A stretch of DNA of 64,000 bases. It comes from Candidatus Bathyarchaeia archaeon (GTDB taxonomy: Archaea > Thermoproteota > Bathyarchaeia > Bathyarchaeales > Bathycorpusculaceae). The position numbers and the translations under genes are program-made. Each line of letters starts with the position of its first letter. The stretch's first letter is position 1. The notes under the pieces were generated by a model. It was not told where the DNA came from, searched no databases, and saw only the letters and a list, made by a program, of their open reading frames with translations. Location of the stretch: the NCBI GenBank assembly GCA_038727135.1, contig JAVYWL010000001.1:544001-608000 (forward strand), given 5' to 3'. This document shows, one piece after another, positions 1-64,000 of this stretch.

Positions 1-267
1 GTGCTTAACCGTGAAAAATGGTTTGTCAATTTCTTCAACACGGCACAAGCCATAACCCCGAGAATGCACGCCCTGGAGCTTATTCCCGGGATAGGCAAAA
101 AGTACATGTGGCAGGTTATAAACGAGCGGGAGAAAAAACCTTTTGAAAGCTTTGAGGACCTACAAAAGCGAACCGAAATCCCCAACCCGGTTAAGCTCCT
201 CACAAAAAGGATTTTGGAGGAGTTGGCTGGCGAAAGCAAGTATAGGCTTTTCACAAGAGCCCGCTGA
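1..267 (+). CDS. DUF655 family putative RNA-binding protein, C-terminal part (runs off window)
   Basis: FFN-A--ITPRMHALELIPGIGKK HhH motif; usual position upstream of ksgA in archaea. Confidence 0.85.
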   Translation: MLNREKWFVNFFNTAQAITPRMHALELIPGIGKKYMWQVINEREKKPFESFEDLQKRTEIPNPVKLLTKRILEELAGESKYRLFTRAR

Positions 268-287
268 AAGGGGCTGTAAACGCTTCC

Positions 288-1106
288 ATGAGTCTAATTG
301 AAGAGGCGAAGCTTCTCCTTCGAAGGTATCGAATTTTCCCGAAGAAGCGTCTCGGGCAACATTTTATGGTTGAACCGTCAATTTTTCAACTTTTAGCCAG
401 TTACGCCTCGCTTTGCAAAAATGATGTTGTTTTGGATATTGGCGCTGGGTTGGGTTTTTTAACCCGCTTTTTAGCCGAAAAGTGTGAACGGGTTTTGGCT
501 GTTGAAGTGGATAATAGGCTTGTTAGAGTTTTGCGTGAGCAACTTGGAGCGTTGCCAAATGTCGAGGTTATTGAGGGAGACGTTCTTAAGCTTCCACTTC
601 CAGTATTCAACAAGGTTGTTTCCGTACCGCCATACAGCATTTCTTCAGCTTTAATCCAATGGCTCTTCGACAAGAAACTCGAGTGTGCAGTTTTTATTTT
701 TCAAAAAGAGTTTGCAAGCCGTCTTGTGGCACCCGTCGGAAGCGAAGACTATGGCTGGTTGACTGTTCTAACCTACTACCATTTCGATGTTGAGCCTTTA
801 GACGATGTGCCAAAGACTTTTTTCTATCCACAGCCCGAAGTAGACTCCATAATTGTCCGTCTGAAACCTAAACTGCCACCGCCTTTTAAGCTGAGGGATG
901 AAGCTCTTTTTGTTAGACTTGTGCAAGCTCTTTTCACACAACGCAACAGAAAAGTTAGAAACGCAATCCAACCCTTCATGAGGAAAGAGCATAAAGCTTT
1001 CAGAGAAGCTGTCAAAATAGCTGATGCTCTTCCCTTTCATGATAGGCGTGTGCGGGAACTGGCGCCAGAAGACTTTGGTGAGCTGGCAAATGCGCTTGCC
1101 AACTAA
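288..1106 (+). CDS. rsmA: 16S rRNA dimethyladenosine transferase KsgA/Dim1
   Basis: KKRLGQHF, DIGAGLG SAM motif, PPYSIS, F-PQPEVDS. Confidence 0.95.
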   Translation: MSLIEEAKLLLRRYRIFPKKRLGQHFMVEPSIFQLLASYASLCKNDVVLDIGAGLGFLTRFLAEKCERVLAVEVDNRLVRVLREQLGALPNVEVIEGDVLKLPLPVFNKVVSVPPYSISSALIQWLFDKKLECAVFIFQKEFASRLVAPVGSEDYGWLTVLTYYHFDVEPLDDVPKTFFYPQPEVDSIIVRLKPKLPPPFKLRDEALFVRLVQALFTQRNRKVRNAIQPFMRKEHKAFREAVKIADALPFHDRRVRELAPEDFGELANALAN

Positions 1107-1713
1107 GCGGGTGTTCTTCAAAAACTATGTTTTCGATGTTTGGCAAGACGTTTACGAACCAGCAGAAGACTCCTTTCTGTTCGCGGAAAACCTAGCTGTG
1201 AAGGAAGGCGAAAAAGTCCTTGATGTGGGAACTGGATGCGGTATCCTCGGTATAATCGCCTCAAACAAAGCCTCCCAAGTAGTTGCAATAGATATAAACC
1301 CAGCAGCGGTGCGATGTGCCAAGGAAAATGCTAAGCTAAACGGTGTTGGCGATAAAATGTTCTTTATTCAAGGCGACCTTTTTGCGCCACTAAAGACTGG
1401 AGAAAAGTTCGATTTAATCCTTTTTAATGCACCCTATCTGCCAACAGAACCGTTTGAAGGCAAAACTTTTGTTGAGCGTGCATGGGCTGGCGGGACAAGC
1501 GGCAGAGCGGTCATAGACCGCTTTTTGAACGGAGTTCGTGGTTATGTTAATGTTGGTGGTCGTGTTTTGTTGATGCAGTCCACCCTCGCGGATATAGATG
1601 AAACTATGCAAATTTTGGAGGTTAAAGGTTTCAAAGCGGAGATCATTGTAAGTTTAGACCTTCCCTTCTTTGAAACGATAGTGCTCATTGAAGCGAAAGC
1701 TAGCCTTCCCTAG
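1090..1713 (+). CDS. HemK2/PrmC-like class I methyltransferase
   Basis: VYEPAEDSFL, LDVGTGCG, FNAPYLP; ATG 1090 chosen over 1024. Confidence 0.9.
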   Translation: MRLPTKRVFFKNYVFDVWQDVYEPAEDSFLFAENLAVKEGEKVLDVGTGCGILGIIASNKASQVVAIDINPAAVRCAKENAKLNGVGDKMFFIQGDLFAPLKTGEKFDLILFNAPYLPTEPFEGKTFVERAWAGGTSGRAVIDRFLNGVRGYVNVGGRVLLMQSTLADIDETMQILEVKGFKAEIIVSLDLPFFETIVLIEAKASLP

Positions 1714-2725
1714 CCCTAAAGGATTCTAACCTTGCGAGCATTTCTTGCTTCTTTTGCTCGCTTAAGAAGGAGGCTTGAAAAGAGTTTTTGGCGAGCTCAA
1801 AAATGTGGTGTGCGTCTAAGCGGAGCGCCCTCTGTACTGCAATGTAGTTTTCGTTTATGTAGCCTCCAAAATATGCTGGGTCATCAGAATTCACCGTTAC
1901 AAGGAGTCCCTTGTCGAACATTTTCCTCAATGGATGCTCCTTCATGCTTTTTACAACGCCCAACTTCAGATTTGAAAGCGGACAAAGCGTTAACGGGATT
2001 TTCTGCCTAGCCAACTCTTTAACAAGATTTTCATCGTCAAGGGCGTGGTTTCCATGGTCAATGCGGGAAACCTTGAGAAGCTTGATTGCCTCCCAAACAT
2101 ATTCTGCGGGGCCCTCCTCACCAGCATGAGCAACCGTCAAAAAGCCTTCATCAATAGCTTTTTCAAAGACCTTTTGAAACTTTGAGGGTGGATTACCAAC
2201 CTCAGCTGAGTCAAGCCCGACAGCCACAATCCAGTCCTTGTAAGGCAAAGCCTCTTCTAATGTTTTGAAAGCTGAATCCACGTCTAAATCCCTTAAGAAA
2301 CACATTATCAGTTTTGTTGAAATCCCAAGCTTCTTTTCTCCATCTTTAAGGGCTTTGTGTATGCCTGTCACTACGACATCGAATTTTATTCCTCTTCTCG
2401 TGTGGGCTTGGGGGTCAAAGAATACTTCAACATGTAAAACGTTTTGGGAGCGCGCCCTTTCCAGATAAGCCCATGTTAAATCATAAAAATCCTGCTTCTT
2501 TTGCAGAACTTTCACTCCCTCGTAGTAAACGTCCAAAAAGTCTTGGAGATTTCTGAAGTTGTAAGCCTTCCTACCTTCTTCAACACTTCCATATTTTGGT
2601 TGGATACTATTCCTTCGTGCGATTTCAATCATCATTTGTGGTTCAAGAGTGCCTTCAATGTGTAGGTGCAGCTCTGCTTTCGGAATTTCTCTAATAAGTG
2701 TCTCCAAGGAATTTTTGTCTCTCAT
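1700..2725 (-). CDS. add: Adenosine/adenine deaminase
   Basis: PKAELHLHIEGTLEP, HAGEE, RIDHG, NSDDPAYFGG. Confidence 0.93.
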   Translation of the reverse strand: MRDKNSLETLIREIPKAELHLHIEGTLEPQMMIEIARRNSIQPKYGSVEEGRKAYNFRNLQDFLDVYYEGVKVLQKKQDFYDLTWAYLERARSQNVLHVEVFFDPQAHTRRGIKFDVVVTGIHKALKDGEKKLGISTKLIMCFLRDLDVDSAFKTLEEALPYKDWIVAVGLDSAEVGNPPSKFQKVFEKAIDEGFLTVAHAGEEGPAEYVWEAIKLLKVSRIDHGNHALDDENLVKELARQKIPLTLCPLSNLKLGVVKSMKEHPLRKMFDKGLLVTVNSDDPAYFGGYINENYIAVQRALRLDAHHIFELAKNSFQASFLSEQKKQEMLARLESFRAREG

Positions 2726-2832
2726 TTCTATGTGAATAGCTGTTTCAACCGCTTTATAGGATTTTGTTGAAAAACTATATAATGTGAAGGCTTTACTATT
2801 GCTAGAAAACACCACTTGGAGCGTGAACATTC

Positions 2833-3354
2833 ATGTGTATAATTGGGAAGGACAAGTTGAAGGAGCTTATTGAAAATTACAAGTGTATATACCCATACGA
2901 CTATAACCTCCTTGATGGGGACAGCTATGTGCTAACGGTTAAAGATGAGACGACGCTAAATTATCTGGAACATAAAAACTTAATATCCTACGAGATAGTT
3001 TTCACCCCGCCGAATTATGTTGCCCATCTAACGGCCAAAAGCAAGTATGGGCGGATGGGCTTATCCTTCCTTAACGCGGCGAAGGTTCACAGCGGCTTTG
3101 TGGGTAGGCTTGCCCTTGAGATTGTGAATTTGAGCAATGACCGTTGCCCAATAACCATTAAGCGGGGAGACCCCTTCATGCATATAGAGTTCATAACAAG
3201 GGAAGGCGAACCATCACCCTACATAGGCGAGTACCAGTTCCAGTACTTGACAGACGAAGAAGTGAAAATGTATATTCCAATTTTAAAGCGGGTTTTTCCA
3301 AACTATGATGAGCTTGCAAAAATATGGTTTAAAAATAGACCCTTTCCTCCATAG
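2833..3354 (+). CDS. dCTP deaminase/dUTPase family protein
   Basis: KSKYGRMGL, VHSGFVGRLALEIVN, PYIGEYQ motifs. Confidence 0.8.
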   Translation: MCIIGKDKLKELIENYKCIYPYDYNLLDGDSYVLTVKDETTLNYLEHKNLISYEIVFTPPNYVAHLTAKSKYGRMGLSFLNAAKVHSGFVGRLALEIVNLSNDRCPITIKRGDPFMHIEFITREGEPSPYIGEYQFQYLTDEEVKMYIPILKRVFPNYDELAKIWFKNRPFPP

Positions 3355-3475
3355 TTCCCACCCCGCATTCCTAAACTGAATTCACAATTCATAATCTTAA
3401 TCAAGTATGGGATGCCTATGCATGCTTAACAAACTGCTTAAATACCACTATTGTGTATGCTGAAAGGGATGCACC

Positions 3476-3988
3476 ATGCGCGCGCGCAACTACAGAGAGG
3501 TTAAAGGGCAACCCTACACTAGACGGGAGTTTGTCAAGGGTTTCCCCCAGCCGAAAATAACCAAGTTCACTATGGGAGACCCTAACGCCAAATTCGAGTA
3601 TGAGGCTAGGCTCATAGCCCTAGAAAGAGCCCAGATTAGGCATAATGCGTTGGAAGCTGCCCGTGTGGCAACAAACCGCCTCCTAATGGATAAACTTTCA
3701 AACAATTACTTTTTGCAAGTTCACCCATATCCACATGTTATTCTTCGGGAAAACAAAATGATTTTTGGGGCTCACGCAGACCGCCTTCAGGATGGTATGA
3801 GGCGGGCTTTTGGAAAGCCTATTGGCACTGCAGCACGTGTGGAACCAAACCAGACGATTATGACTGTTAGAGTGAACGCCAACGGCGTTGAAGTTGCAAA
3901 GGAAGCCTTAAGGCGGGGAGCCGCAAAACTTCCAACACCATGCAGGATAGTTGTTGAAAAATTGCAAGTTGAGGAGGCGAAAATGTAA
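3476..3988 (+). CDS. rpl10e: 50S ribosomal protein L10e (uL16)
   Basis: QIRHNALEAAR, ADRLQDGMRRAFGKP. Confidence 0.97.
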   Translation: MRARNYREVKGQPYTRREFVKGFPQPKITKFTMGDPNAKFEYEARLIALERAQIRHNALEAARVATNRLLMDKLSNNYFLQVHPYPHVILRENKMIFGAHADRLQDGMRRAFGKPIGTAARVEPNQTIMTVRVNANGVEVAKEALRRGAAKLPTPCRIVVEKLQVEEAKM

Positions 3989-6465
3989 TGGCGGAGACGA
4001 AAACAGACCTCGTGATATGGTTTGAAAACCTTAGGAGGACAGACATACCCCTTGTTGGAGGAAAAAACGCGAACCTAGGCGAAATGCTAAGTGCCGGCAT
4101 TCCAATCCCCCACGGATTTGCAATAACAGCCTACTCCTACAAACGTTTCATTGAGGAGACCGGCATAGCCAGCGAAATCTACAAAATCATAAAGGAGACT
4201 GTTAAGGACCCAAACGATCCAAAACAGTATGAGGAGGCCTCTAAAAAGATTCGCGCCCTAATCGAGTCTACGCCCATGCCTAAGGACATAGAAGAGGCCA
4301 TAAGAGCCGCCTACAGAGAACTATGCAAACGGTTAAACGTGAGTGATGTTTTTGTGGCGGTCCGATCCAGCGCTACGGCTGAGGACTTGCCGGACGCTTC
4401 TTTTGCTGGACAACAAGAAACGTATCTGAATGTTAGGGGCGAAAACGAGGTTATCGAGAAAACTATTAAATGCTGGTCCAGTCTTTTCACGCCTCGCGCC
4501 ATTTTCTATCGCACCCAGAAAGGCTTCGCCCATGAAAGGGTCCTCATAAGCGTCGGCGTCCAAAAAATGGTTCATGCTAAAGCTGCCGGCGTTATGTTCA
4601 CAATAAACCCCGTTACCGGAGACCCGAACCAAATTGTTATTGAGGGCAATTATGGCTTAGGCGAAGCTGTTGTTTCTGGAGCAGTCACTCCAGACGAGTT
4701 CATCGTTGACAAGCGAACCATGAAAATCATTGAGAGACGCATCGCCACCAAAAAAGTGATGTATGCTCGTGACCCCGATACTGGCAAGACCGTACACTTG
4801 GACGTGCCGGCTGAAAAGCAGAATATGCCATGCCTAACAGATGAAGAGGTTCTAAAACTCGCCGAGTTAGCTATAAAAATTGAGCAGCACTATGGCAAGC
4901 CCCAAGACATTGAATGGGCCATTGACAGCGAATTAGGCTTCCCAGAAAATGTTTTCATTGTCCAGTCCAGACCGGAAACTGTTTGGAGCCTTAAGGCGGC
5001 TGAAGCGCCCGAAAAGAAGGTTGAGATTGGCTTAGCAAAGCCAGAAGAGGCGTTAAAGGTTGTTGTTAAGGGTATACCAGCGGGCAAGAGGGGAATAGGC
5101 TTCGGAGTGGCAAAGGTTGTTTTAAACCCGGAGGAAGCTGCAAAAGTCATGCGGAAGGGCGACATTCTCGTCACAGACATGACTAATCCGGACTATGTAC
5201 CCTTCATGAGGCTTGCCGGCGCCATAGTCACAGACAAGGGTGGCATAACATGCCATGCAGCTATTGTGAGCCGTGAGCTTGGCATACCGTGTGTAGTCGG
5301 CACTGAAAACGCTACAAAGCTGATGGTTAGCGGCAAGGAATATACCGTTGATGCAAGAAGCGGAGTTGTCTATGAAGGCATAGTTCCAGCCATGACTGAA
5401 CATCCAACGCCGACGCCATCCGGAGCAGCTTCCCAAGCGGCGTTTGCTGGCATTGTCCAATCGGTTCCAGTAACTGCAACGAAAATTTACATGAACCTTG
5501 GGGTTCCAGAGAAGATCGAAGATTATAAGGACTTGCCCTTTGAAGGCATCGGGCTTATGCGCATCGAATTCATTCTAGCCAGCTACATTGGAGAGCATCC
5601 ACTCTACCTCATAGAGATTGGGCAAGGACAAAAGTTTGTGGACAAGCTTGCAGAAGGCATAGCCACTGTCGCTAGGGCTATACAGCCCCGCCCAGTTGTT
5701 GTGCGCTTCAGCGACTTCAAAACAAACGAGTACCGCGAACTTAAAGGCGGAGAAAAATACGAGATTGTTGAGAACAATCCTATGTTGGGCTGGCGGGGAT
5801 GCAGCCGCTACATAAGCCCATGGTATGAGAAAGCCTTCCGCCTAGAATGTCAAGCTATAAGAAAGTGCCGTGAAGAGTGGGGACTAAAAAACGTCTGGGT
5901 TATGCTTCCAGTCGTGCGTACCCTCTGGGAAGCCAAAAAGTGTCTGGAAATAATGCGTGAGGAAGGCTTGGAAAGGTCAAAGGACTTTAAGGTTTGGTTT
6001 ATGGCTGAAACACCATCAATAGCCATATTAGCCGACGAGTTCTCGAAGCTTTGCGACGGCTTCTCCATAGGCTCAAACGACATGACGCAAGGCATACTGA
6101 TGATTGACAGAGACTCCGAACGCCTAGGGCAGATGGGATACTTTGATGAGAGAGACCCGGCTGTAAAAAGGATAATAGCCCACCTAATCAAGGTAGCCCA
6201 CGAAAACGGCTGCACTGTCTCCATCTGCGGCGAGGCGCCTTCAAACCTTCCAGACTTCACAGAGTTTCTGGTGCGGGCTGGAATAGACAGCATATCAGTA
6301 AACCCCGACGCTGTAATAGCCACAAAGAAGCTTGTAGCAAGCATAGAGCAAAAAATAATCCTAGAAAAGCTTGCAGAACAGCATGAGCGAGCCCTAGGGC
6401 GTCCGGTTAAAAGACCAAAAGAAGACTGGGAATGGACGCCCAGATGGGATGAAAGCATAAGGTAA
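3988..6465 (+). CDS. ppsA: Phosphoenolpyruvate synthase
   Basis: VGGKNANLGEM, VRSSATAED, CHAAIVSRE phospho-His, FSIGSNDMTQ. Confidence 0.97.
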   Translation: MAETKTDLVIWFENLRRTDIPLVGGKNANLGEMLSAGIPIPHGFAITAYSYKRFIEETGIASEIYKIIKETVKDPNDPKQYEEASKKIRALIESTPMPKDIEEAIRAAYRELCKRLNVSDVFVAVRSSATAEDLPDASFAGQQETYLNVRGENEVIEKTIKCWSSLFTPRAIFYRTQKGFAHERVLISVGVQKMVHAKAAGVMFTINPVTGDPNQIVIEGNYGLGEAVVSGAVTPDEFIVDKRTMKIIERRIATKKVMYARDPDTGKTVHLDVPAEKQNMPCLTDEEVLKLAELAIKIEQHYGKPQDIEWAIDSELGFPENVFIVQSRPETVWSLKAAEAPEKKVEIGLAKPEEALKVVVKGIPAGKRGIGFGVAKVVLNPEEAAKVMRKGDILVTDMTNPDYVPFMRLAGAIVTDKGGITCHAAIVSRELGIPCVVGTENATKLMVSGKEYTVDARSGVVYEGIVPAMTEHPTPTPSGAASQAAFAGIVQSVPVTATKIYMNLGVPEKIEDYKDLPFEGIGLMRIEFILASYIGEHPLYLIEIGQGQKFVDKLAEGIATVARAIQPRPVVVRFSDFKTNEYRELKGGEKYEIVENNPMLGWRGCSRYISPWYEKAFRLECQAIRKCREEWGLKNVWVMLPVVRTLWEAKKCLEIMREEGLERSKDFKVWFMAETPSIAILADEFSKLCDGFSIGSNDMTQGILMIDRDSERLGQMGYFDERDPAVKRIIAHLIKVAHENGCTVSICGEAPSNLPDFTEFLVRAGIDSISVNPDAVIATKKLVASIEQKIILEKLAEQHERALGRPVKRPKEDWEWTPRWDESIR

Positions 6466-6529
6466 CAACCGCTCAGACTATCCCCCTTTTCCTAGTCAAT
6501 GTTCTTTAAAGGTTGTTTGGTGTTCCACC

Positions 6530-7525
6530 TTGAAGATGTTTGATTTTGAAGAAGAAAGGTTAAGGCAGGAAATTGCTAAGCTTGGAGCCAAACGCGTTTT
6601 AATACAACTGCCAGAAGGACTGAAAGGTGAGGCTCCCCGTCTGGCAAAAGTTGTTGAAAAGGCTGGTGCTTTGCCAATCGTTTCCGCAGACCCATGCTAC
6701 GGTGCTTGTGACCTAGCAACTTCTGAAGCTGAAAGCCTCGGCGCAGATCTCATAGTGCATTATGGGCATACAAAGCTTTTGAAATATGAAAAAGTACCAA
6801 CCATTTACATTGAGGCGCGAGCCACCATAAGTGTCACAGAGACCGTTGAAAAGGCACTACCTTTAATGGAAAATTGGCATAAGGTGGGCTTAGCCACAAC
6901 GGTCCAGCATGTGCAAACCCTCGACGAAGCAAAAGAAGTGCTAATTCGCGCCGGAAAAACTGTCATGGTTGGCGATGCTGGACGCCTAAACTATCCCGGA
7001 CAGGTTGTTGGATGCGACTACAGCAACGCTAAATCCATTGCTGAAGACGTTGAAGGCTTCCTCTTTATAGGCGGCGGACGCTTTCATGCTCTAGGATTAG
7101 CTCTCGCAACATCAAAACCCACAATAGTCGCAGACCCCTACGAGAAGAGAGCCTACCCAATAGACGAGGAAGCCCAAAAGGCTCAAAAGCAAAGATGGGC
7201 GTGCATCCAAGAAGCCCAAAAAGCAAAAACCTTCGCAGTTCTTGTGGGACTTAAAACCGGACAAAAACGGCTGGATGAAGCCCTAACCATAAGAGAAAAG
7301 CTTGAAAAAGCTGGCAAGGACGCCTACCTATTCGCCATTAGAGAAATAACACCAGAAACAGTCATGAACTTTCCAACCGTGGACGCTTACGTTAATACGG
7401 CATGCCCACGAGTGTCCATTGATGCTCCATCCAAGTTCTCAAAGCCGATGCTAACCATAAACGAGGCACTTATGGTTCTCAGTGAAATTTCATGGAAAGA
7501 GCTTTGTAAAAGGGGATTTTTCTAG
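6530..7525 (+). CDS. dph2: Diphthamide biosynthesis enzyme Dph2
   Basis: QLPEGLK, CYGACD, GQVVGC, TACPR Fe-S cysteines. Confidence 0.95.
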   Translation: MKMFDFEEERLRQEIAKLGAKRVLIQLPEGLKGEAPRLAKVVEKAGALPIVSADPCYGACDLATSEAESLGADLIVHYGHTKLLKYEKVPTIYIEARATISVTETVEKALPLMENWHKVGLATTVQHVQTLDEAKEVLIRAGKTVMVGDAGRLNYPGQVVGCDYSNAKSIAEDVEGFLFIGGGRFHALGLALATSKPTIVADPYEKRAYPIDEEAQKAQKQRWACIQEAQKAKTFAVLVGLKTGQKRLDEALTIREKLEKAGKDAYLFAIREITPETVMNFPTVDAYVNTACPRVSIDAPSKFSKPMLTINEALMVLSEISWKELCKRGFF

Positions 7526-7537
7526 AGACGAAGGCGT

Positions 7538-8266
7538 ATGGCAAGGAAGATTGCGGTTTGTCTTGAAGTCGGCTTAGAGGGAACAGGCGCCTTTGTTCCA
7601 GAATGCCCGGGATGCTGGGTTTTCGGACACTCTCCAGAAAGCGCTCTTACAAAAGTGAGAACCGCTGTCGCTGAATGGTTCGACTGGCTAGAAAAGCACG
7701 GTGAACATGTTCCAGCCGAGGCAAGAGGCTTTGAAATTGAGGTTGCAGAAGTTTTGAGGGTGAGCTACAATCCAGTTGAGGCTGGAAAGCCTGAACCCCT
7801 CTTCTGGTCTGAAGTGGCTCCCATCACTAGAAAAGATATTGCTTGGACTTTAAAGCTCATGGATTATTCTAGGGAAGACTTGTTGAAACTTGTTTCAAAC
7901 TTGAGCATCGGAATTCTGGACTGGCTGCCTCCGGGAAAGCCTCGCACCATTAAGAACTGCTTGCGACACATTGCCCATGTTGAATCTTGGTACATAACGC
8001 GTTTAAATGTTGAACTGCCCACATGTTATCCAAGAAATGTGTTTGAACTATTAAGCCACACTAGAAAAGTCGTTGTTGACTATTTGAAGAACATGCCGAA
8101 GGAAAAAATGCGAGGAGTTTTCCAACCCGAAACGGACAAAAGTCCGATGTGCAATCTCTGGACCGCCAGAAAGGTTTTGAGGAGACTTGTGGACCATGAA
8201 AGGTTGCATACGCGTTACATAGCCAAAGTACTTCAGACCTACAGCGAACTGGGAAAGGTTTATTGA
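7538..8266 (+). CDS. HicB-like N-terminal domain fused to DinB-like domain
   Basis: AFVPECPGCWVFGHSPESAL (HicB-like); HIAHVE and WTARKVLRRLVDHERLH (DinB His ligands). Confidence 0.65.
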   Translation: MARKIAVCLEVGLEGTGAFVPECPGCWVFGHSPESALTKVRTAVAEWFDWLEKHGEHVPAEARGFEIEVAEVLRVSYNPVEAGKPEPLFWSEVAPITRKDIAWTLKLMDYSREDLLKLVSNLSIGILDWLPPGKPRTIKNCLRHIAHVESWYITRLNVELPTCYPRNVFELLSHTRKVVVDYLKNMPKEKMRGVFQPETDKSPMCNLWTARKVLRRLVDHERLHTRYIAKVLQTYSELGKVY

Positions 8267-8314
8267 GCTGTTCCGAAGTATTCTAATAAGCCTTATAGTT
8301 GGGATGCTGGCAAC

Positions 8315-8896
8315 ATGAGTTTGCAATCTTCAAAAAGGAACAGTGGACAACTGGTTCTGCCCGGCGAACCCTTAGGCGTTATTGAAGAGTTTGTTCCAAA
8401 CGCTGGCACATATGTTAAGGACGGGGTCATATACTCGAAGATTGTTGGGCGTTCCCTTCTGGATCTTCTCAACAAGCGGGTTTCAGTCTTCCCATTAGTT
8501 CATGGAGCCCGCGTTCCAAAGGTTGGAAGCATCGTTATAGGGCAAGTTTCCAATGTCCAGACGCAAATAGCCACAGTCCGCATTTTCAAAATTGGAAAGA
8601 AGCTTCTTTCAGGATTTTTCACTGGTCTACTTCATGTTTCTGACGTGCACTTAAGATTTGTTGAGTCCATGTTTGACATCTGCAAGCCCGGCGACATAAT
8701 CCGCGCAAAAGTAATCAGCGAAAAGAACAGGGCTTATCATCTAACAACCAAGGATAAAAGCTTAGGCGTTGTTTATGCGTTTTGTTCTCAATGCGGCGAA
8801 GTGCTGGAGCTTAAAGGCCGAGGTTTGCAGTGTCCAAGGTGCGGGAAAATTGAAAAGCGCAAAACAGCTTTAGACTATGGTAGAGGAATAATCTGA
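8315..8896 (+). CDS. csl4: Exosome RNA-binding subunit Csl4
   Basis: VLPGEPLG, S1 domain, LGVVYAFC-x2-C...C-x2-C..EKRK. Confidence 0.95.
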   Translation: MSLQSSKRNSGQLVLPGEPLGVIEEFVPNAGTYVKDGVIYSKIVGRSLLDLLNKRVSVFPLVHGARVPKVGSIVIGQVSNVQTQIATVRIFKIGKKLLSGFFTGLLHVSDVHLRFVESMFDICKPGDIIRAKVISEKNRAYHLTTKDKSLGVVYAFCSQCGEVLELKGRGLQCPRCGKIEKRKTALDYGRGII

Positions 8897-8897
8897 A

Positions 8898-9194
8898 ATG
8901 GTTGGTGGAAAAGTGAAAGTTAACGTTTTAAAGAGAACGGAAAACGAGCTTAAAATTGAGGTTGAAGGGGCTGGTCACACCATCTGTAACCTCCTCCAAA
9001 AAAGGCTTTTAGAAGATGAAAATGTGGAGTTGGCTGGCTACGATATTCCACATCCCCTTACACCAGTTCCAGTCATTTATGTTCGGACAAAGGGCAAAGT
9101 TAAACCCGAGGAGGCTCTACTAAAAGCGTTAGAAAAAGCCCGTGAAATGAACGAGGAGTTTAGCAAAGCCCTCCAAAAAGCCCTTAAAAAGTGA
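8898..9194 (+). CDS. rpoL: RNA polymerase subunit Rpo11 (L)
   Basis: GHTICNLLQ, AGYDIPHPL; follows csl4. Confidence 0.95.
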   Translation: MVGGKVKVNVLKRTENELKIEVEGAGHTICNLLQKRLLEDENVELAGYDIPHPLTPVPVIYVRTKGKVKPEEALLKALEKAREMNEEFSKALQKALKK

Positions 9195-9573
9195 CTCTAT
9201 CCCTTATCGTCGATAATAGTCGGGTGAAGCCGTCCACAGAATTTTCTGACTTATGTAGTATTGATACACACTCGTCCAGTGGCATGAGTCCATAAAGCCA
9301 GGCATAAACTATGAGGGCTTCGGCGGCATCAGCCAACATGTGGCTTGAAACCCTTGAGGGCATGTGTGTTCTTAACCCGGCCTCTTTGAAGGCTTCCACC
9401 AGCACCGTTCCCTTTACCTTAGCACCGGAAGGTTTGCCTCTTTTCATGGACAATGCTAATGAATAAGCGAAATTTATGTATGCATCGCCCAAAGCTGCCA
9501 ACTTATGGTCGGTGAGCACCTCTGTTAAGCTTCTATAGGACTTTGTGAAAGGAAACCGCTTATGTTTCTTCAA
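9184..9573 (-). CDS. Archaeal RNase III-like single-domain protein
   Basis: LAALGDAYINFAYS and ADAAEALI motifs. Confidence 0.75.
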   Translation of the reverse strand: MKKHKRFPFTKSYRSLTEVLTDHKLAALGDAYINFAYSLALSMKRGKPSGAKVKGTVLVEAFKEAGLRTHMPSRVSSHMLADAAEALIVYAWLYGLMPLDECVSILHKSENSVDGFTRLLSTIRDRVTF

Positions 9574-9657
9574 TTCTCAACCCTTAAAGGCTCTTGTGCT
9601 CCTCCGACTTATATTTAAGTACAACTCCTTGTGTATGTTGTTTTGGGTGCAAAAAGT

Positions 9658-10785
9658 ATGGCTGCAGAGGAGGTCCGCAGAACCGAGAACATCGAACTTT
9701 CTGAAGAAGCCTTAAGAGAATATCTTTCCAGCTTATATGGCTGCGAAGTGGAGATTCTTGGCTTTTGGAAACTTGGCGAGGAAAAAGTCGAAGGCGTCGG
9801 GGACTTGAAAGGTTTTGGTTATGGTGTACCCTACGTTATTGAGTTCCGGACCAAGGGCGATGTTAAACGGGTTGTGTTGGAAACATTGCGTCCAAACGGT
9901 TTCGGCCACGATTTTCCTTCAGACCGTGCACAAGTTCTTCTTTGGCAGCACAGCGCCTTCAACAAGTTGAATAGGCACGTACGTTCTATCGATGTCGGTG
10001 CTTTCACAGTTGATGGTAAAAAGCTGAAGTCTCTCGGAGACACGGGCGAATTCTTCATTCTAACAGAATTTGTAGAGGGCGTGCCCTACCATTGCGATTT
10101 GGATAGAATTAAGAAAACTGGCAGCCTAACAGATTTGGATGAAGAGAGATGCCTAGCCTTATCCGATTATTTGGTTGAAATCCACTCGGTTAAGAGAAAG
10201 GATGCCCCTCAACTTTACGTCAGGAGGCTTAGAGACCTCCTTGGGCATGGAGAGGGAATCTTCGGATTGGCGGATAGCTATCCCAGCGGCTTAGACTACG
10301 TTAATGAGAAGTTTTTGGTTGAGTTAGAGAAGATGTGTGTTGAGTGGCGGTGGCGTCTTAAAAAGAAAGCCCATAGGCTTTCGCAAGTGCATGGGGACTT
10401 CCACCCATGGAATATCCTATTCAGAGAAGGCTTAGACTTCATAGTTCTTGATCGCAGCAGGGGCGAATGGGGCGAACCAGCAGATGATGTGAGCGCCATG
10501 ACAATAAACTATATCTTTTATTCGCTGCAGGTCTATGGGCGAATGGATGGGCCATTTGATAGACTTTTTCTGCTTTTCTGGCGGAATTATGTGGATAAAA
10601 CAGGTGATGAAGAAATTTTAAGCGTAATCCAACCCTTCTATGCTTGGAGAAGCCTTGTTTTAGCCTCGCCTATATGGTATCCAAATCTTCAGACCGATGT
10701 AAGAAGGAAGATTTTGCAGTTTTCACAGAAAATGCTAAAAACTAAAACCTTCGACTATGAGAACGTCGACGTGTACTTCAGATAA
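9658..10785 (+). CDS. Aminoglycoside phosphotransferase-like kinase
   Basis: HGDFHPWNILF, LDRS, G-PADDV. Confidence 0.85.
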   Translation: MAAEEVRRTENIELSEEALREYLSSLYGCEVEILGFWKLGEEKVEGVGDLKGFGYGVPYVIEFRTKGDVKRVVLETLRPNGFGHDFPSDRAQVLLWQHSAFNKLNRHVRSIDVGAFTVDGKKLKSLGDTGEFFILTEFVEGVPYHCDLDRIKKTGSLTDLDEERCLALSDYLVEIHSVKRKDAPQLYVRRLRDLLGHGEGIFGLADSYPSGLDYVNEKFLVELEKMCVEWRWRLKKKAHRLSQVHGDFHPWNILFREGLDFIVLDRSRGEWGEPADDVSAMTINYIFYSLQVYGRMDGPFDRLFLLFWRNYVDKTGDEEILSVIQPFYAWRSLVLASPIWYPNLQTDVRRKILQFSQKMLKTKTFDYENVDVYFR

Positions 10786-10978
10786 GGATTTGGAGATTGA
10801 GACTTTGAGTGGGGATTTAAGGTCGGATGTAAAGGCTATGTTGAGGCAGATAGGCTACTCCGAAAAAGCGGTTGAGGAAATATTGAAATGGTATGAAAGT
10901 GGTGGTTTGCAGGCGGAAGGGGTTGGTGAAAGGAGTTTACGTTCTGGCAATATCAGTCAGCAAAAACATAAACGTTAA
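10757..10978 (+). CDS. Small hypothetical protein (start uncertain)
   Basis: Fills the gap between genes; helical MLRQIGYSEKAVEEILKWY segment; overlaps both neighbours. Confidence 0.35.
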   Translation: MRTSTCTSDKDLEIETLSGDLRSDVKAMLRQIGYSEKAVEEILKWYESGGLQAEGVGERSLRSGNISQQKHKR

Positions 10979-11345
10979 GGTCTGTTCGCGAAAGAATTTT
11001 TTCTTAGAAAAGGGCTTTTACGCTTATGTGGGTTCTGGTCAAAAAAGCCTCGAAAAACGTCTTATAAGGCACTTTAGCAAGACAGGTAAAAAGCGCTTTT
11101 GGCATATAGACCACCTCCTCGCCATAAACGGCGTAAGTGTTGTAAAGGCTTTTTACAAGGAGGCTGCAAAACAAGAAGAGTGCAGAACTGCGCTAAGCCT
11201 TAGCGGTGTTGCTTTTTCAATTGATGGATTTGGTTGTTCTGATTGTAAGTGTGAAAGTCACCTCTTCCGTTTTGAAAGCTTAAGCCTCTTAGAGAATGCT
11301 TGTCTAAAGTTGGGTTTTAAGCTTTTCACCCTATCTTGCCAGTGA
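10893..11345 (+). CDS. DUF123/Uri GIY-YIG family endonuclease
   Basis: KGVYVL, GFYAYVGS, WHIDHLL, GFGCSDCKCESHL. Confidence 0.88.
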   Translation: MKVVVCRRKGLVKGVYVLAISVSKNINVKVCSRKNFFLEKGFYAYVGSGQKSLEKRLIRHFSKTGKKRFWHIDHLLAINGVSVVKAFYKEAAKQEECRTALSLSGVAFSIDGFGCSDCKCESHLFRFESLSLLENACLKLGFKLFTLSCQ

Positions 11346-12107
11346 ATCGCCATATTGGGAGACGTCTGTTTTTTGGAGGATTTCCCTTCTCTTAACAACT
11401 TCTTCAAAGCTCATGTAGTCTCCGCCGACGATTTTCAGTTTAGCTTCAACCTTCTTATTTTTGACTTCTATAACGTTGTAGGAGTTGAGGAAGAAGCCCC
11501 TCAGCCTTTCACATGAGACGCTTCCAGCGTGAACCACCTGCATGTCTTCTATTCGCCACCTCCACGGTCTGTGGCGGTGCCCGCACAAGACTAAATCCGC
11601 CCTAGCCTTCACAAGACTTCTAAGGACGTCGCCAGCATCCACTATTGTGATTTGGTCTGCACCTGTGTCTGGAACTGGGATTATGTGGTGGTGTATTGCC
11701 ACAATTTTCACTCGGTCCTTATAATTTTCTAGGGTGTTCTCTAACCAAAGGTTTTGCCTATGACCCACTTCGCCGTCATCCCTGTCGGGGCGGGCGCTGC
11801 TCAGCACAATTATTACGGCGTCGTCGACCTCTGTTATTTGGTTGAAGGGGAAGAACTGTTTGAAAAGCAAATAACCCGTGGAACGGTAATCGTGATTGCC
11901 ACTTATGTAAATGACATTTTTGGCTTTCAAACGCTTAAACTCGTCTGCAGCCATCTTGAACTCGGATAATATGCCGTTTTCCGTTATGTCGCCAGTTATC
12001 ACCACGGCATCAGGCGACAAAGCGTTAATCTCGTCCATGGCGGTGCGGAAAATCACATAATTAAACATCGGTCCACAGTGAACATCCGAAATCTGAACAA
12101 TTAACAT
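11331..12107 (-). CDS. Calcineurin-like metallophosphoesterase
   Basis: SDVH, TGD, GNHD, HHH, GHRH. Confidence 0.9.
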   Translation of the reverse strand: MLIVQISDVHCGPMFNYVIFRTAMDEINALSPDAVVITGDITENGILSEFKMAADEFKRLKAKNVIYISGNHDYRSTGYLLFKQFFPFNQITEVDDAVIIVLSSARPDRDDGEVGHRQNLWLENTLENYKDRVKIVAIHHHIIPVPDTGADQITIVDAGDVLRSLVKARADLVLCGHRHRPWRWRIEDMQVVHAGSVSCERLRGFFLNSYNVIEVKNKKVEAKLKIVGGDYMSFEEVVKRREILQKTDVSQYGDSLAR

Positions 12108-12190
12108 GGCGTTTCGCCTTTCAAACCATGCAGAACAGCAACCAAAATAAATGTTGTGGAAATTAGAATATTCGGGCATTAAACGAAAAC

Positions 12191-12239
12191 ATGCTTGAAG
12201 AGCGTACCAAAATGAGCGAGGGTTGGTGTGTCTGGGTTA
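12191..12239 (+). pseudogene. Stranded original 5' end of the APS-kinase-like gene, (MLEERTK)MSEGWCVWV
   Basis: Encodes the same EGWCVWV as the N-terminus of 16986..17537; host-like composition upstream. Confidence 0.85.
12218..12239 (+). repeat. attL core GAGGGTTGGTGTGTCTGGGTTA
   Basis: Identical to 16992..17013. Confidence 0.95.
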
Positions 12240-12291
12240 GGATACCACTATTATTATTGTCATTAGTAGTGTTATTACTTATATTTTCCAT
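12218..12291 (-). other. Putative int(N) fragment of split integrase (MENISNNTTNDNNNSGILTQTHQP)
   Basis: ATG at 12291 preceded by GAGGG; in frame with int(C) across the att core when ends are joined. Confidence 0.7.
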
Positions 12292-12408
12292 CTTATTCCC
12301 TCAAATCTTATGTAGAGTAGAATAATTATTAAATTTTGTTAAAACTTATTTTTTAAGGGTATTTAAATAGGAGTAGAGATAAGAATAATATTGACCTCTA
12401 TGAGTAGA
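12292..12408. promoter_or_regulatory. Divergent promoter region of the element
   Basis: Palindromic TATTTAAATA at 12360-12369; GAGTAGA at 12315, 12371 and 12402. Confidence 0.5.
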
Positions 12409-12645
12409 AAAGTAAAATTGTATGAGAGAGTGGAGCCTCCCCAAATTGTAAGACCCAGAAGAGTGGCAGAGTATGATGAACTTATTAAATCCATTGAAAG
12501 TGAACCAAAGGGATGGTATAAGGTGACAATTCCTAACAGAAAGCCTTCCACAATCTTTGTGGCTCTAGCTAAAAAACTCAGAGGTAGAAGAGACCTTAAA
12601 CTCCATTTCATAAACAAAACAGTATACATTGAAAAAATAGAATAG
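12400..12645 (+). CDS. Small basic hypothetical protein, possibly DNA-binding
   Basis: 81-aa K/R-rich ORF divergent from int(N). Confidence 0.7.
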   Translation: MSRKVKLYERVEPPQIVRPRRVAEYDELIKSIESEPKGWYKVTIPNRKPSTIFVALAKKLRGRRDLKLHFINKTVYIEKIE

Positions 12646-12773
12646 ATTCCTCTAATCTATATATATTAAGAGTTAAATCTAAGACAATTCCAAGTTCTAA
12701 ATAGTTACAGTACAATATAACAGTAAGGTTTAAAAGCCACTATACTACTTCTTGTACTACTTGGTGATAGGGT

Positions 12774-13531
12774 ATGTCTGATTCAAATATATTGTACCAT
12801 AAATCAAGAGATTGCATTATTGCCTCTAACTTTATTGAAGACCTTCCAATGAATTTGTCTGACTTAGAACAAAGAGCTATAGTAATATCAGCATTGGAAA
12901 AGCTAAAACAAAGTTTGAAAAATACTGATGTAATAACAGACATAGATATTCAGACTATTAGGCTTTATTGTTCTAAAATATTGGATTTAATAGATTATTT
13001 AGAAAAACAAAATAGTGAAAGCTATACGAAACTTATCAAATATCTAAAGGATACATTGAACATTTTAGAAGAATATATAAGAAGCTATTACCATAAGGTG
13101 GAAGCACTCCCAGAATATTCTAGATATGAAAAAGAGTACTGGGGAAGATATTTTACTGACAAGGATTATTATCCACCTTCTTATTATTACTGGAACAAAT
13201 ACACATCTAAAAGTAAACCCATCTTTAAATATATTGATAGAATTACTGGTAAATTAGAATTGACTGAAGAGGCTAAAGATGCAATATTCAGGGAAATAAC
13301 TGTACCTGACAGTAGAAAATACATTTGGGACAGACCTGAAATGACATTTGAGGAATTGATGCAGTATACTTTGGAAAAGTTACAAGAAAGACCAATGAGC
13401 TTAGGTCTAAAAGATTAGAACTTGAGGCTAAAGAACAACAAGAATTATCCCAAGACCCTTTACATGAAAAGATGGAATTTCTACTAAATGTTTGGTTACC
13501 TTGGGAGAAAAAGAGAATGGAGGAACAGTAA
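12774..13531 (+). CDS. Hypothetical helical, Tyr-rich protein with apparent -1 frameshift near 13352-13415
   Basis: SD GGTGA; ORF stops at 13418 but the -1 frame continues KTNELRSKRLELEAKEQQEL...RMEEQ to TAA 13531, abutting the next ATG. Confidence 0.65.
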
Positions 13532-13532
13532 A

Positions 13533-13817
13533 ATGTCTAGGGAAATAGAACACATTAGTCTCCTACAGTTATTAAGTCACAATCCCTTAACACTAGGAGA
13601 GTTAGCTAAGCTAACTTGTGTTAATTCTGAAGCTAAACTCAATGTAATCCTAAACAAACTTGTCAAAAGAGGCTTTCTTGTAAAGTCTAAGACTATAGAT
13701 AATAGGAATCAATATATTATTACTTCTAGAGGATTGCTCTATTTATTCTACAAAATTATGGATAGGAAATTAAAAGAAGGTGATACCTATGTCACAGAAT
13801 CTAGAACAAACCCTTAA
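13533..13817 (+). CDS. Winged-helix (MarR/ArsR-like) DNA-binding protein
   Basis: PLTLGELAKL...LNKLVKRGFL...YIITSRG; SD GGAGG. Confidence 0.8.
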   Translation: MSREIEHISLLQLLSHNPLTLGELAKLTCVNSEAKLNVILNKLVKRGFLVKSKTIDNRNQYIITSRGLLYLFYKIMDRKLKEGDTYVTESRTNP

Positions 13818-14169
13818 ATCTCTAGAGGAAAGGATTAAAGAATTGGAGACTAAGTTTAAGGCTTTATCCTCTATCTTAGGTGAATATGTTGCACAACTAC
13901 AAGTTCTAGAGGAATCTCTAGTTAATACTAGAAATATTAAGAACACTATGACATTAGAAAAGAACAGTCTAGATTCCTATGCATATGATACTCAAGGAAC
14001 AACACCTAGAGAAAGACACATTGAACCTTCTATTCCACTATCTTCTCTAGCATTTGCTACTATTGAAGACTATGAAACTCCTACAGATGAATTGAAAAGA
14101 AAAATAGCTAATGTAGCAGAGCTTATAATAAAGACTGGTAACAAACTAGACTACATAAGTGCAAGATGA
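13789..14169 (+). CDS. Coiled-coil hypothetical protein
   Basis: Heptads LEQTLKSLEERIKELETKF; SD AAGGTGA. Confidence 0.7.
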   Translation: MSQNLEQTLKSLEERIKELETKFKALSSILGEYVAQLQVLEESLVNTRNIKNTMTLEKNSLDSYAYDTQGTTPRERHIEPSIPLSSLAFATIEDYETPTDELKRKIANVAELIIKTGNKLDYISAR

Positions 14170-14215
14170 CAAAAATAGGGGGACTTCATCTTGTCCCCAT
14201 ATCAAGGTGGTGCCT

Positions 14216-14881
14216 ATGTCCCAACAAGTTAAATATGATGGAATGACTTTATTAAGATTTCCAGAACCTAAAAGAGATTATTGCTACAATGTTGGTAGAC
14301 TTAAAGAAGTGTTGGTTTCAGATTTGTCTGATGATATTCTCAATGATTTAGCAGAATTGCACTTTACATTGAAAGATAAGAATGCTGATGTTGTCTATAC
14401 AAAGACTAATTTAGCTCTTGAAGTTATGAATGTCTATAAACCTATACTGGATTATACTAGAATTAGAAGAATAAAGTCTAATCTTAAAGGATATAAATAC
14501 AAAGGCATCATAGTCTCAAGAATGTCTAAAGCCATGAAAAGAAGACTAAAAGGCATTCCTATCTTAGAACTTGGTTTCCAATTGCTTCCTTCTCATTATA
14601 TTTCCTTCTATAGTAGTAGACATTCCACTAAATATAGAAAATTTGTTAATAAGAGGACTATTAAGTATCTAGTTAACTGCCTATATTCTTTCTTTTTGAA
14701 GATTGGAGCTATTAAAAAGACTGTTTCCTCTAATAAGCCTAAATCTAGTTATGTAAATTCTATAGTAAATTCAAGGTTTAGTTTTAGGATAGACAATGTT
14801 AGGGATATTGTTGAAGACTTTTTGGAATATGTTTATCCATGGTTTTTAGAGGAGAGGGTAGGGTGGTTGTATGAAGGTTAG
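14216..14881 (+). CDS. Putative PD-(D/E)xK nuclease-fold protein
   Basis: GRLKE ... ADVV ... ALEVMN ... KGIIVS spacing; SD AAGGTGG; function inferred by eye. Confidence 0.5.
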   Translation: MSQQVKYDGMTLLRFPEPKRDYCYNVGRLKEVLVSDLSDDILNDLAELHFTLKDKNADVVYTKTNLALEVMNVYKPILDYTRIRRIKSNLKGYKYKGIIVSRMSKAMKRRLKGIPILELGFQLLPSHYISFYSSRHSTKYRKFVNKRTIKYLVNCLYSFFLKIGAIKKTVSSNKPKSSYVNSIVNSRFSFRIDNVRDIVEDFLEYVYPWFLEERVGWLYEG

Positions 14882-15223
14882 CAGAGTAGCCTAGTTGAAT
14901 TCTTCAATGTACCAGTGGTAACTCTAAAAGATATCAAACAAGACCCTAAAATAGAATTTAATTGTTACTGCTGCACTAAGTCTAGATACTGTAGCAAATT
15001 CCAAGACTTTCTTGTTCTAAGAGAGAAGCTAAAAGGAATGAAACAATTAGCTTTGGATAGCAATATAATCAAAGCAAAAGAGGACTATAAACACTTGTTA
15101 AGGGAACTAAAGAAGGTAAGAAGTCTAATATGGAAATGTACAAGAAGAAGAACCTTTCTATTTGGACTAGGCTACAAGACATTTAGAATAGGTGGTATAG
15201 ATGAAAGAAGATGTAGAAGTTAA
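14871..15223 (+). CDS. Cys-rich basic protein with upstream in-frame PIP box; start disrupted or recoded
   Basis: CYCC-x5-C; QSSLVEFF encoded at 14882-14905 in frame; ATG 14871 is one base out of frame. Confidence 0.55.
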
Positions 15224-15533
15224 AACTGTTACTAAAGGAGTGATAGCAGGATTTACTAAATCCATAAATAGGATTAACAGATTAATAACTAAGAATCCTA
15301 AAAAGAGGAGTTTGATAAGAAGGTTAGAGAGAATTGGTAAATGCAATAATTGTAGTAGACCCTTTCAATTGGGTGAACAGTTCATACAAGTAGGACACAA
15401 TAAGTATCACTTAGAATGCTACAATAAAGCATTTCTAGAAGTACCTGATGACTTTACTCCAGAAGAGACATATTTTATAGAATATGGTACTATTCCATCT
15501 TATATAGTAAATACAGACAGTAAACACACATAA
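15201..15533 (+). CDS. Zinc-finger protein (C-x2-C-x18-H-x2-C, LIM-like)
   Basis: CNNCSRPFQLGEQFIQVGHNKYHLEC; SD AGGTGG. Confidence 0.7.
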   Translation: MKEDVEVKTVTKGVIAGFTKSINRINRLITKNPKKRSLIRRLERIGKCNNCSRPFQLGEQFIQVGHNKYHLECYNKAFLEVPDDFTPEETYFIEYGTIPSYIVNTDSKHT

Positions 15534-15548
15534 TGTAATAGAGTCAAA

Positions 15549-15593
15549 CCCTCTCCTCTTTTTCTCTTCTCTTTTTACTTTTGTTTCCTTTTG
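15549..15593 (+). terminator. Pyrimidine/T-rich terminator of the element operon
   Basis: Several T-runs directly after the last + strand ORF. Confidence 0.55.
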
Positions 15594-15602
15594 ACCATAA
15601 CC

Positions 15603-15910
15603 AAACCATAGGTTAGAACATAGACAGAGCCTATCTATGGAGATTTTTGTCAGTTCTTTTATAGGGTCTTGAAAAACTCCATTACTTATTTAGGATATAT
15701 CTAGACTAATCTAGAAACATAAAGAATAAAGAAAGACAAAAGGAAAAGCCAAAAGAAAACATAGACAAGACTCAAATTCTTTGTTTTTAAAGCACATTTT
15801 TATCTCTTATAGATTAGTGTAAGTGTATAGATAACACACATTTAACATTCAAAATAGAACATAGTGGAAGTGTGTTAAGGACATAGCCATTTAAGCCTAA
15901 CCTATGGTTT
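15603..15910. repeat. Non-coding block bounded by 14-bp inverted repeat AAACCATAGGTTAG, with internal hairpins
   Basis: 15603-15616 is the reverse complement of 15897-15910. Confidence 0.75.
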
Positions 15911-16084
15911 ATATCACACATTAAAAGGTCTATTTTGTATTGACTTGGATTCTAGACAAATTGAATTAGACAAATTAGACCTTAAACATGCCTTAATCTG
16001 GATTCTAAATAGGTGATTGGACCTAAACAAGGTGAAATATATTCGAATTGTATAGAATGTAGAAAAATAGAGGATATGGAAAAG

Positions 16085-17013
16085 CTATTTCCTTTTCCTA
16101 AAGAGCATTATGTTATCAAAGGTTGTAACATAGTCATAGCCTTGTTCTATCAGACTTTTAGCTTCCTCTATTGTTTTAGCTACTGAACATACCCATTCAT
16201 TCTCATTGAAATTGACAAGGTGTGTGTAGATGAGAGTGTTTTGAATGGAGACATGACCTAGAATTTCTTTAACATACAAGATGTCTCTGGTTTTGTAGTA
16301 GGTCATAGTAGCTTTAAAATGTCTAAGACTTCTTAGAGTAATCATGTTTATTCTTGGATTTCCAAGTTTCTCAGCTATTTGTTTCCTTTTCAGTCTTAAT
16401 CTATCAGCAAAGTCTTCTAGTTTACTCTTATCATTATGTTTGAAGATGTAGATACTTACTCTAGGCAATTGATTCAACATAGCAATTGTCTGATTGGAAA
16501 CTTTAACTATCCTAGCCCTACTACCCTTAGCTGGATTATTAATTATTATAGTGTTGTTCTCAGTATTAACATCAGACCATTTAAGATTCCAAGCTTCTAT
16601 TGGTCTAGCTCCAGTATCCTTGATTACCTGACAGAAGGCAGCATACTTTAGACTTAAGCCTCCAATTAGAGCATTGATTTCACTTTCTAATGGTACAAAT
16701 GGAAGTCTATTGGTTCTCTTGTACTTTGGCTTTTCAAAGTTTATCCCTAGATATTGACAGTACAGAGCATAAGCATCTACAAGCTTCTTCTTGTAACTGT
16801 CAAGGTTCTTATTGGATATGAAAGCCTTAACCTCTTCAACATTGTTCAAGTCTACATGTTTACCTAAGTGTTTCAGAGCATAACCAATGGTTCTTAAAGT
16901 TGATTCCTTGTAGCCCTTGTTCTTAAGGTCAATGAGTAGGTTTATGATATTCTGGTTTTGTTGTTTAGAGAGTGGGTAACTCATTATGGTTGAGGGTTGG
17001 TGTGTCTGGGTTA
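16085..17013 (-). CDS. int: Tyrosine recombinase/integrase, int(C) portion; internal ATG at 16984
   Basis: TGARPIE (R), AKGS (K), RSLRH, LGH, LIYTHL (Y). Confidence 0.95.
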
Positions 17014-17537
17014 CAGGGTTGCCGGGGAGCGGCAAGTCTGTTGTAGCGGAGACGCTTATCAAGTTTTTGCTTCAAAGGGGCATCCGCGCTCAACTTTTGT
17101 CTTCTGACGCTTTGCGTAAGGTTTTGACTCCTAAGCCAACATACTCGCTTGAGGAACGCGACATAGTTTACGCAACTCTTGTCTACATCGCTAAATTGCT
17201 AACGCAGAACGGTGTAAATGTTGTTATTGATGCCACTGGCAATTTGAGGCGTTATAGGGATAATGCCCGAAACCAAATCCAAAAGTTCATGGAAGCCTAC
17301 CTAGAATGCCCGCTTGAAATCTGCATTGAACGCGAATCCCGGAGGGCTGATACCCGCCAAGCGCCAAAACAAATCTATAAAAGAGCCTTGAAAGGCGAGG
17401 CGCCCACAGTACCCGGTGTTGGACAACCCTACGAGCCCCCACTGAACCCGGAAATAACAGTGAATACCGCCGAGTGCACGCCGGAGCAAGCAGCCCATAA
17501 AATACTTGAGGTTATTATTGGCAAGTGGTACGCCTAA
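16986..17537 (+). CDS. Adenylylsulfate-kinase-like P-loop kinase (start codon supplied by the element)
   Basis: WVTGLPGSGKS, D-LRK-L, YLECPLEIC, PGV-QPYEPPLNPE. Confidence 0.88.
   Translation: MVEGWCVWVTGLPGSGKSVVAETLIKFLLQRGIRAQLLSSDALRKVLTPKPTYSLEERDIVYATLVYIAKLLTQNGVNVVIDATGNLRRYRDNARNQIQKFMEAYLECPLEICIERESRRADTRQAPKQIYKRALKGEAPTVPGVGQPYEPPLNPEITVNTAECTPEQAAHKILEVIIGKWYA
16992..17013 (+). repeat. attR core
   Basis: Identical to 12218..12239. Confidence 0.95.
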
Positions 17538-17557
17538 AAGTATAGAGGGGGGGGCTA

Positions 17558-17592
17558 TCAATTTTGCAGTAGCTGGCGCTGAGCAAAATTGA
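17558..17592. other. Intergenic hairpin (10-bp stem), possible terminator
   Basis: TCAATTTTGC ... GCAAAATTGA. Confidence 0.45.
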
Positions 17593-17682
17593 CATGGCGT
17601 ATCCACGTTTATAGTGTGAGTAGAAATGGTAATGTTTATAACCTAAATGTCTCATTCCTAGAAGACGCGAAGCGGGGAAACA

Positions 17683-18696
17683 ATGGGTCACCGGAAACAG
17701 CACGGTCCAAAACGCGGTTCGCTTGCCTATTTGCCTAGGAAACGGGCTAAAAGCCTTTTGGCTAGAATACGCTATTGGCCAAAAATTGAGGCCGAAACGC
17801 CTAGGCTTCTTGGTTTTGTTGGTTATAAGGCTGGCATGACCTACGCCATGGTGATTGAAGATCGGAAGCGTTCCCCAAACGTTGGGAAGGAGGTAATCCG
17901 CCCAGTCACTGTTTTGGAAACTCCGCCCCTTCTTATTTGTGCCATAAGAGCCTATAAGAAAACGCCTTATGGACTGCAAACTTTTTGTGAAGCTTGGATG
18001 GAAAAACCGCCCGAAGGGCTTGATAGAGTTTTAACCCTTCCTGAAAAATTTAACACCGAAGAGAATTTGAAAAAAATTGAGGCTAATTTAGACAAAATCT
18101 CAAACATTCGCGTAATAGCCATAACCCAACCCAAGCAAACAAGCGTGCCGAAGAAAAAGCCAGACGTAGCCGAAATAGAGATAGGTGGAGGAACAATTCA
18201 GCAACAATTTGAATACGCAAAAAGTCTGTTAGGAAAAACCGTGAACCCCTCTGACGTTTTCAAGGAAGGGCAACACGTAGACGTAATAGCCGTCACAACC
18301 GGAAAAGGTTTTCAAGGACCGGTAAAACGTTGGGGAGTAGCCATCCTCCAACACAAGGGTAGGAAAACAAAGCGGGGAGTCGCCACCCTTGGTCCATGGA
18401 ACCCCCACCGTGTGCTGTACACTGTCCCACGCGCCGGGCAAATGGGCTTCCATCAAAGAACAGAATATAACAAGCGGATTTTGAAGATAGGCAAAGATGG
18501 CAAAGAAGTAACACCGAAAGGCGGCTTCATACGTTACGGCATCGTCCGCGGACCCTACATGCTCATAGAGGGAAGCATACCGGGACCGGAAAAGCGTCCA
18601 ATTAAACTGCGTTATCCGGCTCGTCCGCCAAAGGAAGCCCCAGAAGAGCCCCCACAGATAACGTATCTATCCTTAGAGTCTCCGCAGGGCAAGTAG
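17683..18696 (+). CDS. rpl3: 50S ribosomal protein L3
   Basis: RGSLAYLPRKR, GYKAGMT, GKGFQGPVKRWG. Confidence 0.98.
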   Translation: MGHRKQHGPKRGSLAYLPRKRAKSLLARIRYWPKIEAETPRLLGFVGYKAGMTYAMVIEDRKRSPNVGKEVIRPVTVLETPPLLICAIRAYKKTPYGLQTFCEAWMEKPPEGLDRVLTLPEKFNTEENLKKIEANLDKISNIRVIAITQPKQTSVPKKKPDVAEIEIGGGTIQQQFEYAKSLLGKTVNPSDVFKEGQHVDVIAVTTGKGFQGPVKRWGVAILQHKGRKTKRGVATLGPWNPHRVLYTVPRAGQMGFHQRTEYNKRILKIGKDGKEVTPKGGFIRYGIVRGPYMLIEGSIPGPEKRPIKLRYPARPPKEAPEEPPQITYLSLESPQGK

Positions 18697-18711
18697 GAAC
18701 GGTGAAAGTTT

Positions 18712-19500
18712 ATGGCTAAAACGGTGAAAGTCTTCGACCTCAACGGAAAACCCGTTGGAAAAATCAAACTTCCGCCAATCTTTGAAACACCCATAAGGCC
18801 AGATGTCATAAAACGGGCAGTCTTAGCCATACAGTCAACAAGATTTCAGCCGCAAGGCAGAGACCCGATGGCTGGAAAAAGAACATCAGCAGAATCAAGG
18901 GGCGTAGGCTTAGGCATAGCGAGAATACCAAGAATTAAAGGACCTGTTGGAAGAGGTGCCTTCGCACCCGGAACCGTCGGTGGTAGGCTGGCGCATCCGC
19001 CAACTCCAGAGAAAAAGATTGTTAAACGTATTCCAAAAAAGGAGAAGCGGTTAGCTCTTTTCTCCGCCATAGCCGCCACTGCCTCTAAAGAAATGGTGGT
19101 TTCTCGGGGACACGCCATTGAAGGAGTACCACAAATCCCTCTCGTCGTCACAGACGAGCTTGAAAGCCTGAAAAGGACTAAGGATGTTGAAGAAGCCCTC
19201 ATAAAGCTCGGCGTTTTAGCCGACTTGTATAGGGTTAAGGAAAGCGTGAAAGTCAGGGCTGGAAAGGGGAAAATGAGGGGGCGAAGAATAAAACAGGCTG
19301 TTGGACCATTAATAGTTGTGGCTGAAGACAAAGGCGTGGGCGAAGCTGCAAGGAACATACCCGGCGTTGACGTTGTTCCAGTTAGGAGTTTGAATGCTGA
19401 GGTTCTCGCGCCCGGAACACATCCTGGAAGATTGACAATTTGGACAGCCAGCGCCATAGAAACCCTCGACAAGCTTTATTGCAGAGGTGAGGAAGCCTAA
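18712..19500 (+). CDS. rpl4: 50S ribosomal protein L4
   Basis: [24 protein letters not shown]. Confidence 0.98.
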
Positions 19501-19760
19501 TGGACCCTTATGAGGTTATACTTTACCCGTTGATGACGGAATCCGCCAGCCTAATGGTTGAGAGGGAAAACAAACTGGTCTTCATAGTCAACCTAAAAGC
19601 CACAAAGGAGGACGTGAAAAGGGCTGTTGAAGAGCTTTACGAAGTTAAGGTTGAAAAAGTAAACATTGTTATAACGCCTAAAGGGCAAAAGAAAGCCTTT
19701 GTTAAGCTCCATCCAGATTATAAGGCTACGGATGTCGCCATAAAGCTTGGAATACTATAA
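19500..19760 (+). CDS. rpl23: 50S ribosomal protein L23
   Basis: [15 protein letters not shown]. Confidence 0.97.
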
Positions 19761-19777
19761 TTTGTGTGGTGAAAGTT

Positions 19778-20521
19778 ATGGGAAAGAGGATTCGTGTCCA
19801 AAGGCGTGGGCGCGGCGGACCAACCTTTAGAGCGGCAACCCACAAGAGAGTAGCTCCGGCATGTTACCCGCCAGCAACAAAAGAAATCTTCGACACTGTA
19901 ACGAGGGGGGTTGTTGAGGAACTCCTTCACGACCCGGGAAGAGGCGCCCCCCTAGCTCTAATAAGATTTGAAAATGGGGAAGAATGCTACACGGTGGCTC
20001 CTGAAGGCGTATACACTGGACAGCAGATACAGATGGGCGGGAAAGCAAGCATCGAGGTTGGCAACATTCTGCCAATTGGTAGAATTCCAGAAGGCACAAT
20101 GGTCTGCAACATAGAGCTTAAACCCGGAGACGGCGGAAAAATCGCAAAATCTTCAGGCGCATACGCCACCATTGTGGCGCACACGGCACAGGGAACCCTA
20201 ATAAAGCTGCCCTCTGGCAAAACCAAGTATATTAGCGATCATTGCAGAGCCACAATAGGCGTTGTTGCTGGTGCCGGCAGGACAGAAAAGCCGTTCTTAA
20301 AGGCTGGTGCAAAATTCCACCTAATGAGGGCAAGAGGAAGAAAATATCCGAGAACCCGTGGAAAAGCGATGGTTGCGGCAGTCCACCCATATGGAAGCAG
20401 CAAAAGAAGTGCGCGGAAAGTTACAACTGTTTCGCGGAACGCCCCGCCTGGAAAGAAGGTTGGGCTTATAGCGGCTAGAGGCACTGGGCGGAGAAAGAAG
20501 AAGGTGAAGGAAGGCGAGTAA
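19778..20521 (+). CDS. rpl2: 50S ribosomal protein L2
   Basis: MGKRIRVQRRGRG, HDPGRGAPLA, HPYG. Confidence 0.98.
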   Translation: MGKRIRVQRRGRGGPTFRAATHKRVAPACYPPATKEIFDTVTRGVVEELLHDPGRGAPLALIRFENGEECYTVAPEGVYTGQQIQMGGKASIEVGNILPIGRIPEGTMVCNIELKPGDGGKIAKSSGAYATIVAHTAQGTLIKLPSGKTKYISDHCRATIGVVAGAGRTEKPFLKAGAKFHLMRARGRKYPRTRGKAMVAAVHPYGSSKRSARKVTTVSRNAPPGKKVGLIAARGTGRRKKKVKEGE

Positions 20522-20567
20522 TCAGAAGGTTTATAGCGTCACAATCAAAATTTATGAGGGATAAGTC

Positions 20568-20972
20568 ATGCCGAGGGAATTCACATACCGCGGATACACA
20601 CTTGAACAATTGCAAAGTATGTCAATGGACGAGTTCATAATGCTGCTTCCAGCGAGACAAAGAAGAAGCCTCCATAGAGGCTTGTCTCCAGAGCAGCGAA
20701 CCCTGCTGGAAAACATAAGGAAGGCGAAGGAAGCCATGAGGAAAGGCGGAAACGTGACCATCAAGACCCACTGCCGCGACATGATAATACTGCCAGAAAT
20801 GGTTGGATTAACAATTCACGTTCACAACGGCAAAGAATTCGTTCCTGTTGAGATAAAGCCAGACATGATTGGGCATTACCTAGGCGAGTTTGCAATAACC
20901 AACAAGCCTGTCAAGCATGGAACACCCGGCATAGGTGCATCTCGCTCTTCAATGTATGTCCCGCTAAAATAG
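20568..20972 (+). CDS. rps19: 30S ribosomal protein S19
   Basis: [22 protein letters not shown]. Confidence 0.98.
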
Positions 20973-21003
20973 GAATAGCCTTCCGCCAGTTTTAGCAGCG
21001 CTT

Positions 21004-21441
21004 TTAGGCTGTATAATCCACACCAGAAGGCTTTTTCTCCGCCTCTTTCGCCGGCGGAATCTGTGGTAACGGTATCGGCGGCGGGATATTCAAAGTTCTT
21101 GAAATGATTACGCTCTCCACAAAAACCACATTTGAGATGGACTGCACAAGAACTGGTGGCGGCGGCTTCTTATCCTTATAATCCTCGTAAATCTTTGCTA
21201 TCTCATCTTTGCTACCAGCCACGTAGGCTCTTCCTTTGAGACTTATTTGTGCTATCGAAGGGTTGTAGTTAACCGTTAAGACAAAGGGTACTTCCAGCGT
21301 GTCATCCGACTTTTTCTCCACCTCAACAAGGTTGAGGTTTGTGTTTATCTGGATTGGCGGAATGGGTTTCCTAATATCCCAGAACCGCTCCCCAGAAACA
21401 TTTGTAATTAGGATATTTACCCTAATCATTCTGACCATCAT
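21004..21441 (-). CDS. Conserved archaeal hypothetical protein
   Basis: Last gene of the minus-strand operon; LNIPPPIPLP motif. Confidence 0.7.
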   Translation of the reverse strand: MMVRMIRVNILITNVSGERFWDIRKPIPPIQINTNLNLVEVEKKSDDTLEVPFVLTVNYNPSIAQISLKGRAYVAGSKDEIAKIYEDYKDKKPPPPVLVQSISNVVFVESVIISRTLNIPPPIPLPQIPPAKEAEKKPSGVDYTA

Positions 21442-21462
21442 ACACTATGGTGGTCGTGCAAT

Positions 21463-21708
21463 TTAAGTGTGTTTATATCTCGTGAAGCCGCAGTGCCCGC
21501 ATGCGTATCGGTCCCCGTGGTCAGCCATGAAATATCCAAGTCCACAGCGTTCGCACGTTGGGCGAAGTCTGACAATTTTTTCTCCTTCAATTTTATAGAT
21601 GGAGTGGATCCCTTTCTCTTCCCTTTTTCTTTTTTCTCTCTTTCCCTTTTTCGGTGCCGCCTTTGGTGCTGCTTCTTCTGCTGGGGCTTTCTCGTTTTTT
21701 TCAGCCAT
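21463..21708 (-). CDS. rps27ae: 30S ribosomal protein S27ae
   Basis: CERCG-GYFMADH-DRYACGHCG. Confidence 0.95.
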   Translation of the reverse strand: MAEKNEKAPAEEAAPKAAPKKGKREKRKREEKGIHSIYKIEGEKIVRLRPTCERCGLGYFMADHGDRYACGHCGFTRYKHT

Positions 21709-21709
21709 T

Positions 21710-22021
21710 TTACTCTTTCCCTTCTTCTTTTGGTTTTTCTGGCGGTATGTTTCTCTTTACAATGTATTTGGGCTCAATAAGCTTTGCGTGTTCAATAGAG
21801 TCATAAACGTTAGCCAGCCCGATGGCTTTACGTGTGCCAGTCTTTGTCTCTAACTTTTTGATGAAAACAAGGTTTGCGTCAATTTTCAGCAGCTTTGCAA
21901 TGGCATTTTTTACCTCTAACCTCGGAGGAGTGCTGCCGGTCTGGTTGTGGTCCACTTGGAAGACAACTTCTTTACGTTTTAAAAGCGGGTTCACATTTTC
22001 AGACAGGATTTTGACTTCCAT
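21710..22021 (-). CDS. rps24e: 30S ribosomal protein S24e
   Basis: NPLLKRKEV, TPPR, IEPKY. Confidence 0.96.
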   Translation of the reverse strand: MEVKILSENVNPLLKRKEVVFQVDHNQTGSTPPRLEVKNAIAKLLKIDANLVFIKKLETKTGTRKAIGLANVYDSIEHAKLIEPKYIVKRNIPPEKPKEEGKE

Positions 22022-22066
22022 AGCTTTTCCCTTGTGGTGTCTGACTTGATACCATTTTCCCTTTAT

Positions 22067-22594
22067 TTAGCCTTTCGCAACCTCCATAGCCTTTAATATT
22101 CTGGCAACCTCTTCCTTCTTCTGCCTTGTAGCTTTAACAACCACTATGCCCTCACGGGGCTGACCATAAACCACAAAGGAGTCTTCAGGCGCATACGAGA
22201 TAGCACACAAAGCTAAAAGATCTTCTTCCCCGTCAACAACAATTTTCGTCCTCCGATTAGCCTCCAAGGCTTCTTTGATGGCATTTAAAGCTTCAAAAGT
22301 TATAGTTCCAGGAGGATTTTTAACACGCCTTTCCACATCCGCCTTTAGCGGCGTTGGAGCTATATCCCTGCGCATAACTCGGTTATCAATAATCATAAGG
22401 TTTGGAAAAATGCCGTTTTCTGCTAGATTTTTTGAAACAGTATCTCCAACCGAAATTATGCTTGGCGGCTTTTCTCCATCCACGATCTGCTTAAACCTTT
22501 TGACGGTTTCTTCAAAAGAGCCTCTGATTAACATGCCGAGTGGCTTTTTAAGTTTTCTCCGAAGCGCTAACGGCAATACATAGGCTATGCTCAT
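22067..22594 (-). CDS. GTP-dependent dephospho-CoA kinase (DUF359)
   Basis: SVGD, NPPGTI, VDGEEDLL, YGQP; conserved position. Confidence 0.92.
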   Translation of the reverse strand: MSIAYVLPLALRRKLKKPLGMLIRGSFEETVKRFKQIVDGEKPPSIISVGDTVSKNLAENGIFPNLMIIDNRVMRRDIAPTPLKADVERRVKNPPGTITFEALNAIKEALEANRRTKIVVDGEEDLLALCAISYAPEDSFVVYGQPREGIVVVKATRQKKEEVARILKAMEVAKG

Positions 22595-22780
22595 TTATCT
22601 AACCTTTAAGGCGTAGCGCCCCTTTTCCTTAATATTCATCGCCTTTGCAATAGCTGAGCCCTCTGGGTCAAATATTATCACAAGCCCACTATAATCGTCG
22701 CTGAGAGTTGAGGTCTTACATTTTGGGCAGATGTTGCTGGTTGTTATTGTGTGGCATGTTGTACAGGCTTTTTCGCTCAT
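22595..22780 (-). CDS. spt4: Transcription elongation factor Spt4 (RpoE'')
   Basis: AC-x2-C...CP-C, S-IAK, GRYALKVR. Confidence 0.95.
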   Translation of the reverse strand: MSEKACTTCHTITTSNICPKCKTSTLSDDYSGLVIIFDPEGSAIAKAMNIKEKGRYALKVR

Positions 22781-23376
22781 TCTTTAGCCTTCTCCTTCTC
22801 TTTTTCCTTCTTCTTTTCAGAAGCTTCTTTCAACTTTTGCAAGTCCTGCTCTATCCACTCCAGCTTTCCGAGGAATGGCTGTCTTGCTGTTACACCTATT
22901 TTCGCCGAGCCGCCTACCCTGCCGAGAGAGACGGCTGTTATGCGGACGCGAACCCTGTCACCCGTCGCCAGTCTCCGGTTAGTCTGTTTTCCAATTAGAA
23001 CGCCTTGTTTCTCGTCGTAGGAGATAAAATCATCCATCAACTGTGAAACATGAAGCAGAGCGTCAACCGGTCCTATACGGACAAAAGCTCCAAAATCCGC
23101 GATTTCAACAACCTCTCCCTCAACAACCTCTTGGAGAACCGGATAAAATGTTAACAATGAAAAGGTTACCTTATGGTAGGTTGCCCCGTCACCCGGAATT
23201 ATTTTCCCTATAGGGCTTACTTTAACATCTGTTGCAGCGATAACATAGCCTAGAGCTTCGTCCACAACCCCCTCATATTTTGCTTTAACTTGCTGGTAGC
23301 CCACCTCATCCAGCGGATTACCAAAGGTTTCTGGGGGTATGCGAATTGTATCCTCCATGGTTATGAGTTTAAACAA
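22777..23376 (-). CDS. rpoE1: RNA polymerase subunit Rpo7 (E')
   Basis: IRIPP, GDGATYH, FGAFVRIGPVDALLHVSQ; TTG start with GGAGG. Confidence 0.96.
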   Translation of the reverse strand: MFKLITMEDTIRIPPETFGNPLDEVGYQQVKAKYEGVVDEALGYVIAATDVKVSPIGKIIPGDGATYHKVTFSLLTFYPVLQEVVEGEVVEIADFGAFVRIGPVDALLHVSQLMDDFISYDEKQGVLIGKQTNRRLATGDRVRVRITAVSLGRVGGSAKIGVTARQPFLGKLEWIEQDLQKLKEASEKKKEKEKEKAKE

Positions 23377-23809
23377 GGTTGCATCCTCCCTCAATTTCAA
23401 GCCGGGACTTTTGCCTCACATAAATAACTGGCACATTTATATCTCTTAACCTCTTTCGAAGCGCTCTATCATTGGTGAAAACGGGACTTTTCCATTCACC
23501 CGCCACTTTCACAATGGCGTCGTCCGGAGAACCCGCATAATTTTCACCTAAATCCATAAGTTTGCACTTTTCAGTAAGCCTCAAAGCATAGGCAGCCTCT
23601 TTTCGTGTTTTAGGCGAGCCTCTGGCAGCGAGAGTTTCCAACTCCCTCTTAACCGGCGAAAGCAACACAAATTCAACGTTCCTCTCCAAAAGATTCTTCA
23701 ACTCCTCGAATATGTCAATTTTAAACTTTAAAGGGACAAAAAACGCATTTGAGTCAAGAATAACCTTCAATTTTTCCTTTTTAGCTTTGGGGTTTTGACG
23801 GCTTGTCAC
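23369..23809 (-). CDS. PIN-domain protein (Fcf1/Utp24-like)
   Basis: ILDSN, V-REL, DD, TND-ALR; between aIF2-gamma and rpoE. Confidence 0.88.
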   Translation of the reverse strand: MTSRQNPKAKKEKLKVILDSNAFFVPLKFKIDIFEELKNLLERNVEFVLLSPVKRELETLAARGSPKTRKEAAYALRLTEKCKLMDLGENYAGSPDDAIVKVAGEWKSPVFTNDRALRKRLRDINVPVIYVRQKSRLEIEGGCNLV

Positions 23810-25056
23810 TTTATCATTCCGTATCCTATTAATCGCCATCTTCCGGCAATCTTCCTACTTATGGCAACCCTCGAACCGGTAAGTGCGCACACCGGCCTTG
23901 TGAGCTTAAGCGTGGTCATTTCACCCTTAACCGCCACAACTTTTCCAACAGTTATTGCAGCGCCCACATGAAGCAGTAGCGTTTCATCCTTGCTTATGCT
24001 TTCCACTTTTGCCAACTCCTTAGTTCCCACGGCCCTCTCAAGAATGTACGTTTCCAAATTGAGCTCTGTGAGAACTTGCGGGAGCATTCCGGCTTTTCCA
24101 ACAATGTTTCCAGTTAAACCATCAGCCTTAGAAAGCGAGGGATCCAGAAGGGTTCCGACGCCGACAAGACCGCCGCAGTGGGCTTCTTTGACGTTCCTTC
24201 CGCCAGCGTGCAAACTTGTGATTTCGCTGAAGAGAGGCTTGTAGACTGTTTTGCCCTCCTCCTCAACGCTTATTCCTGGTCGAAGCTCTATCTCATCCTC
24301 AACAGCAAACTTTCCCTGCAAAATTGTTCCGCCTATAACCCCGCCCCTAAGCTTTTCTATCGGAGTGCCCGGCTTATTCACATCAAAGGAGCGTACAACA
24401 TACATTAAAGGCTGTTTTGTCTCATCCCTTTTAGGCGTTGGTATAAACTCTTCCATGGCTTGGATTAAAGCGTCTATGTTCACGCCCCGTTGGGCTGAAA
24501 CTGGAATTATCGGGGCGTTTTCGGCAATTGTTCCCTTAACAAAATTTTTAATCTCCTCATAACTTTTCCGAGCCCTTTCCTCGGTTACAATGTCGATTTT
24601 GTTTTGTGCTATAATGATGTTCTTAATGCCGATAATTTCAGCCGCAGCCAAGTGCTCTCTAGTTTGTGGCTGAGGGCAAGGTTCATCAGCAGCAATAACA
24701 AGTATTGCCCCATCCATTATTGCTGCTCCAGATAGCATCGTAGCCATCAAAGCCTCATGTCCAGGAGCATCAACAAAGCTCACAGCTCTTATAAAAGTTG
24801 TTTCAGAACCGCAGTGAGGGCAAACGGCCTCTTTTGAATAGTTTTTAGGTGGTTCACATTTGGGACATTTGTATATAGGCATGTCCGCATAGCCTAACTT
24901 TATTGTTATGCCCCGCTTGAGTTCCTCGCTGTGTCTAGCAGCCCAGATCCCAGTTAAAGCCTGCACTAAGGTTGTTTTGCCATGGTCAACATGCCCTATT
25001 GTGCCAATGTTTATTTCCGGCTGCCGCGGTAAAGCAATAGTCTTTTCTTCACTCAT
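23806..25056 (-). CDS. eif2g: Translation initiation factor aIF2 gamma
   Basis: GHVDHGKT, RGITIKLGY, DAPGHE, NKID, WRLIGYG. Confidence 0.98.
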   Translation of the reverse strand: MSEEKTIALPRQPEINIGTIGHVDHGKTTLVQALTGIWAARHSEELKRGITIKLGYADMPIYKCPKCEPPKNYSKEAVCPHCGSETTFIRAVSFVDAPGHEALMATMLSGAAIMDGAILVIAADEPCPQPQTREHLAAAEIIGIKNIIIAQNKIDIVTEERARKSYEEIKNFVKGTIAENAPIIPVSAQRGVNIDALIQAMEEFIPTPKRDETKQPLMYVVRSFDVNKPGTPIEKLRGGVIGGTILQGKFAVEDEIELRPGISVEEEGKTVYKPLFSEITSLHAGGRNVKEAHCGGLVGVGTLLDPSLSKADGLTGNIVGKAGMLPQVLTELNLETYILERAVGTKELAKVESISKDETLLLHVGAAITVGKVVAVKGEMTTLKLTRPVCALTGSRVAISRKIAGRWRLIGYGMIK

Positions 25057-25134
25057 TTCCTTTTTCCTTCACAACACAATTATTGAAGGATTTTACCTTG
25101 CAAGCTAATAAACATTAAGCACGTAATCCGCGTT

Positions 25135-25560
25135 TTAAGCTTCATTTCCTGCTTTCTGCTCTTCTTTAGGTGGCTGGGGCTTTTCCCTCACCTCTCCAGC
25201 CTTCTTACCCTTAGGCTTTTCAACAATCTTCATATTCACCTGAACAATCTCGTCGGTGATAATGTTTCCACGAACCCTCTTTCGTCTCCGTTCCCCCTCA
25301 TCCTGCGGGTTAAAGCCAACCCCGCCGCTTAACACGACGTTTCTTCGCACTCCACCATGAACGTTAGGTCTCATTGGGAAGCCATCCTTATCGGAGCCGC
25401 CGGTAATCTGAACCTTAAAACCTGGTAAGCCGACAACTGAACCGTCTATTATGTCGCCTATTTTCTTCCCGATTAACGGAACCGCTCGCGCATCTTCCAA
25501 CTCTACAGTCTTCGAAGTACCATCCTCAGGATCCGACACTATAACCTTAAATTTAGCCAT
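25135..25560 (-). CDS. rps6e: 30S ribosomal protein S6e
   Basis: ITGGSDKDGFPM, ERRRKRVRG. Confidence 0.97.
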   Translation of the reverse strand: MAKFKVIVSDPEDGTSKTVELEDARAVPLIGKKIGDIIDGSVVGLPGFKVQITGGSDKDGFPMRPNVHGGVRRNVVLSGGVGFNPQDEGERRRKRVRGNIITDEIVQVNMKIVEKPKGKKAGEVREKPQPPKEEQKAGNEA

Positions 25561-25699
25561 TGGCGTTTCTCTCCAGCGGAGATTATGAAGTTAAATCTCT
25601 AATTATTAAGGGTTGTGTGAAAACATTGACTGTGTATATAGCTTTCAGTTTTACCTAAAGGCAAAAGTTTTAATTTTGCCATTATGTTGTTCACTGTTT

Positions 25700-26890
25700 A
25701 TGTGGCGTCTGGGATTCCTGTTCCATGAAATGGCTTTTGGTCTGCTTTCAGTTTTCCTCCCCCTTTACATCATAAGCATTGGCGGGTCGTTGCTCGACAT
25801 AGGAGTGATGACTTTCACCGCTTCACTCGCGTCCATTCCAGCCTTCTTCTTCTGGGGTTACATATGCGACAAAACACAACGTTACAAACGCTACATCCTG
25901 CTTTCGTTTTTATCCACCTCTATTCTGCTATACCTTTTCACTCTCTCAGCCAATGTGAATGTGCTCATAGCTTTGTACGTAGTTATTTCGATTTTCCACG
26001 CTGCGCATGAACCGCCCAAAAATGTGCTCATAGCCGAATTCTATACAAGAGATGAATGGGAGAAAGCCTACGCCCTTTATGAAGGGTTAACCGAAATAGG
26101 CTGGCTAACCGGACTATGCACGGGAATTTTCATATTCTCCTCAGCGAGTTTTGATGCAAAGACAACATTGCTGATTTGTAGCGGCTCAAACTTTTTGGCC
26201 TTCCTGCTCTCCTTGTTTTTGGTTGCTGATCCAATCATAGTTGTTGAAAGAGGTTTGGTAAACATAGAAAAAAGCGTTAGTTTCGTACATAAAGGTGCGA
26301 CTTTGGCCTCGAAAATTTTGGAAGGTTTACCCGTTCATATACGCCTTAAAATGGAGAATGTTTACGCTTTTTGCTGGGGATTGATGCTTTTCTCTTTTGC
26401 CACAAACATTCTATTCACACCTCTACCAGTCTTCTTCTCCAAAGATTTGAACTTGCCAACCTACATGGTTTACGCCATATACGTTTCAAACTCCGCGGCA
26501 TGCACCGTTGGCTATTTCTTAGCAGGAAAAAGGCTCGAACAATATGAGGAGAGGACACGTTTGCAAAAGATAGTTTGGATGAGGAGCCTCCTTGCCCTTC
26601 TCTTGGCGGGTTTTACTGTTTTAAGCTTTTGCACAGCAATTTTTGCCACATTAATCCTAACGTTAATGGGTTTCGCTTATGCTTTATACCATGTTTCAGT
26701 GCTCTCTCTGTCAATGGAGCTTATACCCGCTGGAAAGGCGGGCGTCTTTGATGTCCTTGTAAGTGTAGGTGGCGCCATAGGCGCTTTCACTGGTCCGTTT
26801 GTTGCCCAAACTTTGGGTTTCACTTACGCGTTCTTATTCGCTGGAGCAGCTTTTCTCCTTGCTTATGCATCTTTTAAGCTGTACTTCTGA
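25700..26890 (+). CDS. MFS transporter
   Basis: About 12 hydrophobic segments; WGYICDKTQRYK motif A. Confidence 0.85.
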   Translation: MWRLGFLFHEMAFGLLSVFLPLYIISIGGSLLDIGVMTFTASLASIPAFFFWGYICDKTQRYKRYILLSFLSTSILLYLFTLSANVNVLIALYVVISIFHAAHEPPKNVLIAEFYTRDEWEKAYALYEGLTEIGWLTGLCTGIFIFSSASFDAKTTLLICSGSNFLAFLLSLFLVADPIIVVERGLVNIEKSVSFVHKGATLASKILEGLPVHIRLKMENVYAFCWGLMLFSFATNILFTPLPVFFSKDLNLPTYMVYAIYVSNSAACTVGYFLAGKRLEQYEERTRLQKIVWMRSLLALLLAGFTVLSFCTAIFATLILTLMGFAYALYHVSVLSLSMELIPAGKAGVFDVLVSVGGAIGAFTGPFVAQTLGFTYAFLFAGAAFLLAYASFKLYF

Positions 26891-26905
26891 AGCAAAAGGT
26901 ATCGC

Positions 26906-28363
26906 TTATTCTACATGTACTCTGTAGACGTCTATGTCTTCCCTCATTTCTGGTGTTAACTCTAGGAACTCCCTAACGGATCTTTCAATATCTTTTGACT
27001 GCGTTACATAGCGTCCAACAACAACTATGTCGGCGCCCTTCTCTAACGCCTCTTTCGCGGTTTCTGGAATTATCCCACCAGCCACGGCTATAAGGAACTT
27101 CTTATCCTTGAATGCTTGCCTAAGTTCTTGAATAAGCTCTAGTCCAATGGTTCTGCCGGTCTCCTCGTCTATGCCCCTATGAATAATGATAATGTCTGGA
27201 AAGTCTCTGAGAGTTTTGAGTTTTTTTATCGGGTCTTCAACATTAAGCATGTCAATAGCCGCATAAATCCCAAGCCTTTTCGCCTCATAAATGAAGGCGT
27301 CTAAGGTTTCGGTGGGCGCTAAACCAGCCGCTATGACACCGTCAGCCGTCTCTTCATAGGCTATGTCCACTTCCACCTTCCCAACGTCGAGAGTCTTCAA
27401 ATCCGCCATGAAGAATATGTCTTTGGCGACCTCTCTAAGCTCGCTTATCACTTTGGTGCCGTAACGCTTTATGAGCGGTGTGCCAGCCTCCAGAATTATT
27501 CTGTCGCTTCTTGGAATTTGCATGATAATCTTCTTAGTTCGCTCTAAGTCAGGTATGTCGAGGGAAATCTGCAGGTAAGGTGGCCTCCAAAGGCGTGGCA
27601 CTCTGTAACCCAGCATTGGATGCTTAGCCCTATCCTTGTCGTAGAAGACCTTCTCCAGTGAGGGATACCTCGCCATAGCCCTCTTCAAAGCCAACTTCGT
27701 TGCGCTATAATTGTAATGGTATATTTTTCGGTAGTCACTAGCCTTCGGATGGACAAAGACGCTGCACACGACAACCCAGTCGTCAACCTTATCTTTCGGG
27801 ATTATGCCCTCTTCAACAGCATCTGCAATGGCCTTAGCAACAGCCGCTTGAGCCGGGCCAAAAACTTTGTTGGCATCCTCAAGATTCTTTATTGTCACTT
27901 TGGGCACAAGCAAAGTATGCGGTTTAGGCGGAAGATTAGGCCTAATAACAGCCAAAAGTGGCGTGTGCCCCATAGAAAGGTGCGCCAGACCATTTGCAAA
28001 GGCCTCGCCAACAGGCCCATCCTTGTCGCCTATTAAGAGGTCTATATGAGCAACTTCGTTCCCTTCTCCGACAAGAGCCTCTCCGATAAGATAAGTGTAA
28101 CCTTTAGAAGGCTGCGGAACACCCGACACTTCAGCAGCAGAAACGCCAGCAGCAACCTCATCAAAATCGACATTAAACTCCCTAAGCCAGGAATAAAGCG
28201 TATCCCTATGAATCCCTAAAATTTTTGCTGTCCCGGAAACTGTTGCCTTTGCAGGTTTACCCGACAGAAGAGTGCGTGCTTCCACCTCTTTCCTAGCGGC
28301 ATCCGTCAAAATTCTGACGAATTCTTCACGAGTTTCAGGCTTCTTAAAGTACCTTTCCGACAT
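26906..28363 (-). CDS. fae-hps: Bifunctional formaldehyde-activating enzyme/3-hexulose-6-phosphate synthase with N-terminal HTH
   Basis: GEALVGEGNEVAHIDL, FGPAQAAVA (Fae); EAGTPLIK, ADLKTLD, VAGGI (Hps). Confidence 0.93.
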   Translation of the reverse strand: MSERYFKKPETREEFVRILTDAARKEVEARTLLSGKPAKATVSGTAKILGIHRDTLYSWLREFNVDFDEVAAGVSAAEVSGVPQPSKGYTYLIGEALVGEGNEVAHIDLLIGDKDGPVGEAFANGLAHLSMGHTPLLAVIRPNLPPKPHTLLVPKVTIKNLEDANKVFGPAQAAVAKAIADAVEEGIIPKDKVDDWVVVCSVFVHPKASDYRKIYHYNYSATKLALKRAMARYPSLEKVFYDKDRAKHPMLGYRVPRLWRPPYLQISLDIPDLERTKKIIMQIPRSDRIILEAGTPLIKRYGTKVISELREVAKDIFFMADLKTLDVGKVEVDIAYEETADGVIAAGLAPTETLDAFIYEAKRLGIYAAIDMLNVEDPIKKLKTLRDFPDIIIIHRGIDEETGRTIGLELIQELRQAFKDKKFLIAVAGGIIPETAKEALEKGADIVVVGRYVTQSKDIERSVREFLELTPEMREDIDVYRVHVE

Positions 28364-28470
28364 TTACCGCTTCCTCCAGAGATGTAATTCTTTGAAGAGT
28401 TATTTAAATTTGTCGGATCATATGTCGACTTAGGTTGGTTCTTGTAAATTATGTTTTCAAATATGTCGGA
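28356..28470. promoter_or_regulatory. fae-hps promoter with repeated TGTCG(G/A) motifs
   Basis: TATA-like box 28401-28408; motifs at 28356 (reverse), 28411, 28423, 28464. Confidence 0.5.
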
Positions 28471-28497
28471 TATTATCATTGTATACAGAAATGTTTT

Positions 28498-28575
28498 TGG
28501 TGCTCCGGCCGGGATTTGAACCCGGGTCCGCGGCTCGAGAGGCCGCTATACTTGACCGGACTATACTACCGGAGC
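28498..28575 (-). tRNA. tRNA-Glu(CTC), CCA encoded
   Basis: Cloverleaf; GCGGC-CT CTC GA-GCCGC anticodon arm; GGTTCAAATCC. Confidence 0.96.
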
Positions 28576-28607
28576 CTTTAGCCAAGTAATATTTCATGAT
28601 GGCTGTA

Positions 28608-28991
28608 TTAATTTGCTTTCCTCTTATCCTTTCCTTTATCTTTTTCTTCTTTTTCTTTTAGTTTTAGTTCTTCGACCGTGTGTGCTTTTTGGAGTTGTTT
28701 CATGTACCACGCTCTTTCCTTGGCGTAGTGAATGCTTAGGGCTATGCCTAAAATGAGGAGGACTAAGCCCGCTAGTGTTAGGGATAAGCCTAAAAAGCTG
28801 TAGGGATGTGATGTTAGATGGTATGGTATTATTAGGAACCATTCTGGGTTTTCTACTGTTATGACGGTTTCTAGGAGGCCTCCGACGAAGAATATCGCGC
28901 CTATTATGGTTATTAGGTATCCTATTGTTTCGTTGTGTCTTGATTCTTCGGCCTTTTCATGAAGGTATTCGCTAAGAAGCATTAAATCCAC
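28608..28991 (-). CDS. Small two-TM membrane protein
   Basis: Two hydrophobic helices and a charged tail. Confidence 0.75.
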   Translation of the reverse strand: MDLMLLSEYLHEKAEESRHNETIGYLITIIGAIFFVGGLLETVITVENPEWFLIIPYHLTSHPYSFLGLSLTLAGLVLLILGIALSIHYAKERAWYMKQLQKAHTVEELKLKEKEEKDKGKDKRKAN

Positions 28992-29139
28992 GATTTGTGG
29001 CGTGGGGTGGATGGCTATAAATGTTATTTTGAATTCCGAATTCCAGAATGCTTTCCGACATGGTGAGTGGCTAATTCAGGTTTAGAAAAGCCTATATGCA
29101 TAGCTACTGTTAGTCGTTTGTTGCAACGGCTAAAGTGGT

Positions 29140-29760
29140 TTGATGCCTTTCAAAGACGAGTGTCAACTTTGTGGAAGGGTTCTTCCCTACAATTATCTTA
29201 GGCGGTGTTGGAGATGCGGGAAGCTCTTCTGCATAGACTGTATGGTTCCAGAAGTATCAACCGGAGACGCTTCAAGACTGCTTTGCCTTAACTGTGCAAG
29301 GAAGATTGTTTCTCCAAAGTCTAAAGCCAAATACGAGCCTCTTAAGGGATATTTGAAGTTTAGGGCAGCATTCACAGATTCCGTTAAGCTGTCTTTTGCC
29401 CAAATAGACGGGATTATCGGGGATAATCTTCCAATGGAGGCTTACCGCTCTGAAAGCTGGTGGGCAAATTCTCCTGACACTGTGCATGCGCGGTCTTGGC
29501 TTGATGCCGGATGGGAAACCAGCGAAGTGAACTTGAAAGAAGGTTATGTAATCTTCCGAAAAGTGAAGAAAATTCCATGTGTGGATCTTCCAAAGAAAAG
29601 GGAGGCTGAGGAGCCGAAAAAGCCGTTTACACCGCCGCCCTCAAGGATTATGCGACGCAAGAGGCCTTCAAAAACAAAGATTGCAAAGCTTTACGCTAGG
29701 CTTAAAAACTTGGAGAGGCAGAAGACTGCTCCCAAAAAGCTTAGAGGCAGCTTCAAATAG
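29140..29760 (+). CDS. Zn-finger protein with central conserved domain (KY-PL...LSF..I...LP..A...WWAN...WL-AGW)
   Basis: Four CxxC pairs; basic C-terminus. Confidence 0.75.
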   Translation: MMPFKDECQLCGRVLPYNYLRRCWRCGKLFCIDCMVPEVSTGDASRLLCLNCARKIVSPKSKAKYEPLKGYLKFRAAFTDSVKLSFAQIDGIIGDNLPMEAYRSESWWANSPDTVHARSWLDAGWETSEVNLKEGYVIFRKVKKIPCVDLPKKREAEEPKKPFTPPPSRIMRRKRPSKTKIAKLYARLKNLERQKTAPKKLRGSFK

Positions 29761-29812
29761 AAAACTGGTAAGAATTTTTATTTATCCGTTTTGAATTTAG
29801 GAAAAGTGTTGT

Positions 29813-29921
29813 GCGGCCGTCGTCTAGTCTGGTTAGGACACAGACGCTGTAAAGGCGGTTAACGGCGTGTGGAGGCCTTCCAAGCCTGCGATCCCGGGTT
29901 CGAATCCCGGCGGCCGCACCA
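29813..29921 (+). tRNA. tRNA-Gly(TCC) with 31-nt intron in the anticodon stem (about 29844-29874)
   Basis: GCGGCCG acceptor stem, CAGGC/GCCTG stem after removing the insert, CCA encoded. Confidence 0.92.
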
Positions 29922-29937
29922 TAAAAGATGACCAGCC

Positions 29938-30183
29938 ATGAGCGAACACCGCGTACGGAAATGTCCTCTCTGCAATGTTGAGCTGCAGTTTGCGCAGAAG
30001 GTGCCTTTCCGGATTAAGGGCACCTCTGGCGTGTGGAAACTTTTCTTTGGAGAACTAGCCGAGCTTGGCGAAGAGTTATTGTCCTTTGAGCTCTATGTGT
30101 GCCCAAAATGCGGAGAAGTTAGGTTCTTTGCCGATGAAAAATCAAAGCAGTCCTTGTTAAGGCTAACGCCTAAACAATCCTGA
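29938..30183 (+). CDS. Small zinc-ribbon protein
   Basis: CPLC ... YVCPKCGEVRFF. Confidence 0.75.
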   Translation: MSEHRVRKCPLCNVELQFAQKVPFRIKGTSGVWKLFFGELAELGEELLSFELYVCPKCGEVRFFADEKSKQSLLRLTPKQS

Positions 30184-30238
30184 AAATTGTCTATATGTGG
30201 AGTTAAGCAATCATGGGAAAGGCTAGTTTGCAGAATTT

Positions 30239-30348
30239 TGGCGGGCCCGCGGGGATTTGAACCCCGGTTCTCCGGCTCCGGAGGCTTGCGCACATACATG
30301 CTTGTGCATGCACATTCGGCGCCTTAATCCATACTGGGCTACGGGCCC
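30239..30348 (-). tRNA. tRNA-Arg(CCG) with 31-nt intron at 29/30 (30286-30316)
   Basis: GGGCCCG acceptor stem, CCGGC/GCCGG stem after splicing, BHB with GCGC/GCGC helix. Confidence 0.93.
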
Positions 30349-30393
30349 TCAAGGATAAGTTGCACTTACTTGGAATTATTTGTTGTTGTGCTG

Positions 30394-30894
30394 CTAGATT
30401 TCTATTAGTTCTTCGTTTATCCACCATGCCTTTTTCTTTCCGCCCTTTTCTCCCGGATAATATTCGATTATGGGTTTGCCCAGCTGCTTTTTTGAGGCTT
30501 TTTCTATTCTTCTTAGGCGGTTTAGGATTAGCCACCTGTTTGTTTTTGTGTATTCGGCTAGTTCTGGTGTTGTTGCGCCCTTATAGTGTATGAGGTAGTC
30601 GACTATTTTGTGGTCCAGTTCGTCGATGCAAAAGGTATGCGGGTTTGTTTTTCCCCTTTCATAGGTGAGCAGTTCCAAGTCTGCAAGATACTTTCTTATT
30701 TGGGAGAATTCAGCCTCAAGCTTTTCCAGTCGCTTCTCTAATTCGAGGATTTTGTCGGGTTTGGGTGTTTTTTGAAGCTTTTCTATTATGGCGTCTCTTA
30801 TGAAGTTGCTTCTTTCGCCTTCTGGGACTCGTAAAAGAAGCTCCTTGTAAACTTCGTCGGGTATCTTTACTGAAATTACTCTTAACTCGCTCAT
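30394..30894 (-). CDS. RHH + coiled-coil + winged-helix DNA-binding protein
   Basis: VISVKIPDEVY...RSNFIRDAI; ATTPELAE...LILNRLRRI. Confidence 0.8.
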   Translation of the reverse strand: MSELRVISVKIPDEVYKELLLRVPEGERSNFIRDAIIEKLQKTPKPDKILELEKRLEKLEAEFSQIRKYLADLELLTYERGKTNPHTFCIDELDHKIVDYLIHYKGATTPELAEYTKTNRWLILNRLRRIEKASKKQLGKPIIEYYPGEKGGKKKAWWINEELIEI

Positions 30895-30999
30895 ATGCTT
30901 ATACGCCCTTTCATGTTGGCTGTTCTCTATTTCTTTCGGAAATCTTTTAAAAGCTAGAGGGTAAACTCTAGACCGAGTTCCGATTCAAAGTGGTATATC

Positions 31000-32121
31000 A
31001 TGTCTAGAAAAACCACAATTTCCCTTATAAAATGTGATGTTGGCTCCCTGGCGGGACATCATGTTGTCCCAAAACCCCTACTAAACATTGGAGAGAGAAA
31101 CCTAAAAAAAGCCAAGGAAGAGGGCCTAATCAACAGTTATTACGTTTTCAATGTTGGCGACGACTTAGAGCTATTAATAGTGCATGAGCGAGGCGAATCC
31201 AGTCCTGAAATTCATAGGCTTGCATGGAACACTTTTCAGGAAGCTGCCAACAAAGCCTTGGAACTGAAGCTTTATGGTGCTGGACAAGACTTGCTAAAGA
31301 ACGCTTTCAGCGGGACGGTCCGTGGACTTGGCCCCGGAGTGGCTGAAATGGAGATTGAGGAGCGAAAATCCGAACCAATAGTTGTTTTTGCAGCTGATAA
31401 GACTTCGGCTGGAAGCTTTAATCTGCCTCTTTTCAGGATTTTTGCCGATCCTATGAATACCGCTGGACTTGTGATAGATCCAAACATGGCTGGCGGTTTC
31501 AAGTTTGAGGTTGTTGATGCCCAAGAGGGTAAGAAAGTTGTGCTTGAATGTCCAGAGGAAATGTATGAGCTTGTCGCCCTAATTGGGACTGTTGAGCGTT
31601 ACATAGTTTCTCGGGTTTGGCGCCGCAGAGACGATTTAATATGCGCTTCTGGCAGTGTGACGAAGCTTTCGCTGATCGCTGGAAAATATGTTGGAAAAGA
31701 TGACCCGGTGATGATTGTTCGAACACAGCACGGTTTGCCAGCCGTTGGAGAGGTTCTAGCACCCTTCATGCACAGTTATTTGGTGGCTGGTTGGATGAGG
31801 GGAAGCCACTGGGGACCGCTGATGCCTGTTGGTTTGAAGGATGCTCGGTGCACGCTTTTTGATGGACCGCCGCGAATGGTGGCTTTAGGCTTTCAAGTTG
31901 CAGATGGTGCAATAGCAAGCGATGATGATGGCAAGCCCATGATAACAGACTTTTTCGCTGACCCAGCATTTGCCCTTGCGAGAAAGGAGGCATTGAAATA
32001 TGCCACCATGCTTCGGCGTATGGGTGAATTTGAACCAGCCCGCCTAAGTGCCGAGTCTATGGAGTATACGACGTTGCCACAGATCATTGAGAAGTTGAAG
32101 GAAAGGTTTACGCCAATTTAG
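31000..32121 (+). CDS. fbp: Fructose-1,6-bisphosphate aldolase/phosphatase
   Basis: KCDVGS-AGH, LYGAGQDLL, YVGKDDP, GWMRGSH, MEYTTLP. Confidence 0.96.
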   Translation: MSRKTTISLIKCDVGSLAGHHVVPKPLLNIGERNLKKAKEEGLINSYYVFNVGDDLELLIVHERGESSPEIHRLAWNTFQEAANKALELKLYGAGQDLLKNAFSGTVRGLGPGVAEMEIEERKSEPIVVFAADKTSAGSFNLPLFRIFADPMNTAGLVIDPNMAGGFKFEVVDAQEGKKVVLECPEEMYELVALIGTVERYIVSRVWRRRDDLICASGSVTKLSLIAGKYVGKDDPVMIVRTQHGLPAVGEVLAPFMHSYLVAGWMRGSHWGPLMPVGLKDARCTLFDGPPRMVALGFQVADGAIASDDDGKPMITDFFADPAFALARKEALKYATMLRRMGEFEPARLSAESMEYTTLPQIIEKLKERFTPI

Positions 32122-32130
32122 CGACGCGGC

Positions 32131-32694
32131 TCACTGCTGTCTTATTTTAGCTAACTCCTTGTAGCGGCTTCTCACGACCTCGTAGAGCTTACTCCGCAAC
32201 TCCTCCCCAGACATTTTGCGTTCCCTTATAAGGGCCGTTTTCTTGGCAAGTTCTATGTCGCCCAACCCGGAAAACCAAGCTTCGAAGTCTCCTCGATTTA
32301 GGTGGAACTCTATTGAGCCTATGTCAATTTTCTGGATTTTCTCGCAGAAGTCTCCTAGACTTGTGGCATAAACGCCTAGGGGCTTGCCTATGTCTGCATA
32401 AAAGTAGAAGGCTTTGTCTAACGGGACATATTCCAAAATCTGCCTGGCTTTTTCATCATTAATTGTCGGCAAGCCTAGGGTTTCTCGTCCCTTTTCGGTT
32501 ATAGTGTAGTATCCTTTCTCCACAGCCTTAACATAACCCATTTTTGTTAGACCAAGCATGTGCATCATAACCGTTGGAAAGCCTAGCCCAACCTCCTCCG
32601 CCACTTCCATAGGTTTTACAGGCTTGTTTAGCATCCATACGGTTTCAAGAATAAGCTTTTTAACAGGAGACAAACTCACAGTGTTACCCCTCAT
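32131..32694 (-). CDS. Winged-helix + DUF5752-like protein
   Basis: YTITEKG wHTH; AFYFY...SIEFHLNRGDFEAW. Confidence 0.78.
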   Translation of the reverse strand: MRGNTVSLSPVKKLILETVWMLNKPVKPMEVAEEVGLGFPTVMMHMLGLTKMGYVKAVEKGYYTITEKGRETLGLPTINDEKARQILEYVPLDKAFYFYADIGKPLGVYATSLGDFCEKIQKIDIGSIEFHLNRGDFEAWFSGLGDIELAKKTALIRERKMSGEELRSKLYEVVRSRYKELAKIRQQ

Positions 32695-32809
32695 TTTCTA
32701 TATTTTGATGAGTTCAGCTTTTCAGACTTTCGCTCAACAACCCCCCTTGACCGCTTAAAACGGATAATTTATAGAGAATGCTCGTGAATAGAATAATTAG
32801 GGTCTGAGT

Positions 32810-33613
32810 TTGACTGTGGAAAGGCTTTCCACTGGAGTGCCAGCCCTCGATAAAATGCTTTCTGGCGGGATTCCTAGGGGGTTTTCTGTGGCTGTTACTG
32901 GCGAGCCTGGCACCGGCAAGACTATCCTCTGCATTCATTTTATTGCACAGGGCATAGTTGACGGTGACAAGTGTATTTATGTTACAACCGAGGAGAGCCG
33001 CGAGTCTATAATAACTCAAGCCAGCCAGTTTGGCTTTGACTTTTCTTCAGCTATAAAGGATGGCAAATTAATATTGATTGACGCGTTGATGGGAACTGAG
33101 GACCAGTGGACGATTAAGGCGTTAAGTGTTGAGGAGCTTGTGAACAAGGTTATTGAGGCTAAGAAGGCTTTAGGCTATGGGAGAGCCCGTCTAGTTATTG
33201 ATTCGCTTTCAGCTTTTTGGCTTGACAAGCCGGCCATGGCGAGGCGCCATTCATACTTTGTAAAGAAGGTTCTTGCCAAATGGGACTTCACAATTTTGGC
33301 GACTTCACAGTATGCCATAACCACTTCCGAGGCTTTCGGCTGGGGAGTTGAGCATATAGCCGACGGCATAATAAGGTTTAGGCGTTTCGTCAGAAACGGG
33401 GTTTTGAGGCGTTATGTACTTGTGGAAAAGATGAGGCAGACACCTCACAGTCTCCAAATGCACGAAATCACCATAGAGCATGGAAAAGGACTGGTAATCC
33501 TCGGACCAGTCGAAGAACGGAGAGAAGACATAGCCCTTCCAAGAAAAGTTATGGAGAGAATACAAAAAGCAATGGAGAGACGGGATGTCGAACCCCCAAA
33601 GCCTAACGATTGA
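32810..33613 (+). CDS. KaiC-like RecA-superfamily ATPase
   Basis: STGVPALD, GEPGTGKT, TEES, LVIDS, EHIADGII, KMR. Confidence 0.92.
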   Translation: MTVERLSTGVPALDKMLSGGIPRGFSVAVTGEPGTGKTILCIHFIAQGIVDGDKCIYVTTEESRESIITQASQFGFDFSSAIKDGKLILIDALMGTEDQWTIKALSVEELVNKVIEAKKALGYGRARLVIDSLSAFWLDKPAMARRHSYFVKKVLAKWDFTILATSQYAITTSEAFGWGVEHIADGIIRFRRFVRNGVLRRYVLVEKMRQTPHSLQMHEITIEHGKGLVILGPVEERREDIALPRKVMERIQKAMERRDVEPPKPND

Positions 33614-34478
33614 GCACTATTCAAGGGCTGAAGTGCAAAAGGAAATAGCTGAATTCTGCAAGGGAAGATGGATGGCAGCCCACTGCATTGACGAGTCTGG
33701 AAAGCTTGTCTTTAGGCGTTATTTAGGCGGCAAACCAATGGCGATTAAAAGCGAAGAGGAATTCGCAACACTTTTGAAAAGGTTAAGGAACACAGCAAGA
33801 GCCTTTTACGCCACTGCCAACAAGTACCCAACGGTGGAGCATATAGAAGACGTTGATTTTTCAAAAGCCTATCGTTGTACTCCAACATGGGATATTGACG
33901 GGACGCTACAGAACTGGAGAGAAACTATTGCCGTCGCAAGAGAAATTCTCTCCGTCCTAAAGAATGAGGGTGTGGAAAAGTCTATTTATGTTAAGTGGTC
34001 TGGGAACGGCTGCCACATTCATATTCATGAGGACGCCATATCAGAGGCGGTACTTAACAAAGCGCACCCGTTAGACTTTGCCTATGCTATTGTGGAATAC
34101 ATAAATACCAAGGCGATGCCGAAAATAATCGAAAGTCTAAGGGCTGAAAATGTAAAAGTTGAGAATAGAATGGATGCCGGCAGAGTTTTCACATGCCCCT
34201 TAAGTCTCCACCGCCAACTTGACGTTGTATGTGTCTGCCTAAAACCACACGAGGTTGACAGTTTCTCCCCTGAATGGATTCAAACATCAAGCTTTAGGCA
34301 TAACCTTGCGTGGCGGGACTTCCAAAAAGGGGAGGCTGACGCTTTAGCCCTAAAAGCCTACGAAGCTGTGGGCGGCTACAGAATGTTGACTGGCAAAAGG
34401 CGAAAAGCAAAAAGTAGGAGACTCGACCAGCAGATAAATGAGTGGCTGCAAAAGTTTAAGCGGCTTAGTCCAGCCTAA
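33585..34478 (+). CDS. Archaeo-eukaryotic primase (AEP) superfamily protein
   Basis: WDID, SGNGCHIH, D-GRVFTCPLSLH. Confidence 0.8.
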   Translation: MSNPQSLTIEHYSRAEVQKEIAEFCKGRWMAAHCIDESGKLVFRRYLGGKPMAIKSEEEFATLLKRLRNTARAFYATANKYPTVEHIEDVDFSKAYRCTPTWDIDGTLQNWRETIAVAREILSVLKNEGVEKSIYVKWSGNGCHIHIHEDAISEAVLNKAHPLDFAYAIVEYINTKAMPKIIESLRAENVKVENRMDAGRVFTCPLSLHRQLDVVCVCLKPHEVDSFSPEWIQTSSFRHNLAWRDFQKGEADALALKAYEAVGGYRMLTGKRRKAKSRRLDQQINEWLQKFKRLSPA

Positions 34479-35557
34479 CCTAATCTTCCTATAGCCTCGC
34501 CACGGACGGTTTTGCGGAAAGTCGTGCTTTCTTTCGCTAGTCTTTCCATACTCGCTTCTGTAACAATTTCGACTTTTGGAAGTTTATCGCCATAAACTTC
34601 CAAAAACCTGTTTTTTAGTTCTCCTTCAATGTCAAGCTCCTTAATCCTTTGAAAGCTCCATTTGTTAGCAAGCTCCATTACCCCCTTTTTGCCATACTTG
34701 CAGAAGACTGCTGTTATCAGTGCTGTTACAAGCGCTTTTTCAGACATTACGGCTATTTCAGCCTCTCTTATGGCGTACTCATTGCCATTAAAGGATATTG
34801 TTAAGCCGCCCCCGTTACGCACTGTTTTGAAGGCTTCGTTGTCTGTTATGCTGTCGCCAACATAAACCACTTCTGACATGCTCATGCCCAACTTTTCGGC
34901 TATTCGCCTAACCGCCTCGGCTTTTTCCCGCCCGCCGATTGGATTGACCTCTTCGAAAATTTTGCCTATTTCCATTTTGGCAATTTCTTCCCAGAAGATT
35001 TCATCAAGCCTTTTTATGACTTGCTGGTGCTGTTTTGGAAAGTCTCTGATGGAGCTTGCCCCCTTCGGAATTTCAACAACTGGCATTTTGGCAATTTCCG
35101 CCGCCAGTTCTCTAAGCTTATCCTGTTCCTTCTGGCTGAGCGAGTATTTGTCAACTTTCACCCTCGTGCAGTAGGCGTTCTTAAATGGAAAGTCTATGGC
35201 TTTGCACAGCGCCCTAACATAATGCTCGTAGCTTGTGCTTACAATAAACGCGTGAGCAACCCCTTGGATGAACGCTAAACTCTCTTTTACATTTGAGATT
35301 AGCACAAGGTTGTTAGCCGAAAAACTCCGCATTTTGTGGTCTGTGACGCCATAAGCCCTAAGGAAGGGCAGTATAAGCTTCAGCGTATCTCCAGCCTTGT
35401 AACCGGGCTTTTTAATGACATCGGCAAGCACGTCGTCATATCTACTTATGACGGTGAAAATGTGCTCGCCGTTGGGCACGTAATGGGCTGTCAGTTCGAA
35501 GGCATTATCATTTTTTGAAATTGGTCCTTCACAGTCTGATATGAAAACTTTTTTCAT
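34475..35557 (-). CDS. HAD-superfamily hydrolase (COG4030/EhaR-like)
   Basis: DCEGP, STSY, YVGDSITD, FNGN. Confidence 0.82.
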   Translation of the reverse strand: MKKVFISDCEGPISKNDNAFELTAHYVPNGEHIFTVISRYDDVLADVIKKPGYKAGDTLKLILPFLRAYGVTDHKMRSFSANNLVLISNVKESLAFIQGVAHAFIVSTSYEHYVRALCKAIDFPFKNAYCTRVKVDKYSLSQKEQDKLRELAAEIAKMPVVEIPKGASSIRDFPKQHQQVIKRLDEIFWEEIAKMEIGKIFEEVNPIGGREKAEAVRRIAEKLGMSMSEVVYVGDSITDNEAFKTVRNGGGLTISFNGNEYAIREAEIAVMSEKALVTALITAVFCKYGKKGVMELANKWSFQRIKELDIEGELKNRFLEVYGDKLPKVEIVTEASMERLAKESTTFRKTVRGEAIGRLG

Positions 35558-36966
35558 TTGCGTTTTCTAAGCGCCTCCATGTGGTGTATGCTTTTTTCTA
35601 TGTGCCGTTTTGAGGCTATGTCTGTTCTATGCCACAAGGCTCCACCTTTTATGGCTTTGATTCCCTCTAAAGAAATGTTTCTAGCGTCCTCTATGGTTTC
35701 GCCTACGCCAACAACACAAACAGCCCTTGACTTCAAAGCGTAGGTCTCACCGTTGCGGAGCTCCATAGAAGCCGGATAAACACGAATCCTATCGCCATAC
35801 TTTTTGCTAAGCTCATAGGCTTTTGTTAGGTCTACTGGCTTATCTATTTCCGCCTTTTCCACGCGGTCTGGGAAAGCTTCTGCATAACCGCCATAGCTAG
35901 GCGGCACCTTATAGGTTACCACAGTTGCAGCCTTTTCAACCTCTACACGGGTTAAGTTTCCATCAAGAATTTTGAAGCATACATCCACAAAATCATCCTT
36001 CAAAATTGGCAGAATGTTGATTATTTCCGGGTCGCCGGGGCGGCTGTTGTTCTCAAGGATTTTTGGCTCCTTGCCGGTGTGCATAAAAGCCACGTAGAAT
36101 GGGATGCCTCTTAAGGCGTTGTTGTCTGAAGCTCGCCATTTGCTAAAAATTTTGTTAACTATTTCCAGTTCTTTTTCTCTGTCCGCGGCGGTCATGAAGG
36201 GCAACACTTCGCCAGCGTCCTTATAGGAGCCCATGCCGCCAGTGTTTGGACCTTTATCATCGTCGAAGGCACGCTTATAATCCCTCGTTTCTGGAAGTGG
36301 AACCAGGTGTTTTCCGTCGCAGAAAGCTTGGAAGCTGGATTCCTCGCCTTCAATCTTCTCTTCAACGATAACAGCGCCGTGCCTTAGGTTTTCCCAAAAA
36401 TGTTCAAAAAGCTGTTCGCGAGTGGTGAAGTGGTCTCCCCATACGCCTACACCTTTGCCAGCTGCTGGCTTGTCTGGCTTAACAACAGCCATATTTCCAA
36501 GTTCGTCAAGCCACTTGTAAAGGGCTTTACGGACATCTTCCAGTGTTTTGTATTCTTCTGGGCGGAAGATTTTGAATCGGGGATTCACTTCTGGAACAGT
36601 CTCCTGGAAGAGTAGACGCTGTTGGACTTTGCTAGCTTCTATGGCGTACTCTTTTGTCGGGCAAATCATTGGTATGCCAACACGTTTCTCAACAAGGTCG
36701 CGGACACCCTCAATTATGGGCTTTTCCGGACCCACTATACCAAAGTCTACGCGGTCTTTGTGGGCTTCGGCGAATTTGCATATTGCATCAACATTCAAGT
36801 CTGGTATAACAGCGTGTGCAACTGCGTTTTTCACGTTAAATGGGTTTCGCTGCTTGTCGGCAACGTAAACCTCAACTTTGTAGTTTGTGCTCCGCAAGAA
36901 AGCGTCAACCATCGCCACCTCGCGAGCACCATAAGAAACAACCAGTATGCCGACTCTTTCGACCAA
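35554..36966 (-). CDS. purD: Phosphoribosylamine-glycine ligase
   Basis: GARE, VGPE, AAGKGV, DYKRAFDDDKGPNTGGMG, RPGDPE. Confidence 0.95.
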   Translation of the reverse strand: MVERVGILVVSYGAREVAMVDAFLRSTNYKVEVYVADKQRNPFNVKNAVAHAVIPDLNVDAICKFAEAHKDRVDFGIVGPEKPIIEGVRDLVEKRVGIPMICPTKEYAIEASKVQQRLLFQETVPEVNPRFKIFRPEEYKTLEDVRKALYKWLDELGNMAVVKPDKPAAGKGVGVWGDHFTTREQLFEHFWENLRHGAVIVEEKIEGEESSFQAFCDGKHLVPLPETRDYKRAFDDDKGPNTGGMGSYKDAGEVLPFMTAADREKELEIVNKIFSKWRASDNNALRGIPFYVAFMHTGKEPKILENNSRPGDPEIINILPILKDDFVDVCFKILDGNLTRVEVEKAATVVTYKVPPSYGGYAEAFPDRVEKAEIDKPVDLTKAYELSKKYGDRIRVYPASMELRNGETYALKSRAVCVVGVGETIEDARNISLEGIKAIKGGALWHRTDIASKRHIEKSIHHMEALRKRK

Positions 36967-37009
36967 GACATGCCACCTTTCTATATTAAAATGCTAAACG
37001 CGGAGGACT

Positions 37010-38530
37010 CTAATCTATTTTGTCACTAACCGCATCAACCAGTTCTGGAATTTCGTAAAGCCTTCCGGTCTCCTCAACCCCTTCTAAAAACCTCTTCTTC
37101 ATTTCGTCTGCAATTTTTTGAGCTAGCGGCGTTGGATACTCGCCGGTCAAACAACCCAAGCATAACTCTTCTCTTCTAAAACCGGTGGCTCTAACAAGCC
37201 CCTCTATCGACTGGTAGCAAACAGCATCAGCTCCTATAATTTTAGCTATTTCTTCTGGTGTGTGCTTTGCGCCTATCAGCTGCCCATAGGTTGCCATGTC
37301 TATCCCGTAAAAGCATGGACCAATTATTCGTGGAAAAGTCACAAACAAGTAAACCTTTTTGGCGCCCATTCTGCGAAGCTTCTCCACAGTAATCCGCGTT
37401 GTGTCGCCTCGAACAATGCTGTCATCCACCACTATAACCCTTTTACCCTTCACCTTTGAGGCTAAAATGTTAATTTTCTTGTCTATGGTGGCGTAGCGCT
37501 CCTTATTAAGCAGTATAAACGCGCGCTCAGTCACATAGCGATGCCTGCGGGTCGCCCTCTCCCACCTTAAACCAGACTCTTCATGAACCCCCAGCGCCGC
37601 ATCATCGCCGGTCTCCGGCATAGAGATAACCATGTCCGCATCCTTAACAATGTCCGGGTTTTCCCTCACAAGGTTTCTCCCAAACTCCTCGCGGATTTCA
37701 TAAACATACTTCTTGTCAAAAATGGAGTCTGGTCTGGCAAAATAGGCAAACTCAAAGGCGCAGAAGGCTTTCCGTTCAGAACGCATAAGCCTTTCACGTT
37801 TAAACCCGTTTTCAGAGACAGTTATGAACTCACCGGGCTCAACCTCAAAATCTCGGCATAAACCGTTTATGTCTAAACCAACAGTTTCAGAAGAAAAAGC
37901 ATACGTCTTCCCATCATCGCTGTGACCAGCACAAAGAGGCCTTATACCATGAGGGTCCTTAAAAGCAAAAAACTCGCCTTCCCCAGTTATTCCTGCAACC
38001 GAAAAGGCGCCCTCAATTTCTTGCATGCAATTTTTCACAGCGGCGGCGAGGTCTTTGCTTTTAGCAAGTTCTATCATCAGTTTGTGGCAGATAAGGTCGG
38101 CGTCGCACTCATAAGAAAAATTATGGAATTCCTTTGAAATCTCTCTTTTAAGCTGAAAAGTATTTACAACATTACCATTAAAGGAGATAGCCACCCTCAA
38201 ACCATTTTTAGAAGCAGTTACGGGCTGAGTGCCCCTTATCAAAGACTTATCATCAGTCTTCCCAGAAGTTGTATACCTAACATTACCTATTCCGATATGC
38301 CCCGGCAGACGCCCAAACCACTCTTGAATAGCGCTTGTCTTAATCTTCGGCACGAGGTCCAAGCTTCTATGAACGTAGAATTTTCCATCAGCATATGTGA
38401 GAAAACCGTGGGACTGGTGTCCCCTATGGTTTTGGGCCCTCAAACCCCAATATACGTATGGAAATATGGGTTGTCGTTCAAAGTTTATTGCGCCGAAGAC
38501 CCCGCACGCTATTTTTAGGTTTTCTCCCAT
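37010..38530 (-). CDS. purF: Amidophosphoribosyltransferase
   Basis: CGVFG, RYTT, FEFAYFARPDS, VVDDSIVRGDT. Confidence 0.96.
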   Translation of the reverse strand: MGENLKIACGVFGAINFERQPIFPYVYWGLRAQNHRGHQSHGFLTYADGKFYVHRSLDLVPKIKTSAIQEWFGRLPGHIGIGNVRYTTSGKTDDKSLIRGTQPVTASKNGLRVAISFNGNVVNTFQLKREISKEFHNFSYECDADLICHKLMIELAKSKDLAAAVKNCMQEIEGAFSVAGITGEGEFFAFKDPHGIRPLCAGHSDDGKTYAFSSETVGLDINGLCRDFEVEPGEFITVSENGFKRERLMRSERKAFCAFEFAYFARPDSIFDKKYVYEIREEFGRNLVRENPDIVKDADMVISMPETGDDAALGVHEESGLRWERATRRHRYVTERAFILLNKERYATIDKKINILASKVKGKRVIVVDDSIVRGDTTRITVEKLRRMGAKKVYLFVTFPRIIGPCFYGIDMATYGQLIGAKHTPEEIAKIIGADAVCYQSIEGLVRATGFRREELCLGCLTGEYPTPLAQKIADEMKKRFLEGVEETGRLYEIPELVDAVSDKID

Positions 38531-38720
38531 GTGCGGGGATAGAGAAAAGCCTCTTTATCAACTTTTAGAACAAGTTTAAATCAAATCCTTGAAAGCCGAA
38601 TCATCGTTAGAAAATCCCTAAAAAGGGACAAAAATCCTGGAGGAGGGGAGGGCAAAATAAGGGTAAGAACACAACCAAATTTCACATAGACCGCTCTTGG
38701 AAATCACTAGAGGGGGTAGC

Positions 38721-38750
38721 CAATTTAGGCTTTTTTCACAACCTAAATTG
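38721..38750. terminator. Hairpin after aspS
   Basis: CAATTTAGG ... CCTAAATTG inverted repeat. Confidence 0.5.
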
Positions 38751-40070
38751 TCATGGCGTGAGCCTAAACTTGTCTCTGGGATAAAGCGTGACCTCGCGGA
38801 TGTTCTTCTTCCCCGTCAACATCATAGTAAGCCTCTCCAAACCAATAGCCCAACCAGCATGAGGTGGCATGCCATAATCAAAAGCCTGCAAATGATACTT
38901 GAAGGATTCTGGGTTTAACCCTTTCTCCTTCAACCGTTTCATCAGAAGCTCTTTTGAGGCGATTCTGGTTCCGCCAGAAGAAAGCTCAATCCAACGCCAC
39001 ATAAGATCAAATCCCTCACAGATTTCGGGATTATCATCCCTAGGCTTTATGTAGAAAGCCTTAGACCTTGTCGGCCAGTCTGTAATAAAGTAGAAGTATG
39101 GATGAATTTTGCCCAGTGTTCTGAAGGCCGGTGTTGGTATGTCCTCACCCCAAGGAATCTTTATGCCTTCCTTCTTCAGGTCTTCAAGTACTTGGTCATA
39201 GGTCAAGCGTTTAAATGGGATTTCAGGTACATCCACTTGATGATTTAAAGTTGCCAACTCCCTTTGACATTTTTCGCGGACAACTTTGCATGTGTGCTGC
39301 ATAAGCTGCTCCAACAACTGCATAACATCCTCAGCCGAGGCAAAAGCTTGCTCAATGTCTATTGAAACAAATTCGCTTAAGTGCCGTCTCGTATGGGACT
39401 CCTCAGCTCTGAAAAAGGGGCCTATTTCAAAGACTTTTTCGAGGCTCATGACCAACTGTTCCTTGTAAAGTTGGGGGCTTTGCGCGAGAAAAGCCTTCTT
39501 TTCGAAATAGTCCACTGGGAAAAGTGCTGCGCCACCTTCCGTGGCCGAGGCAATTATACGTGGAGTGTGAACTTCTATGAACCCTCTTTCGAAGAGGAAG
39601 CTGCGTATTGCCTCGACAGCTGTGTGCTGAATCTTAAAGATGGCTATGTTTTCTTCGCGGCAAAGGTCTAGTGCGCGGGCGTCAAGCCGAACCTCCAACT
39701 GGGCGGGTACTTTCCCTGTAATGTCAATCGGCAACTGCGCTGCTGCAGTGCTGAAAATTCTAATCTCCTTCGGTATAACTTCGACTCCTCTAGGTGTAAT
39801 CTCGGTTTTGTTTACAATCCCCTTCACGCCTATGCTATATCTTCTCTGCAAAACATCAGACTTCGATAAAACTTCGCCACTCACCTTCTTCCTTGGAATG
39901 GTTATCTGCACGGTGCCTTCGCGGTCCTGCAATATTATAAAGCGGATTCCGCCCAAATCCCTAATTTCTTGAACCCAGCCAAAAAGAGTGACCTCTTGCC
40001 CATCAAGTTCAGGTCGTACCTCAACAGAGTAGTGGGTTCTCCGCCAGTCCCCAATAGGGTCAAGTTTCAT
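38751..40070 (-). CDS. aspS: Aspartyl-tRNA synthetase (archaeal type)
   Basis: EIRDLGG, LAQSPQLYK, FRAEES, GMPPHAG, GLERL. Confidence 0.97.
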   Translation of the reverse strand: MKLDPIGDWRRTHYSVEVRPELDGQEVTLFGWVQEIRDLGGIRFIILQDREGTVQITIPRKKVSGEVLSKSDVLQRRYSIGVKGIVNKTEITPRGVEVIPKEIRIFSTAAAQLPIDITGKVPAQLEVRLDARALDLCREENIAIFKIQHTAVEAIRSFLFERGFIEVHTPRIIASATEGGAALFPVDYFEKKAFLAQSPQLYKEQLVMSLEKVFEIGPFFRAEESHTRRHLSEFVSIDIEQAFASAEDVMQLLEQLMQHTCKVVREKCQRELATLNHQVDVPEIPFKRLTYDQVLEDLKKEGIKIPWGEDIPTPAFRTLGKIHPYFYFITDWPTRSKAFYIKPRDDNPEICEGFDLMWRWIELSSGGTRIASKELLMKRLKEKGLNPESFKYHLQAFDYGMPPHAGWAIGLERLTMMLTGKKNIREVTLYPRDKFRLTP

Positions 40071-40083
40071 TGCTTCACGCCCG

Positions 40084-40611
40084 CTAGTCCGTAAACTCAA
40101 CACGCAACGTCATGTTGCGAACTTTACGGGCAATCTCCTTTAAAGCCCTTACATCGAAGGGTGGTTGCCTTCCACCCCTCTTCCTCAAAATAACACGAGT
40201 TTCAGTTGTTCCATCCGGAAGCCAAATAGTGTTTATGGTGACTATGCTTAAAGGTGCAAACAAGTCCTCCAAAAACTTTCTATCGTCAACTCCATACTCC
40301 AAAACCCTTATGGACTTTCCAGTCTTCTCCCCCAAAGCCTTAATTATTTTCCCACCATACCCGAGAAGGCGGGGGACATCCCCCTTACCAACAAGAATGG
40401 CTAAAGTTTTTCCAGCATCCACAGCCTTATAAAAATAAACATTCTGGAGGGAAGGATAAGTTTCCTCTAACGAAAGAAGTAAGCGGGCAATTTTCAAATC
40501 AAGCTCCGACACTTCGCCAGACTTAACCTTCTCTGAACACTTTTGGCATAAGATTCCACTCTTTAAGCAGAAACTACACAACACTGTCTTCACTAAGGGA
40601 ATGCCCTCCAC
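40084..40611 (-). CDS. NusA-like KH-domain protein with N-terminal Zn site
   Basis: C-x2-CLKSGILC-x2-C; G-GGKIIKAL. Confidence 0.8.
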   Translation of the reverse strand: MEGIPLVKTVLCSFCLKSGILCQKCSEKVKSGEVSELDLKIARLLLSLEETYPSLQNVYFYKAVDAGKTLAILVGKGDVPRLLGYGGKIIKALGEKTGKSIRVLEYGVDDRKFLEDLFAPLSIVTINTIWLPDGTTETRVILRKRGGRQPPFDVRALKEIARKVRNMTLRVEFTD

Positions 40612-40658
40612 AAATAAAGGAGGGGCGGCGGAGCTTTGGAAAGTTCAGCCGCAGCGTT

Positions 40659-40937
40659 TCAGCGTTCCAGCGTTATCTCGATGGTGCTGACGTTTGTAGG
40701 CGTGCCACCCTCTTCTCTGGGTGCCACCTGCTCAGTTCCGATACCTACTTTCTTAACTTTAACGTCTGGTAGGAATCGGCGCCTAACGACCTCAACGACG
40801 TCAACAGCTCGGCTTATGGCTCTCCCTCTTGCCTTAATATTTACCTCTTTTGCTCCGCCGTGGAAGAGGGTTATGCAAGCCAGTACATAGTTCATTACTG
40901 GCTTCTTCCCGATCAACACTGAGTTGCTTTCAGACAT
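40659..40937 (-). CDS. albA: Chromatin protein Alba
   Basis: [30 protein letters not shown]. Confidence 0.97.
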
Positions 40938-41150
40938 TTTGGACCGCCTCACTCCTTGTTTCCACTTTTTCTATGGCTTCATAACCATTTTTATCCATAA
41001 ATAAATACATTACGGTTTTAACTTCTACCGTAGCCTTAAAACCCACGCGTTCGAAAGCTAAACAAGATAAGAACTTGCTAAATGCTTAAATAACCCATAC
41101 TATTGTAAACACACTCTAACGCTGCAACGGCATTTAAGAAGTGTTAAAAC

Positions 41151-41609
41151 TTGGAAACATTAACAAGACGCTCAATCCAACTGCTCCGGATGCTATATGA
41201 AAAGGGAAAATCAACAAGCACATACACCCTGCACGCCAGACAAAGCGACCTAGCAAAAGAATTAGGCATAAGCAGACAAGCACTAAACCTCCACCTGAAA
41301 AAGCTCAGAGACCTAAACTACATAAGAACAGGAAGAGGATTCATAGACGTAACTGAAAAAGGATTAAACGCCTTAGGAATATCATCAGCACCAGCCTTCA
41401 TATTCATTAAGGTTTACCCGCCTAAAAGAAGCGAAGTCTACGAAAAAATTAGGGAAACAGTCGTGCAAAAAGCTTTTAGAGTTGCAGGCGACGTTGACGC
41501 CGTACTAATAGTTGAAAGGGATAAACTCCACGAAGTTTTAAGGAAACTGTCCGCAATTGAAGGCATAAAAGATACAAAATCCTACGTCGCGATAGAATCC
41601 ATAAAATGA
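41151..41609 (+). CDS. Lrp/AsnC-like transcriptional regulator
   Basis: QSDLAKELGISRQAL HTH; RVAGDVD C-terminal domain. Confidence 0.85.
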   Translation: METLTRRSIQLLRMLYEKGKSTSTYTLHARQSDLAKELGISRQALNLHLKKLRDLNYIRTGRGFIDVTEKGLNALGISSAPAFIFIKVYPPKRSEVYEKIRETVVQKAFRVAGDVDAVLIVERDKLHEVLRKLSAIEGIKDTKSYVAIESIK

Positions 41610-41628
41610 AACGTGAGGTATTTTAGAA

Positions 41629-42768
41629 ATGAAGCTTCTCGAATTTGAGGCGAAAAAGATACTTGCAAAATATAACATTCCAACACCAGAAGGTGAATTA
41701 GCCACAAACGAAGCCCAAGCTCGAGAAATAGCCTCAAAGCTTAACAAGCCCTTAGTTATAAAGGCGCAAGTTCCTGTTGCAGGAAGAGGAAAAGCCGGAG
41801 GAATACTTTTCGCAGACTCCATAGCTGAAGTGGAAGAGGCTGTGAGAAAACTACTGGGAATGCAAATTAAAGGTGTACCTGTCCGAAGCGTTTGGATTGA
41901 GGAGAAAATACAAGCCAAAAAAGAGCTTTATTTCGGCATGACAGTTGACAGATTCTCCAAAAGCTATGTCGCTATTGCGTCATCAGAAGGCGGAATGGAA
42001 ATAGAGGAGGTTGCCGCAAAAACGCCAGAAAAAGTCATAAAGTTACCCATAAACCCGCTGTATGGTTTTAGACCATACCACGCTAGGCAGATTGCAAAAC
42101 GCATGGGGTATTGTGGAAATCAGCTTTCAATGCTTGGAAACATCTTCCACAGTCTATACAGGGCCGGCATGGACTATGACGCTGAACTCATTGAAATGAA
42201 CCCCATAGTCGAAACTCCGGATGGAAACTTTGTTGCCGTTGACACCCGCATAATAATTGATGACAATGCCCTTTTCCGCCACCCAGAATTCAAAGAAAGA
42301 ATCTTGGAAGGCGAACTATCCCCGCAAGAAATTGAAGCAGCGAAAAACGATCTAGCCTATGTAAAACTTGACGGAGACATAGGCGTAATAGGCAACGGCG
42401 CCGGCTTAGTGATGGCAACACTAGACACCATACAACTTTACGGCGGAAAACCGGCAAACTTCCTAGACGTAGGCGGCGGAGCCCCCTCAGAAAAAATTGC
42501 AGCAGCACTAAAAATTGTGCTTTCAGACCCAAACGTCAAAGCTTTATTTATAAACATTTTAGGCGGGATAACCCGCTGCGACGAGGTCGCAAAAGGAGTT
42601 TTAGCCGCAAAAGAAAAACTGGGCATAGAAAAACCCTTGGTCATACGGCTTGTGGGAACAAACGAAGAAGAAGGAAAGCGAATACTAACCGAGGCGGGAA
42701 TACACGTGCTGGAAAGCATGGAGGAAGCAGCCCAGCGCGTAGTAGAAATAGTCAAAAGCGGGGCGTGA
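41629..42768 (+). CDS. sucC: Succinyl-CoA synthetase beta subunit
   Basis: KAQV--GRGKAGG, NGAGL, ANFLDVGGG, GGITRCD. Confidence 0.96.
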   Translation: MKLLEFEAKKILAKYNIPTPEGELATNEAQAREIASKLNKPLVIKAQVPVAGRGKAGGILFADSIAEVEEAVRKLLGMQIKGVPVRSVWIEEKIQAKKELYFGMTVDRFSKSYVAIASSEGGMEIEEVAAKTPEKVIKLPINPLYGFRPYHARQIAKRMGYCGNQLSMLGNIFHSLYRAGMDYDAELIEMNPIVETPDGNFVAVDTRIIIDDNALFRHPEFKERILEGELSPQEIEAAKNDLAYVKLDGDIGVIGNGAGLVMATLDTIQLYGGKPANFLDVGGGAPSEKIAAALKIVLSDPNVKALFINILGGITRCDEVAKGVLAAKEKLGIEKPLVIRLVGTNEEEGKRILTEAGIHVLESMEEAAQRVVEIVKSGA

Positions 42769-42771
42769 AAA

Positions 42772-43647
42772 TTGGGAATAATAGTCGGCGAAAATACTAG
42801 GGCTATAGTTCAAGGCATAACCGGGGCACAAGGAAGCTTCCACACAAAACTCATGCTGGAATACGGAACACAAATAGTTGCGGGTGTAACACCAGGAAAG
42901 GGTGGAACAAAAGTCCACGAAGTCCCTGTATACGACACTGTTGAAGAGGCTCTGGAGCATCATCAAGCTAACGCTTCAATAATATTTGTTCCAGCACCTT
43001 TTGCGGCGGACGCTGCATTAGAAGCCCTAGAAAACGGAATAAAAACAGTTGTCATAATCACCGAGCACATCCCAATAAAGGACGCCATAAATGTCATGGC
43101 TTACGCTAAACAAGTCAACGCAACAATAATAGGGCCAAACACTCCGGGAATAATAACGCCTGGCGAATGTAAACTTGGGATAATGCCAGCCCACATCTTC
43201 AAACCTGGAAGCATAGGCATGATTTCAAGAAGCGGAACATTAACATACGAAATAGCCGCCAGCCTAACCAAAAAACAGATGGGGCAATCAACATGCATAG
43301 GCTTGGGCGGAGACCCAATTGTCGGCTTAAACTTCATAGACGTCTTAAAACTTTTTGAAAAAGACTCTCAAACAGAAGGCATAGCCCTCATAGGAGAAAT
43401 AGGCGGAAACCTCGAAGAACTCGCCGCAGAATACATAGCCAAAGAGAAATACCCAAAACCAGTTGTAGCTTTCATAGCTGGGCGTTCAGCTCCGCCTGGA
43501 AAACGCATGGGACACGCTGGCGCAATAATAATGGGCAAGGCTGGAACAGCCCAAAGCAAAATAGAGGCTTTTAGAAAGGCTGGCGTTGAAGTGGCTGAAA
43601 AACCCAGCGAAGTTGCCACATTACTTGAAAGGCTGGTAAAACGTTGA
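42772..43647 (+). CDS. sucD: Succinyl-CoA synthetase alpha subunit
   Basis: [27 protein letters not shown]. Confidence 0.96.
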
Positions 43648-43737
43648 GTTTTTATTCAGCGTAGGTTGAGCAGATGGCAAAAAGTATATCTGGACGGTTT
43701 TCTGTTTGTTGTAACAACTTCAGGCGGGTTTAAGAAA

Positions 43738-43899
43738 ATGCCAATAATGGATCCGTTTAAAAAAACTCTGGCTCAACAGCGTAGGCTTTACGTTAAAATC
43801 TGTAGAGAGTGTGGCGCCAGAAACGCCACAACAGCAGTTAAATGTCGAAAATGCCGCAGCAAAAACCTCAGATGGAAGAAACGGGAAATAATCAAGTAA
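43738..43899 (+). CDS. rpl40e: 50S ribosomal protein L40e
   Basis: KICRECGARN...KCRKC-S-NLR-K. Confidence 0.95.
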   Translation: MPIMDPFKKTLAQQRRLYVKICRECGARNATTAVKCRKCRSKNLRWKKREIIK

Positions 43900-44107
43900 C
43901 ACTTATCTTAAAATTCTCCAGCAAATTTCATCCATAATTTACACAAAGAATGATAAAAATTATATAATTCCAGATCGCTCTTTAATTTCTTGCTGGTTTT
44001 GAGGTGCAAATTGTTGGCTTGCAAGAAGAAAACAACTAAGAAGAAGGCTAAGGAAGAAAAGAAGTGAAAGGACACTGCCCGCCTAAAATAACCCACATTT
44101 TTCTCTC

Positions 44108-44722
44108 TTAAAGTATTTGCATTAGGGTTTCAATGTTAAAGAACGTGTTTGCACAGCCATTTCTAAGCAGAGGAACAGCTTGACCAGCAACATTCATCTT
44201 TGATAATGCTTCCGCAGCCAGCTTCACCTCCTCGCCACAAGCAACTCCCACAACGCCATCATAACGTTTAACCTTCAAAATCTTGTAAATGCACGAACCG
44301 CCCGGTATAACGTACACATCATATCCCCTTTTCTTAGCTATTGAAACCGCCTTATTAATCAGACAATCGGAGGAGCAGTGGACGCAAATGTATGAGGGGA
44401 TGCTCGGCTCAAATTTTGCCTTGCATCTATTATCCATATACTTTCTGGAACAGTGGGGCAAGAACAACGCCCTTTTCTTAGCTTTTTTAAACTTTTCCTT
44501 CTCGAGAAGGTTTTTGGCCTCCAAATCAACAAAGTCCTCTAAGAGCTGAATAGCGTCGGAAAAGCTTAATCCGGTTGCCTCTTGAATCTTGAACTTTCTA
44601 ATAATATCCTGCAGAGCACTGCCAACCTTTTTGTGCATCCTCTTCTCATAAACAATTCTGGCTATCTCTGCAAAGAAAAAGCGTGGAACTTTTGAAATGT
44701 CAAACGTGAATTTGTATGGCAT
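44108..44722 (-). CDS. DUF116 family protein
   Basis: LFLPHC, C-x2-C-x3-C, PGGS, GVAC, GC. Confidence 0.85.
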   Translation of the reverse strand: MPYKFTFDISKVPRFFFAEIARIVYEKRMHKKVGSALQDIIRKFKIQEATGLSFSDAIQLLEDFVDLEAKNLLEKEKFKKAKKRALFLPHCSRKYMDNRCKAKFEPSIPSYICVHCSSDCLINKAVSIAKKRGYDVYVIPGGSCIYKILKVKRYDGVVGVACGEEVKLAAEALSKMNVAGQAVPLLRNGCANTFFNIETLMQIL

Positions 44723-44819
44723 AAGGCACATATACACAGACAAACCTTTAAAGCTAATCATTGTATAAATGAATAATCACGTTGAAAACTTAATGGGCAA
44801 TGGCTAATGGAGGAAAATT

Positions 44820-45224
44820 ATGGGTTTACTGGATATCTTTAGGAGAAAAAAGAAAGAGGAAGCAAAAATAACAGTCGAAACTAAACAAATGACAGAACTT
44901 GAACAACTTTGCGGGGACGATAAGGAAACCTATGAGGCTCTGGCTAACGTAATGTTCCTTGACCCCAGAAAAATAGGCATCTCCATGGAAGAAGCAGCAG
45001 AAAATGCCAAAAAATTCGAGAAGGAAAAAGATTTCACCAGAGCGAGGCTTTGGTACCAAATTGCTGGAGGACTGGCGATCTATGAAGGCAACGTCAAAAA
45101 AGTTGTCGAATACTTTGGCAAATGCGAAAAACTTTCTCCCGGAACAAGTTATCCTATTCTGAAAAATCCGGAGAGGGCTGTAGCTAAGGCTCAAGAATAT
45201 TACAAAAAGTTTTTGCAGTCTTAA
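44820..45224 (+). CDS. Hypothetical helical protein
   Basis: Clean ORF with GGAGG SD. Confidence 0.7.
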   Translation: MGLLDIFRRKKKEEAKITVETKQMTELEQLCGDDKETYEALANVMFLDPRKIGISMEEAAENAKKFEKEKDFTRARLWYQIAGGLAIYEGNVKKVVEYFGKCEKLSPGTSYPILKNPERAVAKAQEYYKKFLQS

Positions 45225-45261
45225 ACTGAACTCGGAGTGCTATTTTAATTCACTTTTATTT

Positions 45262-45678
45262 CTATTTCTCTTCCGTGTAACCCAGAAGCTCTCTTAGAGA
45301 TTTCACTTCCTCTCTGAGCATATTCACTTCGCTTTCAAGCGCGCTGACTCTTGACTCCGCCGCCTTCTTCAATTTTTCAATTTCTATCATGAGGTTTGCG
45401 CGTTCCGTTTCCAGAGTTTTTATTTTTTCCCGCAAGTTCTTCAAAGTTTGCATAAGTTCACCCTTAATGACTTTAATTCTTTCAACCATGTTTTTAATAC
45501 TTACTGTCTCTTCAACTCTCGCTTCAGATTCGACAGCCGCCCTAAATCTAGCCTTACAACTAGGACATTCGAAAATTCCCATGAGTTTCGGTGCGCCTTC
45601 CTCTGGTTTTCGTGGAGAAATAGACCATGTCTTAACGGGGGCAGCCACTTCCCCTCCGCATTTAGGACATTTAACCAA
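45262..45678 (-). CDS. Cren7-like zinc-ribbon domain fused to a coiled coil
   Basis: PVKTWSISPRK...MGIFECPSCKARFR; heptad C-terminal half. Confidence 0.65.
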   Translation of the reverse strand: MVKCPKCGGEVAAPVKTWSISPRKPEEGAPKLMGIFECPSCKARFRAAVESEARVEETVSIKNMVERIKVIKGELMQTLKNLREKIKTLETERANLMIEIEKLKKAAESRVSALESEVNMLREEVKSLRELLGYTEEK

Positions 45679-45779
45679 ACTACAACCCTACTATAAATTT
45701 GTCTCTAAGAGACTAAAATGTGTTTTGTAGCAAATTATTAATTCACAGAGACACCAATACATTAAATTGGTGGTATAAA

Positions 45780-46082
45780 ATGAGGGTTGCCGAAATGAAA
45801 GCAAAATTGGAGGAGAAGATTAGGGCGCTGGAGGAAGAGAGGCAAACACTTTTAGAGGAGAGAGACAAGCTTAAGGAACTTTTAGAGTTAAGCGAAAAAG
45901 CCAAAACTTTAGAGGCGGAAGTTAACAAGCTTAAAGAAGAAATTAAAGGTTTAAGGAATAAAATCCCCGAAGATATCCTGGAAGAGCTGAGCAGAACTGT
46001 TCCCAAAATTTTAAGCGGCGAGGGGGAAAAAGAGGAAGTGGAGGAATGCTGCCAAAAAGAAGAGGAAGAGGAGCTCTTCTGA
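45780..46082 (+). CDS. Acidic coiled-coil protein
   Basis: Continuous heptads, poly-Glu tail. Confidence 0.7.
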   Translation: MRVAEMKAKLEEKIRALEEERQTLLEERDKLKELLELSEKAKTLEAEVNKLKEEIKGLRNKIPEDILEELSRTVPKILSGEGEKEEVEECCQKEEEEELF

Positions 46083-46100
46083 AGGCTCTCCTCTTTAGCG

Positions 46101-47060
46101 TTAGAGGCTCATCTGGAACATTAATCGTTCTACAAGCTCTTTATAGCGGTTCCTAATTGTAACTTCTGTTACTTGAGCTATTTCAGCAATCTCTCTCTGG
46201 GTCTTCCTTTCTCCGGTAAGCACCGAGGCTATGTAGCTTGCTGCTGCCGCAATTCCCGTTGGGCCTCTTCCAGACGTCAGTTTTAGCTCCTTTGCAGCCG
46301 CCAAGATTTTGTGAGCTATCTCCTCAACTTTGCCTTGCATTGTCAGCTGATTTGAGAACTTAGTTATGTATTGGCTTGGTTTTAAAGGTGGAATAAAATA
46401 GTTCAGCTCTTTTATTAAGAAGCGGTAACTGCGCCCCACCTCTTTCTTGTTCACATTTGATGCTTGGGCTATCTCTTCCAGTGTTCTAGGCAAGCCGCAC
46501 TGTCTACAGGCTAAGTAAATTGCAGCTGACGTAACACCTTGAATCGACCTACCCCTTATGAGCCTCTCTTTAACTGCCTTTCTGTAGATTAGAGATGCTG
46601 TTTCCAAAATATTCTTTGGGAGATTCAAATTGTTAGCAATTTTTGTTATTTCAGAAAGCGCAAAGGCAAGGTTTCGTTCGGTAGCATCTGAAACCCTTAT
46701 TCGCCTTTGCCACTTTCTAAGACGGTAAACTTGGGCTTTTTGTCCTGGGGATAAGCCTTTACCATAAATGTCCCTGTCATGCCAGTCAATCATGGTTGAC
46801 AAGCCTTTATCATGAATAGTATATGTGAGAGGGGCACCAACTCTTGTTCTTTTGGCTCTTTGCTCATCGTCAAATGCCCTCCATTCAGGTCCCCTATCGG
46901 CTATTTTCGCGGCTATAACGTAGCCACAGTCCATACAAACCAGTTCTGCGCATTCGTAATCACGCATCAATCTTGTGCTGCCACATTCAGGGCACGACTG
47001 CACTTTGGCCTGCTGAGTAGTTGATGTTGGGCTTGCATCCCCAACATCCGCATCATCCAT
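46101..47060 (-). CDS. tfb: Transcription initiation factor B
   Basis: CPECG Zn ribbon, GPEWRAF, two cyclin repeats, [12 protein letters not shown]. Confidence 0.98.
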
Positions 47061-47309
47061 TTATTTTCTCTCCTTTCCCTTTTTCGAGGGGAGAACATAC
47101 AACATCTTATTGACCAAAACTTCAGGCTTGGCGATTTTTGGTTTAACAGCCACATAAGGTGAAGAAACAGGACCGAAAATGTCGAAGACATCGCCAACAT
47201 GCCTTAAATCTTCATCAACCACCGTTTCGCCTATTTTTGGAGTGTTTTCGACCTTAACTATAACATTCTTGTTTGGACTTATATGGAGTACTCGACCTAG
47301 CCTAATCAA
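47061..47309 (-). CDS. gar1: H/ACA RNP protein Gar1
   Basis: G-V-DIFGPVSSPYVAVK; upstream of tfb; TTG start tentative. Confidence 0.9.
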   Translation of the reverse strand: MIRLGRVLHISPNKNVIVKVENTPKIGETVVDEDLRHVGDVFDIFGPVSSPYVAVKPKIAKPEVLVNKMLYVLPSKKGKERK

Positions 47310-47467
47310 CCCTTGATATTCCCCTCGAAAAACAAAAAGGTTCAAACGTGACATGTTATTTAAACCTTTCTACGTTACCTTGCGTATAGAGAGTTTTCGC
47401 CAGGTTCAGTCGAAACATTCATAAATGGGTGTTGTTGATTAAACTGTGCATTTGAAGGGTGAGGCTT

Positions 47468-47848
47468 ATGTCAAAACCGTTCTATGTAAAATTTGAGGTT
47501 CCGAAGGAAGTTGCAGATGCGGCCTATGAAGCCCTACAAATAGCCGCAAAAACTGGAACTGTGAGAAAGGGAACAAACGAGACGACTAAGGCTGTTGAAA
47601 GGGGGCAGGCAAAGCTTGTGGTTATAGCTGAAGATGTTGATCCGCCAGAGGTTGTAGCTCATCTGCCGCTTCTCTGTGAAGAGAGGAAAATTCCATATGT
47701 TTATGTTCCAAGCAAGGAAAAACTGGGAGATGCCGTTGGGATAGATGTTTCGGCAGCATCTGCATGCATAATCAACGAGGGAGACGCTGGGGGCCTCGTT
47801 AAAGAGATAGTTAAAAGAATTGAACAGATCAGGAAAGGAGCCAAGTAA
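47468..47848 (+). CDS. rpl7ae: 50S ribosomal protein L7Ae
   Basis: [21 protein letters not shown]. Confidence 0.98.
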
Positions 47849-48075
47849 TGAGCAAGGAGAAAGAAGCAGCTGAAGAGGAACTTACACCAGCAGAAGTCAT
47901 TCAGATAATTGGAAGAACAGGCGTGACTGGCGAAATCACTCAAGTTAGAGTCCGAATTTTAGAAGGAAAGGATAAAGGCCGGATAATAACGCGGAATGTG
48001 AAAGGACCTGTGCGAGTGCAAGATATTCTAATGCTAAGGGAAACTGAGAGGGAAGCAAAGAAGATAACAAGATAG
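47848..48075 (+). CDS. rps28e: 30S ribosomal protein S28e
   Basis: [21 protein letters not shown]. Confidence 0.97.
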
Positions 48076-48103
48076 GCAAGCTAAACGTTTGGAGGCGCTA
48101 CTT

Positions 48104-48301
48104 TTGCCAAAACTTAGGAAATGCTCATTTTGCGGCAATGAATTCCCGCCCGGTACGGGAATGATGTACGTTAAAAATGATGGGACAATTTTCTGGTTCT
48201 GTTCAAGCAAATGCAGGAAAAGCTCTCTGAAGCTCAAGAGAGATGCTCGTAAGCTTAAGTGGACAACATACTTTGGCAAGGAAGAAAAGGGCAAAGCCTA
48301 G
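48104..48301 (+). CDS. rpl24e: 50S ribosomal protein L24e
   Basis: CSFCG, PGTG, FCSSKC, LKWT. Confidence 0.97.
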
Positions 48302-48303
48302 CT

Positions 48304-49830
48304 CTACCGCTTTAATGCGACTATTTTTTCCCATAAAGCCTTGTTATGGATACATCCAATGTCCGGCGCCTTCACGTTTCCGTTGAAATAGCTGTAGGCT
48401 CTTGCTCTACAACCCCCACAAATGTATTTGTCCGGGCAGACACCGCAACCTACCTCTTTTCTATCTACAATGTAGGTTTCAAGGTTTTCTCTGGTTCTCA
48501 GTTGCCATAGCAGTGGGTCGTTATCCCAGATCTCCTCAAAATTGTCTTTCAATATGTTCCCTAAAACAGTGTTTTTATTTGTTGGGAAGAATACGCATGG
48601 TTTTATGTCTCCACTCGGCTCAATAGCACAGTATAGCCGTCCGGCTCCACATCCACCTAGAAAATTGGCAACATTTTCCACACCTTTTTTTGCGGCATAA
48701 TGGGCTTCAACCATGAATTTGTGCCCCATCTGTTGGGATAACTCTTTAGTAACACTTGCGTACTGGGGGCATGTGCTGAAAAATCTGTCAACCTTAATAT
48801 TTGATTTTCCAGTTTTCATCTCTTCCTCCTTCGCTTGCAGGTATAAGGTGATTATTTCCTTGCCTATGGCATGTAAAACGTGAAGACGCTGGTCGGGTGT
48901 CAGGTCTAGTTCTATGTGTTCTTTTGCTCTTCCTGTCGGGATGTAGTTGAAGTGCATGAAGCGTACGCCCAGTTCTTTGGCTAGCTGTAGAATTTTCTCT
49001 GTTTCGGCTATGTTATCTCTATGAAGGACCGTTGCGATGCATGTGTCTATGCCCTCTTCGATGCAGTTTTTTACGCCTTGTATTGCCTTTTCAAAGGCTC
49101 CTGGTATGCCCCTAAACTCGTCGTGTACGAGTGGTGATGCGCCGTCTATGCTTATTTCCACATAATCCACCCCAGCGTCCTTGACTTTTTTGGCATTATC
49201 TTTTGTGAGCAGTGTTCCGTTTGAAGCGATACTGATGTAGGGTATGCGCTTTTTAGCGTAAGCTGCCAGTTCGAAAAAGTCTTTTCTTGCGAGGGGTTCT
49301 CCACCGCTGAAGGATAAGGCTGGCAATCCAATACCAGCGATTTTTGAAAGTATGTCTATGACCTGTTTTGCCTCGTCTGTAGATAGTTCTGGGAGCTTGC
49401 CGGCGCCCGCGTCTTCATAACAGTGTTTACATCGTAAATTGCATTTGTATGTGAAGTTCCAGACTATTTCGAAAGGTCCGGCTGGCACGAAGGGCACGCG
49501 TATACCGTATTTTCTTATGCCTCTCATCATCAAGCCGAAGCCTTTAAACCATGCTCCTCCATATTTGTCCTTAACGAACTGTTTTCTCATGAAGTTTTTA
49601 TCGGCTTTTAGGAGGCGGCTTCCAATCTTATAAAAAGGTTTGGCGATGTGGCGGCTTATGTGTTGACATGTAGGGCAAAGAGAAACGGGTTCGCCTAGAA
49701 ACTCTTTGAGGGAGTTTAGGAGGAGGTTTCCATCTGCTGGACATGTTATGTCAAAGCGGCTGATAAACTCTTTAAGCAGAGGGTTTACGGTAATTGAGAA
49801 TAAGGCGTTTTCAATGGCGTCAATTTGCAT
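48304..49830 (-). CDS. Radical SAM protein with SPASM domain and N-terminal extension
   Basis: CNLRCKHC, SGGEP, GCGAG...IKPC...C-x2-C-x5-CGGCRARA. Confidence 0.92.
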   Translation of the reverse strand: MQIDAIENALFSITVNPLLKEFISRFDITCPADGNLLLNSLKEFLGEPVSLCPTCQHISRHIAKPFYKIGSRLLKADKNFMRKQFVKDKYGGAWFKGFGLMMRGIRKYGIRVPFVPAGPFEIVWNFTYKCNLRCKHCYEDAGAGKLPELSTDEAKQVIDILSKIAGIGLPALSFSGGEPLARKDFFELAAYAKKRIPYISIASNGTLLTKDNAKKVKDAGVDYVEISIDGASPLVHDEFRGIPGAFEKAIQGVKNCIEEGIDTCIATVLHRDNIAETEKILQLAKELGVRFMHFNYIPTGRAKEHIELDLTPDQRLHVLHAIGKEIITLYLQAKEEEMKTGKSNIKVDRFFSTCPQYASVTKELSQQMGHKFMVEAHYAAKKGVENVANFLGGCGAGRLYCAIEPSGDIKPCVFFPTNKNTVLGNILKDNFEEIWDNDPLLWQLRTRENLETYIVDRKEVGCGVCPDKYICGGCRARAYSYFNGNVKAPDIGCIHNKALWEKIVALKR

Positions 49831-49990
49831 AGCCTTTCACTTTAAGCTATGTATTCCAAGGACATGCCGCTTATAATTTTTCCCCCAGCCCTTCATAGCT
49901 TTACACGTTATATCGGTTTATGAAACATTTCAAGCAGCGAAAGAACTGATTTATTAAGATACACTATAACATCTTTCCGGTGAAAATTAA

Positions 49991-50230
49991 ATGGGTGCGA
50001 AAAGAAATAACAGCAAAAAGAAACTGAACCTTTTAGAAGTACCGGAATCTGAAAGAACCAACGTTTTGGAGAAAATTAGGCAAGCATTGCGGCAAAGTGC
50101 TGTTGAAACCAAATTGTGGAACGCTCTTCTTCAATGTGAAATGTTAACGATAAATGGACAAGTGGTGTTTTCTGAGGAAAACGTGTTAGATGGGTTGTTA
50201 ATGCAAAAACCGACCTGTAAGATTGCATAG
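49991..50230 (+). CDS. Small hypothetical protein
   Basis: 79-aa ORF divergent from the radical SAM gene; no motif recognised. Confidence 0.5.
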   Translation: MGAKRNNSKKKLNLLEVPESERTNVLEKIRQALRQSAVETKLWNALLQCEMLTINGQVVFSEENVLDGLLMQKPTCKIA

Positions 50231-50322
50231 AAAATGGCATTTTTGCCAATTTTATTTTTGCGAAAAGGGAAATAGGAGAGGGATTTTAATGTTGAGTATA
50301 ACCTACGACTTTAGGTACCATC

Positions 50323-51430
50323 TTCGGTCATGCAGGCGATTGACATAGCAATACAAATGTTAGATCAGAAGAAACATTAGACGTGGACGTTATTAGCATG
50401 AGCCTCGGCGGCGGGATAGGCGCAGACGGCGAAGACCCAGAAGACTTGCCTGTAGACGCAGCAACGGAAGCAGGCATAACAGTTGTAGAAAATAGCCTGC
50501 ACTTTGTTCCTCGGCTGTAAAGCCTGGAGTGGGAACAGCACCATCTATTATGGCTTGTTTAATCCCTTTTGCGGAAGGCACATCTTTTTCAAAATTACAC
50601 TGTCAGACGTTATTTTAGCTGACCAGAACAACAAAACCCATTCTGGAGCGACGCAGGGTAATATACTTAAGCACAGCTGAAAAAGTGGGTTAACAGCTAC
50701 TATTTCTGGGTTTATACTTCTTTGGAGACGGCGAAATTTAGTAACATTTGACGCCCCAATATTGCCCGGTGTGATAAGGCTTGTGCTTGCAGGCGACTTC
50801 TCAAGCTACAACCAAGTGATTGTCGGTGAGATGACAATAGAAGTGACAGAAGTATGGGTTACGAGCATGGACAAGAAAGTAGTCCTTTACAACAACGGAA
50901 TCCCAACCACCGCTCTAGTGGAAGTTTATCCGGGGAGAATTGAAGGATACTATGGGACAGTTAAACAAGGCGAAACAGACGTATACACGTTCAAGATAAA
51001 GGACGCAAATGGATTCGCCTTTGTGTTCCTATACTGGTACGGAGACTGGACAAAATGGGCGACAAGCGACCTAGACCTAATAATAATCAACCCAGACGGT
51101 TCATGGAACATAGATGGAGCAGCACTAGCGTCACCCGAAGTAACCATGTTAACAGCAGGACCCGGAGAAATATACAATCCTCGTAGACGGATAACAAGTA
51201 TACTTTGACAAAACAGAATACTACTACCTAGGAATCTATACTTTGCCGATACAACACCAGTATGGTCTTCACCACTAATAAGCCTAAAATACATGACAAC
51301 CGTTCAATCGCCAAAATATGGAGTAGCTGTTGTCTGGCTATACGACGCCGACTTTGGCGTATGGTATATTGGCGGATTCGCAAACCTTGCCAAAATGCCC
51401 AGAGGCTGCAAGGGAGCTTGTGCGATTTAA
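50323..51430 (+). pseudogene. Fragmented, partly inverted S8 (subtilisin-like) protease gene
   Basis: QAIDIAI...DVISMSLGGG...AGITVV on +; IKQAIIDGA...EQSAG on -; DLDLIIINPDG C-terminal domain; frameshifts. Confidence 0.75.
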
Positions 51431-51497
51431 AAATCGCCTAACCTCTCATCCCCCTTTTTTTATTGGTTATCAGTGGGCGTTTTACATTTCTTAAAAG

Positions 51498-51576
51498 TGG
51501 TAGCGGGGGGTCGATTTGAACGACCGATCTCTGGGTTATGAGCCCAGCGGGTTAATCCTGGCTACCCCACCCCGCT
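51498..51576 (-). tRNA. Initiator tRNA-Met(CAT), CCA encoded
   Basis: A1:U72, three G:C pairs in the anticodon stem, CTCATAA loop. Confidence 0.96.
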
Positions 51577-51669
51577 ACATCTATGCTGAAACAAACTCTC
51601 TTAAAACCTTTTAGGAAACCAGAAACTTTATTATTGCAGCCAACACTATCCGAGCGTGGTCAACCCGGT

Positions 51670-52314
51670 ATGGACAAGCCATATTTCCACCAAATTTTCA
51701 CTCCAGTGTTGGAAAATCCTATTTTCGTTCAGGGATTACCCGGGTTTGGTAATGTTGGAAAGATTGCAGCCCATCTTCTGATAAAGTTTTGCGGAGCTAG
51801 GCCATTTGCGGAACTGTATGCACCATACTTTCCAGACTACGTATCTGTGGACTCGGGTGGTGTTTGCCGCTTGCCAAAATACGAGTTTTACGCTGCACCC
51901 ATGGAAAAAAACGACTTCATAATACTAACTGGAGATACACAACCATCCTTCGAAGATGTTGTCGCCTACTACGAGTTATGCGGCGAAATATTAAATTTTG
52001 CCATCGAACACAACTGCAGCCTAATAATAACGATGGGCGGAATACCAACAGCAGAAAACACCTCACAAGTTTACGTTGCCGCCACATCGCCTAGGCTTGC
52101 AATGGATTTTATGGAGAAGGGCGCCATACTATACAGCAAGGGAAGAATAGCGGGAGCCACCGGTCTCATGCTCGGAATGGCAAAAGAACAAGGCTTAGAC
52201 GGTATATGCCTTTTAGGGGCAACAACGGGTTTTAAGGCTGATCGCGGAGCCGGATTTTCAGTTTTCAAATTCCTGATGAAAGCCCTAGGGAACGAAGTTA
52301 AGGAAGGGTTATAA
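51670..52314 (+). CDS. PAC2 family (proteasome assembly chaperone-like) protein
   Basis: GLPGFGNVGKIA, TGDTQP, TMGG. Confidence 0.88.
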   Translation: MDKPYFHQIFTPVLENPIFVQGLPGFGNVGKIAAHLLIKFCGARPFAELYAPYFPDYVSVDSGGVCRLPKYEFYAAPMEKNDFIILTGDTQPSFEDVVAYYELCGEILNFAIEHNCSLIITMGGIPTAENTSQVYVAATSPRLAMDFMEKGAILYSKGRIAGATGLMLGMAKEQGLDGICLLGATTGFKADRGAGFSVFKFLMKALGNEVKEGL

Positions 52315-52366
52315 GCAATTTTATTTATTAAATGCTTGCTGACCCAAAAGGTGAGGATTGAAAGCC

Positions 52367-52612
52367 ATGAGTGAAGATAGAGGAGAACGTGGAGGAGGAA
52401 AAACTGCGCGGTTTGATTTGAATTCAAGGTTCTGGCGAGTTTTGCTCACATTGCTTTCTGCACTTTTAACGTTTGGCGGACCCTATTTGGTTCCAGTGCT
52501 TTTCAGAGCTTTAGACTTAAGCTATGTCATCTCGGTGATTTCGGGACTTATCGTATTTTTAATCGGCTTGACGCTTATGTTGTTTCTGATCAAGAGAAAG
52601 GTGATTTCTTAA
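52367..52612 (+). CDS. Small two-TM membrane protein
   Basis: Two hydrophobic helices. Confidence 0.65.
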   Translation: MSEDRGERGGGKTARFDLNSRFWRVLLTLLSALLTFGGPYLVPVLFRALDLSYVISVISGLIVFLIGLTLMLFLIKRKVIS

Positions 52613-52621
52613 GGGGTTTGT

Positions 52622-52676
52622 GCCTCAGATACCCCAGGGAGCATCATCTTTTCAGCGTTTAGAGCTCTTCATCGGC
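52622..52676 (-). ncRNA. C/D-box guide sRNA
   Basis: GCC stem, C ATGAAGA, 10-nt guide, D' CTGA, C' ATGATGC, guide TCCCTGGGGTAT, D CTGA, GGC. Confidence 0.8.
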
Positions 52677-52753
52677 GATAAATTATGCTGTATAGGTTGT
52701 TAAAAAGCGTTCGGTTGTGGTTCTTTTTCGTTACGGAACAAAGCATATAAAGT

Positions 52754-53344
52754 ATGCTTAAAGATATACTAATTATGCAAGGTGAAAAAGAGGAACACGT
52801 AAACAAGATGCTTGAGAAGAATAAAGGTGCTGCTAAAAGAACAACAATAATCCTTGAAAAAGAGGAACGCGAGTTTATTGACAAGCTTATCAAAGAAGGA
52901 AAGGAACCTGGCATAAAACCTCTCATCTCTAAGATGCTTGACGTTTATAGAAGCATGATGATCTACGATTGGCGTTTCCCAGGCGAATATTATTGCGGAA
53001 TAAGCCGCATAGCCTTCCTAAACATAGAATTGGTAAACATACTAATCCAAAACATCCCAAAAGAGAGATGGAGAGAAATTGGACGGAAAATGGGTGAGGC
53101 AACAAAAGTTTCCATGGAAGCCACATTAGGCATACAAACATCGAACCCGGAAAAGTGGCAAGAGGTTTTCAAACGCTTGAGGGTTCAAGGCTTTGGGGAC
53201 TTCTACCTTAAAGATAAGTATCTTTTGATAAAGGCTCCGTTTATAAGCGAGTCTGAAATCTGGGCTGGATTTTTAGAGGGCTTGCTGGGTGTAGAATTAG
53301 ATATAAAAACGTTCACTCCGCCCTTTGTTTTTGAAATTAAGTAA
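52754..53344 (+). CDS. Hypothetical protein, possible RHH + V4R-like regulator
   Basis: KRTTIILE-EE beta-helix start; IGRKMG...GFG...GFLEGLLG. Confidence 0.6.
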   Translation: MLKDILIMQGEKEEHVNKMLEKNKGAAKRTTIILEKEEREFIDKLIKEGKEPGIKPLISKMLDVYRSMMIYDWRFPGEYYCGISRIAFLNIELVNILIQNIPKERWREIGRKMGEATKVSMEATLGIQTSNPEKWQEVFKRLRVQGFGDFYLKDKYLLIKAPFISESEIWAGFLEGLLGVELDIKTFTPPFVFEIK

Positions 53345-53411
53345 TAAGGCTCTGATCGCATTTCTCACTAAGCGAGAAAGCTTAAATTGTTGCATTTTTA
53401 TATTAAAATAT

Positions 53412-53708
53412 GTGAAAAAATTGAAAGAACAAATTAATGGCCATAAAATATGCGACGCTTTAAGCGATCCCACAAGGACAAAGATATTCAGATACCTTTT
53501 GCAAGCATATCCAGAAGCCAAAACAATTAATGAAATAGAGAAAATTCTCCCTAAACCAGTTTCAGCCACAACAATATCTTTCCACCTAAAAAAGCTTCGT
53601 GAAGCAGGATTAATAGTGACCAACGGACATAAAAAGGGGTTTAGAGCCGCCTACAAAGCCTTGAAAATAGGGTTTAACAACAACGGTTTTCATGTAGAGG
53701 AGAAATGA
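53412..53708 (+). CDS. ArsR family regulator
   Basis: ALSDPTRTKI, TISFHLKKLREAGLI; start uncertain. Confidence 0.85.
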   Translation: MKKLKEQINGHKICDALSDPTRTKIFRYLLQAYPEAKTINEIEKILPKPVSATTISFHLKKLREAGLIVTNGHKKGFRAAYKALKIGFNNNGFHVEEK

Positions 53709-54760
53709 AAATGAGAGAAGCCATGCTTTATGAAAAGCTTGAGGGTAAAAAGGTTAAATGTAATTTATGTGGCAGGAGATGCACAATAAACAATGGCGGA
53801 ACAGGCTTCTGTCTCGTAAGAAAGAACAATGAAGGCACCCTTTACTCACTTGTTTACGGAAAAGCCATATCCGCATGTATAGACCCTATCGGCAAAAAGC
53901 CTCTTTCACATTTCCATCCGGGAGCGTCTGTCATGTCTATTGCCACAATCGGCTGTAACTTCCGTTGTCAATTTTGCGACAATTGGATGATAAGTCAGGA
54001 AAAGAAGATCGCTGGAAGAGATTTCCCACCAGAAGAGGTTGTTAAGGCTACTAGAGACAATGGCTGTCAAGGCATAAGTTACACGTACACTGAGCCAACA
54101 ATATTTTTTGAATACGCATACGAGACGGCTAAACTTGCGCATCAAGTCGGCTTTTTCAACACTTTTGTTACGAATGGGTATATGACACCAGAGGCTGTCA
54201 AGACCATAGCGCCATATCTAGACGCTGCAACTGTAGATTTTAAAGGCGGGGGTGACCCTGACTTTTATAGAGTTTTTTCGGCTGTTCCATCAGTTGAACC
54301 CATCTACGAGTCTTTAAAGGAGATGAAAAGGAACGGCATCCACATTGAAATTACGAATTTGGTTGTGCCGAAAATAGGGGATTCCATTGAAAGGATAAAA
54401 GAGTTGGCAGCTTGGATAAGGGAAAATCTTGGAGAAGACACGCCTTTTCACTTATTGCGTTTCCACCCAGACTATCAACTTACCAATATTCCATCAACGC
54501 CTATCAAGACTTTGGAGAAGGCTTACGCTGCCGCTAAGAGTGTTGGCTTAAACTACGTTTATATTGGGAATGTTCCGGGGCATCCAGCTGAGAACACTTA
54601 TTGCCCAGGCTGCAATGAACTTTTAATTAAGCGCTTCAGTTTTGAGATTACAAAGTGGAATTTAACCAAGGATATGCGTTGTCCGGTGTGCGGTCGGGAA
54701 ATTCCAATAAAAGGGAAACTCCATGCTAGTGGCTATGCTTATCCATATGCACTTTTTTAA
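53705..54760 (+). CDS. amrS: AmmeMemoRadiSam-type radical SAM enzyme
   Basis: DPIGKKPL-HF-PG, GCNFRCQFC, YTYTEP, LRFHP, YVYIGNVPG. Confidence 0.9.
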   Translation: MKMREAMLYEKLEGKKVKCNLCGRRCTINNGGTGFCLVRKNNEGTLYSLVYGKAISACIDPIGKKPLSHFHPGASVMSIATIGCNFRCQFCDNWMISQEKKIAGRDFPPEEVVKATRDNGCQGISYTYTEPTIFFEYAYETAKLAHQVGFFNTFVTNGYMTPEAVKTIAPYLDAATVDFKGGGDPDFYRVFSAVPSVEPIYESLKEMKRNGIHIEITNLVVPKIGDSIERIKELAAWIRENLGEDTPFHLLRFHPDYQLTNIPSTPIKTLEKAYAAAKSVGLNYVYIGNVPGHPAENTYCPGCNELLIKRFSFEITKWNLTKDMRCPVCGREIPIKGKLHASGYAYPYALF

Positions 54761-54795
54761 ATGATTTTTGCGCCTTGAATTCTGGTTGAGCAGCG

Positions 54796-55887
54796 ATGTG
54801 GAGGATTATTCGTCCAGACGCTGTGGCTGTACTGAACGACAAGATGGCGAGGAGAAGCCTAGCTAGGTATTTTGCCGTAATGCAAAATGAAAAACCAGCA
54901 AAGTTTCTGATAGCCAAAATGCTTCCGGCCGACTTCAAAGAAAATGCTACCCTAGAGGAACTTTGGCAGATCCATAGAGAACTCACAAGACTATTCTGTG
55001 AATTCGAAAAAGAAATTGATACCAAAAAGAAAAGCTTGGACGAAATGCCAAAGCCTGAAAAATCCTACCTAGACTTAAAAATCGCAATTGCTAGGCGTAT
55101 ACTCGAAAAATGCCATTTCTGTGTTCGAAGGTGCGGAGTGAACAGGCTTGCGGATGAGCGAGGCTTCTGCAAATGTGGAAACGTGATAACTGTTTCAAGC
55201 ATTTTTGAGCACATGGGTGAGGAACCAGAACTTGTGCCTTCCGGAACCATATTCACTATGGGATGCACCATGCGCTGTAAGCACTGTCAAAACTGGACGA
55301 TATCCCAGTGGATTGAAAGCGGGGAACCGTACGAGCCGGAAAGACTAGCAGACGAGGTTAAAGAATTGCGCAGAGGTGGATGCAGAAACGCAAACCTTGT
55401 TGGTGGAGAACCAACACCGTGGCTAGAACAGTGGCTTGAAACATTCAAACACGTGAATGTTAACATACCCGTTGTTTGGAACTCAAACACCTATTACAGC
55501 AAAGAAACAGCCCAGCTTCTAGCTGGCTTTGCGGACGTTTACCTACTCGACTTTAAGTATGGACCAGGAGGCTGCGCTGAGAGAATTTCGGAAGCTCCAA
55601 ACTATTGGGAAGTGTGCACTCAAAACCATTTGGTTGCTAGAGAATATGGCGAACTTATAGTACGTGTTTTAGTTTTGCCCGGGCATCTCGAATGTTGTAC
55701 AAAGCCCATACTGAACTGGATAGCTGAAAACCTTGATAAAGAAACCAGAGTAAATGTCATGTTCCAATACCGACCGGAATGGCGGGCGTACGAAATCCCG
55801 GAACTTCGACGAAGACTGACAAGGGACGAAATGGATAGGGCTATTAAGCTCGCGAAAGAAGCTGGATTAGTGAACTTTATAACGTGA
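54796..55887 (+). CDS. PflX-like radical SAM protein
   Basis: H-GEEPELVPSGTIF-GC-x3-C-x2-CQN, VGGEPTP, M-QYRP. Confidence 0.88.
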   Translation: MWRIIRPDAVAVLNDKMARRSLARYFAVMQNEKPAKFLIAKMLPADFKENATLEELWQIHRELTRLFCEFEKEIDTKKKSLDEMPKPEKSYLDLKIAIARRILEKCHFCVRRCGVNRLADERGFCKCGNVITVSSIFEHMGEEPELVPSGTIFTMGCTMRCKHCQNWTISQWIESGEPYEPERLADEVKELRRGGCRNANLVGGEPTPWLEQWLETFKHVNVNIPVVWNSNTYYSKETAQLLAGFADVYLLDFKYGPGGCAERISEAPNYWEVCTQNHLVAREYGELIVRVLVLPGHLECCTKPILNWIAENLDKETRVNVMFQYRPEWRAYEIPELRRRLTRDEMDRAIKLAKEAGLVNFIT

Positions 55888-55951
55888 GCTGCATGTTCAT
55901 CGAAAGCTATTTCTTAAAGCCCACCCCTTCTTAACGTGGAAAGTGGTTAAG

Positions 55952-56161
55952 ATGCCATACTGTCCAGAATGCGGTGGCGAGATGCGCTACATAATAGCCA
56001 CCAAACACTATGTCTGCCAAAGTTGCGGGCTTTCAGTGACACAGCAAGAACTCATAGAGATTAGGGAAAAATTGCGACCTCCAGTTGAGGGCGAGGAGGA
56101 TGAAAAGGAAAGACGGAGAAAGGAATACTTGAAATGGTGGCTAAGTAGCAAAAAGAAATAA
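55952..56161 (+). CDS. Small zinc-ribbon protein
   Basis: CPECGG...YVCQSCG; EYLKWWL. Confidence 0.75.
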   Translation: MPYCPECGGEMRYIIATKHYVCQSCGLSVTQQELIEIREKLRPPVEGEEDEKERRRKEYLKWWLSSKKK

Positions 56162-56251
56162 AGCTCCGAAAATCTCGTGTTTAATGTTTGTTGGCAAACA
56201 GCATAAAAGAATGAAACTTATCCCTAAATTATGCTTGTATGAGGTGCAAAT

Positions 56252-57067
56252 ATGAGTGTGCAGATGGAAATTATTTGCGTCGGCAACGAGCTATTAATCG
56301 GGAAAACGCTAAACACAAACGCCCAATGGCTTGCCAAACGTGCCACATCATTGGGGGTTACCCTTAAAAGGATAACAGTTGTCGGCGATGACGTTGACGA
56401 AATTGCTTGCGCCGTGCGCGAAGCACTAGATCGAAAACCACGCTTCATAATCACGACGGGCGGATTGGGACCCACTTTTGATGACAAAACATTGGAGGGG
56501 ATAGCAAAAGCCATAAACCGCAGGTTAGAACTCAACGAAAAAGCCCTTGAAATGGTTAGAAAAAAGTATGAGGAGTATGCCAAAGCTAGAAAAATCAACG
56601 CTATTGAGATGACGGCACATAGAATTAAAATGGCAAAACTTCCGGAAGGCGCTGAACCATTGCCGAATCCCGTTGGTACAGCACCAGGAGTTCTAGTGAG
56701 AATAGGCGGCACCGATCTGATTGCTTTGCCCGGCGTTCCATCCGAAATGGAAGCAATTTTTGATGAGCATGTAGTCGATATGCTTAAGAAAGAAACGGGT
56801 GACATGACATTCTTTGAAGCCAGCATATACGCAGATAATATAATGGAGTCAGCTCTGGCCCCACTCATTGACATCGCAATGCGTGACAACCCTTATGTTT
56901 ACATAAAATCTCATCCAAAAGGCGCGGAGAAAAAACCACACATAGAAATCCATTTATCAACAACGGCCAAGAATTCTAAAACTGCAAAAGATCGCATTGG
57001 AAGAGCCATAATCCAACTTTCAGAACTGATAAAAGAAAGGGGCGGAAAAGTTAAACTTAAGGAATAA
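56252..57067 (+). CDS. CinA-like molybdopterin-binding domain protein
   Basis: GNELLIG-TLNTN, TGGLGPTFDD, NPVGTAPG, LPGVP-EM. Confidence 0.9.
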   Translation: MSVQMEIICVGNELLIGKTLNTNAQWLAKRATSLGVTLKRITVVGDDVDEIACAVREALDRKPRFIITTGGLGPTFDDKTLEGIAKAINRRLELNEKALEMVRKKYEEYAKARKINAIEMTAHRIKMAKLPEGAEPLPNPVGTAPGVLVRIGGTDLIALPGVPSEMEAIFDEHVVDMLKKETGDMTFFEASIYADNIMESALAPLIDIAMRDNPYVYIKSHPKGAEKKPHIEIHLSTTAKNSKTAKDRIGRAIIQLSELIKERGGKVKLKE

Positions 57068-57226
57068 AATAAAAACATATGGTTGCGATGATGAGCAGGC
57101 TAGATGCTGATAACATTTTTGCTAGATGATTGAAAATCCGGGTTCACCAAAGCAACCATATATTTTAACCTTATTGATTACGGTTTCATAAAAGCCATAA
57201 ATAGCCTTAAATAACGATTCGAGAAG

Positions 57227-58366
57227 ATGAAGCCGAAATTCGTCAAAACTTTAACAATGCTTCTCGTTCTTTCCGCATTTTCCTACATGCTTTCATCATG
57301 CTTTTCAGAAAGTTATACTCGCACTTACAATCTTTTAGATCGACCAAATGGCGTGAGGCTGTATGGATTAAACGTTGTTGTCACGCGAGCACTCTACGAA
57401 TATTATGTTGGACAGAGTCATAGGCAAGTCTCAGAAGCAGATTTTCCAAAATTTGTTACACCATACACGCTACTGCCAATTGCAGAAAAACTTTGGGAAA
57501 TTTATCAAGGTGACTGTGAAAATTTTGCAAACGGGGTTTTAATGATTGTTCACCAAATACCTTACGAAGTAACAGTGTCCGCTAAATATCCAATTGAAAC
57601 AATTGTGGAAAACAAAGGCGATTGTGACTTGTTTAGTTACGTGGCAGCCTCGATAATGAAGGCTGGAGGTCTCGATGTTGTTCTTCTGTATTATGAGAAT
57701 AAGGCACACATGAATGTTGGTGTTGGTCTTCCGAATCCACCACGCTACGCAAGAACACAAGCCTATTATGTGAACTATAATGGCGTCAAATATTATATCG
57801 CAGAATGCACTGGCGGAAATTGGAGAGATGGATGGAGAGTTGGAGAATGTCCGCCGGACTTAATTGATGAAAACCCCATAATTGTCACGCTTGAAAATTG
57901 CGAGCAGTGGTCACCAGGACAAGTAGCGGCAAGTTACACAACATTGGCATCTTCAACATTATCTCTAACTGTTTCATCAACTCTTGTTATACAAGGAAGC
58001 GCAATAACCCTTTCTGGACAACTTATACCAAAATTGTCAAACGAAAAAATAACTATCTACGTTAAAATGGGAGGTGCCCAATGGATTGCAGCAAACATAA
58101 CAACCACGGATCCTGCTGGTCAATTTGTATGCACTCTTAACCTTAATGAAGCAGGCACATGTTTAATTCGTGCAAGCTGGTCTGGAAACAGTGATTACGG
58201 TGGAACAGACAGCCCAATTATAACCGTAACCATACTACCCGCTTACTTTATTATGCTTATAATAATTGTTGCAGTTTTGATTTGTGTAAGCGTAACCATA
58301 TTTATACTGTCAAGACAAAAATATCGAGAAATAGGAGAGCTGAAACTTCCAGAAATATCAACGTGA
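57227..58366 (+). CDS. Secreted, membrane-anchored transglutaminase-like protein with Ig-like domain
   Basis: Signal peptide; KYPIET...GDCD, HM-VGV, ECT; C-terminal TM helix. Confidence 0.75.
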   Translation: MKPKFVKTLTMLLVLSAFSYMLSSCFSESYTRTYNLLDRPNGVRLYGLNVVVTRALYEYYVGQSHRQVSEADFPKFVTPYTLLPIAEKLWEIYQGDCENFANGVLMIVHQIPYEVTVSAKYPIETIVENKGDCDLFSYVAASIMKAGGLDVVLLYYENKAHMNVGVGLPNPPRYARTQAYYVNYNGVKYYIAECTGGNWRDGWRVGECPPDLIDENPIIVTLENCEQWSPGQVAASYTTLASSTLSLTVSSTLVIQGSAITLSGQLIPKLSNEKITIYVKMGGAQWIAANITTTDPAGQFVCTLNLNEAGTCLIRASWSGNSDYGGTDSPIITVTILPAYFIMLIIIVAVLICVSVTIFILSRQKYREIGELKLPEIST

Positions 58367-58431
58367 TAGGAAAAGCTTTTACCATCGAATATTGGTTTAT
58401 TGAATTAAAATCATCTTATAAGTGAACTGAA

Positions 58432-59193
58432 ATGTTTATTGTGTTTATCATTGGAACAGCTGGCTCTGGAAAGTCTCTGCTCACAGCAGCCTTTAGCGAA
58501 TGGTTAAGACTTTCGAAGCAAGACGTTGCAATAGTGAATTTAGATCCGGGAGCCTTAACACTGCCGTACACGCCTGACGTGGACGCTCGTGACTACATAA
58601 GCGTGGACAAAATCATGGAAGAGTACGGTTTGGGACCCAATGGCGCCCTAATAATGGCTGCAGACCTTTTAGCCGAGGAAATTGAAAATATTTCAAAGGA
58701 CGTAGAAGATTTAAAATCAGACATTGTTTTGGTTGATACTCCAGGGCAGATGGAATTATTTGCTTTTAGGGCAAGCGGACCCTACATAGCTAGCGAATTA
58801 ACCAGAGAGCCAAAAGCCATAGTCTACCTTTTCGACGCTGTATTTTCGCTAAATCCGCTTAATTATGTTTCAAATTTGTTCCTTTCAGCAGCCGTTTATA
58901 ATCGCTTTCTGCTACCTCAAGTGCATGTACTTTCAAAATGCGACTTGCTTTCAGAAGGAGACGTTAACAAAATTGTAGACTGGTCGGCAAATCCAAAAGC
59001 ATTGGAAGCAGCCATTGAACAAAAGCTTGAAGGTACAAAGCGTCTCTTAAGCAGAAACATGATGAAGGCTATTTATCAGCTTGGTTTGAAGTTCCTTCTT
59101 ATTCCAGTTTCAGCGAAAACAAATGAGGGGATGGTCAACTTTAACATGGCTTTGGAACGCATACTTGCAGGAGGAGATAAATACACATACTAA
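58432..59193 (+). CDS. GPN-loop GTPase
   Basis: GTAGSGKS, NLDPG, LGPNG, DTPGQME. Confidence 0.95.
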   Translation: MFIVFIIGTAGSGKSLLTAAFSEWLRLSKQDVAIVNLDPGALTLPYTPDVDARDYISVDKIMEEYGLGPNGALIMAADLLAEEIENISKDVEDLKSDIVLVDTPGQMELFAFRASGPYIASELTREPKAIVYLFDAVFSLNPLNYVSNLFLSAAVYNRFLLPQVHVLSKCDLLSEGDVNKIVDWSANPKALEAAIEQKLEGTKRLLSRNMMKAIYQLGLKFLLIPVSAKTNEGMVNFNMALERILAGGDKYTY

Positions 59194-59819
59194 CAATCGT
59201 CAAAAAGTGTCCATGCTGCAGCTGTGGCGCCATACTCTGCCAATTCTAAACTGTCAGCACCTGCAACTACAATAACATCGTTTTCCTCCGGCTGCAAAAG
59301 CGCAATTAGCTTTTCAGCAGTCTTTGGATAATCCCTTGAAAGATCGTCGCAGACAGAAGGAATAACTAATCGTCCATTCTTAAAAATTATAGTGGTGGCG
59401 CCTTTTGCGCCAACTTTAACCGCTGCGTCTCGCTGTTCTATGCCTGATTTAACTCTGTCTCCGCAATTTTTAGCTAGTATGGCAGAGTTGAAGGGCGCCG
59501 GCATAAGTTTGGCTTCTTCTAATTTAGCTCGTTTCCCAAGAGTTTTTCTGTATTCATCAAAAAGTTTAAATCCTTTAACGGTTAACTGACAGCCCGCCCT
59601 CGATGTCGAGATAAGCCCAACTCTTTTTAATCGATTGATAATAGTGCGCACGACACCTTCCCCAACCCTCAGTTCCTCAGCAAGTTTACCCCGCCCCAAT
59701 GGTTTTTCAGAAATTAGCTCCATGATGCGGAGAACATGCAAAACAGAAAACGTAGGAACTGGGCCTATCACTTTTTTGCCAACAATCTTCTCTAAAACAT
59801 TTTTAATCCTGCTCGGCAT
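59190..59819 (-). CDS. Winged-helix protein (DUF4443-like)
   Basis: GRGKLAEEL-VGEG-VRT, G-EQRDAAVK-GA-GA. Confidence 0.75.
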   Translation of the reverse strand: MPSRIKNVLEKIVGKKVIGPVPTFSVLHVLRIMELISEKPLGRGKLAEELRVGEGVVRTIINRLKRVGLISTSRAGCQLTVKGFKLFDEYRKTLGKRAKLEEAKLMPAPFNSAILAKNCGDRVKSGIEQRDAAVKVGAKGATTIIFKNGRLVIPSVCDDLSRDYPKTAEKLIALLQPEENDVIVVAGADSLELAEYGATAAAWTLFDDC

Positions 59820-59912
59820 TTTCTCACAGTTAAAATTTCAGTTTTAAAGGTATAAAATTATCCTTAACTGAAAAGGAGTTGAAATACGAATTAACGAGGT
59901 TACATTGTGTTA

Positions 59913-60293
59913 TTATCTTCTGACATAATATTCTCTTACTATGCCAGCTGTTAATGCGATAAGCCCCACTGCCAACAGGTATAGCATTGGATAGATAAAC
60001 ATTGATAGCATGGATTCATAAGTTAATGTCGGCGGTATCTGCGGGGTGAAAAACACCACAACCCACATTATTACAAAAGTTGAGATGCATCCCAACCCTA
60101 AGCCTACGGAAAGCCCATGTATAAAGCTGCTTCTATCTTGATTATTTGCGTTTAGCTTACTCTGTTCTTTTTGTTCAATTTCTTGTTCTGATGTTTGCTC
60201 TTCTTTTATGGGCTCCTCTGGTACTTGTTCAAGTTCTTGCTGGTTTGGACCTTCGCCAAACTGGGCTTCCGTTTGTGTTTCTTCAACTTCCAT
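59913..60293 (-). CDS. Membrane protein with acidic N-terminus
   Basis: Two TM helices. Confidence 0.7.
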   Translation of the reverse strand: MEVEETQTEAQFGEGPNQQELEQVPEEPIKEEQTSEQEIEQKEQSKLNANNQDRSSFIHGLSVGLGLGCISTFVIMWVVVFFTPQIPPTLTYESMLSMFIYPMLYLLAVGLIALTAGIVREYYVRR

Positions 60294-60382
60294 GCCAATC
60301 GCCTCTTTGAGATTTGGACGTGTAAATTAATAAAATTATTCAATTTTGGATTCGTATTTAGAATAAGAATCCCAAATTAGGT

Positions 60383-60642
60383 TTACCTTTGCAATAATTT
60401 TGGGGCAAGCTTTTCTATGGCGTCCTTAAGCCTATTCCATTCCTCCATGTTTCTTACATTAAACTTATGCTTTCTTTTCCAAGCGCCATCTCTCTTTTGC
60501 CAAAGATACAGTCCAATAGAGCGTCTTCCAAAAGATTCAAAGATTACTATAGCTTCCACCATTTTTCACTTTTAAAGATTGTGATATAATCTATTACTTT
60601 ATAAAATTCGGAGATAGGCAGCTTTTCGCTGGATTCTGTCAT
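60383..60642 (-). pseudogene. About 86-aa Trp-rich protein gene with a 1-nt frameshift near 60555
   Basis: MTESSEKLP...SEKWW joins EAIVIFESFGRRSIGLYLWQ...LLQR; 260 nt, one base short of 87 codons; GGAG SD. Confidence 0.65.
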
Positions 60643-60733
60643 GATATTTGCTCTCCTGCTCTCTATAGTTTCGGATAGGCTATGATTTAAGCGTTTTAAA
60701 CAGGAAAATGTAAGCGCTAAAATTTGAATATTG

Positions 60734-61954
60734 TTAGCATATTGGAATTTTACCTTGGGCTAGCTCCATGCAGAACTTGTCAATGTTCTCAAGCTCGTAT
60801 TCCAGCACAGCCTCTATCTTGCTTTTAACTTTGTCAAGCGAGCTGTTTTCTGCCATAACAACTTGGGCTGCGGCAATTGCTGGCTGATCTATTGGACGTC
60901 CAATTTCGCTTAAGAGCCATATGTAAACTTCCTCAAGTTCTGGCACCTGCTCGTAGACGTGTTGCGCCACTCTAAATGTGAGAACGTTATATATCTTTCC
61001 AACGTGGCTTACTGGGTTTTTACCGGCAGCGGCTTCTGAACAGAAGGGTCTGTTTAGGGATATTAAACCGTTTACGCGATTTCCTCTGCCCACTTGCCCA
61101 GAGTCTCCGCTGTCCGCGCTTGTTCCTAAGACGGTTAGGTATACGCCATCGATTCCTCTGCCGCGTACATCCAACGTGTTCAATTGGACGCTTATCTTTT
61201 CAAAATCTGTGTTTGCTCTAACGAATTTGTTGACTTCCTCAAGGATTTTCGCCTTTTTCTCAAAGTAATCTTCTTCGCTGCTTATGAAGCGGTCTACAAA
61301 GGCCATTGATATCGTTAAGTTTAGGTTATTGTTGTTCCGGGAACCCATAACTTTTATGTCTTCGCCAGACTCTGGATGGCGTTGCTTAAACTCTTTTGAG
61401 TTCAGGAATTGCTCTGTTTTCAGTACTATCTTCTCCGTTCTTGTCATTGGCGCATAACCAACAGCGGCGGATGTGTCGTTAGCTCCTAAAACTTTTCCTT
61501 TCCGCTTAAAAATGTCTACAAGCCCCGCTGAACCCGGTTTAAGTTCCACTTGATATTTTACGTGCTTGTCCGGATCCACAAAGCGCATGTTTTTCTTGAA
61601 CCATTCTTTAGCAACGTTTATAGCTATTTCCTCAACGTCTATTTTTATGCCGTCAAATTCTGTGGTTGCTCTGTCACCGAAAACGAAGAGCATAGGCTGC
61701 TTGACAGTGCCTCCTCCAAATCTAAGTTCAGACTGCCCGGCTACCAGAAGGGATTTATCTACATTGTGGTGGAGTATTGTGCCAGTTTTCTCCAAGTATT
61801 CTTTGCTAAGGCGTAGGGATATTTGCTCCATTACCGCGTCGCAAATGTAGTCCGGGTGCCCCAAACCTTTCCTTTCCACTATCTCTAGTCTTTGCTTCTC
61901 AAGAGGGGTCTGTTTTAATCTTTCAACTATTATGTTTCGCAAGTCGATCCTCAC
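60734..61954 (-). CDS. mat: Archaeal methionine adenosyltransferase
   Basis: [45 protein letters not shown]. Confidence 0.96.
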
Positions 61955-62040
61955 TGCCAGTAAGGTTTCGGTTTATGTATAAAACGAAAATATATATTTT
62001 GCTGTATTAAATTTGCATTTGGAATAACTGGTGGTTATTA

Positions 62041-62574
62041 TTGGTAATAACAGGCTCTATGCTTAGAAAACTGCGGATAGAAGCCAAACTAACCCAGAAG
62101 AAATTAGCAGAACTTGTCGGAGTTTCACAGGCACATATCGCGAAAATTGAGCAGGAAAAGGTTGATCCGAGGCTTTCAACGGTTAATAAGATTTTAAAGG
62201 TCTTAACTGAGGGGAAAGAGGTGAAGTGTAGAGATTTGATGACGAGAGGTGTGCTTTTTGCGAGACCTGAAGATAGCATACTGAAAGTTAGCGAGATAAT
62301 GGTTAGGCACGCAATCTCTCAGATGCCAGTTATTGATGGGCGTAAAGTTGTTGGAACAATAACCGAGGAAAGCATAATTAGAAAACTGGGGTCAAACATT
62401 GCAAATGAGAAGGTTAGGAACATTATGGATCCGCCACTGCCAATAGTCTCGGAAGAAACCAGCATAAGTGCCATTCGACCGTTGCTCGAGCGGCGGCAGG
62501 GAGTTTTGGTGGCGAGAGGCAAAAAGGTTATTGGAATAATAACCCGTTCAGATCTATTGAAGACTATTGCTTAG
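62041..62574 (+). CDS. XRE-HTH + CBS-pair regulator
   Basis: LTQKKLAELVGVSQAHIAKIE...DPRLST; two CBS motifs. Confidence 0.9.
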   Translation: MVITGSMLRKLRIEAKLTQKKLAELVGVSQAHIAKIEQEKVDPRLSTVNKILKVLTEGKEVKCRDLMTRGVLFARPEDSILKVSEIMVRHAISQMPVIDGRKVVGTITEESIIRKLGSNIANEKVRNIMDPPLPIVSEETSISAIRPLLERRQGVLVARGKKVIGIITRSDLLKTIA

Positions 62575-62584
62575 GGGCTTAAAA

Positions 62585-63757
62585 ATGTCTTTGCAGGATT
62601 TTGAGCGTTACGTTACAAATGTTATTTCAATTTTAAAGAGGGAAATGCCAAAAGAGGTCATTATTGTCCATCACGATGATGCAGATGGCTTATGTTCAGG
62701 GGCAATAACCCAGAAGGCTTTGGAACGGGAAGGAGTAAAGGCGGAAACTTTCTGTCTGGAGAAAGTCTACGAAGAAGTGATTAAAGATATGCATTCGAAG
62801 ACTGAGCGAACAATTTTTTATGTGGATATAGGCTCTTCACATGCAGACCTAATATCCGAATTCAATAAGGGGCGAAACCTAACTATAATACTAGACCATC
62901 ACGATCCAAAGGTATCCAAAGATCCTAAAGTTTTGGATTTAAACCTAGAAAATTTTGGCTTTAAAGGCGAAACAGATTTTTCCGGATCTACATGCTGCTA
63001 CCTTTTTGCTAAAGCCCTAAATCAAGAAAACTGTGATTTAAGCTACTTGGCTCTTGTGGGAGGTTGCGAAATCCCTAATGGCTTCAAGGCGATTAACGAG
63101 ATTATTTTGGAGGAATCCTTAAAAACCGGAGTGGTTCGGAAAAAAGGGAAGAATCTTGAAATTGCAAAACTGGGGGTCAATGTAGATGCTTTGTTTTCGA
63201 AACTTCAAATTTTAGGCGCTGTTGGCTATTATGAAGATGGTCCTGATTTAGGTATAAGGGCATGCTTAGAAGGGATAAGCCCAGAAATAGAGGAGAAAAT
63301 TAATGTTTTAGAAGAGAGGCGGAAAGAGGCCAACCGCAAGCTATTGGGGATGTTATACCGTGAGAAACTTAAGGAGACAGAGCACATCCAATGGTTTGAC
63401 GCTGGAGACATATACGCTGGTATGGGAACAAAGGTTGTTGGACAATTCTGCTCCTTCCTTTCCTATCAAGCACGGCTAGTAAAGCCTAACAAGTACATAC
63501 TGGGCTTTGTTAACGTGCCACCGGAGATACCTAAATGGGGAAGACTTAAGGAAAAATTTGTGAAGGCGTCCGTTCGTGTTCCTAAACCCATGCAAGAATT
63601 AATTGATAGCGGAAAACTGCCAGGCGCCGTTAACCTTTTAGAGAGGGCCTCTGAAGGTTTCGGAATGGCTGATGGTCATCAATACGCTGCAAACGTCGTC
63701 TTGCCAGCGAACAGAAAAATGGAGCTACTAGAAAACGCTGAGAAGATTATAAAGTAA
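62585..63757 (+). CDS. DHH family phosphoesterase (RecJ-like)
   Basis: HHDDADG, DIG, LDHH, DGH-YAA. Confidence 0.88.
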   Translation: MSLQDFERYVTNVISILKREMPKEVIIVHHDDADGLCSGAITQKALEREGVKAETFCLEKVYEEVIKDMHSKTERTIFYVDIGSSHADLISEFNKGRNLTIILDHHDPKVSKDPKVLDLNLENFGFKGETDFSGSTCCYLFAKALNQENCDLSYLALVGGCEIPNGFKAINEIILEESLKTGVVRKKGKNLEIAKLGVNVDALFSKLQILGAVGYYEDGPDLGIRACLEGISPEIEEKINVLEERRKEANRKLLGMLYREKLKETEHIQWFDAGDIYAGMGTKVVGQFCSFLSYQARLVKPNKYILGFVNVPPEIPKWGRLKEKFVKASVRVPKPMQELIDSGKLPGAVNLLERASEGFGMADGHQYAANVVLPANRKMELLENAEKIIK

Positions 63758-63769
63758 TTTTAATAATCC

Positions 63770-64000
63770 TCAAAATCCCGCCTTTACTGGGTTACGTGGT
63801 TTCATAAGCTCTCTTAAAAATGCTGTGGCATATGATCCGCGGTGTAAAGTAAAGCTTATTTTCGCCATGTTTCTTCGCGGATTAGCATGGTCTCTGGATA
63901 TTTCCTCCACTCTAAAATCTTTTAATGTTGTTAAAGCTGTGCGTAAACCGCCTTTTAGGCTCAGTTCTGGCATTCCCTTTATCTTAAAGTTCTCGGGAGC
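63770..64000 (-). CDS. truD: tRNA pseudouridine(13) synthase TruD, C-terminal part
   Basis: G-LR...FTLHRGSYAT-FLRELMK. Confidence 0.88.
   Translation of the reverse strand, partial: APENFKIKGMPELSLKGGLRTALTTLKDFRVEEISRDHANPRRNMAKISFTLHRGSYATAFLRELMKPRNPVKAGF

What the first reader, a model, noticed from the sequence alone, without database searches (positions are those of the whole stretch)
12191..17537. 4.8-kb element with a split integrase that targets a protein-coding gene and repairs its start codon
Seen: GAGGGTTGGTGTGTCTGGGTTA occurs at 12218 and 16992. It encodes EGWCVWV near the start of an APS-kinase-like gene. The host start (ATG AGC, 12212) is stranded on the left and the element supplies ATG GTT at 16986. 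On the opposite strand, joining the ends gives an open frame from ATG 12291 (GAGGG upstream) through the core into the integrase: MENISNNTTNDNNNSGIL-TQTHQP-STIMSYPL, 326 aa in total. Known: SSV1/pTN3-type archaeal integrases are split into int(N) and int(C) by integration, but classically at tRNA genes. Inference: this is a split-integrase element whose att core is coding on both strands, so one recombination event breaks its own int and rebuilds the host ORF.
Basis: partly seen in the sequence, partly recalled or inferred. Interest (0 to 1): 0.9.

Follow-up and report, generated by a model that had tools for sequence, protein, structure and literature searches.

The report
Archaeal element that re-heads a kinase gene
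A 4.8-kb mobile element of a hot-spring archaeon has inserted into the very start of a kinase gene, supplies that gene with a replacement start codon, and in doing so cuts its own integrase gene off from its start, which matters because decayed copies in other genomes show the donated gene head being kept.

Summary
An exact 22-nt direct repeat (12218-12239 and 16992-17013) bounds a low-GC, 4,774-bp element. The element carries a 299-aa tyrosine integrase at its right end. It sits in the 5' end of an APS-kinase-like gene.

Empty sites exist. Eight of 11 congeneric genomes, and contigs in 4 of 4 hot-spring metagenome runs, join the left flank directly to the kinase through one core copy.

The element supplies ATG-GTT in the register of the host start codon. 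A 67%-identical integrase lies at the same site of the orthologous kinase in another family. Five further genomes keep only an integrase stub plus an element-type start. Their kinases remain under purifying selection (dN/dS 0.05-0.09).

The integrase belongs to a short-form clade whose att core lies just upstream of the first conserved helix. Joining the element ends gives an in-frame ATG in 13 of 18 relatives. Ten of 18 have no other possible start.

The clade matches PF00589 (Xer-like), not the PF16795 "suicidal" family. In the window a complete 299-aa ORF with its own ATG survives integration.

No circular junction and no RNA data were found. I rate it a new variant of known kinds, with bacterial dusA and prfC elements and archaeal pTN3 as precedents.

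The parts
11331..12179 (-). Left flanking host gene, a calcineurin-like metallophosphoesterase of 282 aa. It diverges from the kinase at empty sites.
   Evidence: PF00149 at 1.6e-17. Orthologues lie next to the kinase in G005, G003 and G004.
12191..12217 (+). Stranded native 5' end of the kinase gene, with ATG at 12191 and ATG at 12212.
   Evidence: Relatives G005 and G007 read the same upstream sequence continuously into the kinase. Codon 2 is Ser here and Gly in the relatives, a 1-nt difference.
12191..12325 (+). A 44-aa fusion ORF created at attL. It joins the host N-terminus and core to hydrophobic sequence read from the element.
   Evidence: ORF list. Expression was not tested.
12218..12239 (.). 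attL copy of the 22-nt core.
12238..12291 (-). Putative int(N): ATG at 12291 plus 17 codons. It is in frame with int(C) through the core once the element ends are joined.
   Evidence: Family-level support is 13 of 18 relatives with an ATG across the junction.
12298..12302 (-). GAGGG lying 6 nt upstream of ATG 12291, a possible ribosome-binding site.
   Evidence: Read directly from the sequence. Function is inferred.
12400..15533 (+). Seven cargo ORFs: 12400-12645, 12774-13418, 13488-13817 (weak MarR-type wHTH), 13780-14169, 14159-14881, 14915-15223 and 15201-15533. All are orphans.
   Evidence: Pfam, PHROGs and NCBIfam give no significant family apart from weak MarR at 8e-4. The Atlas gave no usable hit. 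The cargo DNA was found in 0 of 13 congeners.
16085..16984 (-). Integrase, int(C), 299 aa with its own ATG. It is a complete two-domain tyrosine recombinase.
   Evidence: PF00589 at 4e-16. It aligns to XerA 5hxy and 4a8e with R, K, xxR, H and Y in place, and with Arg where the His of HxxR would be.
16941..16948 (+). TTTATGAT, a TATA-like box about 40 nt upstream of the new kinase ATG. It lies inside int(C) coding DNA on the antisense strand.
   Evidence: Read from the sequence only. The corresponding segment is retained in the integrase stubs of G085, G074 and G057. Promoter function is inferred and untested.
16986..16991 (+). Element-supplied start codon and codon 2 (ATG GTT) of the kinase.
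   Evidence: The same ATG-GTT is present in G003 and G004, and TTG in the same register in L090, G085, G074 and G057.
16992..17013 (.). attR copy of the 22-nt core. It encodes E-G-W-C-V-W-V on the plus strand and T-Q-T-H-Q-P on the minus strand.
16986..17537 (+). APS-kinase-like P-loop kinase, 183 aa, rebuilt at attR.
   Evidence: PF01583 at 8.6e-31. It scores below the NCBIfam cut-offs. Orthologues occur in 34 of 41 relatives.

Best explanation
This is a 4,774-bp cryptic integrated element of an uncultured hot-spring archaeon. Its tyrosine integrase recombined a 22-bp core in the element (attP) with the identical sequence at codons 3-10 of an APS-kinase-like gene (attB). That sequence encodes the first beta-strand just before the P-loop.

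At attR the element contributes ATG-GTT in exactly the register of the host start codon, and probably a promoter lying inside the antisense 5' part of int. The kinase therefore stays a complete ORF with one changed residue.

At attL the native promoter, start codon and first codons are stranded.

The core lies 7 nt upstream of the integrase ATG and is in frame with it. In the circular form the ORF most likely starts 27 codons further upstream, on the other side of the core. Integration therefore separates int from its promoter, start codon and an 18-codon tail. This gives a built-in off-switch like that of SSV-type integrases.

Unlike classical split integrases, a complete 299-aa ORF with its own ATG is left behind.

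Shown: the repeats, the composition, the empty sites, the recurrence of the site, the reading frames and the family pattern. Inferred: translation from ATG 12291, the kinase promoter inside the element, and present-day mobility.
For: - The repeat is exact and occurs only twice in the genome. There is a GC trough between the copies.
- Empty attB is present in 8 of 11 congeners. It is also present in contigs of 4 of 4 metagenome runs from 3 studies. There the joint skips 4774 nt with 22 letters shared, and flank depth is 100-800 against 0-40 over the element.
- The cargo DNA was found in 0 of 13 congeners.
- Site specificity is conserved. A 67%-identical integrase (L090) abuts the orthologous kinase, itself 56% identical, of a host in another family, and a TTG sits in the same register. 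The two integrases pair with 100/99 support.
- The donated start codon appears to work. G003, G004, G085, G074 and G057 keep only 5-40 integrase codons, frameshifted in G074 and G057, plus the element-type start. Their kinases are intact, and scar-scar dN/dS of 0.07-0.09 is close to the 0.05 of an empty-empty pair.
- Split architecture fits the clade. In short-form relatives the frame upstream of the first helix runs through a tRNA 3' end or another target. Of 18 relatives with direct repeats, 13 have an ATG across the junction. The binomial P is 1e-6 to 1e-3 for chance rates of 0.19-0.34. Ten have no ATG, GTG or TTG on the integrase side.
Against: - No circular (attP) junction was seen. One search listed only skipping joints, and contigs drop rare forms. 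No metagenome or viral contig carried a contiguous attP.
- The window's integrase has its own ATG three codons after the core, and all conserved domains lie downstream of it. The 27-residue extension is therefore not needed to explain a working enzyme.
- The extension is low-complexity. In AT-rich DNA it has a 16-34% chance of arising by accident.
- Five of 18 relatives show no ATG across the junction (L068, L076, L078, L085, L086).
- Some direct repeats are short (15-17 nt) and were assigned automatically. Two rebuilt attB sites (L077, L085) fall in mid-gene.
- Relatives are not statistically independent.
- The kinase promoter inside the element is read from sequence only.
- No second intact kinase-targeting element with both ends was found.
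Confidence: 0.7

Rival explanations
1. The element and the integration are the same, but the integrase is simply the 299-aa protein starting at ATG 16984. On this reading the att core lies in its 5' leader or promoter region, and the 18-codon frame at the left end is untranslated and open by accident. Integration still uncouples int from its promoter, but no protein is split.
For: An ATG follows the core by three codons, and all homology to relatives begins at about residue 8-13 of the 299-aa form. An ATG before a stop is expected by chance 16-34% of the time. Several relatives (L062, L064, L070) also have a start codon in or just after the core. The relative L090 has GTG at the same position.
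Against: Ten of 18 clade members have no start codon on the integrase side and must be read across att. An ATG across the junction occurs in 13 of 18, far above chance. The frame through the core is open in every member examined.
Confidence: 0.25
2. The island is a fixed relic that can no longer move. The exact repeats and intact ORFs reflect a recent integration. With int cut off from its promoter, the element is trapped and on its way to the stub state seen in G003, G004, G085, G074 and G057.
For: No circular junction was seen in 4 runs. Stubs in 5 genomes show that decay is the common fate. No replication or transfer gene was recognised.
Against: The core copies match at 22 of 22 positions. 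All eight element ORFs are open. Near-identical populations without the element coexist in nature. Element-like contigs at 92-97% identity occur in other runs at low depth.
Confidence: 0.15
3. It is a chance repeat or an assembly chimera, with no integration event.
For: None was found.
Against: Zero repeats of this kind are expected by chance. The repeat coincides exactly with the GC step, with the integrase end, and with the breakpoint of the empty sites in genomes and metagenomes.
Confidence: 0.01

Closest known systems
SSV1, pTN3 and pT26-2 'suicidal' (type I) archaeal integrases. Source: review PMC8371274, passages and sections 18-19 read.
   Same: attP lies inside the int ORF, so integration parts int(N) from int(C) and removes the promoter. 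The module carries its own directionality control.
   Different: Those families carry PF16795, and the review derives them from a single origin in hyperthermophiles. Here the window integrase and 8 of 8 clade members tested match only PF00589. The best solved relative is XerA. The motif is RxxR, not KxxR. int(N) is only 13-35 codons, and in the window a full catalytic ORF with its own ATG remains.
pTN3-like integration into the 5' half of tRNA genes (PMC8371274, section 18).
   Same: The element replaces the 5' part of the target gene, which is then expressed from element DNA. The integrase is of the split type.
   Different: The target here is a protein-coding gene. A start codon and reading frame therefore have to be restored, not only an RNA 5' half. 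int and the target gene are divergent.
Thaumarchaeal integrated elements in protein-coding genes, for example NitEve-E2 (Krupovic et al. 2019, PMC6563490, passages read; supplementary Table S2 not seen).
   Same: Archaeal tyrosine-integrase elements use short att cores inside ORFs. The element supplies the missing codon, there a replacement stop codon.
   Different: All 14 cases described in the text are 3'-distal. Here the 5' end and the start codon are replaced.
Bacterial dusA-specific integrative elements and SXT/R391 in prfC (bioRxiv 10.1101/2021.06.18.448947, sections 12-13 read; PMC5812530 passages).
   Same: Integration into the 5' end of a conserved protein gene. [quoted passage not shown]
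   Different: Those are bacterial, with classical integrases that stay intact and need separate directionality factors. The att site is not inside int.
XerA chromosome-dimer resolvase (PDB 5hxy, 4a8e).
   Same: It is the best sequence match among solved structures, and the catalytic R, K, R, H and Y align.
   Different: The window integrase scores 86 bits against a 220-bit cut-off for the XerA equivalog. It is element-borne, multi-copy and variable in target.

Membership tests
Tyrosine recombinase superfamily (PF00589) | Catalytic domain match above the gathering score | tested here: met
   59.7 bits against a 27.1 cut-off.
Tyrosine recombinase superfamily (PF00589) | Catalytic R...K...HxxR...H/W...Y residues | tested here: met
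   The alignment to XerA 5hxy and 4a8e places R, K, the second R, H and Y correctly. The His of HxxR is Arg, giving RSLR. The motif definition is taken from PMC8371274 section 8.
SSV/pTN3/pT26-2 suicidal integrases | Phage_integr_3 domain (PF16795), per PMC8371274 section 9 | tested here: not met
   PF16795 is not listed at E<=0.01 for the window integrase or for 8 of 8 clade members tested.
SSV/pTN3/pT26-2 suicidal integrases | R...KxxR...Y signature | tested here: not met
   The window has RxxR at that position.
SSV/pTN3/pT26-2 suicidal integrases | attP inside the int ORF, so that int is split on integration | tested here: inconclusive
   In the window, the open frame with an ATG across the joined ends is present but its translation is unproven, and an internal ATG exists. 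In the clade, 10 of 18 members have no start on the integrase side and 13 of 18 have an ATG across att.
XerA (NF040815) | Score above the curated equivalog cut-off | tested here: not met
   86.1 bits against 220.
Adenylyl-sulfate (APS) kinase, CysC | Pfam APS_kinase domain | tested here: met
   107.5 bits against 21.1.
Adenylyl-sulfate (APS) kinase, CysC | NCBIfam equivalog or subfamily cut-off | tested here: not met
   TIGR00455 scores 121.2 against 138.7 and NF002059 scores 127 against 244. The gene is therefore called 'APS-kinase-like' and its substrate is open.
Site-specifically integrated mobile element | Direct repeats at both ends that match a single copy at empty sites | tested here: met
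Site-specifically integrated mobile element | Excised circular form (attP) | tested here: inconclusive
   No back-joining joint was listed among the contigs of 4 runs. No contiguous attP was found in the viral or metagenome contig collections. Raw reads of the source sample were not available.

The most novel reading that the evidence does not exclude
An independent lineage of self-splitting integrases may exist that is Xer-like (PF00589) and not PF16795. It is abundant in an uncultured archaeal order. It places its att core a few codons upstream of the first helix of int, and it has spread from tRNA genes to RNase P RNA and to protein-coding genes.

In the kinase-targeting branch the 22-bp core is read as protein on both strands. 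The element donates a start codon, and probably a promoter, to the host gene. After the element decays, the host keeps a stub of about 15-130 bp of int as the permanent 5' end of an otherwise conserved gene. That would be a route by which mobile-element DNA becomes fixed as host gene-start sequence.
Probability: 0.5. Interest if true: 0.72.

Novelty: new variant of a known kind. Interest (0 to 1): 0.6.

Why it matters
Three points follow if this holds.

First, the review of archaeal recombinases traces integrases that cut their own gene to one origin in one superfamily of hyperthermophile elements. A PF00589 clade with the same architecture would show that the design evolved more than once. 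It would also provide many natural variants with different targets for studying how specificity switches.

Second, this would be an archaeal case of 5'-end targeting of a protein gene with in-register replacement of the start codon. I found that described only for bacteria (dusA, prfC) and, in archaea, for tRNA 5' halves and for 3' ends of protein genes. That statement rests on searches and on the passages read.

Third, the integrase stubs in five genomes from three genera, next to kinases under purifying selection, indicate that the donated gene head is functional. They also indicate that the host becomes dependent on it, which explains why attR outlives the element.

Tried and rejected
- **RNA evidence.** No RNA holder was listed for the stretch, so expression of int, int(N) and the kinase could not be examined.
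- **Circular form.** Read laying on 4 runs, all contigs, listed no back-joining joint. Parts of the element without cover in those runs are not evidence.
- **Contiguous attP in collections.** The search of viral contigs found no relative. The search of metagenome contigs gave 4 loci, of which only L090 is close, and it is integrated. The search of genome contigs gave only a 27% bacterial match.
- **Other intact kinase-targeting elements.** None was found among 251 and 401 sampled genomes of the order. L110 is a 46-49% relative whose upstream frame looks tRNA-like, but aragorn called no tRNA there.
- **Phage and plasmid collections.** Only generic integrases of 30% identity or less were found.
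- **Cargo function.** Pfam, PHROGs, NCBIfam and the Atlas gave nothing usable. No structure prediction was run on cargo proteins.
- **Shared cargo.** Related elements share only the integrase with the window's element.
- **Host taxonomy.** No tool named the organism. I did not use the Atlas for taxonomy because its description says not to.
- **Promoter scan.** The sigma-70 tool was not used because it does not cover archaeal promoters.
- **First tree run.** One search kept only 4 rows because of a filtering slip (the stop codon was included). It was corrected.
- **Rejected readings.** A transposon target-site duplication does not fit, because the 22 nt pre-exist as a single copy at empty sites. 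I also considered that the G003/G004 arrangement is the native state from which attP was copied. It cannot be fully excluded, but those loci carry the first integrase codons, which marks them as element-derived.

Full report
**Observation**

It has no third copy in the 1.55-Mb genome, even with three mismatches allowed.

GC drops from 0.42-0.50 in the flanks to 0.28-0.35 between the copies.

Between the copies lie seven same-strand ORFs without recognisable families. The only exception is a weak MarR-type winged helix.

At the right end, on the opposite strand, lies a 299-aa tyrosine recombinase. It matches PF00589 at 4e-16. R, K, R, H and Y align to XerA, with Arg in place of the His of HxxR.

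To the right of the second copy runs a 183-aa P-loop kinase. It matches Pfam APS_kinase at 9e-31 but stays under the NCBIfam cut-offs, so I call it APS-kinase-like.

- The native ATGs at 12191 and 12212 are left at attL.
- ATG-GTT at 16986 sits in the same register at attR.
- On the other strand, an ATG at 12291 is preceded by GAGGG. It lies 18 codons before the core and in frame with the integrase when the ends are joined. The total is 18 + 9 + 299 = 326 codons.

**Is it an integration, and is there an empty site?**

The kinase was found in 34 of 41 related genomes. Eleven genomes of the same genus have a full-length copy.

- In eight of them, the sequence homologous to window 12130-12217 runs straight into the kinase through a single core. 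These are G001, G005, G006, G007, G009, G011, G012 and G013. The start is ATG-GGC or TTG-GGC.
- In G005 the metallophosphoesterase and the kinase are about 30 nt apart.
- Contigs of four hot-spring metagenome runs from three studies all carry a joint from 12217 to 16992 that skips 4774 nt, with 22 letters fitting either side. Depth over the flanks is 100-800 and over the element 0-40.
- The cargo DNA was found in none of 13 congeners.

The attL copy differs from the relatives by one base in codon 2 (Ser for Gly).

**Does the element repair the start?**

The element arm of attR carries ATG at exactly the position of the host ATG. The ATG that opens the 299-aa integrase ORF lies one base away on the other strand.

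- A metagenome contig, L090, carries a 67%-identical integrase abutting the orthologous kinase (56% identical). Its host matches G101, which belongs to another family of the order. The kinase start there is TTG in the same register, and the integrase start is GTG. The two integrases pair with 100/99 support.
- Five further genomes keep only a stub of the integrase next to the kinase. G003 and G004 keep about 5 codons, with a surface-protein gene filling the rest of the gap. G085 keeps about 40 codons. G074 and G057 keep about 40 codons with frameshifts, wedged between an upstream host gene and the kinase.
- In all five, the kinase begins with the element-type ATG or TTG and is intact.
- Pairwise dN/dS between stub-bearing genomes is as low as between empty-site genomes. 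G003-G004 gives 0.07 and G085-G074 gives 0.09. The empty-site pair G005-G007 gives 0.05. The closely related pair G074-G057 gives 0.29 at a dS of only 0.05.

So the kinase evidently works from the donated 5' end, and that end outlives the element.

A TATA-like TTTATGAT at 16941-16948 lies in the segment that the longer stubs retain. Its promoter role is my inference and is untested.

**Is the integrase split?**

The family is abundant. It was found in 158 of 251 sampled genomes of the order at E<=1e-40, often in several copies. There are at least seven copies in this genome.

It comes in two forms. The long form has an N-terminal zinc ribbon. The short form lacks it. In a tree of 55 rows (61 loci given, partial matches dropped), the short forms group together as 22 rows with 81/96 support, apart from the zinc-ribbon group.

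In short-form members, the frame just upstream of the first conserved helix runs through the host target:
- Eight of 9 first-batch loci have a tRNA gene ending directly upstream on the same strand.
- In a second batch of 20 loci, five have a tRNA directly upstream on the same strand, and three have the 3' end of the archaeal RNase P RNA gene.
- One has the 3' end of a TFS/RpoM-like gene.

Exact direct repeats of 15-46 nt, delimiting elements of 3.3-16.5 kb, were found for 5 of 8 and 13 of 20 loci.

Joining the ends gives an in-frame ATG upstream of the far core copy in 13 of these 18 relatives. The ATG lies within 35 codons of the core in each, and the tails are hydrophilic. Ten of the 18 have no ATG, GTG or TTG between the core and the first helix, so they can only be translated across att.

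The chance rate of meeting an ATG before a stop is 0.16-0.21 in shuffles and 0.28-0.34 over all positions of these elements. That gives a binomial P between 1e-6 and 1e-3. Relatives are not independent, so this overstates the strength.

Evidence against the split reading:
- Five relatives lack the ATG (L068, L076, L078, L085, L086).
- Three direct repeats are only 15-17 nt long.
- Two rebuilt attB sites fall in mid-gene.
- In the window itself an ATG follows the core by three codons and opens a complete enzyme.

I therefore hold that the architecture (att inside the 5' end of int) is a trait of the clade. The window's element fits it. What integration removes here is the promoter, the start and a 27-residue tail, not a domain.

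**Comparison with what is known**

- Integrases that split their own gene are known from SSV1, pTN3 and pT26-2. The review assigns them to PF16795 and to a single origin (PMC8371274, passages and sections 18 and 19 read). The window integrase and 8 of 8 clade members tested match only PF00589. XerA is the nearest solved structure. The system works like an SSV-type integrase but is not a member of that family.
- pTN3-like elements replace the 5' half of a tRNA gene and drive it from element DNA (same review, section 18).
- Archaeal integration into protein genes is documented. The 14 thaumarchaeal cases described are 3'-distal, and one supplies a replacement stop codon (PMC6563490, passages read; Table S2 not seen).
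- Searches for 'suicidal integrase' from 2020 on found 7 papers. Judging from the listing alone (6 of the 7 shown, with titles and abstract starts), none describes a PF00589 split family or a 5' protein-gene target in archaea.

**Verdict**

It is a new variant that combines known principles, not a new kind of system.

Three things add to it: the apparently independent split-integrase clade, its spread of targets (tRNA, RNase P RNA, protein genes), and the persistence of integrase stubs as the kinase's permanent gene head.

Noticed in passing
L078 (G030), L086 (G085), L087 (G045): Three short-form integrases of the same clade sit directly 3' of the archaeal RNase P RNA gene (RF00373). Direct repeats of 19-25 nt delimit elements of 4.6-6.6 kb. 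In L078 and L086 a stop codon precedes the far core copy, so there is no ATG across the junction. The integrated state, however, has an in-frame ATG on the host side.
   Followed up: partly
L074 (G206): An integrase of the same clade has its 24-nt att core at the 3' end of a TFS/RpoM-like zinc-ribbon gene. This is another protein-coding target, here 3'-distal.
   Followed up: partly
L029 3660-5516 (G003) and L030 3765-6134 (G004): A 618/789-aa secreted surface protein, apparently beta-helix-like with a C-terminal anchor, fills the gap between the metallophosphoesterase and the kinase. Its GC is low (0.37-0.42). It ends about 80-100 nt before the integrase stub, so it may be leftover cargo of an older element. 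The same allele appears as loose ends in runs X2 and X3.
   Followed up: partly
L068 (G000 contig 1, about 307.8-313.0 kb, outside the window): The same genome holds a 5.1-kb element bounded by a 30-nt repeat at tRNA-Cys, with a 30-32%-identical short-form integrase. The genome has at least seven integrase paralogues. Five are of the zinc-ribbon form, and one of those (L022) is followed by a tRNA-like sequence.
   Followed up: partly
window 16085-16984 and L090 1434-2333: Both kinase-targeting integrases have Arg in place of the first His of the HxxR box (RSLRH). The paralogues read HTLRH or HTFRH.
   Followed up: no
window 12191-12325: At attL the native kinase promoter and start now head a 44-aa ORF with a strongly hydrophobic tail read from element DNA. 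It is antisense to the putative int(N) start. It could be expressed or could interfere with int. This was not tested.
   Followed up: no
window 12302-12303: Element-like contigs in runs X3 and X5 carry a 2-nt deletion at or next to the GAGGG motif upstream of ATG 12291.
   Followed up: no
L081 (G019) and L083 (G082): Two sister integrases share a similar non-tRNA core (TGGGACGGC...), with elements of 9.0 and 5.8 kb. The target was not identified.
   Followed up: no
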